Part shown: positions 1 to 64,000 of the stretch, piece by piece
Position numbering within the stretch: the stretch's first letter is position 1
Layout of the letters: each line of letters starts with the position of its first letter
Assembly (NCBI GenBank): GCA_020184695.1
Contig: JAANOX010000273.1
Location: 62,001 to 126,000 of the forward strand
Length of the DNA stretch: 64,000 nucleotides
Direction: 5' to 3'
Origin: Histomonas meleagridis 2922-C6/04-290x
Taxonomy: Eukaryota > Protista > Parabasalia
Notes under the pieces: generated by a model
What the model was told of the DNA's origin: nothing
The model's database searches: none
What the model saw: the letters and a program-made list of their open reading frames with translations, nothing else
Made by a program: the position numbers and the translations under genes

Positions 1-1
1 T

Positions 2-1350
2 ATTTTTATTGTGATGGAATATGCAGTTTGCGGTGAACTATTTGACTACCTTGTCTCAAGACAAAACGTAGATCAGCATACGGTGATGAAGATCTTTCGA
101 CAATTAATATATGGTCTTGAATATATTCATAAGCATGGCATTTGTCATCGTGACATAAAACCAGAAAATATTCTTTTAGATGAACATCATAACATTAAAA
201 TTGCAGATTTTGGTCTAGCAAGATGGATGTCATGTAACGTAGCAAAAACTTCATGTGGTTCACCACATTATTCAGCTCCAGAAGTCATTAAAAACAAGAT
301 ATATGATGGAAGGATGGCTGACGTATGGAGTTGTGGTGTTGTTCTTTATGCTTTATTAACAGTATGTTTCTAACGTTCTCCTGCCGATAGGAAAGTGCCA
401 GAGAACGTTATTATTCAAAAACTAACACATAGGGAAGATTACCATTTGATGATAGTAATATAAGGACTTTACTTTGTAAAGTAGTTAGTGGTAAGTTTAC
501 AATCCCACGTGGCGTACCACCAATGTTTCAAGATCTGATTCATCGAATGTTAACAGTTGATCCTACAAAAAGAATTACTATTTCCGAGATAAAACAACAT
601 CCAGTCTTTAGGCTTGGCCTTGACGACAATTATATTCTTCCAACTCCAAATTCAGTTAATATTGATCATCCAATAGATCGTCTTAACATTGATCCTGAGA
701 TTATTAATGTTCTTTTATGCATTGGATATGAAAGTAAAGAACAAATCATTGAAGAATTAACATCTCCGAAACATTCAATGGCTAAAGTCTTCTTTGCGAT
801 GCTTAACAAATCGATTTCCTTAGATGATCTACCATGGAACAATAACAATGGTACACCACCAGTTCTTTCCAACGATGATTTTGAATTAATACCGATGGAT
901 AATTTATCATTATTTTCAAATGGATCTGTCGAACTTTGGTCAAGTACAATGTCCTTTGGTCTTGCGTCGTGGGATCCATTAGGTCGCTCCAACGAAAGCT
1001 CTCGTTCCGAGAGTACTATCCTCGAAACATGTTTCGAAACTGTTGAATCACTTTTTACGGTTATTCAGCAGTTTTTGACGAAGAAGTCGTATGAAATGTT
1101 ATATCCGAACCAAATTGTCCTGATTGCGCGTAAGCAAACACAACAATTTGAGCTATACGTTAAGTTTGCTGCTGTTTTTGAGCGGAAAAATATCGAAGAA
1201 AGTAAAATATTGATATCGATCACAAAATTAGCAGGACTAAATGACAAAGAAGAACTTAAGTCATTGATTGAAGATTTCACAAAATGCATTACGCAATATA
1301 ACGATAATTACATGAGCAATAATTACATGTTCTGTCGAAGATTTTCATGA
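2..1350 (+). CDS. AMPK/SNF1-related (CAMK group) Ser/Thr kinase, 5' end outside the window; two exons (<2..361, 433..1350)
   Basis: HRDIKPEN, DFG and CGSPHYSAPE motifs. Removing 362..432 joins the two ORFs in frame as YALLT|GRLPFDD. Confidence 0.9.
362..432 (+). other. Spliceosomal intron, 71 nt, phase 0
   Basis: Starts GTATGT and ends ACTAACACATAG (parabasalid fused branch point/3' splice site). Removal restores the kinase frame and deletes the TAA at 371-373. Confidence 0.92.
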
Positions 1351-2209
1351 AAATTATGTCAAGATATGGTAAATATATCTGATTGTTGTGAATAAATGTG
1401 CTTTATGATATCTTTTGCATTTATCTGATAACTTCGAATTGAGTAAATAATTATAATATTTTGGAAAATTGCATTGTTTTGGGATCCGTTCCTTTGGAAT
1501 AAAAGAATTATTATGAATTGGCAAACAATGAGTATTATATTATTTTTTTTTGATTTATATTCAGTTAATTTTGAGTTCTATTTATTTTAGAATCAAAAAA
1601 TCATGAAAATTAATTTTTAAATATTATAATAAACAACATAATAATTCCAATTGATGCTACTATATTATTTTTGTAAATTATTATTTGATTTGGAGATAAA
1701 AATGTTTATAATTAATAAAATACGATCAAAAAGCATAAAAAAGACCTAAAAAGTTGGAACATGAAAAACCTGTTTCAAATATATTTTTCTTATTATTATT
1801 TATATTTAAATATACTCCTCTTGTAAATTAATAACATTAGTATATATATTTTAAATTTAATAAATAATATGAGATATCTCATAATATAATTAAATAATTA
1901 TGTTGTTATCATGTAATTTACAATTGAAATTTTTTTCAAAATTACTCCAATATCTCTCTATTACTTTATTTTAGATATTTTTTACAATATTTTGATGTTA
2001 TTTATTTCATTTTATCTCTTATATCCATTCCGCTCTATTCATTTTAAGATTCATTTTTTAAAAATTAAATTGTTTTTAATCGTATTCAATATTTATGACG
2101 TGTTTTTTCAATAGTTTTTGTTTATTATACCATTTTCTGATTATATTTCGAATTTTTTTTGATGGTTTTCGTGAAAATAATCATCACAATAATCTAACAT
2201 AATGATGTT

Positions 2210-2520
2210 ATGAGAAAAAATGATGAAATTCATCTTGAGTTGATTAAATACAATATAAAGGCTAAATCGCGAAGAGCTAAAGGAAAAGTTGCAGACCTCC
2301 AATGGACCAAGAAAACAATTGCAAGTGTAACTCTTGGAAGGGTGGTTTCTCCATCAATTGGGTTCATGACAACATTTTGGGCTCGAAATGGATGGAAATG
2401 TATGAAAGCTGTTAAAAGAACACCAAAGGAAATGAGGCCCACATTGTTCCAGGAAATAATTTCATTTAGTCAAGAATTTGAGTTATATATGCGACAAAAT
2501 AAAATTCCACCAGGTAACAC
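2210..2520 (+). pseudogene. pogo/CENP-B-type transposase fragment (5' part of chimeric ORF 2210..2782)
   Basis: SIGFMTTFWARNGWKCMKAVKRTP...KIPPGN resembles the HTH-to-DDE linker of pogo transposases, as in the element at 56 kb. Confidence 0.45.
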
Positions 2521-2808
2521 CCCTGATCGGATAATTGATGATATTGTTTTTCTTTCATTCTTAATATCAAATGACAATCTCCCTGCATTTCCAGATATTA
2601 GTGGAAGCATAACCTCATTATCACAACTTTTTAATATATATCGTGATCACCAAGAAATAGGATATCTAACTGAAAACGGTAAGATCATCAGGACTAACCT
2701 TAAAAAGCTTGTTGAAGCATATATTGCAACTAAACCAGCAAGTTTTTTTTCTGTTCAAACCAGACAATTCATTTCCGATTAACCTCTTGAAGTTCTAGCT
2801 AAAGAAAA
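2521..2808 (+). pseudogene. XRN 5'-3' exoribonuclease gene fragment
   Basis: DRIIDDIVFLSFLISNDNLPAFPDI...LFNIY...GYLTENGKI matches the XRN1/2 motif [23 protein letters not shown]...GYLT.NG. Confidence 0.75.
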
Positions 2809-3230
2809 TAACAGAAAAACTTAATACTATAACTTCGACTACAATCCCACAATTATATTATAATAAATCACAATCAGATGTAAAATATTCTACAAAAAGT
2901 CATACTCATAATACAACAAATAATAAGTTAACAGTAAATGGGAATGTACAAGTTACTTCATTAAATGGTTTTCAATTGTCAACAGCAGAAGGTGGTAAAT
3001 GGGATACAAAATTATATGTACCATCTATCATTACATTATAAGAAGATGGTGTTGTAGAAGTTGGTCAATATATTGATATGCATAATAATGCAGATTATGA
3101 TAAAGATAATACATGGAGAATTACTGCAAATACTTTTTCATCAGATTTTGAATCAGAATCTGGTTCATTATAAAGTTTTGGAAGTAATGGCATTATTCAA
3201 TGTGCGACTATAAATAATGTGGATACAACA
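2808..3230 (+). pseudogene. Fragment of the viral fibre gene (second copy)
   Basis: 2808..3104 is nearly identical to the reverse complement of 21462..21758 (TEKLNTIT...GVVEVGQYIDMHNNADYDK), with a premature TAA. Confidence 0.88.
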
Positions 3231-3231
3231 A

Positions 3232-3610
3232 TGGACCTTCAAATTCCTTCCCCTTATCCATAATCATCGTTTTTGGATGTGATTCTTTCTCAAATGCAAC
3301 ATCGAGAGCATTTTTTGCGAGAATGCTTGTTTTTAGATCGATTATCTGGTAATGAATGATTTTCCAACTGCTATCATCGATAAATTCTATTAGATATTTC
3401 TGGATATTTACTTCTTCTGGCAGTTTCTCCAAAAATGCAGGGCCGGATGCCTTACTTGATTTACATATCTTGCAACATAATGTAGTGAATGATCTTCTGA
3501 TGGATTTAAAGTGTAAATTTTAATATCTTGATATGAATCAAATTGTTCATAAATAATTCTACATCTCCATTCATTCAAAGTTTTAGGTACGAGAGTATTC
3601 CTTTCAGGAA
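3232..3610 (-). pseudogene. rve (IS481-like) integrase core remnant
   Basis: HYVARYVNQVRHPALHF, YLIEFIDDSSWKIIHY and PKTMIMDKGKEFEG are degenerate DDE integrase motifs, frameshifted. Confidence 0.7.
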
Positions 3611-3615
3611 CTCCG

Positions 3616-3900
3616 CAGGGTTCGAACTAACTTTTGAACCTATACGTTCATTTTTTCGGAGTTGAACCGAACCGGTTCGGTGAACCACCGAAACTTTTTG
3701 TTCTAACCATTTCTGGCTGAACCACCGGTTCAACAAATGCAAACCGAACCGAAAAAATAGTTAACGTTTTTCGGTTCGACGAATGAAAAGTGCCAAATGT
3801 GAAAAGTTCATTGTTTGTTGAACCTTTCTGACATGTTTCAATTTTAGTTCGACCGAAAATTCGAACCCGATCGAAAAACAGTTCAAACTTCAGCATACAA
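3616..3900. repeat. Cluster of GAACC/GGTTC/AACCGAA motifs starting CAGGGTTCGAAC; probable DNA-transposon (hAT-like) end
   Basis: Many short direct and inverted copies of the motif. GGGTTCGAA at 3618 has its reverse complement TTCGAACCC near 3860. No TSD identified. Confidence 0.45.
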
Positions 3901-4936
3901 ATTCATTAAGTATATATATTATCGTTTAAATATTATGACATTCGACGTTGTTTGTTCAAAAAAAAGCATAAATGTTATTCAAAAACTTAAATGAATAAAT
4001 CAAATAATTATTTTTATAATATGATATTCATGTTATGATGATCATCAAGTTTATGTATAATTTTCTGATAACATTTTGATCATCATATTGAAATACAAAT
4101 TTTAAAAATGCATTATTTAAAAATAATCAGGTTATTTTGATTCATTTTGACCAAATGTAACTGAATAATAATTTGAATTCGATAAATCATTATTAATTAA
4201 ATTTTCAGAAATAAAACAGATTAGAATCTCCGTAGCATCGCATGGTTCTCCAAAAAAATCATCGAAAACATTAAATATTAAAATTAGAATGCTTTCATCT
4301 ATTATTCGTGAAAAAGTATTACCATATTATTCAATTGTAATAGACAACATTGTGATTAAATTTTCTCTTGTTTTGGAATCAAGATTGAGAATTTCAATTA
4401 TAATATTGTTTAATTCTTGATCGTAAATTTCAGGACTAGTAATTTTTGGTATAAACAGAATAATTTTTGTTGCTCTCCCAAAAATGTGCTTCGGCATTTT
4501 TTCATTAACATAGAAATCATTTTCTTTTGAAAAATTCAAAATTATAATCAACAAGAATAATTAAAACTGAGTAAATAGCAACAAGTAAGTCTTGATCTAG
4601 ACTCGAAAATGATTCTTCTATTATTATTATACAAAATAATCCAAAATTATCAAAAAATAGATTAATTAATCTATGTGCTGACATTTTGAAAATCTGAATT
4701 GAAGATTCATATCGATTTTTGATATTTTTGACATATAATCCTTGAATTTTTTGTGTTTTCATATTAAGAAACCCATTTAACTTTCTGTTATACGATCATC
4801 GTTATATTGACTTTTTGTTTTACAATAATCATTATATTAATTCTATGATATACGATCATTGCATGTTAACTTTTTGACAAAAGCACTTACGATTTACAGC
4901 ATACAGCTGACTATTTCTTAATGAAACAAAGTTTTC

Positions 4937-5152
4937 TTAGAGATCTACCAAAAAAATCAAGAATTCATGCTCTATTAAAAAACGGAGATCCTGAAATAAT
5001 CTTATTCGTATATATACAGCTTCCATATATAAATTTATCTTCTTTGAATGCTGTAGAGAATGGCGTGCTGCATTGCCCACTGAGTTTTTATAAACATCAT
5101 GACATATTGCGCATAAAAAAATATCTTTTATAATATTATCATTTTTATTCAA
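4937..5152 (-). pseudogene. BED-type zinc-finger fragment, likely from a transposase
   Basis: CAICHDVYKNSVGNAARHSLQH gives a C-x2-C...H-x3-H pattern. Confidence 0.4.
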
Positions 5153-5339
5153 AAAAAATATATGTAATCATATCCCCTTATTTTAATGGCAAACGATATT
5201 TGTTGTGATTTTGCAGTTAAAATAACTTGTAAAACATCAGTAATATTATTGTCATCAATATTTTTTTTAATTTGAACATCAATAAGCTGTATATATACGA
5301 ATAAGATTATTTTTATATAAAACAGCACAGCCTATTTCG

Positions 5340-5790
5340 TAAATTGAAAATGAAACATTTAGAAATTCATTTGATATCAAAATTTTTTATCAAGAAAAAT
5401 CACATGATTACATGAAATTAGATTTCAATCAACTTGTTGAAGAAATTCAATTAAATATTAACAAATCATCAACAGCAGTTTTGGTATTAGATGAATGAAC
5501 AAATTATAATAACTTATATTTAGGAATTACTGCTTATTTCACGAGCAGAAACATTAAATATGATTCAATTGTTTTAGCACTAGCAATTCCTCATGAATAT
5601 GATAGAACACCAAATACTATTTCATAAGAATTAGCAAATCAACTAGAACGTTATAATATCATGAGTAAAGTTAAGTAGCTAATAAATACACGATTAATGA
5701 ATCCCCAAAAAAATATGCAAGATTGCACTTGTAAGAAGCTTTGAACCATTACTATGGCTCAATGGTCATACATGGCTTATTATGTTACCT
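5340..5790 (+). pseudogene. hAT transposase remnant
   Basis: AVLVLDE*TNYNNLYLGITAYF...IVLALA...TPNTIS*ELANQLERYNIMSKV matches the hAT DxW(T)...YLGITAHF core; several stops. Confidence 0.7.
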
Positions 5791-5799
5791 TTGGTAACA

Positions 5800-6620
5800 T
5801 TGATCTATGCGAAAGTGCTATTAGAATATTCATTTGTTACATAAATAGTTGGACTATCAAATGTTGTATTATAACACGCTGGTTCATTCTTACCATAGAA
5901 GCAAACAATTTCAAGACTCATGGATGAACTACAAGCATTATTATCTATCACATTAATGTTCTCTGGAATGATAACTTTTTTAATGCTATCGCATCCAATA
6001 AATGCGCCTAATCCAATTGTTCTTACTGAACAGAGAATATCAATATTAGAAATCAAAGAACAACCTTCAAATGCATATTCTTGGATTGTTAAAATGGATT
6101 CGGAATTACAACATCACCTGATTTTCCAGAAGGACAAAATATTAATTTAGTAATATTTTTGTTATATATAATTCCGTCATTGTTATAATTGGAGTAATAT
6201 ATATTATTTAGTGAGATGGTGACAGATACTAAATTTGGACAATTTTGAAATGCAATTAGACCATTTGAAACCACTGAGTCTGGAATATTGACATTGTGAA
6301 ACAAACATTCATTAGACTGGTAGTATTATAATATTGTGATTGAATTGGGAATACTTAAATTTATCAAAAAAGAACGATTAATGAATGAAAAGACACCAAT
6401 TGAGTTTACAGAATTGGGGATATTTATATTTGTAATAAGTAAACAATCCTCAAATGCATAATCTTCAATTAATTGAACAGAACTAGGAATATTTACAATG
6501 CCTTCTACTGATCCATAAAACATCCAAAAAATGCATAATCTATTATTGTTGTAACGGATTCACCGATTACTACATTTGTTAATTTGCTCTGATTAAAAAA
6601 AGCATGGTAGTCAATCACAA
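5800..6620 (-). pseudogene. BspA-like (TpLRR) surface protein pseudogene
   Basis: Repeated IPxSVxxIxxxAFxxC units and DGIIYNKNITKLIFCP, split across at least three frames. Confidence 0.85.
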
Positions 6621-6950
6621 ATACATTGCTCCCAATTTGCAGTTTTGAAAAATGACCAATGGTTTCAAAATCATATCATGTAATACTTGAAACAATAAAA
6701 ATGTTAAGAGTATCATTTTGGATAATAAAGTCACAACATGTGAAAATAGGACGAATATAAAACATGTATGATAATTAATGCCATCCTTGGCATATTTAAA
6801 ATTCAATTGTTCAAATGTTTTTCTTCATCCCTATTATCATCATTGCTGCCAGACAATCAACAGAAAAGCAGTGTTAAGCCAGAACTTTCTATTAATGTGA
6901 AAGGAGATTATATTTTAACGAATTAATAAATCAATATTGCAAAATTATAG

Positions 6951-7079
6951 GCTTTCTTGCTAACAGCAAAAAATGAAATTCCAACAGCTGGAGGTGGTAG
7001 ATTTATTACAGGTGTTGATTCCGGGAATGTTTATGCATTTTATTACCATCCATCAAAGAGACACCGAGTTTCATGTTAA
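6951..7079 (+). pseudogene. Lactococcin-972-like peptide remnant
   Basis: AFLLTAKNEIPTAGGGRFITGVDSGNVYAFYYHPSKRHRVSC*, in a frame not listed in the ORF track; fits GGxWxxG...VxSxYxHxxxxH. No start codon. Confidence 0.4.
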
Positions 7080-7229
7080 CCAGGACCTATTTAAAAATAT
7101 TTTATTTATTTTTTTTGATATAAATGCCATTTTTGCGGATAAAATACCATTATAATACAAAATTTCATCAAAATATTTGCATTATATCTCAATGTCACTA
7201 CGACTTTGACTCCAATGAATGTTTTTGAT

Positions 7230-7490
7230 CTTTTCACGATTGGTTAATTTGATAGCATTTTGAATTTTTTTGTTTTTCAGAATCAACAATTATCTAACTT
7301 CAAATCATCATTTCTAATACGATACAGATGACTCGTGCCTCTGAACCCCTATGGGCCATGGAAGGACGTGTATCTCGTTCCCCTTCACTGCCCCAGTGAA
7401 TCCAGAACATATCTGGGTGCAACAAAGATTGGCATCTTAAAATAGAAATGATTCTCGCGGTGAATATCCTATGAGTTTTCCAATGTTCCC
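7230..7490 (-). pseudogene. Unidentified GC-richer gene fragment
   Basis: LENS*DIHRENHFYFKMPIFVAPRYVLDSLGQ*RGTRYTSFHGP*GFRG reads like coding sequence with three stops. Confidence 0.3.
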
Positions 7491-8015
7491 GCTAATTATT
7501 TCCGATCTTAACGTACAATTTATATTATACTTAACGGCTTCTAATAATGTATCTATTTTAAATTTAATAATTCAAAAGCAAATGTTCATTTATGATTTTA
7601 TTGATTATTTATGAATTCTTCTAAATGATCCTTTTCTTCCTCCATATCATACTCACCAATTGTTCCTGAACGAATAATATAAATCCATCACTTTTATCAA
7701 ATATTTTTTTGATATAAAAATATCTGAAAATAATTATGAAAAAATTGTATGCAGAAATATAATAGACTGTTTGACAATAAATATAATTGATTGAAAACAT
7801 ATGTTATGATTAGAATTATTTAAATATTGGATAAAAAATATTCTTTTTGATTTATTAATTATGAGATTGTATGAGAAAATAATATAATGATAGCCTAACA
7901 TAAATTTATGCAAAACATGCATAAAGCTATATCAAATTTGTGTATTTTCACTTGTTTATTCATGCTTTTTCATATTATTATATGTTACATCATGTTCATT
8001 CATGATGTTATTCTA

Positions 8016-8704
8016 AAATTATTCATTTATTATATTGTTGGGCATATAAATATAAATGTAAAGATATTGCAAGAGAAATAGGAGTGAGTAGAAACACAGT
8101 AACATATTATTATATATTATTTAGAAATGCCTGTGATGCATATGTTTTATTTTGAGAAGGTCTTCTTGTCGGTAGCCCTGGTAAAACTGTTCAAATTGAT
8201 GAAACTTTAATGTGCCGAAGAAAATATAATGTTGGACGAGGTTTAAATCGAGTATGGATATTTGGGGGAATTTGCGTGGGAAATAGACCATTCTTTTGTC
8301 TTGTTATACCTGATCGAACAAGAGAAACATTAGAAGAAAAGATTCGTAATCATATATTACCTGAAACAAAAATAATTTTAGATTGCTGGAAGGCGTATGA
8401 CTTTCTTGATGATGACAATGATCACGAGCATGAAACTGTGAATCATTTCTGAAATTTTGTTGATCCTGAAACTAAATCGCACACTCAAATGATAGAAAGA
8501 CTTTGGAGGGAACTTAAAAAAATTAATAAAAGATATGAAGGAATTCAAAAAAACAAAGTCAATGAACATATATCAGAGTTCATGTGGAGATGGAATGTTA
8601 TTCACAATCAGAATCAAATGTTTAGGGCCACCGTTCAATTAATCGCAGACACAAAGTTTACAAAAGTAATTGATTGCGAAAAAGAAGAAAAAGAATTGAA
8701 ATAG
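8016..8704 (+). mobile_element. Merlin / IS1595 (ISXO2-like) transposase, disrupted
   Basis: IAREIGVSRNTV (HTH), TVQIDET, VWIFGG, DCWKAY, HETVNH.NFVDP.T..HTQMIERLW and EFMWR in one frame with two stops. TIRs not identified. Confidence 0.9.
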
Positions 8705-9506
8705 ATAAATATTCATATCTTTGATCGTCATAATTTTTTTCGAATATTAATAAAAATTGATATAAGAAATATAAATTCAAATTTTATTATATCATTCAAA
8801 TATTGATTCGTGTATATTATTCGTCACAAATCACGAAATTTTGAAAATTTAATTATCGAAAAATGTGTATATATTATATCAATTCGATAACATATTGTTT
8901 AGATTTTGTTTTGTTTAAATATTTTGTTGTAAATTTCGAAATTTCGAAAATCTGATTTTTGAAAAAAAACATGTTATTGAGTAGATACAATATGTATTAA
9001 CGGTTGTTAATGAGAATGAAATGGTATAATATTTACGCGAATTTTTAAAAATACTGAAAAAAGTCATGAAAAAGATTTTTATTAATATTATTATGGATTT
9101 TCGGTCATTATTCTATTTATAATATGAAAATTCGTTTTATATGCTTATTCAATTATTATCATGCCTACCCGTTACTCAATATTAATTTCATTTGAAAAAT
9201 TGACGGTAAAAATGATTTTTAATAAAAATTTCATTTTATACTGTATCATAATTTTAAACTTATATAAATATAATTATGAATATTTCATTTATAATATATA
9301 ATCCAAAATTCAATCAAATATCAATAAAATATGTAATCTAAATAGAGGTAGATATTAACTTACCACACCCATATAACGGATGTAGCCATGAATAAAATGT
9401 AATAATTTTATTAATATAGATAATATTTATTTACATTCAACGGAAAATCTGATTGGGTGCACTCCTATACATAAACTATTTAAACTATTTTGACTCAAAT
9501 GTTGTA

Positions 9507-12082
9507 TAGGGTGTTCGGATAAATATTAGTATCAGCGTTTGTGCTGAATAATATTTATTAAAATTTCAAATATAAATACATTAAATGTATGTGATATTTT
9601 ATTTTAAATATTGGATCTTATTTTTATTTGGTTCATGAGTTATAGTAAAAATAATGATTCAAAATCCGTTTATTTTTAAAATACGTTAAAAATTTCATTT
9701 TTAAAATGAGTGATCATATTAAACATCTCGTCATATATTGGTACAACAAAAATTTGAAGCCAAATAATATATATAGGGGGTGGAAAAAGTGCGTTCGTCA
9801 GCATTTTTTTTAATGAATAAAAAAGTAAAAGAAATTTTGTTTATTTATTATGATATGTATTCATTTTGAGTTACAATTGAAACTAAAAGTCTGTTCATCC
9901 ATTCATTATATACGGCTCTGAAGGTATCTTTAGGAATATTATACAGTAATGTTTCAACCTTTTGAAAAAGTTGATCTACATTATCAAACTTCTCACCTTC
10001 GAGCATTTTTTTTAGATATCCGAACAGAAAAAAGTCAGAAGGTGCGAGGTCTGGCGAAAACGGGGGTTGCGGAAGTCTTTTAATCCCCAATTAATTCAAT
10101 TTTTCATGAACCAAATGAAACCGGGCGTTATCCATATGCAAAAAATATCCCTTCGTTGAAATTCTCCTTGCCAAATCTCCAAGTACAACTTCAGAAAAAA
10201 AAATTCGATCAAATTTTTGGCCTATCGGGAGCATTGTTATTGATTTGATACCAGTTATAGACCATATAACAGATATCATTACTTTTTTGGAGGCAATAGT
10301 TTGTTTGGGTTTGTATGGTTTTTGCACTTCAGATTCAATCCACATCGAGTTTCTCCCGTTAACAAAATAAATCCAGGTTTTATCTTGCGTCAATATGTGT
10401 CTTAGTCTGTAGTCATTTGAACTAGAAAGGAATTCAAATAATTCAGAAGCAATGGCAGCTCTTTTGGCTTTAATTTCTGGAGTCAACTTATGTGGGATCC
10501 ATTTGAAGTTAACTTTTTTCATCCCTAAAATATCGATCATTATATTTTTCACTGTTTTTGGATCTGCGCCTACATTCTTCGCAATTTTTTTCGTCGATGC
10601 ATATGGATAACTTAATATAAAACTGGTTATTCTTTGATCTAAATCTGATCTTCTTGGTCTCCCTGTTTTTTTCTGTTCGAAAATTGAGAAGGTATGTTCA
10701 TTCATCTTTTTTGTCCATTTCTGAACTGTTCGAAGTGTAATAATATTATCACCATATACAGCACATAATCGCCTATATATGTCTTGATTTTCATTTGATT
10801 CTAACCAAAGGAAATGGACAACAGAACGTAATTCCTCAATTGGAACTGACATTAAAATGATTAAACGTTCTCTTCCAGAGGTATCCTGAAAAAAAGTAGT
10901 TTTACTTCATGCATCATATTTACTTGGAAAAAAGTATCATAATAATAATACAAATATATTTATTATAAATTTTATTTATATAATTTGATTTCATTAATAT
11001 CTAATATAAATCAAAAAAAAAGCTGACCAACTGACTTTTTCCACCCCCTATATAAGAAATGTTGTAAAAACTTTGGTGAAGATAATGTTCACTATAGCAC
11101 AATAACAGATTAGTGTAGAAAATTGTTATTAGGCCAAAACATTCTGGTAAGAAAAACTGGCAGCGGTTTATTTACAGATAATTTTATTGACCTATTAATT
11201 TGTGATCAATTAGAACAAATGCCATTTCACAGTGTCAAAACATTGAGCACAACTTTAAAAATCCCAAAAAGTACAATCCATGATCATCTCCGCAAAATGG
11301 GATTTGTTGTGAAGCATTTAAGGTTCGTTCCTCACACACTTTCTTATGAACAAAAATTACAACATATTGATAAGTCAAAACAACTTTTGGAAATTATTCA
11401 ACAGGCACGTCACCAATCTTGGAAGTTCTTCTTAACAGGTGATGAGAGCTGGTGTTATTTTACAGAAGATTTTGAAATTCAATGGCTCCAGCCTGATCAA
11501 AAACCTTTTACAAGACCTAGAAGAATTATATCAACACCAAAAAGAATGCTAACGGTTTTTTGGTCTCCTTTGACATTTAGAATAGTTGAAATGTTATTTT
11601 ATGGTAATAAATTTAATAGCTCTTACTTTACTGAATCTATTCTAAAAAAAATTGTAAAAACAAATCCTCAGCAAATGGAAGGGCGGCCGAAAAGAAAAGT
11701 TGTGGTGCATATGGACAATGCGACACCTCATCGGTCAAATGAAATCAAGAAGTTTGCCACCAAAAATGGGTTATCTTTATGCTCTCATCCAGCATTTTCG
11801 CCAGATTTAGCACCATCAGACTTTTATCTTTTTGGTAAAGTTAAAAATGAATTAAAAGGTTCAGGGTTTGTCTCAGAAGATGAACTTTTTGAGGCAATTA
11901 AGTCAATATTGGAGAAGATCACAAGAGATGAACTTGAATCCGTCTTTAGAGAATGGGAAAGGAGACTCCAAGCCTGTATTGATAATGAGGGTGGTTACAT
12001 TGAGTAAAGTTTACTTTACTATGAAAATTTTGTTTGTAGCATTTTCTGATATTAAAATACTAAAATTTATCCGGACACCCAA
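9507..12082 (+). mobile_element. Mariner element A (DD34D), interrupted by element B
   Basis: TIRs TAGGGTGTTCGGATAAATATTAGTAT and ATACTAAAATTTATCCGGACACCCAA, with TA TSDs at 9505-06 and 12083-84. The transposase runs 9706..9773 + 11053..12007 in frame (GDESW, DNATPH, FSPDLAPSD) with one TAG at 11111. Confidence 0.92.
9774..11050 (-). mobile_element. Mariner element B, 1277 bp, DD31D spacing
   Basis: TIRs TAGGGGGTGGAAAAAGT and ACTTTTTCCACCCCCTA, with TA TSDs. Transposase 10852..9848 has FKWIPHKL, DNARFH and FSPDLAPSD, with one in-frame TAA. Confidence 0.95.
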
Positions 12083-12861
12083 TACCAATGGCCATATCGT
12101 TACGACCCAATTTAACCAGGAATTCCTTATTATATTCAAATTAACAATTACAAATATCAATTCGAACGTTATGGGTTGAAAAAATATATAAGAACATTTC
12201 ACAGATTTATTCATGGCACAACAGGAGTGTACAGAATCATTGTCCTTGCTATGCAATTATCAATTTTGCTCCTGATTTAATACAATTTTATTATCAAATC
12301 AAAGGTGCACATTCATGTGCTCAATATAACACAATTAAAATTTAATTTTTACGGAAGAACAAGTTCAAGCAAAAATTGTTAGGTGCTATAATAAAAACAA
12401 GTATCAAATAGCACCAACTATTATTTTCTATAGTATTTTTCAGTGGATCGAAACTAAAACCCCCCCAGGCCAACGAAAAAATATAATAGATTACAAAAAT
12501 GTTCAAAATTTAGTATATGAACTTAATCGTCAATATCGAGAAATACCAGATTATCGGAAGACGATAGATGGGCATAGGTCATTATTTTTGATAATTACAA
12601 TTGAAAATAATCATACATTTTCGAGTTTTGTATCAGATTATATGTTGCAAAAAGTACCTGAATCAAGTATTGCTGGAATCGATGGTACATTCAAAGTTCC
12701 TCCATAAAACTTTTATTGATTGCTTCAGTAAAATAACAATATTCTATGTTATATGAAATTGAACTTTCAAGTGAAGGTCCTATTTTTTTATTCCGTTTTT
12801 AAATTTATTCCACAAACCCCACTTAATTAAATATTATGGAAAATATTTTTCATTTTCATCA

Positions 12862-14487
12862 ATGTATTATAATAATACGCAATTCAAAAATGAAGATCAT
12901 AATCAAGGTAATATTGGGATCTATTTTGATCGTCTTAAAGATTTAATTGCTAAAAATGATGGTACTCGTTCTTTTATTTTAAGAACTGAAGATTGTCATG
13001 ATCAAAATGCACCATTTAATCAATCTCAAGAAACTAGATTAAGAATTACACATGGTGATCATATGGTTTCACAAATAACTGAAGGTTTTATTAATTTTAA
13101 ACTTAGAATAACTGTACAATTATCAAAAGCTATTTCATCTGGTAATTTGTCAGATCCTGAGAATTTAGTTAAAATATTTATAGGTTTTAAGAGTTCTAAT
13201 CAATTATTAGATCAATGACAAATTATGTCTAATAATATATCTACTGGTTATCAACAAAATGAATGTTGTCGTGAAGGTTATTGTTATTCTACAATTAAAC
13301 CCTATGCTGAAAAGAAAACTAGAAAATATACACATATTTTATATGAAAATGTTTCAGAATATTCTCAATCTGTTTTTGGTACTTATGTTGATTTAAATAC
13401 AATTGCAGATGGAAATAAACATGATATCGAATTTGAAATGAATCTTCCATTTGAAGATATATTAGCTTTACAAGCATTTGATTTATATCCAAATAGATTA
13501 GTTGGTGATATTGAATTAAAGTTTTATGTTAAACAAAATGGTTTAATTTGGTGTCAAGTAGATCCACGTAAAATTAAAGAAGTTAAAGAATTTTTAGAAG
13601 ATTCTACTATTAATGCTACATTTAATAATTTACCTTTATTTACTCATGGTTTTACTCAAATAGGTAATTCTGCTAATATAACTACTACATTTAAATGTGA
13701 TACTGAAACTAATCATACTATTGATACTGCATCTGAGAATGTTTCTCTATATTGTACAGGTTTAACTGTACTTTCATGTAAATCTAATATGTTTGGATTT
13801 GGAGTTAAAGAAGAAACTTTAAATCAAATAGCTCAAATACTTCAACAACCTGGAGGTTTATTAATTCCTTCACAACAATTAGATTATAATGCATTTGCTT
13901 TAGCTGCTACAGAATCTGGTATACAATCTACTATTAATATGCCTTTATTTGATGTCACAACTATTACAGTTGTATTTCCAAAAAATGCTAATGATTATAC
14001 TTGTTTCGATAATCCTATTTATAATAATGTACAATTAACTATTGCAGGTCAAAATTATCCTGATGAACCTATTTCTACTTTAGGTGCTAGATTTTTACAA
14101 TATCAATTAGTTGCTTCTGATTTAGATGGTGGTATACAATGTACTAAAGAATTCGAAGATTCTTTAACTATGGATAGGAATGCTTCAAATGGTACAAGAT
14201 ATAATAATACATTAAGTGATGCTACTTCTTTTATGCTTAATATACAATGTGAACGTTCGCGTGGTGGTTACGTATTTGATGGTTTAGATTCTAATGGACA
14301 AAATATACCAATACAAATTAGGGGACAGCCTATTTATACACTAGCTAACGATACATATTATAATGTAGATGATGCTGGAAATCATCCGCCTCCACCACAA
14401 TAATTTATATGTCGTGATACTTATTTCACATTAGATTTACACAACGGTTTGAAATATCATTCTAATGGTACCCCTGATGGTTATTAA
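12862..14487 (+). pseudogene. Double-jelly-roll major capsid protein (~540 codons, two in-frame stops)
   Basis: ORFs 12862..13218 and 13225..14403 plus a tail to 14487 share one frame. Beta-rich, with capsid-like motifs EMNLPFEDIL...YPNRLVGDIELKFYV, INMPLFDVTTITVVF and NVQLTIAGQNYP. Confidence 0.7.
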
Positions 14488-14631
14488 ATAAAAATTAATT
14501 ATATATAAAATAATCATCATATGATCATATACTAAATAAACTTGAAATGATTTAAAAACATCATAATAGTCTTAGATAAATCATTATATTTTTATAGTTT
14601 ATATTGGGGTACACTAAATTCATCTGAACAA

Positions 14632-14856
14632 ATGGAAAGAGAGTATCTTGTCACAAGCATCCTCGACCACTACTTCCGCATGGAAGGAACAAACGAAGTC
14701 CTTTACTTCGTATTGTTATGGGAGGATGGCTCAATAACAGCGGAACCAGCAAATTGCTTAACAAATTGCGATGATCTTTTAGGCGATTACATATAGAAGC
14801 TGGTAAGCCAACGCAAATTCGATCAAGTACGAGGAATCCTACAATTCATTCAATAA
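14632..14856 (+). pseudogene. Stand-alone chromodomain protein (TAG at 14794)
   Basis: MEREYLVTSILDHYF...LYFVLLWEDGSITAEPANCLTNCDDLLGDY matches EYxVExILDH...YLVKW...TWEPxxNLxNC; too short for the ORF track. Confidence 0.7.
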
Positions 14857-15513
14857 ACAACCTCAAACAACATTTTTTTTCATTGTTGTGTCTAAAAAAT
14901 GGATTTAATCTATGCATCTTCATTTTCATCCGGAAGATACCGATCAATAAACTAAACAATCATATAGTACTCCTTAGTAAACTCTCCAATTTCACACCCC
15001 ACTCGTACTCTAGACAACATTTGAATAGTGATGTGATGTAAACCATTCAATTTATTTCAATGGTTTATGAAAAAAGTAATGTTTGATTAATACGATAGAT
15101 GAACGTTAAAGGCAAAAAATGCCAAATTGACTTTAAGATTCAAAGTTACGATCATAGTTCTTGTCAAAATATACGATCATTAAATTGAATAGCGATAATG
15201 TTGTTTTCTGAGAGTTTTGATCTCAATGACTTTTTGAACTGAATAAAGTATGTATTATCAAATATTTTTTGTATAAATGATTTACTGATCGTTTCCCATG
15301 ATCTCAAAAATCTATTTATATCTTAAGTTAGGACATAACTGTAAAAATTGAATCTATCGTTAATTCAGAAGTGAAAAAATACGTTCAAAATCAATTCAAT
15401 TTTTTATCATTGATCCCCTGTCCATAAAAATCACATAACAAATCATTGTTCATTTATTCATTCAAATGTGTCACTTTTCGAACGATAGAAAATATTAACG
15501 ACATTATTTTTAT

Positions 15514-15906
15514 TTATAGAACATTTTGAGCTTGATCATTTTGATTTTGAGGCATTATTGAGTTTGCATAATTTTGTAAAACATTTAATTTATTTACATA
15601 AGCATTATAATTGTTAAAATCATTATTAAATATTTGATTTAATAATTCCATTTTAGATATTTGATAAGCTTGATCTGATTGTTCAGGTGTTATATATTGT
15701 AAAGGATTTTTAATGATGAGATGATATTTTTCATCTATAAATTTATAAATTTGTTTTCTTAATAAATTATGATATTTATTATATACAGTTACAGTTAATG
15801 TTATTACATTTTTATTTTTAACAATAGAAAACGAAGGTTTAATATTTATAGCAGTAAAATCACAATCTTTAAATTCTTGTGCAAAGCATGTATAAAGAGA
15901 TTCCAT
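15514..15906 (-). CDS. Hypothetical viral protein, 130 aa
   Basis: Intact ATG ORF inside the viral cluster. Confidence 0.55.
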   Translation of the reverse strand: MESLYTCFAQEFKDCDFTAINIKPSFSIVKNKNVITLTVTVYNKYHNLLRKQIYKFIDEKYHLIIKNPLQYITPEQSDQAYQISKMELLNQIFNNDFNNYNAYVNKLNVLQNYANSIMPQNQNDQAQNVL

Positions 15907-15945
15907 TAATAATAATGAAATGATTTTATAAAATTATTTTATTTT

Positions 15946-16748
15946 ATGGAAAACGATATTAATATTGATGTCATAGATAATATGATTGATTATTGTTTAT
16001 ATAAAAATAAATTTAAATTAAATGAAGAATTAATAAGTGAAATTCATCCAGAAGTAAATTTACCTTATAATTCTTTAAATATAGCAGTAGGTAGACAAAG
16101 AAGTGGGAAAACTCAATGTATAATTAGAGAAATTATTAAAATTAGTAATATTAGTCCTAGAACTCATTAATTTTAATTTATATTAATAAAAATGGATTAG
16201 AAAATGATCCTACATTTGAATCATTAAAACCTTTAATAAAGATTCCAATATTATATGTAGCTGAAAATCAAGCAGAAGATATAGTTAAAGATATATTAAA
16301 ATGGAAACAATTTTATAATGAAATTAAAAATAATCATTGGGAAAATAAAATAGTAGATAATCAAATATCTGAATTATTTGAAAAATTATATAATAATAAT
16401 TTTAATAATTTAACTTTACATACTATAATATTTTTTGAAGATTGTGCTAATAGTCCTTCATTTAAAAAACCTACTAGTTATTTTAATCAATTATTTACTA
16501 AATTAGCTCATATTCAATGTTCTGTATTTTTCGCTGTACAATTTTGGAAATCTTTACCTGCTGAAGTTAAAGCTAATGTAAGTACTATATTTATATTTCC
16601 TAATTTCTCTAAACAACAATTAAGTTATATGTTAGCTCAAATACCATTGTCTTATACTAAAGATCAAATTTATTCAGTTTATCAAAAATTAACTGGTCAT
16701 CAAAAAATGATTATTGACGTTAATAAACAAAAAATAAAAATTGAATAA
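15946..16748 (+). pseudogene. A32/FtsK-HerA-type genome packaging ATPase (1-nt frameshift near 16168)
   Basis: Walker A AVGRQRSGKT; after the shift, Walker B TIIFFEDCAN and LAHIQCSVFFAVQFWKSLP.EVKANV, the motif pattern of A32 ATPases. Confidence 0.85.
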
Positions 16749-16844
16749 AAAATGATAAATTAAAATTCATTTTTTTTTAATATCATATAAAGAAAGTGGT
16801 ATAGATAATGAAATAGCTACTTATCTCAATGTTCTGGGGTCGAT

Positions 16845-17222
16845 ATGAATGCTGCTATTGATAAATTAAAACAATGGCGAATTAAACAAAACATTAAAAC
16901 TATGAATGACCTCAATAGACAAATAAACATATGGCGTAATCAAAAATCATCTGGTATAGATGAGAATACTTTATGGGACGATATATTGTCATATTTACAA
17001 AATATTGGACATCCATTCTTTTATGAATTATCATTATTTCATCCAGAGGTAGAAAAGGAGGACGCTATAGAAGAACAAACAGAAAATGAAGAAGATCATT
17101 TTTCATCAATGCAACCAACAGTAACTATCGAGGACATTAACCCAATTTTGTCTAACGAAATTCCACCATTGGGATATGAAAAAGTGGTTGGAAAATATCA
17201 AAAAAGAAGTAACAAATACTAA
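16845..17222 (+). CDS. Hypothetical viral protein, 125 aa
   Basis: ATG ORF co-oriented and tightly packed in the viral cluster. Confidence 0.55.
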   Translation: MNAAIDKLKQWRIKQNIKTMNDLNRQINIWRNQKSSGIDENTLWDDILSYLQNIGHPFFYELSLFHPEVEKEDAIEEQTENEEDHFSSMQPTVTIEDINPILSNEIPPLGYEKVVGKYQKRSNKY

Positions 17223-18255
17223 AAATTCACCACCACCAATAAGACCTCATAAATATCAAATTAGAACTCCTGATGGTAAAATGTATGATTTTATAGAAGA
17301 TAAATCAAAATATAAATATACTGGAGGAAGTAATGTTATATTGGATGAAAATATGGATACATTAGCACATCTTATTCTTGATTTAAAGAAAGATGTTAAA
17401 AAAATTAGAGAGCTTCAAACAATAGAAGGAGCAAGAGCATTAGTTGAAAAACATAATAAAGATAAAAAGGATCCAAGATATCATTGGACTGCAATTGAAG
17501 AAGATATAAATAAGGATGGTATTCCAGATGTTATAGTTGCAGATCAACATAAAAGAGCAAAATTTGTAAATGGATGGACAGTTAAACAACATGACCCCTA
17601 TGAAAGACAATATATATAATTTTTACAACAAAGATATGGTAGTCCACAAAATAGAAAACTTTTGAGAGCAAAAGGTCGACATATAGAGGATTTCGATGAA
17701 TTTATGGATACATATATAAGAAAAGTTTCATATGATGATAATAAGCCATTTGATGATCCTAGGGCAGAACCTACCCCAGAAGGTAGACAAATTATGGATA
17801 CTGTTGATAAATTTAATTTAAAGTATTATCAAGATACAGGTGTTAGAGATGTTTATAAAACACACAAGCCAAGAAGGAGAACAGCAAATCAAGTGTTTAC
17901 TAGTTATGTTATTAAGCCAATTTATAATGATTATCTTAAAGATTATCAAAAGAATAATGCTAATGATGAACAACTTCCTGGAAAGTTAGCTCTGATTAAA
18001 GGAATGTTTCCAATACTTATTGTATCTGCTAAATTTTATAATGACATTATAAAAACAAGAATGAATAAGATATTGGCAGGTCAAAATATTAAAGATGAGA
18101 AAACAGCTAAGGAATATATTAGAGAAGATACAGGAGAAAATTATTTAACAAGCGCTTCAAAGCAAGCAGTTTCTGAAATTTTACAAGATAAGAATAAATA
18201 TGAAGCTGTTAAAACAGCATTATATACATATATTGACAGTAATCGTGGTTTCTAA
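17176..18255 (+). pseudogene. Hypothetical viral protein (~359 codons, TAA at 17617) with a DxNxDG motif
   Basis: The two listed ORFs share a frame and are separated by one stop; contains EEDINKDGIPDV. Confidence 0.6.
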
Positions 18256-18286
18256 ATAAAAAAAAATTTAAAAATCATTATTTTTT

Positions 18287-18808
18287 ATGATTAAAATAAG
18301 TGATTTCCCACCTTATGTAGGGAAGAATAATACTAAACATAATAGTTCTAGTGCTAATTGTAAAGTTATTATAAATAATAACAATAGTGAAACACCAGCA
18401 CATTATCCTGAAGTTAATGAAGAAACACCAAAAATAATTACAAGGAAAACTGAACTTAATACTGATAATGCAAGTGTTTTATATAAACATATAGCTTCAA
18501 CATTTAGTGCGATATTAAAGACGAATAATGTGAAATTAATAGCAAATTTAATTGATAATAGTGGAAAAATTATTATTAATGCTAATGATTTAGTACAAGC
18601 TATAAGTTTAATTTTAGAAATTGATTTTAATCAAGTTAGATTAAGTTATGAAGATCCTGAACCTGGTTGTTTAAAACATGTAAATCCAATTAAAAAAGTT
18701 CATTCAATTAAGATTAATATATATGATTTTAATTCTCAATATAATAAAGAATATAACACATTAATAAATGAATTTAATATATCATTAGAAAAAGTATTTA
18801 TTTATTAA
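18287..18808 (+). CDS. Hypothetical viral protein, 173 aa
   Basis: Intact ATG ORF preceded by TCATTA; its 3' end overlaps the convergent integrase stop. Confidence 0.6.
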   Translation: MIKISDFPPYVGKNNTKHNSSSANCKVIINNNNSETPAHYPEVNEETPKIITRKTELNTDNASVLYKHIASTFSAILKTNNVKLIANLIDNSGKIIINANDLVQAISLILEIDFNQVRLSYEDPEPGCLKHVNPIKKVHSIKINIYDFNSQYNKEYNTLINEFNISLEKVFIY

Positions 18809-20139
18809 GATTAATGAGATTAGGCACAGGATTTAATAAATATCTTGGTACTGACATTTTTATTCCTTTTTCATTATAAATATTATATTTACCTTTTTCG
18901 AAATTATCTACTATAAAAATATCTGATAATATTTTTGATCTCTTATTTAGTTGATCTGTATTATAAACTGATACTGTTGTACCAGGAGGTAAATAAAATC
19001 CTTCTTGATTTATAATTTTATCATTTAATTTATGTAACTCTAAACCAAAAGATTTTCTTTGATTAAAAGCTTCTAATGGTGAAATTATTTTGTGATTTAA
19101 TTGACTTAATGTTTTATGTTATGAATTATTATAATTACCAACAATTTTCTTCATATGATATAGGTCTATTTCTTTTAAACCCATATTATCAGCCATATCT
19201 CTAATAGTTCTGCAAATTCTATTTATTATAGCTAAAGAAGTATGAATAGGATAAGATTTATCTTCTAAAATTATTCTTTTTACTGGAATTATTTTTACAC
19301 CAGATAAATGTGCTATTATATATTGTGAAGGTTCTGATAAAAATGTTTTTTTCGGAATCACAATGTATAATTTTAGGATTAAATCCTATATTATATAAAA
19401 TAAATAAAGTATTAGCTATAGATTCTATTGATTTCTTTGTAGTTATTTTATCATTTATTTTTGTATTAGTATAGGAATAAAATAAAAATCTAGACCTAAC
19501 TTCAACTGCTAATAAATAACAATATTTTGTCTCTGTTTTAGTGATTCCATCATAATCAGAAAAAAATAAATCCATTTGATATTCACCATTATACGTTCCC
19601 AATTTTATTATCAATTATTTCGATATCACATTAATATTCTTTTGATTCTTTACAATATTCATTAAATTTGATAGGCTTTTTTTCAGCTTCAAAAACTTCG
19701 TGTGCAAAATCTCATTCAATTTTTTGATAGTCTTTTCAATATTATAATATGCATAATGCTCTGGGATTGTTTTTCCTCCAATTTTTCTATTGATAGGTGT
19801 AATTTTTTCATTTTCGATAAAAATTTTAATAAAATTATATTCAAATTGTTCATAATTGTTAAAATGTTTATTTTTATATTGTTTATCTGTTATTCTTTCT
19901 AAGTTGTCATCTATAAAATAATTAACTAAATTGTTGTATGTTTCGACTAATGGCTTTGTACCAGTATTAAATTCAGGTGTAAATTTAATCTCCCTATTAT
20001 ATTTTTCATTCAAAAGATTAATAAAATATTGAAGACTCAAATTACCTTTTAATTGTGAATTTTGATTATTTAATTCATTTTTAACTATTGTTTCGAATGC
20101 ATCTTGCATTTCTCTCTTTCTTTTATAAATTGGATACAT
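18798..20139 (-). pseudogene. Retroviral-type (rve) integrase of the viral element
   Basis: GEYQMDL, YLLAVEVRSRF, IIHCDSE, NRICRTIRD, YNNS*HKTL and an SH3-like tail (PGTTVSV...VPRYLL); two stops and one frameshift. Confidence 0.8.
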
Positions 20140-20161
20140 ATATAAAATAAATATATTTTTT

Positions 20162-21875
20162 TTATTCTTTAAATACACTTAATAAATGTTCATCTATTAT
20201 ACCTGTTACTTTACCAACTATTGAATTGAATATTTTAGTAGATATTACTAAATCATCTGATAATTTATTACCATCAAATAATACTACATCACCAATTTCA
20301 TAATCTGTAGTATTATTTACTCTAAAATAAAAATCTCAATGTGAAGCGAAATCAATAGTATTCTGTAAAATTTCTACTTCTCTTTTAATAACATTACCTA
20401 TTGAAGCTTTATATCCAGTTTCATGTTTAGCTACACAAATACCTATATATTCTTTATAAGTACCTGTAGTTTTAACTGATGGTATACAATCAGTTGATGA
20501 AGTATTTGTGTCATATTTACCTTCATTGGTTAAAGCATAAACATTACCTGTTAAAAATACTGGTGAACCAATTTGAAATTGTGTTAAATCTTCTGAAACA
20601 GGAGCATTATGGATAATAGTCGTATTTAATTGTTCAATATATCCATCACCTTCGATTGTACTAAATGTAGTTTGAATGAAATATGTTGAACCACTTATAT
20701 CATCAAAAGTATTATCACTTAGTTTTTTCTGTGTTATTGCCTCAAAACATAATCTTCCATATTTTGGATCACTAGAAGGAAAATTTGGATAAATTCTTCA
20801 TAATAAATTATACGTATTTCCTGATTCTTCTATTATACTTTGAAAAGTGTTGTAACAAGTTATCTCTGTGACATTTAAACTATTACAATCGAATACACCT
20901 TTTTTTTGAATAAAACTGAAACCATATACTCCTTGATTTGGTTTTATCACTAAATTATCATCAGAAGCTTGTATTCTCCAATTATAATCAGCATCATACC
21001 CATTTTTATCATGCATATCTATATAAGGACCTGTTTCTAAAACACCATCATTTTTAATAACTACAATTGAGGGTACACTAATATCTAAATTTGAATATGA
21101 AGGAGATGAATTTAAAGCAAAACCATTAATTGAAGTACATGTTAAATCACTAAAATTATGTGTATGATTTAGTAGTGCATATTCTGCATGTGTATGAATT
21201 TCAGGTGGGAATGATGTTGGTTTATTCTGGATATCACTATAATTTGGTTTGTTAATACATAAATTTTCTACAGGTCTCTATGAAAAAAACTTTTATTTCA
21301 GGAGGATGAGTATCATCTTCTCCTTGAGGAATACTAAATATTATTTTATTTTCTTCTTGTGAAATAGCTGCTAGTTGCCATTTATCATTAGATATAGTAA
21401 TCTTTTTAAAATTAACATAATCAAAAGTATGTATATGCTCTGATGGCGGAAATGTTTCAGGTTTATCATAATCTGCATTATTATGCATATCAATATATTG
21501 ACCAACTTCTACAACACCATCATCTTTTAATGTAATAATAGATGGTACATATAATTTTGTATCCCATTTACCACCTTCTGCAGTTGATAATTGAAAACCA
21601 TTTAATGAAGTAACTTGTACATTTCCATTTACTGTTAAATCATTATTTATTGTACTATGTGTATGACTTTTTGTAGAATATTTTTCATCTGATTGTGATT
21701 TATTATAATATAATTGAGGTAATGTAATCGAAGTTATAGTATTAAGTTTTTCTGTTATTTGATCATTTGTAGAATAATTTTCTAAAACTTTTTGTAAGTC
21801 ATCTTGGTCAATAATTTCAGGAGCAGCAACAACATTAGTTTTTATACCTTTCACAACATTCTCAATACTAAACAT
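20162..21875 (-). pseudogene. Fibre / receptor-binding protein with phage tail-fibre-like modules
   Basis: KPETFPPSEHIHT, IQNKPTSFPPEIHTH and two DGVxExGxYIDMH modules; one frameshift near 21255 and two TGA stops. Confidence 0.7.
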
Positions 21876-21895
21876 TGATAAAAAATGATTTTTAT

Positions 21896-22237
21896 TTAAT
21901 AAATTAATAATAATTCTAACATAAAATATTCTGGTTCAATTTCTTTACCATTCATTTCTTTAAACCATATTTTAAAATTTGGTTTTCTACTTTTATATTC
22001 ATATTTCTTATATTTAGTCCTGTTTTCATTCGTATAAATACAAAAATAATTATCATAATGGTCACGTTCAATAAAATCAGCATGCATTGAAACATCAGAA
22101 ACTAAATATTCCTTAAATTTACACTTGCATTGTTGTACTACTATATATCTAGAATTTTGAGAATCCACAAATTCGAGAGGAAAACGGTTTTCTTTTTGTG
22201 AAGTACAAAAATATGTTTTAGTCGCAGGTTTAAGCAT
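21896..22237 (-). CDS. Small beta-rich protein, candidate single-jelly-roll minor capsid (penton)
   Basis: 113 aa of alternating beta pattern ending FKIWFKEMNGKEIEPEYFMLELLLIY, like penton C-termini; adjacent to the fibre gene. Confidence 0.5.
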   Translation of the reverse strand: MLKPATKTYFCTSQKENRFPLEFVDSQNSRYIVVQQCKCKFKEYLVSDVSMHADFIERDHYDNYFCIYTNENRTKYKKYEYKSRKPNFKIWFKEMNGKEIEPEYFMLELLLIY

Positions 22238-22539
22238 TTATAAAAATAAAGTTTGCCAAAAGATCAAACAATAACCGTCGCTTTTTGACTACTAACCTCC
22301 TACCAAACAAGATATTTGTCCGGCCAAAGATGAATTGAATAAAATAAATGACCGACCAAACATAACCGAACACAATTCGTGTTGGTTATGCGAGTTTTTT
22401 GATAGGTTTACGTGAAAAGTGGCGCTAAAAGTGCTATCGTACCTATCAAAAAGTTTCGCGTTCTCTCAAAATTGAATGTGCATTCAAATTTTCAGACAAA
22501 TTGTATGGCTCACAAAAATCATTTTGATATTTTGATTTT

Positions 22540-22686
22540 TGTAGCGAGCGGAGCGAGCACACTCGGGGGATCTGAGGCCTCCGGAGGTGTCAGACCTGGG
22601 GTCCCCCCAATGAAAATTTTAGGTCGGAACGAATCCCAGGGACCCTAGGGGCCCCGCCCCCGGCCAGGTATACCTACCAGTTTACT
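22540..22686. repeat. GC-rich palindromic terminus, candidate right end of the viral element
   Basis: Palindromes CCTCCGGAGG and AGGTATACCT, the near-inverted pair CCTGGGGTCCC / GGGACCCTAGG, then an abrupt return to AT-rich DNA after CAGTTTACT. Confidence 0.55.
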
Positions 22687-23084
22687 TATTATGGCGGTTT
22701 TTTATGTGGACATTTTTTGCTGTAAGGGATGTAACTCATAATTTCATCCACTTTTTCAATAACCTGAGTATTCATTTTTTTTACAAGGATAACTTTTTCA
22801 ATTAAATTCTAAAAATTAAAAATATAAATATTTAGCTCTATAATTGTGTTAGAAGGTTTTTTAATGTAGTCTGATCAGTATTACTTGTTGTGCATATAAT
22901 TTTATATTAAAAATTAATTCTGTAAAGAGGATCGTTGATTGACTCCTATTCATTAAAATTTTGCAATGTTTTAAGTTAGATTTCTATTCAAAGACAAAAC
23001 ACAATATTTCACCAAGTTAAAAGCCAAAAAACTTATACAAAGATAATAACATTTTTGAATAAAAAAATTCGATACATTTTTTTA

Positions 23085-23678
23085 TTACTTTTCCTTAGCA
23101 AGCAACTCACAAATAACGCCCATCACATCATCTGGGTTGTTCTTGTGTGTCCACCCAAGATGAATTGCTTCTTGAAATGCAGGAACAACATTTGCACCTT
23201 TTGCAGCAGATGTGTAATAAAGTGGGTAATTATGTGAAGCCGGCCACTTAAAGTGTTTTTTTGTAACTGATGGGTTTAAATCCATTTTGTTGGCAAGTAC
23301 AATAACTGGAATTTGATTTCTTTGTGAAACTAATTGTTGGTTCCATTCTTCGAGATGTTGATATGTTTCTTTTCGTGTTGCATCAAAAACAAGAATAGCT
23401 GCATGAGCACCATAGAAAAATGCAGGATGAATACTCTCAAATCTTTCCTGACCAGCAGTATCCCAAATGCTTACCAATATATCTTTACCTCCAATGTTCT
23501 CATGATGCTCATATAATGTTAAAGCATATGTTGAATTATTAACCGGATTATATTCTTTTAATAAAAATCTTTCAACAAGTTTAGTTTTACCTACTGCACT
23601 ATCACCAAGAAGTACGAGCTTCAAATCAGCACGAGATACATTTGATTGGGGAAAAAGTTCAGAACCGTCCTGTGACAT
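23085..23678 (-). CDS. RABL2: Rab-like 2 GTPase (ciliary/IFT-associated)
   Basis: LGDSAVGKTKLVERFL, STYALTLY, WDTAGQERF.S.HP and ANKMD; no prenylation motif. Start at 23678 preferred (23711 possible). Confidence 0.85.
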   Translation of the reverse strand: MSQDGSELFPQSNVSRADLKLVLLGDSAVGKTKLVERFLLKEYNPVNNSTYALTLYEHHENIGGKDILVSIWDTAGQERFESIHPAFFYGAHAAILVFDATRKETYQHLEEWNQQLVSQRNQIPVIVLANKMDLNPSVTKKHFKWPASHNYPLYYTSAAKGANVVPAFQEAIHLGWTHKNNPDDVMGVICELLAKEK

Positions 23679-23895
23679 TGGTCTGCAGACGCCTGTGTTA
23701 ATGTAAACCATTTAATACGAAATTTGTGTTCTTATACGAAAAGTGCTGTCCAAAAACGTTTCTGAGGTTTTAATACCAAAATTTAATAAGTTTGTTAAAC
23801 TTCTAATGAATTGCGGCTATTGCAATGATATTTCACTGAAAAATGAATTGTTAATAAATAAAAATATTTTTTATTTTTCACAACAATAATATTAC

Positions 23896-25470
23896 TCATT
23901 TCCTTCTTGGTCTAAATCCGCCCTTTCTATGCAGTTGTTGATACATTATGATTTCTTCTTCTGCAGTTCTTTGTTTCTTCTTCTTTTTCTCCACTGGCTT
24001 TATCATATCCGGTTTGCTTCTGCATTCCTCAGGCACCAAATCCGCGTACTTATTATTGTATTCTTCTTGTTTCTTCCTCAAGTTCTTTAGCTCGGGCATC
24101 ACTGGCAATCTCACGAGCCCAAATGAATTACCGAGTGCTATGAAATCGACATCTTTTTTCATTAATATTAGTTTCAACCTATGTTCGCCATAAGCTCTTG
24201 CGTATGATACCATAGCCCTAATTGATTTTTGATAAAAGTCTTTGTTTTCTTTGGCATGTTCTCTTATCTTATTTAGAATTTCTTCTGCATTTTCTGGAAT
24301 TGGAATATTCTCTTCTTCCATTGGTACCTTTTCTGCAATCATATAATCGACATAACCTTTGCGTTCCTCATGATCTCGAAGAAACAAAATCGCATTACCT
24401 TTGTTACCTATACGTGCAGTACGTCCAACTCTATGTATAAACATATTCGGATCTTGTGGCGCATCAAACTGAATAATCCAATCAATGTCTGGAATATCAA
24501 TGCCACGTGCTGCAATATCAGTGGCAAGTAATAATGAGCCTTCATTTTCACGAAAATCAGAAAGTGATTTTTCGCGATCACTTTGCTTCATTTGGCCATA
24601 GAGCGAAATAACATTACGCTCAGTACCAAAAAGAAGTTGAAGAACTTCATGAAAATATTCAACAATGGCACCTGTTAGCAAGAAAATGATACATTTCTTT
24701 CCTAGGGCTGTAGTGTTAAGGAATAAAACAAGTTGTGTGAGCTTATAATTATCATCAACAATGGCATAATAGTTGACAAGTTCACTGGGAGTGGCACCTT
24801 CGCTTTTGATGACAAGGAAAATGGGATTACGCATGCCGGTGTAACAGATGCTTTTAAGGGAATCTGTTAATGTGGCAGAAAATAATCCAGTACGACGTTG
24901 CTTAGGAAGGGCTTGGAAAATAGCGGTGAGATGAACTTCCATTCCCATTTTGAGAATTTGATCGGCTTCATCAATAATAAATAATTCAAGTCCTTTAAAC
25001 GTTTTAGGTGGAACTTCAGTAATAAATTCATGAAGTTTGCCGGGCGTAGCAACAATTACATTTGGTTGATTTGCATTGTAATGTTCAAGATCTTCTGATA
25101 AGGGGCATCCTCCAATAAAGAGTTGAGGATTGAGATATGGATGATATTGTATAAATGATTGACAAACACTAAATACTTGTTGGGCTAATTCGCGTGTAGG
25201 TAAAAGGATTAAAACTGATAAATCCTTTGGTGATGTTTCTGATTTTTTCTTTAAATATTCAATAGCAGGAACTAGGAATGCAAGCGTTTTTCCTGATCCT
25301 GTAGTTGCTTCTGCAGCTACATCTTTATGATTCATAAGATGAGGAATAACATTCCTTTGAACAGGAGTCATCGTAGGAAAACCAAGTTTTTGAAGTGATT
25401 CTATTGTTTCTGGTGATATTGAGTTTGGTACAATGCTATTGAGATCTTCCCATGGGCCTGCATTGGTCAT
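23896..25470 (-). CDS. DDX55: DEAD-box RNA helicase, DDX55/Spb4 family
   Basis: MTPVQ, TTGSGKT, PTRELA, DEAD, SAT and HRVGRTARIG motifs, plus the Spb4-type tail SYARAY.EH.L. Confidence 0.88.
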   Translation of the reverse strand: MTNAGPWEDLNSIVPNSISPETIESLQKLGFPTMTPVQRNVIPHLMNHKDVAAEATTGSGKTLAFLVPAIEYLKKKSETSPKDLSVLILLPTRELAQQVFSVCQSFIQYHPYLNPQLFIGGCPLSEDLEHYNANQPNVIVATPGKLHEFITEVPPKTFKGLELFIIDEADQILKMGMEVHLTAIFQALPKQRRTGLFSATLTDSLKSICYTGMRNPIFLVIKSEGATPSELVNYYAIVDDNYKLTQLVLFLNTTALGKKCIIFLLTGAIVEYFHEVLQLLFGTERNVISLYGQMKQSDREKSLSDFRENEGSLLLATDIAARGIDIPDIDWIIQFDAPQDPNMFIHRVGRTARIGNKGNAILFLRDHEERKGYVDYMIAEKVPMEEENIPIPENAEEILNKIREHAKENKDFYQKSIRAMVSYARAYGEHRLKLILMKKDVDFIALGNSFGLVRLPVMPELKNLRKKQEEYNNKYADLVPEECRSKPDMIKPVEKKKKKQRTAEEEIIMYQQLHRKGGFRPRRK

Positions 25471-25562
25471 TTGGATTGTGGTCAAGCAGAGTCATTTGAA
25501 AAAGTAGAAAAAATTCAGATATGTGATGTGAAATGATACAATTAACGTACATAGGATTTTGG

Positions 25563-26699
25563 ATGGACAAAGGAAAAACCACTCGAAAAAAGCCAATAAG
25601 TCCACGTTTGAAGAGTACGAGTGGTGGCTTTACGCTGTCTCAAAGAAATAAGCAAAATCTTTCAACATTTCAAACAGAAAATTATTCCGATTTTTTTTTT
25701 CAAAATAATCCTATTGATAAAAGACCACCCAACGAAAAGCTTGAAGAAATACATGAAAAGCTAATGGATGATAATTTGGATTATAATGATCGTTTAAATC
25801 TATTGGCACAAAAAAAATCTCTTTGTTTTTTATTTTATGGGGAAGGATCATACGAATTTTTTAATTCAATCAAAGATCTTGGTGTTTTTTATAATTTACA
25901 AAATCGTCCAGAAAGTGCAATTCGTCATCTTTCCAGAGCAAGTTCACTAGCATCTCGTCTTGATCTAACAGAAGAAGACAACATTTCCTTAGCCATAGAA
26001 ATTGCAGATGCTCATATCAAACTCAACTCAAGTAACAAAAAAGATCGTTCCAATCAAATTCGTATTGCCAAAAATACAATTTCTCCGTATTCTAAAGCCA
26101 ACACTAGTAATGAAACTCTTAATTACAGACTTAATCTAATTCTTGCCAAAATAAAATCGTATTACAAAGATCATGATTCAGCGTCCACATTATTTAATAA
26201 AGCGATTGATCATTTAATAAATTCACATAATGGAAAAGAAACATCAGAATGTGCCAAACTTTACTTTGAAATTGCAAAGTTTAGTGAGAGTAATGGCGGA
26301 AATCAATTAGCTAAAGAAATGTATGAACGAGCATATCAATCATTTATAAGGCTTAAAATGGTTGAATCTGCAAGTATCGCCAGAACTAATCTTGAAAAAT
26401 TTCCAAGTTCAACTGAAACAAGTGATGAAAACATGCAAGAAACATATGGAACAAGTGAAATATCGGATCATGTGATAGAGGAAGAAGATGATCTAAAAGA
26501 AGAATCAATAATTGAAACTTCACATGAAAATAAAGATGAACAAAGTAAAGAAATGAAAACACAAAGCGATCAAATAGATTTAATAGATTTGGAATCCAGT
26601 TCTACATCAGATTCAATTTCTTTTTCAATTTCAAAAAGTTCACTAAGTGAACAATCAACAGATAACTTCGCATCTTCATCAGATGTTGGAAATGGTTAA
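25563..26699 (+). CDS. TPR-like helical-repeat protein with acidic, Ser-rich tail
   Basis: Long ORF with TPR-like patterns (LGVFYNLQNRPESAIRHL, AKLYFEIAKF...AKEMYERA). Confidence 0.7.
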   Translation: MDKGKTTRKKPISPRLKSTSGGFTLSQRNKQNLSTFQTENYSDFFFQNNPIDKRPPNEKLEEIHEKLMDDNLDYNDRLNLLAQKKSLCFLFYGEGSYEFFNSIKDLGVFYNLQNRPESAIRHLSRASSLASRLDLTEEDNISLAIEIADAHIKLNSSNKKDRSNQIRIAKNTISPYSKANTSNETLNYRLNLILAKIKSYYKDHDSASTLFNKAIDHLINSHNGKETSECAKLYFEIAKFSESNGGNQLAKEMYERAYQSFIRLKMVESASIARTNLEKFPSSTETSDENMQETYGTSEISDHVIEEEDDLKEESIIETSHENKDEQSKEMKTQSDQIDLIDLESSSTSDSISFSISKSSLSEQSTDNFASSSDVGNG

Positions 26700-26849
26700 A
26701 ATATCGAATAAAAAAATAAAGCAAAACCTGAAAATGTAACAGCTTCAGAAAAAGAACAAAACAAAAAGGCTGAGATAACATTACTGCAATTCAGAAGTAT
26801 ATGGAATTTCTGAAGGATTTCCTTCATAGAGTTAAAAGTAACGTGATGA

Positions 26850-27070
26850 AGATACACCATTATCAGATGCAATCATAAGTGCTGTTTCAATTAATTTAAT
26901 AATTTCCAAATATTATTTTAAAATATAAAAATTATTAAAATGAATATTAAATAAAACAAATAAAAATATTTTTAGTATTAATATCAATTCCTTTTTTTCA
27001 AAAAGTAATTTAAATACTTCTCCATAACCATTTTTAGCTGTTAAAATAAGTGCTGTATTAATTTTTTATT
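26850..27070 (-). pseudogene. Ankyrin-repeat gene fragment carrying an 82-nt insert
   Basis: NTALILTAKNGYGEVFKLLFEKKGIDINTKN, then the insert at 26886..26967, then TALMIASDNG. Confidence 0.7.
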
Positions 27071-27464
27071 ATTATTTTGGTATATTAAAATAATTTAAGG
27101 AGAAATTACTTTTTGAAACTTCAGGATTTTTTATGCTTATTAATTTGCTAGTATACATATATATAAGATATTTTTAGAAATCATTTTTTTATTCAAAAAT
27201 ATATTATAGTTGATAACATAAATTCGATAATTTTCATGAAAAAAACAAAATTCTACACAATGACTAAAGTCATTCGTTTTCCGCTCAATAATAAACGGTC
27301 TTTCATTCAAAACTAATCACCTTTCTCACAATTATCTCGGGACACCGTTAGATTTAACCGGCCGGTTTGACATTCAATTAACTGGACGAACAGATAATTC
27401 AGAAAGTTGTTTGCAACTTTTTGAATGATGAATTTGAATGTGCACTTTTATCCATATTTTTATA

Positions 27465-29117
27465 ATGAGCATTGCATATGGAACAATATCACATAATCAA
27501 AATATCATCAATTCAGCGCAAGCAAACGTTGGAAATCAAACTATGATTGACAACGCTTCCAAAGATCCAATTTTAAATATTCATGTTTCTTGCGAAAATG
27601 TCATTAAGTTAGATATTGGTTCACCAAGTGACCCCATGTGTGTACTTTCCATTCCAGTGAATGGAAAATATTGCGAAGTATCACGGACAGAAGTCATTTG
27701 GGATGATCCAAATCCAAACTGGGTCAAATTTTTCCAAGCCATGTATATTTTCGAGACTCACCAACCTCTTCGTTTTACTGTCTATGATTGTGACTCAGAA
27801 AATCCAGATTTATCCAAACATGACTTAGTTGGCTATGCTGATACAGATATTCAAACATTAGTTTCTAATGGTCCAACCCAATTACGCATTGAATTAAAGC
27901 ATCCACATGCCACTAACAAGCGTGGTACCTTAGTAATTACAACTGAACAAGCAGCTCAATGCGGATCAATAGTTTCAGGTATGTTATCAGTCAGTGATCT
28001 CCGCAAAATGCGCACATTTTCACGCAACTGGCCCTATTTCATATTATCCAAGCCCAGCGAAAGTGGCAAAAAGTTACCAATCTTCAGATCAGAAGTTATT
28101 CCTAAAAAGTACAGATGCACATTCAAGAGTTTCCAAGTCCCAATCCAAACCCTATGTAATGGAGACATTGAGATGCCCATTACTATCTCCATTATGGACT
28201 TTGTCAAGAATCGGCCAGATGTATTAATCGGTTCAGTCGAACGCTCCATCTCACAGTTAATGGAAACCCAAAACACGCCAATTGAGATCTCCTACGTTGA
28301 CAAGAAGAAGAAGAAGACCAAAGCCGGCTACATCAGATTCAACAATTTGCAATTAATTCACAAGCCTACGTTCTGGGACTACATGCGCAGCGGCCTCCAG
28401 CTGAACATGATCACGGCCATTGATTACACCGCGTCCAATCGCGATCCGCGTGATCCACGATCATTACATTTCCTTCATAACGATGGCATGATGAACCAAT
28501 ACGAGACCTGCATCTACAACGTCGGCAGTGTCTTATGTCCGTATGATAGTGACCAACAATTTCCTGTCTATGGATTTGGTGGAAAGATCAATGGCGTCAT
28601 CAACCATTGTTTCCCGTTAACATTTGACCCGAACAATCCGAACGTCAATGGGTTAAATGGCATTCTTGCTGCGTATCGACAGTCATTAACATGCGTGCAA
28701 TTGTCAGGTCCTACATTGTTTTCTCCGGTGATCAGAGCTGCGACAGCTGTTTCGATACAGTCATGGAACGAGAGCAAAACGTACACAATTTTGATGATAA
28801 TTACAGACGGAATAATTAACGACATGCAAGAGACAATCGACGCAATTGTACAAGCGACAGACGCGCCTTTGAGTATAATCATCGTCGGAGTCGGTAACGC
28901 TGACTTTAGCGCTATGGACCAATTGGACGCTGACGAGGTGCCATTGGTCTCTTCAGGCGGAATCAGAATGAAAAGAGACATTGTGCAGTTTGTGCCGTTC
29001 GTTAAGTTCATGAACAATGGTAACGTCGGACTGGCGGCGGAGGTGCTGGCTGAGGTGCCAAGACAGGTGGATGAGTTCTGCGCATCGCATGGATTTATTC
29101 CAAATATTGCTGATTGA
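27465..29117 (+). CDS. Copine (C2-C2-vWA)
   Basis: SDPMCVL...RTEVI.DDPNPNW, AIDYTASN, LSGPTLFSPVI, IITDG and RDIVQFVPF motifs. Confidence 0.95.
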   Translation: MSIAYGTISHNQNIINSAQANVGNQTMIDNASKDPILNIHVSCENVIKLDIGSPSDPMCVLSIPVNGKYCEVSRTEVIWDDPNPNWVKFFQAMYIFETHQPLRFTVYDCDSENPDLSKHDLVGYADTDIQTLVSNGPTQLRIELKHPHATNKRGTLVITTEQAAQCGSIVSGMLSVSDLRKMRTFSRNWPYFILSKPSESGKKLPIFRSEVIPKKYRCTFKSFQVPIQTLCNGDIEMPITISIMDFVKNRPDVLIGSVERSISQLMETQNTPIEISYVDKKKKKTKAGYIRFNNLQLIHKPTFWDYMRSGLQLNMITAIDYTASNRDPRDPRSLHFLHNDGMMNQYETCIYNVGSVLCPYDSDQQFPVYGFGGKINGVINHCFPLTFDPNNPNVNGLNGILAAYRQSLTCVQLSGPTLFSPVIRAATAVSIQSWNESKTYTILMIITDGIINDMQETIDAIVQATDAPLSIIIVGVGNADFSAMDQLDADEVPLVSSGGIRMKRDIVQFVPFVKFMNNGNVGLAAEVLAEVPRQVDEFCASHGFIPNIAD

Positions 29118-29647
29118 ATATGATAGAAGTGAATTAAGTAAATGATTTTTTAAGTTAAATGTATTAATGTGTTCGGCGATTGATAGAAAATGTAATTAAT
29201 TCGAATAATCGATAAATGTATGACCAAAAATCAATTAATATCATACAACGAACTAATGAATCAAATATCAAAGAATGATAAAACAGGTAAAATACCAAAT
29301 CGGATGGTCATTTTTTTAAGTTAAATGGGATCAATATATCAATGATATATTATTATATTCAGCTTTAAATATTAAAAAATTCTAATTAATTTTTAGTGAC
29401 GTGTTCTTATTAATATATATATCCACAATATTAATAGGAATTCTTTAATTATTTGTTCGCTTGGATAAGTTTCATTAATTTTTCTTGTTTGATTTAATCC
29501 AATAAAAAAAATATTTTCCGATATTCTTCAATATTAGCAAAATAAGGTAAAAAATATGATAAAAATTCCAAAAACTTAAAATTTGTTTTATCTAAAATTC
29601 CTTCTTCATTAAACTTGTTATTAATATGAGTTGAAATTAATGTTATT

Positions 29648-29655
29648 AACGGTTA
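29648..29655 (+). promoter_or_regulatory. M3-like Myb-recognition motif AACGGTTA upstream of H3
   Basis: Fits the trichomonad M3 consensus; retained as GACGGTTA (37446) in the duplicated promoter. Confidence 0.45.
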
Positions 29656-29826
29656 ATGGGGGCGCCTCAAATTTCATTCAAAAAATGGCGGCAAAACAAA
29701 AAAGTAATTTGATGTCGTTTTATATCTATGTTTTTGAATTATGAAAAAGTTTAGAATATATTTCAAAATAAATGGGAGTAAAATGGCAATTTAGTATAAA
29801 GAAGTTTTCCCTCCATTAAATGAATT

Positions 29827-29833
29827 TCATTTT
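29827..29833 (+). promoter_or_regulatory. Initiator (Inr) TCATTTT of H3
   Basis: Trichomonad Inr consensus TCA(T/C)(T/A), 5 nt before the ATG. The same motif precedes ATGs at 9706, 12862, 37637 and 52301. Confidence 0.7.
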
Positions 29834-29838
29834 ATTGA

Positions 29839-30255
29839 ATGGCTCGTACTAAACAAACAGCTCGTAAATCTACAGGTGGTAAGACACCACGCAAATCACT
29901 TGGTGCTAAGGCAGCACGTAAGTCAACACCAGTTGTTGATTCACAAGGAGCAAAGAAACAACATCGTTTTAGACCAGGTACAGTTGCACTTCGAGAAATT
30001 CGTAAATATCAAAAGAGCACAGATCTATTAATTCGTAAGCTTCCATTCCAACGTCTTGTTCGAGAAATTGCGTCCGGTTTTAGAGGAGATCTTCGTTTTC
30101 AATCATCAGCTATTGCAGCACTTCAAGAAGCATCAGAAGCATATCTTGTAGGACTTTTTGAAGATACGAATCTTTGTGCTATTCATGCTAACCGTGTTAC
30201 TATTATGGAACGTGATGTTCAACTTGCACAACGAATTCGTGGAGAACGCAATTAA
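29839..30255 (+). CDS. H3: Histone H3, trichomonad type
   Basis: [22 protein letters not shown]...[17 protein letters not shown]; full histone fold. Confidence 0.99.
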
Positions 30256-30938
30256 ACTTAAATAAATATTTATACCTGTTAGTTACTGTTAATAGCGATA
30301 ACCGCCTGGTTTGAATTCCAAACGATCGTTAATGTTTTCCAAAATTCCAAACATTCTGATGTCTGATTAGGGTAAACCTTTCATTATATTAAAAAAAAAA
30401 AAAATTACTTGAATTTGACTCTATACCAACAGATATATGTAATAGTAATGGCGTTAATACTTTCATAAGCTTTGGAGTGTTTTTTATTTCTTCTTCTTTT
30501 ATTTGAATTAACTTTAAATAATTTTACTATTTTATTTTCCCCTTACTTTTAATGAAATTAAACATATTTTATTCATTGATTAATTCTTATTCGATAAATT
30601 TGTTTTTATTATGGTGACCGTTTAGGATAAGGTCAATTTTGTTATAGGTTGGGAATGTTTTATTTGGATTTGAAATTACTTTCACCATTTGAATTGCTGT
30701 TACTATCATACCGAAAACACTTAAATTTAAGTTGTAATGGTTAAAGCTGTTTGACTATATTTCATTTTATCTCTCCATAGAACTAATTAAAAAAAGTTAT
30801 ATTCACTTAAAACACAACTTGCTCAATCATTACATCAGCAATTTAATTAGATACCACAAATTCCATAACTATACATTACATTAAATATTCGCAAAATTAT
30901 ATAAAACGAGATTGAAGGAATTTGATGCTTTTTATTCT

Positions 30939-33900
30939 TTAATTTGGAAATTCTCTGAAGTAGTCAAGGTGGATATATTTCTTTTGTGGGATTCCATGTT
31001 CCTTTAAATATTGATCGATATCAGCATCAATTTTGATTGCCAAACTTTCCATTCTTGGTGCATATGACAAAATTATTGGAATGCAATCCGGAACTTTACC
31101 TCTTTTAATGTTTACTGTGACGCCTTCAGCCATTTTATGGTCATGCTCTTGTGCGATTTGGAAATTATAAATCCAAACGTAATGTTTATTAGGCATAATT
31201 ACAACTTCTCCATCGCCAAACGATACACGCATCCCTGAACCATCTGGTGAAGGTTCATATACGAAAGTGCGACTTAAGAATTTATTAGTTCCATAGTTAG
31301 AACAATACATATTAATACCTTTTGTAACTTTTTGAAGGTTCCATTTTTCGATTGCATTTCCTTCGAATTCGATTAATATTTCTTTATCTTTAATAGTATC
31401 AATATATTCTTTATATAATTTATTTCTATTTTCAGCATATGTTTGTTGTCTATTAACATCATAATCATGAGTCATTTTGATAAATTTAGAAACTATTTCT
31501 TTGGTATCATCTTCTGCCTTTTTATTATATGATTGATAATATAATGCACGTGTTATTGGATAATTCGTTTGTTTCTCATTAAATAAATCACATAAATTTT
31601 GATATTTAGTTTCAACAATAAGTTGCCATTCATCATATTTAACATTATATGAAATATCTTCATCTAATAAATTAGGTAAAGGATATGCTGTACGTATTTT
31701 ATATGGACATGATTCTGGTGTCATATCAAGTGCTATAGCTAGATCAGAGATTGGGAATATTGTTATGATTACATTATCAGAATATATCTTCCTCATACTT
31801 TTCTGACTTGGATAAGTTATACCTTGTGGATATGAAAATACATCTTCATATATCATTTTTACACGAGTTCCATAATCAGATTTATTTTTCAATCTTAATT
31901 TAAACCATAATGTGTCTTCACATTGATATTTTTCTTTAAAGATATATTGATAATCATTAGAATCAAATCTTTGTTGATGAAGTAAATGTAATATATCAGC
32001 TGTAATATGATCAATTGTAAGTATTCTAAATCCTTGACTTAATACATCATTAAAATCAGATAACTTTTTGATGACACATTTTGAAATTTCTTCACCAGAA
32101 GGCAACATAGAGAATATAGATTGCTTCTCATCAGTTGAAGGTGAACGTAAAAACATTGGGAAACATCGACTAACAAAGAAATGTAAATGTGGCACAAAAC
32201 CAAATGTTGATAAACATTTAGAAAATGATTCATCAATTAATTTTTCGGATTCTGAATCATGATAATTCATACCTAAAAGATAATCGACATATGAAAATGC
32301 TTCTAATATTTGTGTTGGATTATTTGTATTAATAAGTTTTTGTATTTTAGACTTTATTGATGGTATTAATACATTTGTTTCATATGGATAAAATACAATT
32401 TTTGATTGATCTAATTGAACACTTTCGAGTGCTGAATCAATTAATTTCTTGTTATTTCCATCATACAAATTCAAGTTTTTAATAGAATTTAATAATTTTC
32501 TAATAATATTTTGAAGAATTAGAATTCGACTATTATTATAATTTATACCATAAATATCATCTCCATATTTATTAGTTGTTAGAAATGCATTAATTAAAGA
32601 TGCTGCATTAAGTACAATTAATGTATTATATAGATCAATGCAATCTTTTACTTCTTTGTCCATTGATGAATATCTAAAATTAGGTGAAGTAGTTATATAT
32701 ACTTCTAATAATACAAGAAAATGTTCAAATTTCATATAATCTTTTGTTGTATTACACCAATAATATAATGGATTTTCCATTTTTCCATTAGCATATTGAA
32801 TAATTGTATCTTTAATTTTATCAAGTTCATTATCAAGCCAATTAATACAAGCGCCTCTTAAGAAAGAGGCATCAAATGGAATTTCAATATTTTTATCAAC
32901 TTTAAAGAATTTTAATACTCGCATATATTCGCCACTAATTCTTTTAGCTTTACATTTTCCACTATTATATTTATTAATATAATTTTTAGCATATTCTTGA
33001 AATTCTTTATTATGAGTTTTAACTTGATAATTTTCTTTTTCTGTTAATTTCCTTTCAATTATATTAATTGTTTTACCTGTTTTAGATTTGTAATCTTGAT
33101 AAAGTTTATCCATTTCATCAAGAATTGTACCACGATCAAGATTTTCTATATTATCATTAACACCTTTAAATAAATTAATTGTAGTATTACGTCCTAATAT
33201 ACTTTGTAAAAGAACATATTCATCAATATTATTTGAATATTCCTTTAACTTTTGATTAATCTTTTCAAATGCTCCTTTAACTAATTTTACAGAATCAAGT
33301 TCTTGATTTTGGAATTGACATGCATACATATAACAATGTCTAATAATTTCAGTTGTCATTGAACCATTTGTAAAAATTTCTGGTTCGAAAACTTTTGTTT
33401 TATTATATGTTTCGAGAAGTAATTGAGAAAAGTTATCAATAGGATCAATTGGTGGTTTAGGTGCGATAATCTCTTTCTTAGCAAGCATTTCATTAACATG
33501 AGCCATTAATTCTTCATCAAAGAATTCTTTTTCAATTCCATTTATAATTTCCATTATATCAGATCTATTTTGATTTTCATTTGATATTGCTTCAAGAGCA
33601 TTTCGACATTCTTGCACTCGGACTGCTTCATGTATTTTATCATTTAGATGCCTTCTTTCTTGTTGATAATATTCTTTAAATTTCTTAATTGTTGGTGGTA
33701 TTGTTTCTTTAACAGCATCAATTTGATTTAATATATCGAATTTGACAGATAATGTATCAATTTGATCTTTATATTGATCATAAAGATCAAATGCTTTTTT
33801 AATTTTATATTCATATGAAATAATTTCTTCTTTTTTATCCATTAAAGAATAAGGATAATAACGTGAATCAAAATGATCGTATAACATTCTTTTAAGTTGT

Positions 33901-35890
33901 CTGAAATAAGATCTAAGTCGACTAGAATTTTGATTTCTAATAGCATCCTCTAAACCATAACATATTGAACCATAATTATATCGTGCTTCGCTAGCTTTAA
34001 CTGGATTAAGAATTGTATTCCAAAAGTAATGTTCAACTTCTTCTTTCTTTTTGTTTATCTCATCTGTATAGTCTAATCCAATTGTTAATAATTCGTCATG
34101 ATGTTCTTTTTCATATTTTATGAAATCTTGTAAAGCTTTAACAAATTGATCAGGATCTCCTGTGGCAGTTGAAACTTTCCTTAACATTGCTTGAGCCGTT
34201 TTAGTAATATCGCCAACTTTGTCATCATTCTTTCTCTTTTGAATAAGTTCATCTTTATTATTTGTTAAATCTTCATATTCTTTATAAACATCAAGAAGAT
34301 CTGGCTTCAATGCTATTACTTCTTCTTTTTTATCAACTGGAGTAATGGCAACATGTGGATCTATTGGATTATCCATAACTTTATATAAAGCATTATATTG
34401 TTGTTCTAATCGGTCTTCATTTAATACCTTAGCACTCAAAATATTTCGAATGCTTTTCAATGTTGGAACAATATTTTCAATTTTCTTTTGGCATGCTTCA
34501 ACTATAGATTTTTCAAATTGTTGCTGACAAATTTCAAGATCAGCATCGACAGTATTTTGCATTCCTTCAATTGAATCAATTATTTCTTGTTTTCCTGCAA
34601 TATATATTTGGAAATCATCAATTCCTGATTGACCTGTTGCTAATAATTTAGATTTGCCCTTAAAGAAATTGGCTTTCGATTGATATTCTTTCATAAATGC
34701 TGTTTGTTCTTTGCTTAAACCTACAGATGATGGAAGTTTAACTTCTTTAGTAATTGTTTGTGGTTTAGCTGCACTTGCTTTAGGTATGCTTTGACTTCCA
34801 GGTAATAATTCTGATTCTATACGAACTAATTCATCATACTGATCAAATATAGCAGAAAGTTTCGGATTTGTATTAATTATTGCTTCACGTCGATCTAATG
34901 GACATATGTTAAGTTTTGGATGTATTGGTTTGTTCATTTGATCTTTTGGTGCAGCAAAATTCTTCTTAAAACCATCAGCATCTTTCTTAAGACCAAAGTC
35001 CTTTGCACGTGCAAAACTCCTTGCGGCTCCTTCAACATTTCGAATACATGTCTTTACCACTAATTCTTCCCATTGTTTATGGATTAATTCCAAATCTGAA
35101 TCAATTTTTGATTGCATTCCTTCAATTGATGCAATTATGCTTTGGTTTTGCTGAATATAATTATTGAGATCATCTAATTTAGCTTGTACATCAAGTGAAT
35201 TCTTAGAAGTTGAAATTGCTGTTTGTGCTTTTGCTTTATACATTGTTTCAAATTTCTTTATATCAGCAGGCTTTGGTGCCGAAGAAGTTGGTGCTGGTGT
35301 TGGCGCTGGTGCTGCAGGCGTTGTTGGTGATGGGGCTGCAGGTGTTGTTGGTGTAGGTGCTGCTTTTGGTGCTGGTGATACGTTAAACCCGAATTTTTCG
35401 TTCAAAGCAGAAATTTGGTCACTCCAATCATATCCTAATTCAGCAAATGCTTGCCTATTATCATCAATTAACTTGATAATTGGATCCAATATGGATTTTG
35501 CACGATTTACTTGATTAGCTGGGCATTTTTCGAGATCTGCTAAACTACGCTCAATCCTTGTGAGAGGTGTTTTCAAAGCCTTGCACCTCGAGGTGCAATC
35601 TTTCTTAGCTTATCAAGTCTTTCTTCTTTAGTGTTTTGGAAATTGTCTAATGCTGAATAAATTGCTGCAAATTTTGGATCTTCAGAAATAGATTCTCTCA
35701 TGTCCATAACACCAGTTTCTGTGCCTCTTGCTTTTTTGCCAAGGTTACTTGTGATCATATCACTATTTCTCTCAAACCCTCGTAAATCCTTTGATGTCCA
35801 TGAATTCTCACATTGTTTAATACATCTATCAATGTCAACTAAAATTTGTTTTAATTCTCTGTTGACTTTGTCGGCTTGTTGCGCGCACAT
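30939..35890 (-). CDS. Large (~1650 aa) helical-repeat protein of unknown function; 1-nt frameshift near 35578
   Basis: The 105-aa and 1545-aa ORFs join if one A is added (GCA AAG GCT TTG AAA). Four N-terminal helical repeats and a Pro/Ala/Thr linker at ~35270-35375. Confidence 0.8.
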
Positions 35891-36878
35891 TCAGAAAAGT
35901 AAAAAATACCCTCTTAAAAAATCCTTTCAATTTTCTCCAAACGCAGACTTTTTGAAATAATTATTTTTTTAATATTAGAATAAAAATTTCTATAAAAGTC
36001 TGATAACTATGAGACTTTTCTGAATGAAAAAATTATTATGATGATTGATTGTATGAATATATTTAGATTTATTCATCTCGTAATCAAATACAAATAGAAT
36101 ACAGGAACTTCAGCCTGATGATCCCTCAATGACCCACAGTTGTCTTTCAATTTTCAATCATTTGTTTTCGATCTTTTGAATCGTTTACTTATGTAAACTT
36201 GTCATTTGTAATTTGTTATTTCGGAACGCTTTTGATAACAACCGTTTTCATCGCATTTGTGAAAAATAAATTTGAACATATAATAAATATAAAAAATGAT
36301 GAAAATGTTTTGATTATTCAAATTCCCCAGGGTGTTATATATTTTCGCTTTTAATCTCGACTTTCAGTGCAACTCATTAAATCATTTGGTCTCTCTCATT
36401 TGTGATTTAGTACACCTAATTTATACATATATATATTTTATCATTTTATCCATCACATTCAGGCTTTCGCGTACACAAATAGTTTAATCATTTAATAATT
36501 ACTATCTCATTTTATCTCTATCTTTCAAACATCTGTGATTCACTTAATCATTTTTTGCATTTTTGTCTATTTTGTTTAATTTTTTAGTATGCATATAATA
36601 GGTTTTGTGTTTTTAAAAATTTAGTTATATGTATTTGTGGTTTAACTTTCTTGGTTTATTTCATTCATTAGGTTCTATCGTTGGAAATGCATCCAGTTTA
36701 TTAAAAATATCCTTATGCTAAAATGTTCATTCTTTTTTCCCATCCAATATTATTTTGCTGTTATTCTTTCAACATATGTGTGAATTTAAATATTTTATAA
36801 TGTTTTGTTTGTTATTCATAAATCTTTGATTCTTTTTCTTTTGCATATGATATTTATAAAATTTTTAATTAATTGCAT

Positions 36879-37127
36879 TCACCAGAATTTGAAACTCAAA
36901 AAATGTGAAGAAATTCTAAAAATCAATAATTTATATGATTTTGTTTGTGATGCTATTTCTTGAAGTTTTTCTAATTTATCATTTCTAATTATTTTTGCAA
37001 TTTCATTTGGATTAACTTCATCTTTAATTAATTTTTGCTGATATTCCCAATCTTTACCACCAACCCCCAAATATGTATTCAGAATTTTCATTTCCCTTTC
37101 TATATTTATAATAAGCCAATATTTCAT
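36879..37127 (-). pseudogene. Fragment of the ankyrin-associated family seen at 51-52 kb
   Basis: DWEYQQKLIKDEVNPNEIAKIIRNDKLEKLQEI compared with DWELHKQLIKEGVNPNEISKIIRNDEIGKLQEI. Confidence 0.75.
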
Positions 37128-37420
37128 TCATTTTTTCGTCATCATATGATGTTTGGAAATTTTTTAAAAATTCTTTGAACTGAATATATTCAATATAATC
37201 TTTTTTTTTTTTTTAACATACTATAAATAAATTTTAATGGTTTTTCTTTTTATTTATTTGGATGAATAAATGTAAAATAAAAATTTTTTGAGAAGAGAAT
37301 ATGATTTGCTTGTATCTATAAAACTGATTGTTTTTAAGAAAATAATGATAATGTTTTTGTTTTCTTTAATTTCAAGTTGTTTTAAATACTCAAAACATAA
37401 TTTATCATATCTTTACTTTT

Positions 37421-37950
37421 AATATGAGTTGAAATTATCGTTACTGACGGTTACTAAGGGCGCCTCAAATTTCATTCAAAAAATGGCGGCAAAACAAAAA
37501 AGTAATTTGATGTCGTTTTATGTCTATGTTTATGAATTATGAAAAAGTTTAGAATATATTTCAAAATAAATGGGAGTAAAATGGCAATTTAGTATAAAGA
37601 AGTTTTCCCTCCATTAAATGAATTTCATTTTATTGAATGGCTCGTACTAAACAAACAGCTCGTAAATCTACAGGTGGTAAGACACCACGTAAATCACTTG
37701 GTGCTAAGGCAGCACGTAAGTCAACACCAGTTGTTGATTCACAAGGAGCAAAGAAACAACATCGTTTTCGACCAGGTACAGTTGCACTTCGAGAAATTCG
37801 TAAATATCAAAAGAGCACAGATCTACTTTTTGAAGATACGAATCTTTGTGCTATTCATGCTAACCGTGTTACTATTATGGAACGTGATGTTCAACTTGCA
37901 CAACGAATTCGTGGAGAACGCAATTAAACTTAAATAAATATTTATACATG
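37421..37950 (+). repeat. Duplicate of the H3 locus (29623..~30282), including the promoter
   Basis: About 215 nt of upstream DNA, the CDS and the 3' flank are nearly identical apart from a 126-nt deletion. Confidence 0.95.
37637..37927 (+). CDS. Histone H3 copy with a 42-codon in-frame deletion (96 aa); may be a pseudogene
   Basis: STDL|LFEDTN junction at 37825/37826; lacks the equivalent of 30028..30153. Confidence 0.75.
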
Positions 37951-38151
37951 TTTAATTTATTTCGTTGTTTCTAATTACAAACCAAATCTCAAAATTGTAA
38001 ATATGTATCAAAAACTCAGTTGACTATAATATCATAAAATGTACGAAATAAAAAGATCGCATATCATAATATACTTTATTGAAATTCGAATATTTTCCTT
38101 TCTCAACAGAAAGAGGAACAATATGAACAGTACCCGCTAACGGTCACCGCA

Positions 38152-41100
38152 TCAATCAATAACTGTTTGATTTGAATTCCAAACGATCGTATTTGAATGC
38201 ACATCAACAGAAACAAACAATCGCGCCGAGTGATGGAGATGGAACTGTCTTACAGGGGACTCGTGCGACTTCGGTAATTTCTCCATCGATAGCGATGTTT
38301 CTGGCGAATTACATTTTGCAATATAAACATTTCCGTTTTCATCGCCAATTAATGCAGCATAAAGAATTGTTTTAACATTTGCTATTATAGGACAAAGTGC
38401 AGTAACGTTGATATCTAAATCGATTGTCGATAATATTTCGCCAGATAATGACAAAATTTTAATATATTTTTCTGTCACAATCCATAACGCATCAATTTTA
38501 TCATCGATTTTAATCAATTTAATTTCCTGATCAAATGTGACTCTGGACATCTCATTCATTGTTGAGACATTCCAAATTATTATATCTGTTTTACATGACG
38601 TTGCAGCGATGCAATAATTCTTTGAAATCACTGTTTTTTGATCATTTGTATTAAATCCTTTTTGTCTTAAGTATTTAACTATTAAAGGTGTACCATTTCT
38701 ATATTTAATTAACCATATTTCAGTAATACCAAGGGAATAATCAATTGATATAAATCGACCATTTTGAGATGCACTAATATGTTTTGCATAATAAAAAATT
38801 GGTGATGTCTTCTTCAAGAAATTAATTGATGACTTCGAAGAAATCGACAAACATAGTTGATAAGGCTCTACAGAGACAAAGAATGAATCAGTGCAAGTTG
38901 TCGTCAATAAAGGAAAAGTGCCAACTTTTGATTTTATGAAAAACATTGAATGTTCGTGTTTGAAATTTGATGCGGTCTCTTTGAATTGAAGGTGTTCAGC
39001 GTCGAAAATTGTATACGTTTGCGGTTTTATATCCTTTGAATTTATTTTTTCGTTGTAAAACTCGATCAAAAGATTTGGATCAATTGACTCGAGATCTTGT
39101 TTCATTGTAAGAGAGTTATTAAATCCATTGTCCGAATAAAATTCAGGCGTAAAGACATTTAAAGGTATTTCATTCTCTTTAAGTTTAGGCTTATAGAAAC
39201 TTAAAGGATAAATGTAATTAATTTTATCAATAATTTCCCTATTAAATTTATTATTATAACTAACAAAAGGGAAATTATTTAAGTCAACAAATGACTTCCC
39301 ATTAATTATATTCATGAAAGTAATTAATTCCAAAACTGAAATATTATTGTTAACAAATTGATATATGACAAATTGATTATTAAGTTTAATATTTCCAAAT
39401 TCATTTAATTTGTATATTTTTTGTATAACTTCTTTTTTGTTACATGAAATTATAAATGTTCCAGATGCAAATGACCATAAACATATTAAATTCTCATTAA
39501 TTTTATTCGAATATATGAATGAATTAAATGGAATATGTATGATAATTTTGGAAGCAAACATTTCTGTCTCGCCCCAATTACCAATTAAAACTGATTCATA
39601 TAATATATGCGCCATTTTAGTGCTTAAACTCGATTTTAATATTAAATTATCATTCGGTTCATCATAATTACAGTCAAAAATTATTGTGATTCGTTTCGGA
39701 TAATATAAAATTGCACTTTGAACATTCAAATCATATCGAATAATTGAACAATTTGCAATAAAAATTGGCTGCTGATAGGCCTCATAAAATACTTTTAATA
39801 TGTTTAACTGTAAATCTGATGCATTTGAATATTGATAAAGTAAATTTTGCTTAAAATATTTGATTGGTATAGATCGGATATTTTGTTGTTCGTTGAGATT
39901 GACTAAAGGAAATATCGATGGCATCTTTAGTTTAGGGATCGAATTGGGCATACAGTTCGGCCATAAGTTGTATGACAAAATTGGATATTTTGATGTATCA
40001 AAAAGTGACTTTGTGAACTGATTCCATTGAAAAGTTTCCTCTTTGATCAAGAAAGAATTATTCAAATATTGAATGGTATACAAAAATAAACGTGCAACAA
40101 CAAAATGTTTTGCATTTGAAATATATAAAAAATCGGAATATAATTGTGAAATATTTTGTATATCGCCAAGAAATGGATATTTGGTCTCTTTAATTGATGT
40201 GTATAATGCTTTATAGATGGTTTGGAATTCATGAGATTTATTCTTCCAAACATTCTCTAACATTCCAAATGAATTCAAATCTTTTTCGATTGATTTGTTA
40301 ATAAGTTTCGATATTAGTTCTGAATCATTTTTAGAGAATTGGAAATTTTCTGATAATTTTCTTAGAAATATGTTTAATTGATTTCGCTCACTATGTGATG
40401 CAACTAAAAAAGCATATAGCCATGCGTGCAATGCGTTTTGCGATTTAATTATCAAGTAAAATAATGAAATGTTTCGGATGAAATGTGGAAATACAAGTTC
40501 ATATAAAGAAACAGGTAATGAAGAAAACAAAAATAAAAAAATTGGTTGAATCTGTGGTGCAAACTTTAGGAGTCCATTTTCACCTGTTCTTGAATATATT
40601 ACTGAAGCTAATGTAAATAAATCAGATATAACATAAAGTGAATTATCTTGTAAATATTGCATTCCTGTTAATACATGAATAAAACGTAATATTTGACTTG
40701 TAGTTTCAAACATTTTTTCGGAAAAATGATCTGCTAATCTTCCTAATATTGAATTAACAAAAACGGTTTTTAACAAATTTGAATTGTGTAAATTATTCAA
40801 TAAAAACGAATAGAAAAAATAATATAAAACTTTGGAAAATTCATTTGATGGTGCTAATATTATTATATCTGTTAGGAATGGTAATAATGAAGATTGTAAA
40901 AACCATTCATTAGAATTAGAATTTGTTTTACCAATTGGGAAAATTATTGAAAATCCATTTGATGTCAAAATCATTGAAACTTTTTCATACATAAATTGAG
41001 ATGATTTCGACGGTATTGGAGGTTTGGGGAACGTTAGCCCTTTGATAACTTTATCCGAACCGAACCATATCGTATCGAATAAATCAGTGAATTGCTGTAT

Positions 41101-44100
41101 CGACATTGTAATGTTTGACACTTGTGACTCTTGATTTTGATAATCGAGTAAAGGTTGGAATAATATTGGATAATATAATATCATTGGGAACCAATTTAAT
41201 ATTACAGAATAAGACTCATTATCATTAAAAATCTTTTGTATATATTTTGAGCAATAAGAAATCAATTGATTTGTATTTTCATTAATTTTATTTAAGTTCT
41301 CATTCACTAAGTTTTGATACGTATTTTGGTGTATCATTAAAATTGAGCCACAAAATATAAACATTAAGAATAAAGGCAAAAAATTAACTTGTGAACTTTC
41401 TGTTATTTCGATCAAGTTAATTATTTCATCCCAAACTTCAATCGAACTTGAAATTGTTGGGATAATGGATAAAAATATCGAATCGATTACTAAGTAATGA
41501 ATATTAAATTTTAAGAAACGTAAAATTAATATAAATATTGCTGACGCTAATTTAGGTGGTGATACAATGAATAATGATTTAATTTCTTCAAATGGCAATA
41601 AATTTATCATCATATTAATAGTTTTTTCATTAATGAAACTTAATAAACATTTAATTATTATATGTTGTAATTGAACTTCTTCTCTAAAGCGAATGCAATC
41701 CCATGTGCATCGTGACTGACATAACGCAGGCGCAATTTTTAATGTTGCAATTAAATATTTAATGATCGATGGTAATTGTTGATAATTATTAATTAATATG
41801 TTCATTATTGACTCAGTATTATTTGTATTTTCGATAATTATTGATAAGAAAAACAATTCGATGTTTTGATATTGTGTCCAATCAATTGTAGAAAACGATA
41901 TCATTATTGCTTCAATTAATATTGCGTTATTAATAGTTTTCCATAACTTTTTATCATAAAGTATTAAAGGTATAACGTTTTTAGAATTCAATACTTTATT
42001 CAAAAGTTTCGATGTTAAAAATTTATTATTTTCTTTAATTGATGTTAATATTATATTATAAAAATCATCACTATATTCTTCATTAATTTTTTGTATGGAT
42101 GAAAATAAGTTAAATATTAATTTATATTCTTTTTTAGTTTTCGCTTCTATTAAAAACATTGATAATTCTTTTAATTTTATTAATGATTTATAATAAATTG
42201 ATAATCCATAATAAGGCACAATAAAACAATTACATTGATCTATTTTAGATTGATTAAAGTTATAAGGAGTTATTAATGTCTCAATGTTATTATTAAACAT
42301 TTCTAAGTTTTGTGGGCCTTTTTGGTATATATTTAATTTATTAATATAATTCGAATAAAATCGAATTGATGGACCGATATATAATATATTATCATTCGTA
42401 TGACATATAGTGAATGAATTAAATAATTTAATTTTTGTAGTAAATCGTAATTTAATATTATTATTAATATGAACTTTTAATATATTTCCTATAAGTGAAG
42501 GTTTAAGTTGTATAAATATATTATTCCATTTAATTATATCGATTTGAATTTTTTGTTTTTGTTCTTCTAATTTAAATATCAAATTATTTTCGACAATTTT
42601 CATTTCAAGATTATTAAACTTAAAAATGTCAGTGCTTTCTAATGTGTTATTATATTTAAACCAAAATGATAAACAATGGAATTCTAAATCAAATGTTATA
42701 CGTCTTGAGCTTTTAAAGAATTGTATTAAAGGAAAATGATCATATGAAAGATCTACGAATTTATAAAGTTCATAAGGCTTTTCATAAAGTAAATTAATTT
42801 GATCGAAATTTATATTTCGATTAATTATGGGATAAATCATTGGCATTTCATATATATTATTTTCATAAAGTTTTATGAATTTCGATCCAAGAAAATATGA
42901 ATTGTAAGGATCTAAATCCTTAATTTCATTTGATATATATTTTATTAATGTATAAACTCTAATTGGTGCAAATTTCGATTTATTATTACCGAAAATTATT
43001 TTTAATAATAAATTTTCGGATAATTTAAATAATTTATGATTGGAATCTAAACTTTGAATTTTATGTTCTAATTCTTCAAAACCATTATATTTAACAAGAT
43101 TACTTAATAATCCAACAATTGAAGTTATAGGAAATGTCGAATTATTAACTTCATCAAATAACCAATTAATACCATTGGCTTTAACGAAGTTAATTGTAGC
43201 TTCGATTTTATTTTTAAATGAATTTATAAATATTTTTAATAATAAATTCTCTTTTAACTCCGAAATTAAATTCATTAATAAATTCATATTATCGATAGTC
43301 GGCGATTGTATTAAATATTTACTAATTAATTTAATGTAATCATTTTTGTTTTGATAATTCTCATATAATTTTAATAATGACGAAAATATTAATGGAACAA
43401 ATTCTTCTGTAATTTTTAATGAATAAAAAGACAATGATAAATCATCAAATTTCGGATTATTAATTAATAATTCATATAATTTATTTGTCGATAAATTCTT
43501 ATAAAATATATCAATGAAACCAGAATTAATTAATGTTTGAAAATCAATTAATTTTTTGTCGATTTGATTCATAATCATATCAGATACAATTGAAAGTTCT
43601 TTAACATTACAATTATAATTCTTTAATGATGAAAATAGAATCGGTATACACTTTGTTATAGTTTCAGGCGATTGAATATTTAATGTCAACAAAAAAGAAA
43701 TCATTTTTTCTATCGGAGGATTCTGGAAATTTAACCAATTAATGAATGGTGTTATATTATTTATAATCGGAATCGCTTTTTCATCTGCAACAAGTTCAAT
43801 GATTAAGTCAAAGATTTCAATTTGTGAATTGGAATCATTTTGAAAGATGTTAAAAATATGTTTTAATATTAATATGTTCGGAAATGGACTTAAATCATCG
43901 TTTTTGGAATGTAAAAGTGGTCGATAATAATTATACTTATTTGGACCATTTACTTGCGATAGAATTTCATCAAATTTATTTATACATTTACTGGTGATGA
44001 ATATTGTCATCGAATTTTTTTGAGTATTCGAAATACGATATACGAAATTAGAAATAAAATTTAATACGTCATTGTAATTAATGGGAGGAATTTCTTCTTG

Positions 44101-44673
44101 CTTGACAAAGAGTTGAAGTGTGCTGAGATATGGTATATTTTGGAATTGTGATTGAGATGAATGTTCAAAAAGTAACATATTGATAAATGAAGAGATTCTC
44201 GTTGATGGAATTGTAAAGAAACATTTTTCAATTATGGTCTTAATTCCATTACTTTTGATCAAATTTGAGAAAAATGAATCTTCGGATACTAATGCAATAC
44301 AGAATTGGGTAACATTGGATATCTCTTGTTCATATAAATCAGAATATTGAAGAAAGCCTAAAAAGAGTGGAATTAATTGCTTGTTATATGGAATTTTATA
44401 TATATTATTGGTTTTTGATAGAATTTTCATGGAAGAAAATATTGATGATGGTTGTTCTAAAATTACCGGAACTAGGTCAAAAAGATCTTTAATAAGTGGT
44501 GGAATGATTTTCTTGATTACGTTTTGATTTGATTCCATTCCTAAAAATTCCTCTAAATTCATTAAAAATTCGACAACCAATTGAAATTTCTTTGTTTTGT
44601 CCTTTTCTGTTTTTACTGTTTTAGAAATGTTTTTTAATTTTTCTGATGTTGCTTGTGCATTAGCTAATTCCAT
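38152..44673 (-). CDS. Divergent BEACH/WD40-family protein, 2173 aa
   Basis: ISVLELITFMNIINGKSFVDLNNFPF and FTPEFY are BEACH relics, preceded by a PH-like region and followed by WD40-like repeats. Confidence 0.75.
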   Translation of the reverse strand: MELANAQATSEKLKNISKTVKTEKDKTKKFQLVVEFLMNLEEFLGMESNQNVIKKIIPPLIKDLFDLVPVILEQPSSIFSSMKILSKTNNIYKIPYNKQLIPLFLGFLQYSDLYEQEISNVTQFCIALVSEDSFFSNLIKSNGIKTIIEKCFFTIPSTRISSFINMLLFEHSSQSQFQNIPYLSTLQLFVKQEEIPPINYNDVLNFISNFVYRISNTQKNSMTIFITSKCINKFDEILSQVNGPNKYNYYRPLLHSKNDDLSPFPNILILKHIFNIFQNDSNSQIEIFDLIIELVADEKAIPIINNITPFINWLNFQNPPIEKMISFLLTLNIQSPETITKCIPILFSSLKNYNCNVKELSIVSDMIMNQIDKKLIDFQTLINSGFIDIFYKNLSTNKLYELLINNPKFDDLSLSFYSLKITEEFVPLIFSSLLKLYENYQNKNDYIKLISKYLIQSPTIDNMNLLMNLISELKENLLLKIFINSFKNKIEATINFVKANGINWLFDEVNNSTFPITSIVGLLSNLVKYNGFEELEHKIQSLDSNHKLFKLSENLLLKIIFGNNKSKFAPIRVYTLIKYISNEIKDLDPYNSYFLGSKFIKLYENNIYEMPMIYPIINRNINFDQINLLYEKPYELYKFVDLSYDHFPLIQFFKSSRRITFDLEFHCLSFWFKYNNTLESTDIFKFNNLEMKIVENNLIFKLEEQKQKIQIDIIKWNNIFIQLKPSLIGNILKVHINNNIKLRFTTKIKLFNSFTICHTNDNILYIGPSIRFYSNYINKLNIYQKGPQNLEMFNNNIETLITPYNFNQSKIDQCNCFIVPYYGLSIYYKSLIKLKELSMFLIEAKTKKEYKLIFNLFSSIQKINEEYSDDFYNIILTSIKENNKFLTSKLLNKVLNSKNVIPLILYDKKLWKTINNAILIEAIMISFSTIDWTQYQNIELFFLSIIIENTNNTESIMNILINNYQQLPSIIKYLIATLKIAPALCQSRCTWDCIRFREEVQLQHIIIKCLLSFINEKTINMMINLLPFEEIKSLFIVSPPKLASAIFILILRFLKFNIHYLVIDSIFLSIIPTISSSIEVWDEIINLIEITESSQVNFLPLFLMFIFCGSILMIHQNTYQNLVNENLNKINENTNQLISYCSKYIQKIFNDNESYSVILNWFPMILYYPILFQPLLDYQNQESQVSNITMSIQQFTDLFDTIWFGSDKVIKGLTFPKPPIPSKSSQFMYEKVSMILTSNGFSIIFPIGKTNSNSNEWFLQSSLLPFLTDIIILAPSNEFSKVLYYFFYSFLLNNLHNSNLLKTVFVNSILGRLADHFSEKMFETTSQILRFIHVLTGMQYLQDNSLYVISDLFTLASVIYSRTGENGLLKFAPQIQPIFLFLFSSLPVSLYELVFPHFIRNISLFYLIIKSQNALHAWLYAFLVASHSERNQLNIFLRKLSENFQFSKNDSELISKLINKSIEKDLNSFGMLENVWKNKSHEFQTIYKALYTSIKETKYPFLGDIQNISQLYSDFLYISNAKHFVVARLFLYTIQYLNNSFLIKEETFQWNQFTKSLFDTSKYPILSYNLWPNCMPNSIPKLKMPSIFPLVNLNEQQNIRSIPIKYFKQNLLYQYSNASDLQLNILKVFYEAYQQPIFIANCSIIRYDLNVQSAILYYPKRITIIFDCNYDEPNDNLILKSSLSTKMAHILYESVLIGNWGETEMFASKIIIHIPFNSFIYSNKINENLICLWSFASGTFIISCNKKEVIQKIYKLNEFGNIKLNNQFVIYQFVNNNISVLELITFMNIINGKSFVDLNNFPFVSYNNKFNREIIDKINYIYPLSFYKPKLKENEIPLNVFTPEFYSDNGFNNSLTMKQDLESIDPNLLIEFYNEKINSKDIKPQTYTIFDAEHLQFKETASNFKHEHSMFFIKSKVGTFPLLTTTCTDSFFVSVEPYQLCLSISSKSSINFLKKTSPIFYYAKHISASQNGRFISIDYSLGITEIWLIKYRNGTPLIVKYLRQKGFNTNDQKTVISKNYCIAATSCKTDIIIWNVSTMNEMSRVTFDQEIKLIKIDDKIDALWIVTEKYIKILSLSGEILSTIDLDINVTALCPIIANVKTILYAALIGDENGNVYIAKCNSPETSLSMEKLPKSHESPVRQFHLHHSARLFVSVDVHSNTIVWNSNQTVID

Positions 44674-44702
44674 TTTTTCTTTTCAATTTTATATCACATT
44701 TC

Positions 44703-44710
44703 AAACGGTT
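44703..44710 (-). promoter_or_regulatory. M3-like motif AACCGTTT, ~30 nt upstream of the BEACH gene start
   Basis: Matches the M3 consensus in a core-promoter position. Confidence 0.5.
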
Positions 44711-45285
44711 TGCTAGCGAAATAAGAAAATTAAAAATATGTACGCGCTTGTTTAAACATTTAAATGACACATATTTGGAATGGGAAATCATCCTTCGTTG
44801 TTCTCATTATCAATATAATATAATATATATATTGAAAATCGTTATTATACTAGCAAATTACAAAATATTGATTAAATATACAATAAATATAGCTATAAGC
44901 GAAAAAATGAAAAAACAATGTTTAGAGCTAATATCAGATATGTGATTTGATGAGTTTAATTGAATACATTTGCTTTAATGATTTGCCCTCCTCAAACAAA
45001 ATGAAGTCTCTGAAAAAGTTAGGAGAAATCACCTTCCTATATTCAATAATTCAATGATAGTTCAAAAATTGCAAACAGATTGGTCTGTACCATTTTCGAG
45101 GTAATCTCCGAAAACAAAAAGTATATTGAATCTATATTATATATTAATATTTAACATATAATTTCTAAAATGATATAATAATATAGTTGAATTTTAATTT
45201 TTTATTTCAAAAGATATTTTAATTTTTTAAATCTGACCACAGTGAATGTGGCCAGACCCTTCTGAAAAAATGAGAAATAAAATAG

Positions 45286-46066
45286 ATGATGCCAGAAAAC
45301 AATTTAGAATTAGAAGAGCAAGACAATTTACATGCAAACAAGCGTATTCGAAGAAGGTTATTTACTAAAGATGATGATCAAAAATTAATAAAGTTCATTT
45401 CTAAATATGGAACAAATAACTGGAATAAAGTATCAAAAAGAGATGAATGATAAGACACCCCGACAATGCAAAGAACGTTGGTTGAATTATTTATCACCAG
45501 AAAATAAATTTACTCCATGGACAAATGAGGAGGATAATTTATTGGTTTCCCTAATAAATGAGGTTGGAACAAAATGGGTTATGCTTACAAAATCATTTTT
45601 TGGAAGATCTGACAACTCAATCAAAAATCATTGGTATTCAGTTTTGAAAAAATTATGCGGAATTGATACTAAAGGAGAGTATTTTATTGACGAAGTGTTA
45701 TACCGGAAAAGATATGAATCCATAAAATTGAGCAAGAAGGAAATAAAAAAGAGATGGAATGAAAAACTAAAATCACAAAGAATAACACAAAACAATTGCA
45801 CTCAAACAAGGCCAATGAGTGTTTCAGGAAATATGAATGTAAATATTTTTAATCAAGTTCAAATGAACATTTCACGGAATCAAGAACGATTTGTTAAACA
45901 AAGAAATGAAGCACCTCCTGCTGCTTTGCGTCCATATCCACAAATTAGTCAAGAGACGCCTTTGGATTTGTTTGATAAATCTTGGGATGAAATTATTACA
46001 GGCCAAATCCAAGAGATTGAAAACGACCCGTTTTCGTTGGAATTAGGATATTTCGGAGAATGGTAA
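45286..46066 (+). CDS. R2R3 Myb transcription factor (extra A in the run near 45437)
   Basis: RRLFTKDDDQKLIKFISKYGTNNWNKVSK joins EMNDKTPRQCKERWLNYLSP...WTNEED if one A is removed. Confidence 0.85.
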
Positions 46067-46092
46067 TAAAATAAAAATAAAATTATAATTAA

Positions 46093-46464
46093 TTACAATT
46101 TTGTTCGCCAAAACACCGGAGGTTGTGTTTTTGTTTGACGAAATAAAGTTGCTCCTGTTTCTGGCTTTGATACTTCTACTGAATGGAATTTTTGGTTTGT
46201 TAATTGCACAACATTATCAACTTCGTCAATTGAACATAATTGAAAACTGATTACATTATCAGATCCTTGAGGCCACTTTGCTTCATAAAGTTCTTCCACT
46301 GCATTTAAAGCAGCTTTTTGATTTGAGAAAATAGCATATCCAGAATCATGAGCACTTGAAAAGTATAAAAACTGTACATTACCAAAGCATTCTAATTGGC
46401 GCTTCCATTCGCTCACGTCAGTATTTTTTGGAAGTCCATCAAATCTCACAGCTTGACTTGCCAT
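46093..46464 (-). CDS. ACIN1: Minimal Acinus-like protein (RRM + RSB motif)
   Basis: RRM ending LYEAKWPQGS (Acinus: LHGVKWPQSN) and C-terminal LFRQTKTQPPVFW (RSB motif: LFRKTKAxPxIYW). Confidence 0.65.
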   Translation of the reverse strand: MASQAVRFDGLPKNTDVSEWKRQLECFGNVQFLYFSSAHDSGYAIFSNQKAALNAVEELYEAKWPQGSDNVISFQLCSIDEVDNVVQLTNQKFHSVEVSKPETGATLFRQTKTQPPVFWRTKL

Positions 46465-46487
46465 TATAAGGAGAGACGTTTATTTAT

Positions 46488-47459
46488 TTATTCCACTTTT
46501 TCTTTGATTAGTGGGTCGCTGTATTTTGAGAGGTTATCGGCATAAATTAGGGCACCCAAACGGAAAAGAGGGATAAGAGGTGCAACTAATAACTGTAAGA
46601 AAAAGTTGTTTGATGGCTCAATTCCATAATTAATCTCGAGCATAATGTACGACAAGAATTCCATTGTGATATAATAATCACCTCTGTCAATTCCTCTAAA
46701 GATCATTGAGGCAATATATTCTGGTTTGAAAAGTGTACAAGTACCTTCAATCTTTTGACATGATAAAGGTTTCTTAAGGCATTCGACTTTATATCCAGGG
46801 GTATCAACAGATGATATAATCGAAAAATGAATTTTAATTCCTGTATGCTTAAACTCATTTCGAAGTGTATCACCAAGTCCACGAAGAGCAAATTTAGCTG
46901 AGCCATAACCTGCATATCCGCTAAATGTGTATATACTACAGATACTGCCAGAAAAGTTTACATGAGATCCTTCGCCCAAAAATGGAAGTGCAGCTTTCAT
47001 TGTCAATAACGCACTAGTAAAGTTGACATTTGTTTGTGACTCAATGTCATCATATGTCATATCTTTTAATAATTGTGGTTGTGCAGATCCAGCATTTATA
47101 AATAAGAAATCAATCTTTTTCATATGATTTCGAATTTCATCAAAAGCAGAAATCACTTCACTGACTTTACATAAATCGGCAGAAATTGTGATGATTTCTT
47201 GGTCAGGTGTTGTTTTCAATGATTTTTTGGCAGAATCTAATTTCAATTGGTTACGTGCGATCAAAACGACCTTGCCAGCACCTCTGTTAAAGCTTTCTTG
47301 TGCAAGAGAAAGACCAACACCAGATGATCCTCCTGTGATTACAACTGTTTTATTTTTAACATCAACTTTTTTCCAATAATACTTGCGGATTATAAAGACA
47401 ATTAAAGCGATAATTGCAATGATAAAGTATACTAGAAGAACAATTGAACCTAAATTCAT
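46488..47459 (-). CDS. KDSR: 3-ketodihydrosphingosine reductase-like SDR
   Basis: N-terminal TM segment, ITGGSSGVG, NAG, YGSAKFALRGL, VDTPGY and a C-terminal hydrophobic segment. Confidence 0.8.
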   Translation of the reverse strand: MNLGSIVLLVYFIIAIIALIVFIIRKYYWKKVDVKNKTVVITGGSSGVGLSLAQESFNRGAGKVVLIARNQLKLDSAKKSLKTTPDQEIITISADLCKVSEVISAFDEIRNHMKKIDFLFINAGSAQPQLLKDMTYDDIESQTNVNFTSALLTMKAALPFLGEGSHVNFSGSICSIYTFSGYAGYGSAKFALRGLGDTLRNEFKHTGIKIHFSIISSVDTPGYKVECLKKPLSCQKIEGTCTLFKPEYIASMIFRGIDRGDYYITMEFLSYIMLEINYGIEPSNNFFLQLLVAPLIPLFRLGALIYADNLSKYSDPLIKEKVE

Positions 47460-47775
47460 TGCTGAAAATTTTTTATAGAGCTAAATTCCTTTGCGCCAAA
47501 AGAACCTCAAAAAGTGGAAATAAAGACTTTGTAAACACAAATTGTGTTGGTCGATACAGTAGAAGGCTCAATATTTGACCGTTAATTCAAAACGCTGGTA
47601 TCGGAGCTACCGTTAAGATTAAAAATGAGGCATTTGTTGAAACAAAAAAGCATTTATTCATCAAATAAGCACCCTCAAAGAGGTTTATTGTGAAGAGTAT
47701 TTTGTATTTGGTAAAATTAATAAAACAATTAAAAAAACATATAGAAAGTTTGAGATGAAATAGTCTCACATAAGC

Positions 47776-48555
47776 TCAATTTTGTTCAGGGACAGCCACA
47801 TTCAGGGCTTTTTCTTGTAAAGGTAATGGAATATTTGGTACATTAATTGAAACTGTTGGTTGAATATGTTTTATGGTTTCTTGATTCTGGCCTTGAATAC
47901 CTTGACCTCGGTCAGCCATTTGAAGCTGTTGGAAGTATGGGATAAAGAATTGGAAATTAAATGGATTCTTTTTTTGAGAACTTTCATATCTGTATCTACA
48001 TTGTACATCTGTCCTGTTCCCCATCTCTTTGGAAATCTTTGACCATGAGTGATTTCCATGAATTTGAACTAATTGAAAAAGTTTCAAATCTTCTTCATGT
48101 GTCCATCTATCTTTTTTCTTGCTTGGGTCAAGGCACCGCAACCATCTTTGACCACACTGAGAGCGTGATCGACCATTTCCAACAAATTCACAAACTTTTT
48201 GCCAATCCGCAAACCCGTAATGATATATTCCAGCAAGAAGAAGTTCATCTTCATCGAGGGTCCACGGGACAGATCTATGCCTTACGTGATGATTTGCAGG
48301 TGGAGACTTTGGAGTTGAAAAATTTGATATATTATTTGGTTGCGAACTGAGAACTCTTTTTAACTTGTAAATAGCTTGAGTGTCATATCCTTTTCCCCTT
48401 ATTGTTTCGCAGGCTTGTTCTAGATCAATTTCTTTATTGATGAAATCTGAAAATAATTTCTCCAATTGTTTTCTTGCTTCTGGTTCAATCTCATTTGGTG
48501 GTTTTCCTGTTGTAACATAAAGAGCAACATCAATTAGTGGCTTGGGAAAAGGCAT
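47776..48555 (-). CDS. R2R3 Myb transcription factor
   Basis: WTLDEDELL...WQKVCEFVGNGRSRSQCGQRW and WTHEED...RTDVQCRYRY. Confidence 0.92.
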   Translation of the reverse strand: MPFPKPLIDVALYVTTGKPPNEIEPEARKQLEKLFSDFINKEIDLEQACETIRGKGYDTQAIYKLKRVLSSQPNNISNFSTPKSPPANHHVRHRSVPWTLDEDELLLAGIYHYGFADWQKVCEFVGNGRSRSQCGQRWLRCLDPSKKKDRWTHEEDLKLFQLVQIHGNHSWSKISKEMGNRTDVQCRYRYESSQKKNPFNFQFFIPYFQQLQMADRGQGIQGQNQETIKHIQPTVSINVPNIPLPLQEKALNVAVPEQN

Positions 48556-49265
48556 CAGTTAATTTTACGAATTGAAACAGTTGAATTTTCTTTTGAATTT
48601 TTGAGCTTTTCTTAGATCAATTTGAGTAGGAAATAATCGTTAAATTGGACGTTTGTGGTGAAAAAGTTATACTCAACATTTATTTAACGGTCGATAACCT
48701 TTTCTCCTTGTTGAAAAAAACCCCACAAAAATAATAGATTTTCACCTACGCATATAAACATTGCATTATATTATTTGAATAATCATCATTTGTTGTTTCA
48801 CGAAGCAACTTAACTATTTCTATATGACTAAAATGCAAAATCAATTTTATTTTAAAACAAAAAATTCTCAAAATATATGTAAAATTAAAAAATCAAATTA
48901 TAGTAAATAGAAAATAAAACAAACAATAGCAGGTCTCTAAACCCACAAAATTTTCTCTCTTAAGACCAAGTAAAGCCAACAGAGATCAAAAAACGATAAA
49001 TATTAAGAAACAAACTCAGTGAAATTAGTTTTAACTTTTTGAATGTTTGTGGTGTCCATATAATACATGTCGTTTTACTTCAACCAAATTTGTAAGCATT
49101 TTATTTATATTGGAAGCCAAATAAGTGTTCAAATGGTGGTGTTGCTGTTTTATTTCCCCATTTTGAATCGATTCTGACATCTTGGGCTTAAGGGCGACCG
49201 TTAACTTATGAAATTTGTGAACAGCTGTTATTTGAAAATGACGATAAAAATAATTGTTTGAATTT

Positions 49266-49273
49266 AACGGTTA
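49266..49273 (+). promoter_or_regulatory. M3-like motif AACGGTTA
   Basis: Lies 5 nt before the ATG at 49279; the same octamer is at 63573..63580 upstream of NOP10. Confidence 0.5.
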
Positions 49274-49278
49274 TAAAA

Positions 49279-49871
49279 ATGGAGTTTCGCATTACGATAA
49301 TCGGTGATTCAAATGTTGGAAAAACACAGATTGTTACTGGATTAAAAATGGTGAAAACCCGCCAACGAAACTTGAACCAACAATTGGTTCTATAATTTAC
49401 TATTATGAAAATCTATCAGTTGATGATTATGGTACGAAAGCTAATGTTCGTATTGAAGATATATCAGGAGATCCGAATTCTCAATTTCTTATCAAACAAG
49501 CCAGTCTCACAAGTACTGGCACTGCAGTTATTCTCATTGTTTATGATGTTTCAAATCGGGAGACATTTAAACATATTGAGTACTATGTTTCATTTTTCGA
49601 GGTAATGTACGCTGTTATAATTTTAGTTGGAAATACAGTGCAAAATAAAGAACGACAAGTTTCATATGATGAAGCTTCCCAAAAAGCTGATGAAATAGGA
49701 ATGTACTATCTCGAAGTAAACACAATCACAGGTGAAGGCATTGATAAGCTTATACACGACTCATATTATTATTATAATCGGAATCCACCAAAACATCCAT
49801 CTAGGGAAGGTTTTATTATAGAGCCAGAACAGGTTGCGACAGGACAGAAGAAAAAATGTTATATTCAATAA
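49279..49871 (+). CDS. Divergent Rab/Ras-like small GTPase (1-nt frameshift near 49336)
   Basis: IIGDSNVGKT, PTIG, EDISGD, LIVYDVSNRETF, LVGN and a C-terminal KKKCYIQ CaaX-like end. Confidence 0.75.
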
Positions 49872-50611
49872 ATAGTGGAGGTTTGTTATTTCATTGACGC
49901 AAGCGAGATGTTAACATAAGTGCTGTTGAAAATAATATAAAATTATTAAAATTAGTTTAAATTATATACTTGTAACTTTACTTTTTCTTCCTTGAATATA
50001 AAGAAATCTATGTTCGAACAATTAATTTTTGGTTTGAATAAAGATAATTTTGAAATCAGTTTTGACAAACAATGGAATCATTTGATTTAAATTTCCCATT
50101 ATCATACAATTTAATAATTTGTAATTTCATTTATTATGGTTTTTTATCAAGAAAAGAAGTGGGTGATTTATATTTAAATTTTTTGTAACTTGATTCAATC
50201 AAAAGAATCAGATATTAATAAAAATAGTTCAAAAATGATTGATACTTTTAGTGTCACTATTTGATTCGAATGGATTTACATAAATCATATTATTTAATTG
50301 AGAAAATGATTGAGCGAAACATGATAAATAAAAGGTGGTACCAATCACATAAATTCATATTATTTTATACATTATAAAACAGAAGGAAATATGTAAAAAT
50401 TCTTTTCTAATTCTTCTTTTTTTATGTTTCAAAGCATTGAAAATTATGATGAACTTTCAAAGAATGTTGGGGACTTCATAAAAAATATGATCTATCATAC
50501 GAAATTTCAGAATTTTCTAAAAATATTTTTATTTGATGATACAACAAAATTTTATCAATAAAAGAATGTTCACTTATTAACTACAAAACAACAAATATTA
50601 AACAATTCTTT

Positions 50612-52163
50612 TTATTTATTTAGAAACAAAAAATAAGTTAAAGCTAACGCGATTAATCCTATTCCAATAGCTTTCCTAAAAGCTCGATAAAATTTTTGCC
50701 TACGAATCAGCTTTGCTATTTCATTATGATGCAAGCGATCTGCTAACAGAAGTGCTGTATTAAATAATTTAAATAATTTCTAAATATTATTTTGAAATAT
50801 AAAATTCTTAAAACTAATATTAAACAAAACAAACACATATCTTTAACATCAATATCAATTCCTTTTTGCTCAAGAAGTAATTCAACTATTTTTTTATAAT
50901 CATATACAGATGCCAATATAAGTGCTGTCATAAAAAATTTATATAATTTCCAAATATTATTTTGAAACATTAAATTCTTAAAATTAATATTAAATAAAAC
51001 AAATAAATATCTTTCGCATTTATATCAACTTTGATATGTTTTAGAAGATACATAACAAGTTCGACATTTCCAGAATGCGAAGCGCATATTAAAATATCAT
51101 TTGGAATATTGTTTTCTTGAAGAAAATGTTTAATGAAGAATAAATTTCCGATTTTTGCTGCTTTACCAATAATTTCCTCGTTGACTTTCATTCCCTCTTT
51201 AAGCAAAAATATAAAAATTTCATAATTATCATATATAATACATTTCTTTCCTAATTTTTCCAAATTATTAATTTCTTCAATTTTGTTTTCATAAAGATAA
51301 TAAAAAATATCATTTCGATGAAACTTAATTGCTGCTTTATATGATTCTTTAAATGTTGAATTGTTTTGCTCACATAAATGAATTATCTCTAAATTTCCAC
51401 CAGCAACAGCATATTTACCTGTGTTTTCGACATCTGCGCCATTTATAAGTAAATATTTAAAACATTTTACTGCAGAAAAAAATGCTGCATAATCAATGAA
51501 ATAAACATAATTATTGATAAATGAACATCTTTCATAAAGTGATGGTTGAACTATTTGATTAAAATCGAAATCTTCTTGTGTTGATATTTCTTGAAGTTTT
51601 CCTATTTCATCATTTCGAATTATTTTTGAGATTTCATTTGGATTAACTCCTTCTTTAATTAATTGTTTATGAAGTTCCCAATCATTCTTGGAAAGTTCCT
51701 CATGATTGTTTATGAAATAATAATCGCATTCATATGGTACAATTAAAAAACGTTGTAACAATTTTATTTGTTCTTCTTTTGGTTTATAATTTATAAAATT
51801 CATATAATCATAATTTTTAAGAATTTTTGAATCAATTAAATTTTGTTCAAACATTTTTGATAATAGATAAAGTGATTCTTTGGTCTGTTTTTCAAGAAGA
51901 AAATTTGAAAATGCATCATATATTTTGGAGTCGATTTTATTGGTTTCTTCGAATTCTTCAATTTTCATTAAAAAATTGATGTATGCAGATGAATCATATG
52001 GATTTGAAACAAACGATGAATGTACAATATGACTAATAATAAAATTAAAAGAAAATGAATAGTTATAATCAAATAAATCAATTAATGTCTGCACTGACGA
52101 TTGGTTGCTCAAATCAAAAATCTTTTGTTGAATTGTTTTAAGTTTATCCAATTCATTCAACAT
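50612..52163 (-). CDS. Ankyrin-repeat protein with a C-terminal TM anchor; frame broken by two 80-nt inserts (50929..51008, 50759..50838)
   Basis: ...VDINAKD / TALILAS...GIDIDVKD / TALLLADRLHHNEIAKLI...AIGIGLIALALTYFLFLNK*; upstream YAAFFSAVKCFKYLL family motif. Confidence 0.75.
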
Positions 52164-52300
52164 GATTATGTATGTTTAAAAAACAAAAAATGGGAAACGA
52201 ATGGATTCCTTTAGAATGACACACTCGTTTTTTCTGAAATATTGTTGACACGTCAAAAATATTGAATAAAAATTCAATACAAAATGATCGTTTCATTTAT

Positions 52301-54148
52301 ATGGAAGATGACTGGAAAGTTGGGCAAAAAATTCAATTTCTACGAATGAATGCTACAATTAAATATATTGGGCCATACCATGCAAAGCCAGGGAAGTGGA
52401 TTGGACTTGAGTTTGATGAGCCGAAAGGAAAAAGTAATGGAATTATTAATGATGTGAAATACTTCGATTGCAAACCTAATTCAGGGTTATTTGTCCAATA
52501 TGAAACTTTCTTAAAAGCAATGAAAAAACCAACTAGCAAGAAATCACCCACTGTTTTTCCAAAATCAACCGATGATTTGAAATCAAAAACCATGATTGAT
52601 TCTCCTCCTTCTAAACATAATAACGAAATGGCGTCTTCAAAGTCAGAAAATCTTTTATCACCAATGAGTGATAATTCCTTTGATGAAGATAATGAAATAT
52701 CTTTAGAGACACAATACATTAACCTAGAAAAAACGTTAAAACACGAAGCGAAAAAAGCAAAAGATATTGAAAAAAAAGTTGCTCAGCTTACTCAACAACA
52801 TCAATTAAAACTCAAACAAATCAAAGACAACTTTGACGAAGAACTCCTTAAAATACAACTAAAATACGCTATTGAGATAGGTGACCTTGAGGAGAAGCTT
52901 TTATCGGCCAAACAACTTGAGAGAGAAGTTCGACAAAAATCTATTCATAATCGACATATTCCAATTCTTGATCTCCTAAGTCAAATAAACATCGAATACC
53001 AAAAGCTTGAGTCAGATTTACAAGAAATCTCCACTCGACAAGAGAAAAAAATATCTAAAAAAAAGAATAAAAAGAAACTTCTTGAAACGCAACTCCAATC
53101 ACAGATATCGAAGCTCAATGAACAACGCGATGCCATTTCCGAAATAGATGATAAATATCAACGATGCTTAAATGAATTAAAAGATCAACTTCCAGCATCA
53201 CAAGAATTTAATACCTTAAACATAAAAATTGCAGAACTAGAACAAAGCATTGAACAAGGAACACGAAAACTTAAAATGGCGTCAATTGGCAACGAAGTCA
53301 ACAAGGAATTCATCATGAAAATTAGAGAAAATTTCAATCCAACATTTGAATTGCTTTTTCGGTTTATCAGAATTAAGCACAAAATCGACTTTTTGAGCAG
53401 TATCGTAAAAGACGATACGAGCAAATTTTATATTGAAAGTTTGCTTCATCTTATTGATTGTGCGTTATTTGTTTTCCAAAATAATGTCAACAATTTTAGT
53501 GAATCCACGAATCTTTCCAATCATTTAGCTAAACTTGAAGAAAATTTAGATCATAAACGATTTGAAGATTTAGATCTCTTGAATCAAATAACATCATTAC
53601 TTCAAAAGCATACGCCAATACCATTACATCTTGCGACTACTTCACATTTAATTAAATCCATTTCCATTAAATGTGAATCTTCAACAACGAAAACAATTTT
53701 AGAAAACTTTTCGCATAAATTTCCTTCGATTTTTCATCCACTAAAGTATACTGAGGCGAAAGAAAACCTCGAAAAAATTGCGCTCGAAATTCGAGAGGAA
53801 CTTCATAAAGCAGAAGACAACCAAAGTTTTTTTGTTTCGCAGTTTGATTCGAAGTTACAAAACTTTTTTGCAAATTCGAAACAGAATTCGAATCAATTTA
53901 ATCTTCAAAAAGAAGAAAAATCCGAAAACGTAACGACAAATGGCAATGATGATAATGACGATGATAAGGAATTACTCGAATTACGTCGTAACGCAAATGA
54001 TCTCGATTCGGTACTCGACGTGTTGAATAAGTATAACAACGCACTAAATAAGAGAAGAACGAAAATAGAGAAAGAAATAAAGAAAACAAAGAAAGACATA
54101 AAGACATATGAGGAACAGCTGGCAATCTACGAAGAATTTAATAAGTGA
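52301..54148 (+). CDS. CAP-Gly + coiled-coil protein (p150Glued/CLIP-like)
   Basis: GKWIGLEFDEPKGKSNG...YF.C....GLFV CAP-Gly motif followed by a long coiled coil; Inr at 52293. Confidence 0.9.
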   Translation: MEDDWKVGQKIQFLRMNATIKYIGPYHAKPGKWIGLEFDEPKGKSNGIINDVKYFDCKPNSGLFVQYETFLKAMKKPTSKKSPTVFPKSTDDLKSKTMIDSPPSKHNNEMASSKSENLLSPMSDNSFDEDNEISLETQYINLEKTLKHEAKKAKDIEKKVAQLTQQHQLKLKQIKDNFDEELLKIQLKYAIEIGDLEEKLLSAKQLEREVRQKSIHNRHIPILDLLSQINIEYQKLESDLQEISTRQEKKISKKKNKKKLLETQLQSQISKLNEQRDAISEIDDKYQRCLNELKDQLPASQEFNTLNIKIAELEQSIEQGTRKLKMASIGNEVNKEFIMKIRENFNPTFELLFRFIRIKHKIDFLSSIVKDDTSKFYIESLLHLIDCALFVFQNNVNNFSESTNLSNHLAKLEENLDHKRFEDLDLLNQITSLLQKHTPIPLHLATTSHLIKSISIKCESSTTKTILENFSHKFPSIFHPLKYTEAKENLEKIALEIREELHKAEDNQSFFVSQFDSKLQNFFANSKQNSNQFNLQKEEKSENVTTNGNDDNDDDKELLELRRNANDLDSVLDVLNKYNNALNKRRTKIEKEIKKTKKDIKTYEEQLAIYEEFNK

Positions 54149-54510
54149 ATTTGTGATTTTATTTGTAATTAATAAAAATTTAATTATAATATTTTTGTTA
54201 AAAATTTCGTATTATAAAATGTGGTAACGTTTTGCACAAAAATTTAATACTGTTCATTATGCAATAGATTCTATTTATAAATATGGAACTGTTCCAGCCT
54301 AAATGGAAATATCAGTATGTAATTAGAGAAATTCACATGTTTGAAGAAAAACTATGGCTTTCCAAAGATGAATCAATAACAATATGTTATGTAATGGTTT
54401 ACAATTTAATTTGAAATTGCTTACTAAGCAATTTGTAAACAAGATTTGATAAATTTGGAACAATTTTGATGGAAAAAGATGTTTTTAAAGAAAAATGGGT
54501 GTAAAATTTT

Positions 54511-54918
54511 TTATTTGTAGCATGGTCCATCGAACCCGATAGCAGTCAAGCTTGTTCTTGGAACAAGCAATACATCACGTGGGTCACCATCAGAATGGAC
54601 TTTAACGTCATTTTTGCTACCAAATTGAGAGTGCAAGATGAAATTAGCGAAGGTTAAGTATTTATCATCGTATTCAACAAGAGTTCCTTCGAGAAAGGCT
54701 CCTGTGTTGAGGAAGCAGACAGTTTTCTTATTCAGATAAAAACTTATCTTGTCACCTTGATATCCTGATAGATATTGGGCTCCTTGTGAATATTGGTTTC
54801 CTGGTTGGTATTGGTTTCCGGGTTGGTATTGGGTTCCTTGTTGGAATTGGGTTCCTTGCGGGTATTGGGTTCCTTGCTGGTATTGGTTTCCTGGTTGGTA
54901 TTGGCCTGCGCGATTCAT
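54511..54918 (-). CDS. Q/Y/G-repeat protein with an Sm/LSm-like C-terminal domain
   Basis: MNRAG(QYQPGN-like repeats), then YLNKKTVCFLNTGAFLEGTLVEYDD...VLLVPRTSLTAI, an Sm1/Sm2-like pattern. Confidence 0.65.
   Translation of the reverse strand: MNRAGQYQPGNQYQQGTQYPQGTQFQQGTQYQPGNQYQPGNQYSQGAQYLSGYQGDKISFYLNKKTVCFLNTGAFLEGTLVEYDDKYLTFANFILHSQFGSKNDVKVHSDGDPRDVLLVPRTSLTAIGFDGPCYK
54788..54905 (-). repeat. 18-nt coding tandem repeat (~6-7 units)
   Basis: CAATACCAACCAGGAAAC-like units encoding QY(Q/P)(P/Q)G(N/T). Confidence 0.9.
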
Positions 54919-55530
54919 TAAGTGATTTGACTTTTGTTCAAACCTTTTTGACGGCAGTTGGCAAATCAAAATTGAATGAAAAATGATCGTATTCAATTTA
55001 AACCATGTTGTAAAAAGCCGGTGGTTAATTAACCACTACAGAATTAACGTAAGGTATTTCAGTAATTGAAAAACAACTCAAACAATAAGGAACAGATTGA
55101 ATGCTTATCGTCTTTTTATTGCAACGTTTTGACTTTTGTGTTGAAATTGATGGTTTTGCACCAAACGGGCATTCAAAAAGCCGCTACTATGTGCGGGTTT
55201 GATTCTTTTTGCTGGCCAAATGCTTGGAAAAATAATATCTGGAGAGAATCCCTTATCAAAATTTTATAAGTGCTTATAAAATAATATTTGATTTCCTTCG
55301 TATTTAAAAATTCTTTATAGTTCCATTCCCAAAGCATTCATTTTATTTAGAAATATGTCTATAATATTTTTGCAATAATAAAAAATGAAAAGCCATATGA
55401 GTTTAATTAGAAGTTTAGATTCAAAAAGAATTTTAATCTTAGTCAAGACCAAAATAAAAATTAATTTTTATTTTTGATCTAAAAGTTTGTTTTAGGTTAA
55501 AAAATAAATATCATTATTATTGATGTACTT

Positions 55531-55646
55531 AGAAGGGATATCCCTTATTGCGCAATAAGGTGTTCCCTCCTGTGGGTCGCTTTGTAGTAGGCAAAGGCCC
55601 ATACGTTATGCGTTGGACGAGACACTGTCAACCAACTTTCCCTCTT
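55531..55646. other. GC-rich structured island (candidate ncRNA or element end)
   Basis: Overlapping perfect palindromes at 55533..55546 and 55543..55560, followed by two stem-loops. Confidence 0.4.
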
Positions 55647-56044
55647 ATAGATTTCTTTTTAATTTTAAAATTATTTGTAATGTATTTAATACATTTCAGA
55701 TTTTAGAATATAAGAACAGTAGACAAATTTTTATACAGATATAATAATTTTTTAATAATTTTATTTGAATTTAGTCACTTTCCATTTAAATTTGTATGTA
55801 CGATACAATACACAAACGGTCATCTAAGCAAAAACTGGACTCCCCAATTAACCACATCTAAACCATTATATACGAGTATTGTTGAAGAAATGTTTAAAAT
55901 ATTTTTATTTACTGTTTAATTTTATGATTTTTTTTTGTGAGTATCGTTCATTCGTATCGAAACAAATTTTGATGGATTTGTAACCGCAAAATATATTCAA
56001 AAAGTCATTTTTTCTTCTTTGTCGAGAGCCTCCGATAATGAATA

Positions 56045-57492
56045 CCCATAATCGTCTCAGATCCGGACAAACCGTCTTTTTGGATTTCAATGCAACGTCG
56101 ATCATTCTCCATTCAATTATTTTAATAACAAATTGACTTAAATCGTTTTATAGAAGATAATGAACACTGTTCCTTGTATCATAAGAATTGTAAAACGCTA
56201 TCACCGTACTTATAAAATAAATGAAATTCAAGAAATATTAGAATACTTATCTAAAGAAGATCTCCCATATGGTGCATTATCAAAAATTTCCAATGACACA
56301 GGAATTCCAAAACATACACTGAGCGACTGGAGAAAACACAGGAGATCTCCAGGTGGCCAGAACTGGATTCCTAATCCATCATCCCAACCTCCAAAATATG
56401 TACTTTCACCACAAATAGAACAATCTATCTATGACTACATAAATGATAATATTTTGAGTGTTGGGTTACCCACATGATGTTGCATTAAATGCATATTCTT
56501 CATCTGATATCAGGTGGAGAAATTTTCTGCATCTAATTCATGGGTAGATGAATTTTTGGAAACTCATGGTTTATCCATTCTCAAACCTCATGTTGAAAGA
56601 AGAACTACTGTAAATGAGGAGAGTGTTGAGTACTTTAGACAAAGAATTGAAGAGTTACCAAACTTTTATCCGCCATCTCATGTAGGGAATTTTGATGAAA
56701 CAAGCTGGTGCCTACACTTATCTCCTCATAAAGTTTTAGTAGAAAAAGGTTCTGAAACTGTGAAGATTACCCAACAAGAAGGCGAAAAACAACGACTGAC
56801 AACATTTGGGTCGATCACGTGTGATGGAAATAAGTTGCCGTTATGGATATTAGCTAAAGGCAAGACAAGCATGTGTCTGAATAAATTAAGTCATCACCAA
56901 GAAGTGATTATAAAGTATTCAGAAGATGGTTGGACAACGGAAAAGGTAATGATTGATTACCTTCATTGGTCGCACCAACAATTGAATGGTTTACTTGGAT
57001 GCCTCATCTTAGACGTTTACCCAAGTCACAGAACTCAAGCCGTTCAGGATATAGCAGCCGAACTCGATATTGAGTTGCTTTATGTACCTGCTGGAGGGAC
57101 ATCATTATACCAACCTTTATATAGAAGGATTTTCGGCGAGCTCAAATCAAGAGCTAGACACCAGTTCACCATCATGAACTCCCCCCATGGCCCTCTTACT
57201 TCCATTAACGAAGCAGGTATCAAAAATTTTAGTGAAATGTTGGAATGAGATCGATTCCATAAATATTCTCGAAGCATGGGATATGTTATAAAAAACAGAT
57301 CCCCGACCCATTATAATACAACAGGGATCAAGAAAACTCAAGTAAATGGGTTGTTTAGTGAAAGAAAATCAAAAAATAGAAAATCATAACTTTAACGTCT
57401 TTTATTGAATTAAATAAATTATTGAAATCCAATAACTATACGTTAAAATTGATCCTTGAAAAGAGTTTGTCCGGATCTGAGACGATTATGGG
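56045..57492 (+). mobile_element. pogo-like DNA transposon, 1448 bp, inactivated
   Basis: Perfect 28-bp TIRs (CCCATAATCGTCTCAGATCCGGACAAAC) and TA TSDs. Transposase has an HTH, ASNSW, NFDET, LILDVYPSH and QPLY (third D changed to Y), with frameshifts. Confidence 0.95.
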
Positions 57493-58199
57493 TAAATTGT
57501 TTTAAGAATTATCCTATTTATAGAACAAATAAATCATGAAAAAATGTAAAGACAGATTTTTGAATTTTTGCTCTGGTCTATAGTAATTGAATATCTTGTA
57601 TAACTTAATAACGATATGCAAACAGATAGGATGACAATCGGATTTAAAAGGAAAACGATGATGAACGGGATACGGTTCAATAAACTACACAATTTTTTGA
57701 TGTACGTCGAATGACTATTTTATATTAAATTTCATATTTTATGAGCTCATCGAAAAAAATTTTCTGAGAGACAGAGCGATATGAGTGAACCAAAGAGAAG
57801 CAAATCTTTCGAATAAAGTCGGAATAATTCTTCCTAAAAAAACATCTCATTCAAGCAAAAGTTTTACAACTTGATATGTTCCTGCTTCATTTCATATATC
57901 AAATTTAATTCGCATGATGGTGAGAATGAATTGTGATGTTAAACGATTTTGTTGTAAACACGCTAAACCTATCGTATAATAAATTGTGACCTTTCGAATT
58001 TTATTTGTATAGTGATGACAGTATTTTGAATATATCGTTTCAACTTTATCTGTTAATCAAAAAAAATTCTATGTGTTTCATCAAAAAGTCGAGGCTTTGG
58101 AGTATATCCTCATAATGAATTTCAGCCCGGGGAAGGAAAACAAAATTGGTAATATCTATAAAAGGAAAAATGATGAAATAAACGAAAAAAATCAGATAA

Positions 58200-59330
58200 T
58201 TATCGAATTAAAAAACAAAGTATTCAAAAGTTGCAAGAAACTATTTATAATATTACATTGAATAATAATGCGTTACAGCAAGAAAAAAATGACCTTCGGG
58301 AGATAATTCGGTCAATTAAATATCAGTCTTCAATTATTAATTCCAATTGTGCATTCAAGAAAACCGAAAAATTAGAAATTGAAAAATTCATAAGATATTT
58401 GAAGAAAGGATCAAGAACTGTCAAAAATGAAAATATCAAGCTCAAAAATTCTATTCAGCAATTGAAATTAGAAAAATCGGAATTACAGGAAGAAATTAAA
58501 AAATTGAAAAATTAAATTAATAAGATGAAAAAATTATATGATAACTTATATGAAAAAAATACAAATAATAGTTTTTCAGATGCACATTACCAAAATTCAA
58601 TTCTAAATGCCAACATTAGATAAAAAAATTATTATCCATCACAAATTCAGGAAATACTTACAATTATCGGCTTTGTTAGAGAAAGTTGATATAATATTTC
58701 ACAACAAATTTTTTATTTTTAATCATTTCGAACTGTAGAAAGATATAGACATAAATATTTTGAAAAATATGATCTTTCAACAGAAATATTCAATGGTGAT
58801 ATAAAAAATTTAAAAAAAAATCATTGAAATATTTGGAAGTGATAATGATTCAAGATATGTAATTTCTATTGAGGCAAGGTCATTATATGAGAAAATCGAA
58901 AAAAATGTGTAGGTATAACATTATTATATAGGCAGACATGTATTAAATATATTACTCTCGTTGCATCTTTAATCATGCAATTGTAACAAACAAAAAACAC
59001 TTCACTCGGTGCTTTTGGGACACATTTCGAAGGACATTTTTTTTCAAAGCTAAGACGATTATCAAAAGGAGATAATCGCCCTAATACTTTTCTATGGGCA
59101 TTGATTACAAATTTATTATTAGAGAAATCAAATGAAAAAAATGATATTGATATTAAAATTAAAAAAAAATCATCATCAAGTGGTGTAATTATAAAACCTT
59201 CAAAAGTTCAACAAATTCATGCTTTTGGTGATTCAATGAAATCAATATTATGTTTATTTAATGATTTTGTAAATTTTGATCAATATAATTATTTATTTCC
59301 AATTGAAAGAGATAACCGAAGATAATATAT
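58200..59330 (+). pseudogene. Highly degenerate coiled-coil / possible P-element-like transposase remnant
   Basis: Short ORF pieces with SFRTVERYR and GDSMKSILCLFN, only weakly reminiscent of that family. Confidence 0.25.
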
Positions 59331-60654
59331 ATTGTTTGAGGATAACTTCATTATTAACCAGAGAAGTGTTGGTCTTGTTTCAACTCGGAAAAAAGGAATT
59401 ATTTCCACAGGTGGATTAGGTTAATTATTAAAAAATTTTGTTTCACATAATCAAATGCATAATTTTACATATGCCAAATAGCAAAAATAAAATATCATTT
59501 CTTTTATCCTATTCTAATTATGAAAATTTTAAAAAATGTGAATTTATCTTGATTCTTAAGAACATTGTTTTCATTGATTGCATTATTTCAAAATTATGTG
59601 TTGTCACTAAAATTTTGATGTTCATCAGGTAAGAAGCTTGATTGAAGATAACTGGAACTAGTGTTGAAGATCTTATGTGGTATTGAAGAAGATGCCCAGG
59701 AGTCAAAACTAAAATTTGTGGATTACTTTTATTTGAAGATTCTTATCGAATGTGTGAAATCGCGCCAATGATTTTTATAATTATAATATTATAATATATC
59801 GAATATTTATATGTATATACTAAGATTAAAAATAATCGTAGGAGCGAATTTCGGAATAAATTACTTCTTAGTCCTGAAATGTGGGGTATTCAAACCAGCA
59901 ACTTTTACACTTGTTTTTGATCGTAGATTTCACTTTTTGTATGATCTCCACTTTTCGAATTGGTTTTGATCGTTGTGTGTTAAACTCATATCCAGCTACA
60001 CATTGACAATAATTGAGAACTCGTTGTTGTAAAATAAAACTTTGTGTTGAAAATATTTGGTGTTTGCTTCCAATTCAATTTTTTTCTTTACTCTTTGAAT
60101 TATATTTGACATTTCATCGTGCATAAATGAATTAATTTCGATCGTCTGTCGTGATTGTCACCTCATATGCAAACTAAAAAAAATTATATAAATTAATATT
60201 AACCATTATTAGTATTGCTCATAAAAAAATAAGATAAAAAAATTTGATTAAGATAATTTTATTGAATATAATATAAATACTATTTTTTTTTCTTTAAATT
60301 TAGTTCAGTGGAAAATGAAAAAAATTGATTTTCTGATTTGAAACGACCGTTTATTTGGTTGACAGCGTCTTTACGAATATAACTCAAACAACTTGTCATG
60401 AACATCTTGATGGTTTTAAAGTAGCTTTTGAATTAAAAGAAATTAGTGTATGTTATGGACCAGCACGTTAAAATGATGTTTAATGGGTAAAAATGTTTTT
60501 AGCTGCTTGTTTTGGTTGTTGTGCTTGGTTGGCCTGGGAAGAGTTATGAAAAATTTTACATTTCCTCTTTTTCTTAATTAATACGATTATTTTCGATTCA
60601 TATTTTCTATCGTTGAGAGGAAGTAATTTAAATGCAATTTTTACTTCACTCGAC

Positions 60655-62793
60655 ATGGATCTTTTGCCTGAACAATTATCACAGGTTTTTTCTTTTATGA
60701 ACTTCAATGAATTTCAAAAATCATGCATAAAGCCATCAGTTACTCTGGATGACAATTTAATAATCACATCATCAATTTTTGAAGGTGTCACATACATCCC
60801 AGAATTTTCCATCATTAAAGTATTAAATTCAAATCCGTATGGCAAAATCATTTTTTATGTAATGGGCCGTATGAATAGTGCCTTTGATAGAATCGAATCC
60901 TTTACACTCCGATATGAGGGCATTGGATTTCCATCACATCGCATTAAATCAGAAAATTTTATACCAGAATCCAAAACCCAAATATGTTTTGTATCTTTTA
61001 ATACATTAATATCATTTCTTCGTAATGAAACATTTATCCAAAAATATTTGAATTCTGTTTCATTAATAATATTTGATGAGATGCTTCCGAACATTGTAAA
61101 TAGATCAAATTTTTTATATCTGATATATATCTGTAAAAAACTTAAGATACGAATTGTTGGAAACTGCTTCTCAACTGAATTACAAAATTCGTTATCTGAA
61201 TTACTTGAAGCCAAAATTTTATGTGATACAACAAACCCACATGAACATTTAATAAAAGAAGTTCAAGAAGAAGAAAATATAGAAATTGAAATTAACAGAG
61301 AATTATATGAAGAAGTCAAATCATTGATGGAAACAGATTCCATAATTATAATTACATCACGTTCATCTGTATCTTCAACATCGAAAGCATTGATTACATT
61401 ATTTGAAGAATCCGAAAAGAAAAAAATTGTTGCGATAACAAACACAATTATATATTCAAATGTTTGTATGATTTGGAAATCATTTGAAGAAGGTCAAATC
61501 AAAGTTATAGTTACATCTCCTTTTATCTATTTCCAATATTTAAATGAAACACATAATTCCAATTACAAGTTAATAATCCGAAGTTCGAAAATAACAATTC
61601 ATATATCATATTTATTAATGAACAATAATAATCAAATCATTATAACTAACAATAAATCATTAAAATTATTAAATTATTATGACCAATGTAATCAACCTTC
61701 AGTTAAAACGCATTATCCAATTCTACCAACACTTTTATTATCATTATTTACATTTGGTTTCATTCATACAATGGATGATGTTAATGATTTAATGAAAAAA
61801 TTATTTGATAATTCATTAGAAGATGAAGATCAAAATGAATCAATAAAATATTTAATCGAAAAACAAATGTTAAATGATAACTTAGAAGTAACTGAATTAG
61901 GAAAAATTACTGCGAAATCACAAACATTTATTGATGATACACTTTTATTTATAAGTTCAAATATACCGAAAAAAATCGAAGAACTTTTAATGTTACTTTG
62001 CTTATCAAACGAATTAAAAATCAAATATTCAGTGAAAGAAGAAGAAATTCCAAAATTAAGAACAATTGCAAATGATCCAAATTTACCATTTTACAATATA
62101 ATTGATCCGAATAAAGAAGAAATTACAATTTCGGATAAAACATTTTTATTGTTACAAAGAAACTTTACTTATTCAACAATCGATGATCCAATCTTAATTC
62201 AAGATTTCCGCAAAATTTTAAATTTAATACTAAAAATTTGTAATTGCTTCTTATTGATTATGGAATATAAAAAATCATTTAACGGAATTTATTTAGGTGT
62301 AGTTACAAGGAAATGTTTAAATAATCAAATTTTAAATGAGAATTCGCCAAAAATATTTGCACAATTCCCAGGATTTGGTGGTGTTTTCTCTTCAAAGATT
62401 TTCGCTGCGGGTATTCATACATATAATGAATTCGCTGATATCAAGAAAGAACAATTAAAAAATATAATTGGAAGATCTGTTACATCTTTGTATGAAAAAT
62501 TGAAGAAATTACCAAAATACAAAGTAACTTTAGAAAAAGAAAATGACTCTTATAGATTGGATTTGTATAATGAAGGTGGTTTTATAATTGATGGAGCTGA
62601 ACATTTCTTATATTTATTGGTTGGAAACAAAACTGATGATTCAGTCTACTTCTATGAGAAGTTAAACAATGTCGGAATAGAACTACAAACATTCCATTTT
62701 TCGGTTCCAGAATATGTAAATTTATCAGACGTGAAAGTTGAAATATTAGATTCAAAATACGTTGGAATTGTTCAAGAATTAACTCTTCAATAA
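60655..62793 (+). CDS. Ski2-like (MER3/HFM1 or Brr2-cassette-like) helicase with Sec63 domain and degenerate catalytic motifs
   Basis: FNEFQ..C, DDNLII, LIIFDEM, TELGKI and LCLSNEL...EEE..L motifs, an HhH segment and a C-terminal Ig-like domain. Confidence 0.75.
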   Translation: MDLLPEQLSQVFSFMNFNEFQKSCIKPSVTLDDNLIITSSIFEGVTYIPEFSIIKVLNSNPYGKIIFYVMGRMNSAFDRIESFTLRYEGIGFPSHRIKSENFIPESKTQICFVSFNTLISFLRNETFIQKYLNSVSLIIFDEMLPNIVNRSNFLYLIYICKKLKIRIVGNCFSTELQNSLSELLEAKILCDTTNPHEHLIKEVQEEENIEIEINRELYEEVKSLMETDSIIIITSRSSVSSTSKALITLFEESEKKKIVAITNTIIYSNVCMIWKSFEEGQIKVIVTSPFIYFQYLNETHNSNYKLIIRSSKITIHISYLLMNNNNQIIITNNKSLKLLNYYDQCNQPSVKTHYPILPTLLLSLFTFGFIHTMDDVNDLMKKLFDNSLEDEDQNESIKYLIEKQMLNDNLEVTELGKITAKSQTFIDDTLLFISSNIPKKIEELLMLLCLSNELKIKYSVKEEEIPKLRTIANDPNLPFYNIIDPNKEEITISDKTFLLLQRNFTYSTIDDPILIQDFRKILNLILKICNCFLLIMEYKKSFNGIYLGVVTRKCLNNQILNENSPKIFAQFPGFGGVFSSKIFAAGIHTYNEFADIKKEQLKNIIGRSVTSLYEKLKKLPKYKVTLEKENDSYRLDLYNEGGFIIDGAEHFLYLLVGNKTDDSVYFYEKLNNVGIELQTFHFSVPEYVNLSDVKVEILDSKYVGIVQELTLQ

Positions 62794-62855
62794 AATTACT
62801 GATTTGCTATTGTTTTTGTCTGAACATTTTTTGGAAAATACGTTAATTAGTATTA

Positions 62856-63356
62856 ATGTCTGATATAGATATCCTTAAACTGAAGGAAATGTTTGATGAG
62901 ATAACGCCTGCTAAGGAAGAAGAAGAACAGCAGGAAGAATTTCAACAAGTGATTGAACCAAAAGAAAAAGAATCTTTTTGGGATGATGATGAAATTACAC
63001 CAATTGGATTTTATAAGGATACTTCTGATCAAAGACCTGAACCAACGTATACAATTTATTACAGACAGAATGTAGGAACTGAAGATGTTTATCTTGGATT
63101 AGGAATGAAAACTCCTTCAATTTCAGAATCAGATACCGCTGTGATAAAAGTTAATTTAGATGACACTGTTTTGGATGATATTGATCTTAATGTTCAAAAT
63201 GGATATCTTGATCTTCGTTGTCCAAAATATAGACTTACTATGAAATTAGATTACCCAACACGTGATAACGAAACACAAGCAAAGTGGAACAACGATGAAA
63301 AACTACTCACAATTGAAATACCTCTTAATCCTATGCAAGTCAAAATTGTTTCATAA
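62856..63356 (+). CDS. DNAAF6: PIH1D3 / dynein axonemal assembly factor 6
   Basis: DQRPEPTYTIYYRQNVGTEDVYLG...PKYRL...AKW, a PIH1D3 CS-domain signature. Confidence 0.85.
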   Translation: MSDIDILKLKEMFDEITPAKEEEEQQEEFQQVIEPKEKESFWDDDEITPIGFYKDTSDQRPEPTYTIYYRQNVGTEDVYLGLGMKTPSISESDTAVIKVNLDDTVLDDIDLNVQNGYLDLRCPKYRLTMKLDYPTRDNETQAKWNNDEKLLTIEIPLNPMQVKIVS

Positions 63357-63607
63357 AGGCTATATGGCGCTAATAGGAAGGGAAATGTTTTCTACTTAAG
63401 TTGAAAATCCAAATGAATCACATAAATTATTTGTTATAATGAATTTGAATTTGTTTATAAAAGAAGAAAATAAATGGATAAATGTTTGAATTTATAGATA
63501 AATAAACATTTACAGAACAAAATAAATGGCTTATATAGTTTGATTTCGTGATTTTAATCTTGGCCGATCAAAAACGGTTAAAACTGTTTTTAAAGGACCA
63601 ACAACAA

Positions 63608-63796
63608 ATGCTCCTTCAATACTGCGACAACTGCAATAGATATACTCTCAAGACAATTTGCCCCAACTGTGGCCATGGAACAAGGTCAGCACATCCAGCA
63701 CGTTTTTCACCACAAAATCAAGAATCAGCAAACAGATACCAAACAAAGGAAAAGTATGGTCAACTTCCAACACAAAAACCAGATATCGAGTATTAA
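63608..63796 (+). CDS. NOP10: H/ACA snoRNP protein Nop10
   Basis: ML.QYC..C..YTLK..CP.CG..T.SAHPARFSP; 62 aa. Confidence 0.93.
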   Translation: MLLQYCDNCNRYTLKTICPNCGHGTRSAHPARFSPQNQESANRYQTKEKYGQLPTQKPDIEY

Positions 63797-64000
63797 AATA
63801 CATCATTTGCATCGTTTAATAAATCATTTTAAAATCAAAAATTATTATTATTATTTTTTTTTTTGAGTCGTATAAATTTTTTATAATATCAACAACCTCA
63901 ATTTCTTATCTTCACTAAAGGGTATTAACGATTCTGTATAAAATGTTCATGTACAAAGAATTCTTAAAAGTGGAAATTGTTTGCTAATAACAAATCTCAT

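Follow-up and report, generated by a model that had tools for sequence, protein, structure and literature searches.

Gene content of the element

The window (the whole 64-kb stretch of DNA analysed here) is AT-rich and parabasalid, and contains at ~12,785–22,690 an element of ~10 kb whose eleven ORFs and pseudogenes form two blocks, for the most part convergent. The first-pass annotation had reported an endogenous virus of the Polinton or Polinton-like type, with morphogenesis genes, in a parabasalid, and the homologs, the folds and the DDX55 gene described below bear this out. The two largely convergent blocks that it listed, with genes for a major capsid protein (MCP), an ATPase, an rve integrase, a fibre, a penton-like protein and several unknowns, are seen at these coordinates. 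On the host side, the window carries ORFs with DUF3447-ankyrin and BspA repeats, as well as a DDX55 helicase gene (23,896–25,491) whose best named matches are from Tritrichomonas foetus (64%) and Trichomonas vaginalis (50%). Judging from these flanking genes and from the DDX55 matches, the host of the element is a parabasalid. The surroundings are rich in transposons: mariner copies adjoin the left break of the element, and beside it lies a fragment that we presume to be Mutator-like from a motif, without Pfam confirmation. Since Pfam recognised almost no element gene among 21 window ORFs, the gene identities rest on folds and on comparison with 54 related loci (47 metagenome loci and seven inside bacterial MAG records). 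The gene set of MCP, penton, ATPase, integrase and fibre is genuine.

The MCP gene (12862..14487, plus strand) was assigned from its read-through, its homologs and the fold of an intact homolog. Read with X at two in-frame stops, it spans 541 codons. A search at an E threshold of 0.001 gave 486 homologs, and the top 120 of these are 72–77% identical and nearly all full length; intact homologs of 539 aa are 72–74% identical to the read-through protein along its whole length. One of these, P0014 (74% identical), stood in for the broken protein of the window in structure prediction. Its model, built on a 79-sequence alignment (pLDDT 92.7), matched in Foldseek the MCPs of PBCV-1, an iridovirus, Sputnik and mavirus, with E values from 1.6e-13 (PBCV-1 MCP, the best) to 6e-10, as well as viral MCP models, at 6–13% identity to the matched capsids in structural alignment. 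The MCP of the window is predicted, via this homolog, to be a double jelly roll, which is the outcome of the structure prediction that had been proposed as a check on the 12862..14487 protein. A search with P0014 returned 609 further cluster representatives. Pfam, PHROGs and PDB sequence searches did not recognize the MCP, which was identified by folds and relatives alone.

At the other end of the element, an intact ORF of 113 aa (21896..22237, minus strand) encodes a predicted single-jelly-roll penton, or minor capsid protein, which Pfam, PHROGs and PDB sequence searches likewise failed to recognize. Modelled directly, it forms a beta-sandwich (pLDDT 88). The first-pass annotation had also called for a structure prediction here, and the seven top-ranking structures among 48,161 chains all come from double-jelly-roll virus capsid entries (EhV-201, PBCV-1 twice, the mavirus penton, Sputnik, an aviadenovirus and an iridovirus), with moderate Z scores of 6.2–8.1, below or near the level that the tool calls common. 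The mavirus penton matches with Z 6.9 and an rmsd of 3.0 over 105 residues. Because this structural ranking is consistent and the penton gene adjoins the MCP in the relatives, the model points to a protein that is likely a minimal penton. The same model, compared with viral models in Foldseek, produced nothing that passed E 0.001: the best match had 1.4e-3, and third in rank was an adintovirus protein.

The other three genes of the set are pseudogenes. The A32-type packaging ATPase (15946..16748, plus strand) has a frameshift near 16,170 and is 62% identical, in two frames, to the ATPase of L001, a related locus of 16.8 kb; its homologs are 45–79% identical. Walker A and Walker B motifs are present, and Pox_A32 is matched by 8 of the 29 aligned members of the family; the window's own pieces went unrecognized in Pfam, PHROGs and PDB sequence searches. 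The rve-type integrase (18798..20142, minus strand) has three breaks, namely stops at 19,615–19,617 and 19,119–19,121 and a frameshift near 19,290–19,350. It matches Pfam rve with E 0.036 and is 31–38% identical to the integrase of L001, and its homolog in locus L027 matches rve with E 0.001 and, weakly, foamy-virus integrase. The integrases of L001 and L027 carry Asp, not Glu, at the presumed third catalytic position. The fibre- or spike-like gene (20162..21875, minus strand) is interrupted by a frame break near 21,250–21,340 and by stops at 20,798–20,800 and 20,336–20,338. Its C-terminal 160 aa are 52% identical to proteins of L001 and L007, and these intact homologs match phage tail families (PHROG 14, E 6.8e-9).

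The chromodomain protein of the first-pass annotation corresponds to a chromodomain-like ORF of 54 aa (14632..14796, plus strand), with homologs in one relative, L036; its assignment is weak. It has no Pfam match, and in a search with a three-sequence profile five of the seven PDB matches were chromodomains (E 0.045–1.5). We consider it accessory, because the segment around it (~14,494–15,029) is low in copy number, richer in GC and skipped by one contig. Of four ORFs of unknown function, three are conserved in the relatives, one of them weakly. An intact ORF of ~130 aa (15514..15906, minus strand), divergent from the ATPase gene, is 36–40% identical to an ATPase-adjacent ORF in L001, L003, L018 and L042. 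The gene at 17125..18255 (plus strand) belongs to a conserved family of 410–520 aa with a DxNxDG motif; interrupted by an in-frame stop at 17,617–17,619, it shows 25% identity over ~270 aa to proteins of L001, L007 and L018 (E 1e-18 to 1e-22) and likely encodes a putative structural protein. The ESM Atlas gave no lead for a 472-aa protein of this family, nor for the intact ORF of ~173 aa that follows (18287..18808, plus strand; matches below 0.9), whose weak homologs in L027 and L030 have pairwise E values of 6e-4 and 0.006. The fourth, an ORF of 125 aa (16845..17222, plus strand), has no homolog in the 54 related loci, and is possibly the frameshifted start of the gene at 17125..18255.

Ends, copy number and decay

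The left break point lies at the edge of the conserved, promoter-like region upstream of the MCP (12783..12861). Similarity of the DNA to the relatives stops at ~12,785 (12,783–12,793), inside that region, and a single-copy contig (12,145–12,815) bridges the junction, past which depth rises ~100-fold. A small gene for an amphipathic peptide with the motif WG-x-W-x-K-I-K-K-G is found within 1 kb upstream of the MCP in 39 of the 40 relatives whose loci extend far enough to that side; the remaining locus has it at another place, and it is absent from the window. At the other side, the element ends in non-coding DNA (22240..22690) that includes a palindrome-rich block of 60% GC at 22,540–22,690 (fold z -2.7), with high depth persisting to ~22,717 and then falling to flank level. 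This block has no partner elsewhere in the window and no convincing match in the 54 related loci. Being GC- and palindrome-rich, non-coding and multi-copy throughout, it is likely the sole surviving arm of a terminal repeat, the exact end of which is not fixed.

A comparison of the left and right ends revealed no paired terminal inverted repeats and no match above chance, the best being AT-rich chance pieces of 62–73%. Target-site duplications are a feature of Polintons/Mavericks; one was sought here and none was found, the left end being missing and the right end not fixed to the base. We detected no trace of a protein-primed DNA polymerase (pPolB) in the element or in the whole 64-kb window. 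Lacking both a terminal-repeat pair and a polymerase, the element as delimited here is a fragment. Truncation at the left is likely, as the simplest reading, and the loss of the polymerase would follow from relatives that are 72–77% identical at the capsid. The virus had been described as compact, and this is not supported, since the copy has no polymerase, is missing the small gene of its relatives and retains one end only.

The element belongs to a family that is repeated in its host. Two DNA runs give a summed contig depth over the MCP, ATPase and penton genes and parts of the integrase and fibre genes that is ~100- to 400-fold the level of the flanks. Summed depth is no copy number, and these runs do not count as independent evidence because they may be the source of the window. 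At one MCP site, the contigs average a depth of ~11,500, vs ~490 for single-copy contigs, which sets a floor of ~20 copies for the family. Depth drops ~20- to 60-fold between the MCP and the ATPase block, where one contig skips 14,494–15,029, and no contig spans the whole element. Two further, presumed-RNA runs yielded contigs over the MCP region that differ from the window by 3.4% (27/804) and 5.1% (61/1,187); as they may represent DNA of a multi-copy element, they carry no weight on expression.

Five genes are broken, instead of the three counted previously, with seven stops, three clear frameshifts and one probable frameshift. Seven stops in 7.8 kb correspond to a neutral change of ~1.6% (95% interval 0.6–3.3%), an estimate that uses a rough mutation spectrum and no clock. 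Bellas et al. caution that assembly can create false stops in elements of this kind (PMC10120064). In run X1, the window's letter at the fibre stop (20,336–20,338) is carried at single-copy depth, and no contig of the runs carried the window's letter at the second MCP stop, which an error or a dropped variant may explain. The proposal of a recent integration holds in a relative sense only, given about ten lesions, ~1.6% decay and no clock: the copy is young relative to the divergence of the family from its gut kin, yet plainly dead.

Gut relatives and known parabasalid elements

The first-pass annotation had suggested searching for intact copies. Intact genes of the family do occur in human gut metagenomes, where one identical capsid is found on 438 contigs; scans of IMG/VR with the capsid and with the ATPase gave no relative. 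In a quick, midpoint-rooted maximum likelihood tree of 46 rows picked from ~270 capsid homologs, with published references left out, the MCP of the window falls with human-gut homologs in a clade of 10 (support 99) that includes the L001-type P0014, L007 and L018. A pPolB gene is found in 6 of the 54 related loci, most of which are too short to tell. Among the six that are at least 9 kb long, four (L001, L027, L042 and L052) have one beside the same core genes, and L003 and L050 have none within their contigs. The polymerases of the relatives match Pfam DNA_pol_B_2. Gene order is fluid among the relatives (L001, L027 and L052 differ), so arguments from adjacency are not binding. A pogo-type DDE_1 transposon in L001 and L013 suggests that the loci of the relatives lie in a eukaryotic host genome, and we infer that this host could be a gut parabasalid such as Dientamoeba.

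The closest described relatives are the Metamonada (MMN) group of MCPs, defined from five parabasalids, Streblomastix and some amoebozoans (PMC10120064). In that study, MCP counts reached 2,531 in T. foetus and 61 and 72 in Histomonas, with T. vaginalis and Streblomastix also counted, and the T. foetus capsids of Table S3 were already modelled as double jelly rolls that match PBCV-1 by structure (PMC10120064). Three of six motifs of the window's MCP recur exactly in these T. foetus MCPs, and by eye the protein is colinear with T. foetus gene_7069 (536 aa) and gene_93267, the latter being a reference for rows of cluster MMPC_40 (PMC10120064). A parabasalid host and multi-copy integration are common to the group and the window element (PMC10120064), and integration into a metamonad genome is apparent here from the flanking host genes. 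From shared motifs and inspection, a place for the element in the Metamonada capsid group is likely. A recent preprint left this group unplaced for want of genomes (bioRxiv 10.64898/2026.06.19.733378).

The suggestion of a possibly undescribed virus lineage is overstated: the capsid group is already represented by T. foetus MCPs (PMC10120064), although for the sub-lineage we found no description of a whole element. Bellas et al. catalogue capsids, and the 113-aa penton, the gene set and the gut members of the sub-lineage are not described in the parts of their paper drawn on here (PMC10120064). The open literature searched held no description of the gut members or of the whole-element form, and supplements and subscription journals may differ. 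No Pfam match to a Ulp1-type protease was obtained in the 21 window ORFs or the 47 relatives' proteins, from contigs that are incomplete and retain several unassigned ORFs. The gut relatives are apparently an undescribed sub-lineage with intact genes and without a detected protease that is common in human gut metagenomes.

Polintons occur across parabasalids, as confirmed by the egovirus preprint (10.1101/2024.03.23.586382); the words Maverick and Polinton are absent from the main texts of the T. foetus and Histomonas genome papers (PMC13735942, PMC8529796). The Mavericks of T. vaginalis form three classes, in which deleted, nested and TIR-less copies are frequent, and class 3 includes forms of 10–20 kb and has an annotated polymerase in 74% (Sullivan et al., 2025, PMC12289875). 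They resemble the window element in their parabasalid host, integrase, A32 ATPase, and capsid-like and phage-tail-like genes, and differ from it in the gene order of classes 1–3 (PMC12289875). KilA-N, DUF4106, DUF4107, DUF4108 and DUF3839 had no match in the window ORFs or the 47 relatives' proteins, and DUF4106, the T. vaginalis MCP family, is not found among the 79 aligned MCPs. Membership in classes 1–3 was rejected, the marker families being missing and the gene order different. With Polintons proper, following the definition of Polintoviricetes (PMC11161782), the window shares the rve integrase, A32/FtsK ATPase, MCP and minor capsid protein, and its relatives share pPolB as well; in contrast, the window copy has neither pPolB nor paired terminal repeats, no Ulp1-type protease was found, the MCP is highly divergent, the penton is very small, and Asp replaces Glu at the presumed third catalytic position of the L001 and L027 integrases.

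Origin of the copy

All things considered, the locus probably holds one among many copies of an endogenous virus of the Polinton type, likely from the Metamonada capsid group; this copy is dead and has likely been truncated at its left side. From the relatives and from established Polinton biology, the intact parent would have been a linear DNA of ~15–20 kb with terminal inverted repeats, replicated by its own protein-primed polymerase and inserted by its rve integrase. The A32 ATPase would have filled its genome into icosahedral particles, whose shell would have consisted of MCP trimers and whose vertices would have carried small pentons and fibres. Once integrated, the copy likely lost its left arm, with the terminal repeat, the amphipathic-peptide gene and probably the polymerase, next to the cluster of mariner and Mutator-like remnants; it has decayed since. 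It cannot produce particles or move by itself.

The lack of a polymerase in 64 kb could also be original, if the locus were a naturally compact satellite, i.e. a ~10-kb capsid-plus-integrase unit using the polymerase of autonomous Polintons in the same genome. The remaining genes are all directed inward from both ends and the entire span is multi-copy, as might be expected of such a unit, and the 10–20 kb forms of T. vaginalis class 3, with a polymerase annotated in 74%, are in the same vein (PMC12289875). We nevertheless regard this as unlikely: integrase-driven insertion would need a terminal repeat that the left end does not have, the left boundary cuts into the stretch that the relatives conserve upstream of their MCP, the WG-motif gene that nearly all of them have is also lacking, and a polymerase is encoded by the most closely related long loci. 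By the same slim chance, a satellite family would exist in dozens or hundreds of copies, with pentons among the smallest known and no maturation protease, and its autonomous kin would be active viruses of gut parabasalids.

Less likely again is a mosaic, either two partial copies joined in the low-copy segment at 14.5–15.3 kb or an artefactual consensus built from collapsed repeats, with assembly errors accounting for some of the lesions. The ~20- to 60-fold fall in depth between the MCP and the ATPase block, the contig that skips 14,494–15,029, the lack of any contig spanning the element and the false stops reported in such assemblies (PMC10120064) would all fit, but difference-free single-copy contigs bridge the left junction (12,145–12,815) and lie inside the low-copy segment (14,658–14,942), the fibre stop at 20,336–20,338 is at single-copy depth in run X1 (which may itself be the source of the window), and no gene is present twice.

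Read as a truncated Polinton copy, the locus is a fossil of a known kind, and its value is that of a pointer to its relatives. It ties the Metamonada-type capsid to a predicted penton of 113 aa and to a gene set with a polymerase and no detected protease, and it leads to intact members of the family in human gut metagenomes, some of them filed inside bacterial MAG records. In the literature examined on parabasalid Polintons we found no virion of such an element; the intact gut members would make the existence of parabasalid Polinton virions testable.

Gut relatives carrying an intact capsid

One and the same intact capsid, the homologue P0014, was found on 438 contigs of gut metagenomes, and close variants of it occur on hundreds of further contigs from such metagenomes. 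Among the 54 loci related to the element, this type of capsid is encoded by L001, L002, L024, L042, L048 and L050. Elements of the P0014 type represent an abundant Polinton-type virus or endogenous family that has apparently not been described so far, and their host is likely a gut parabasalid. GTDB also contains the same elements, within three genome records that carry bacterial labels (Firmicutes, Gastranaerophilales and Lachnospiraceae; loci L048-L054) and in which these contigs have likely been mis-binned.

Small proteins, integrase and accessory genes of the relatives

Small basic proteins with the N-terminal motif WG-x-W-x-K-I-K-K-G are encoded in 48 of the 54 loci, frequently as tandem pairs (examples are L050:478-705, L027:8056-8322, L052:1141-1410 and L018:1479-2042). 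By analogy, they may resemble the amphipathic helix with which adenovirus protein VI lyses membranes. The third catalytic residue of rve integrases is usually Glu. At the position that we take to be this site, Asp is present in the integrases of L001 (9817-10974) and L027 (4537-6126), and Asn in the window copy (19,122-19,385). Accessory genes encode a deoxynucleotide monophosphate kinase (L003:3838-4464), an HNH endonuclease (L027:11616-12197) and a DUF5906 protein (L007:6222-7634).

Transposons and other sequences of the window

The left break of the element adjoins a transposon nest (9,770-12,710). The nest comprises a mariner at 9,770-11,054, which carries inverted repeats of 50 bp, another mariner ORF at 11,114-12,007 and, at 12,339-12,707, a Mutator-like fragment. 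Elsewhere, the window contains an IS1595/Merlin-like remnant (8,156-8,701) and a pogo-like element (56,043-57,494). An isolated, inverted piece of the fibre gene (2,806-3,131; 95% identical), which comes from another copy of the element, lies next to a fragment resembling Xrn1 and an rve fragment that is unrelated. Two histone H3-like copies are also present (29,839-30,252 and 37,637-37,924), the latter lacking about 42 internal codons.
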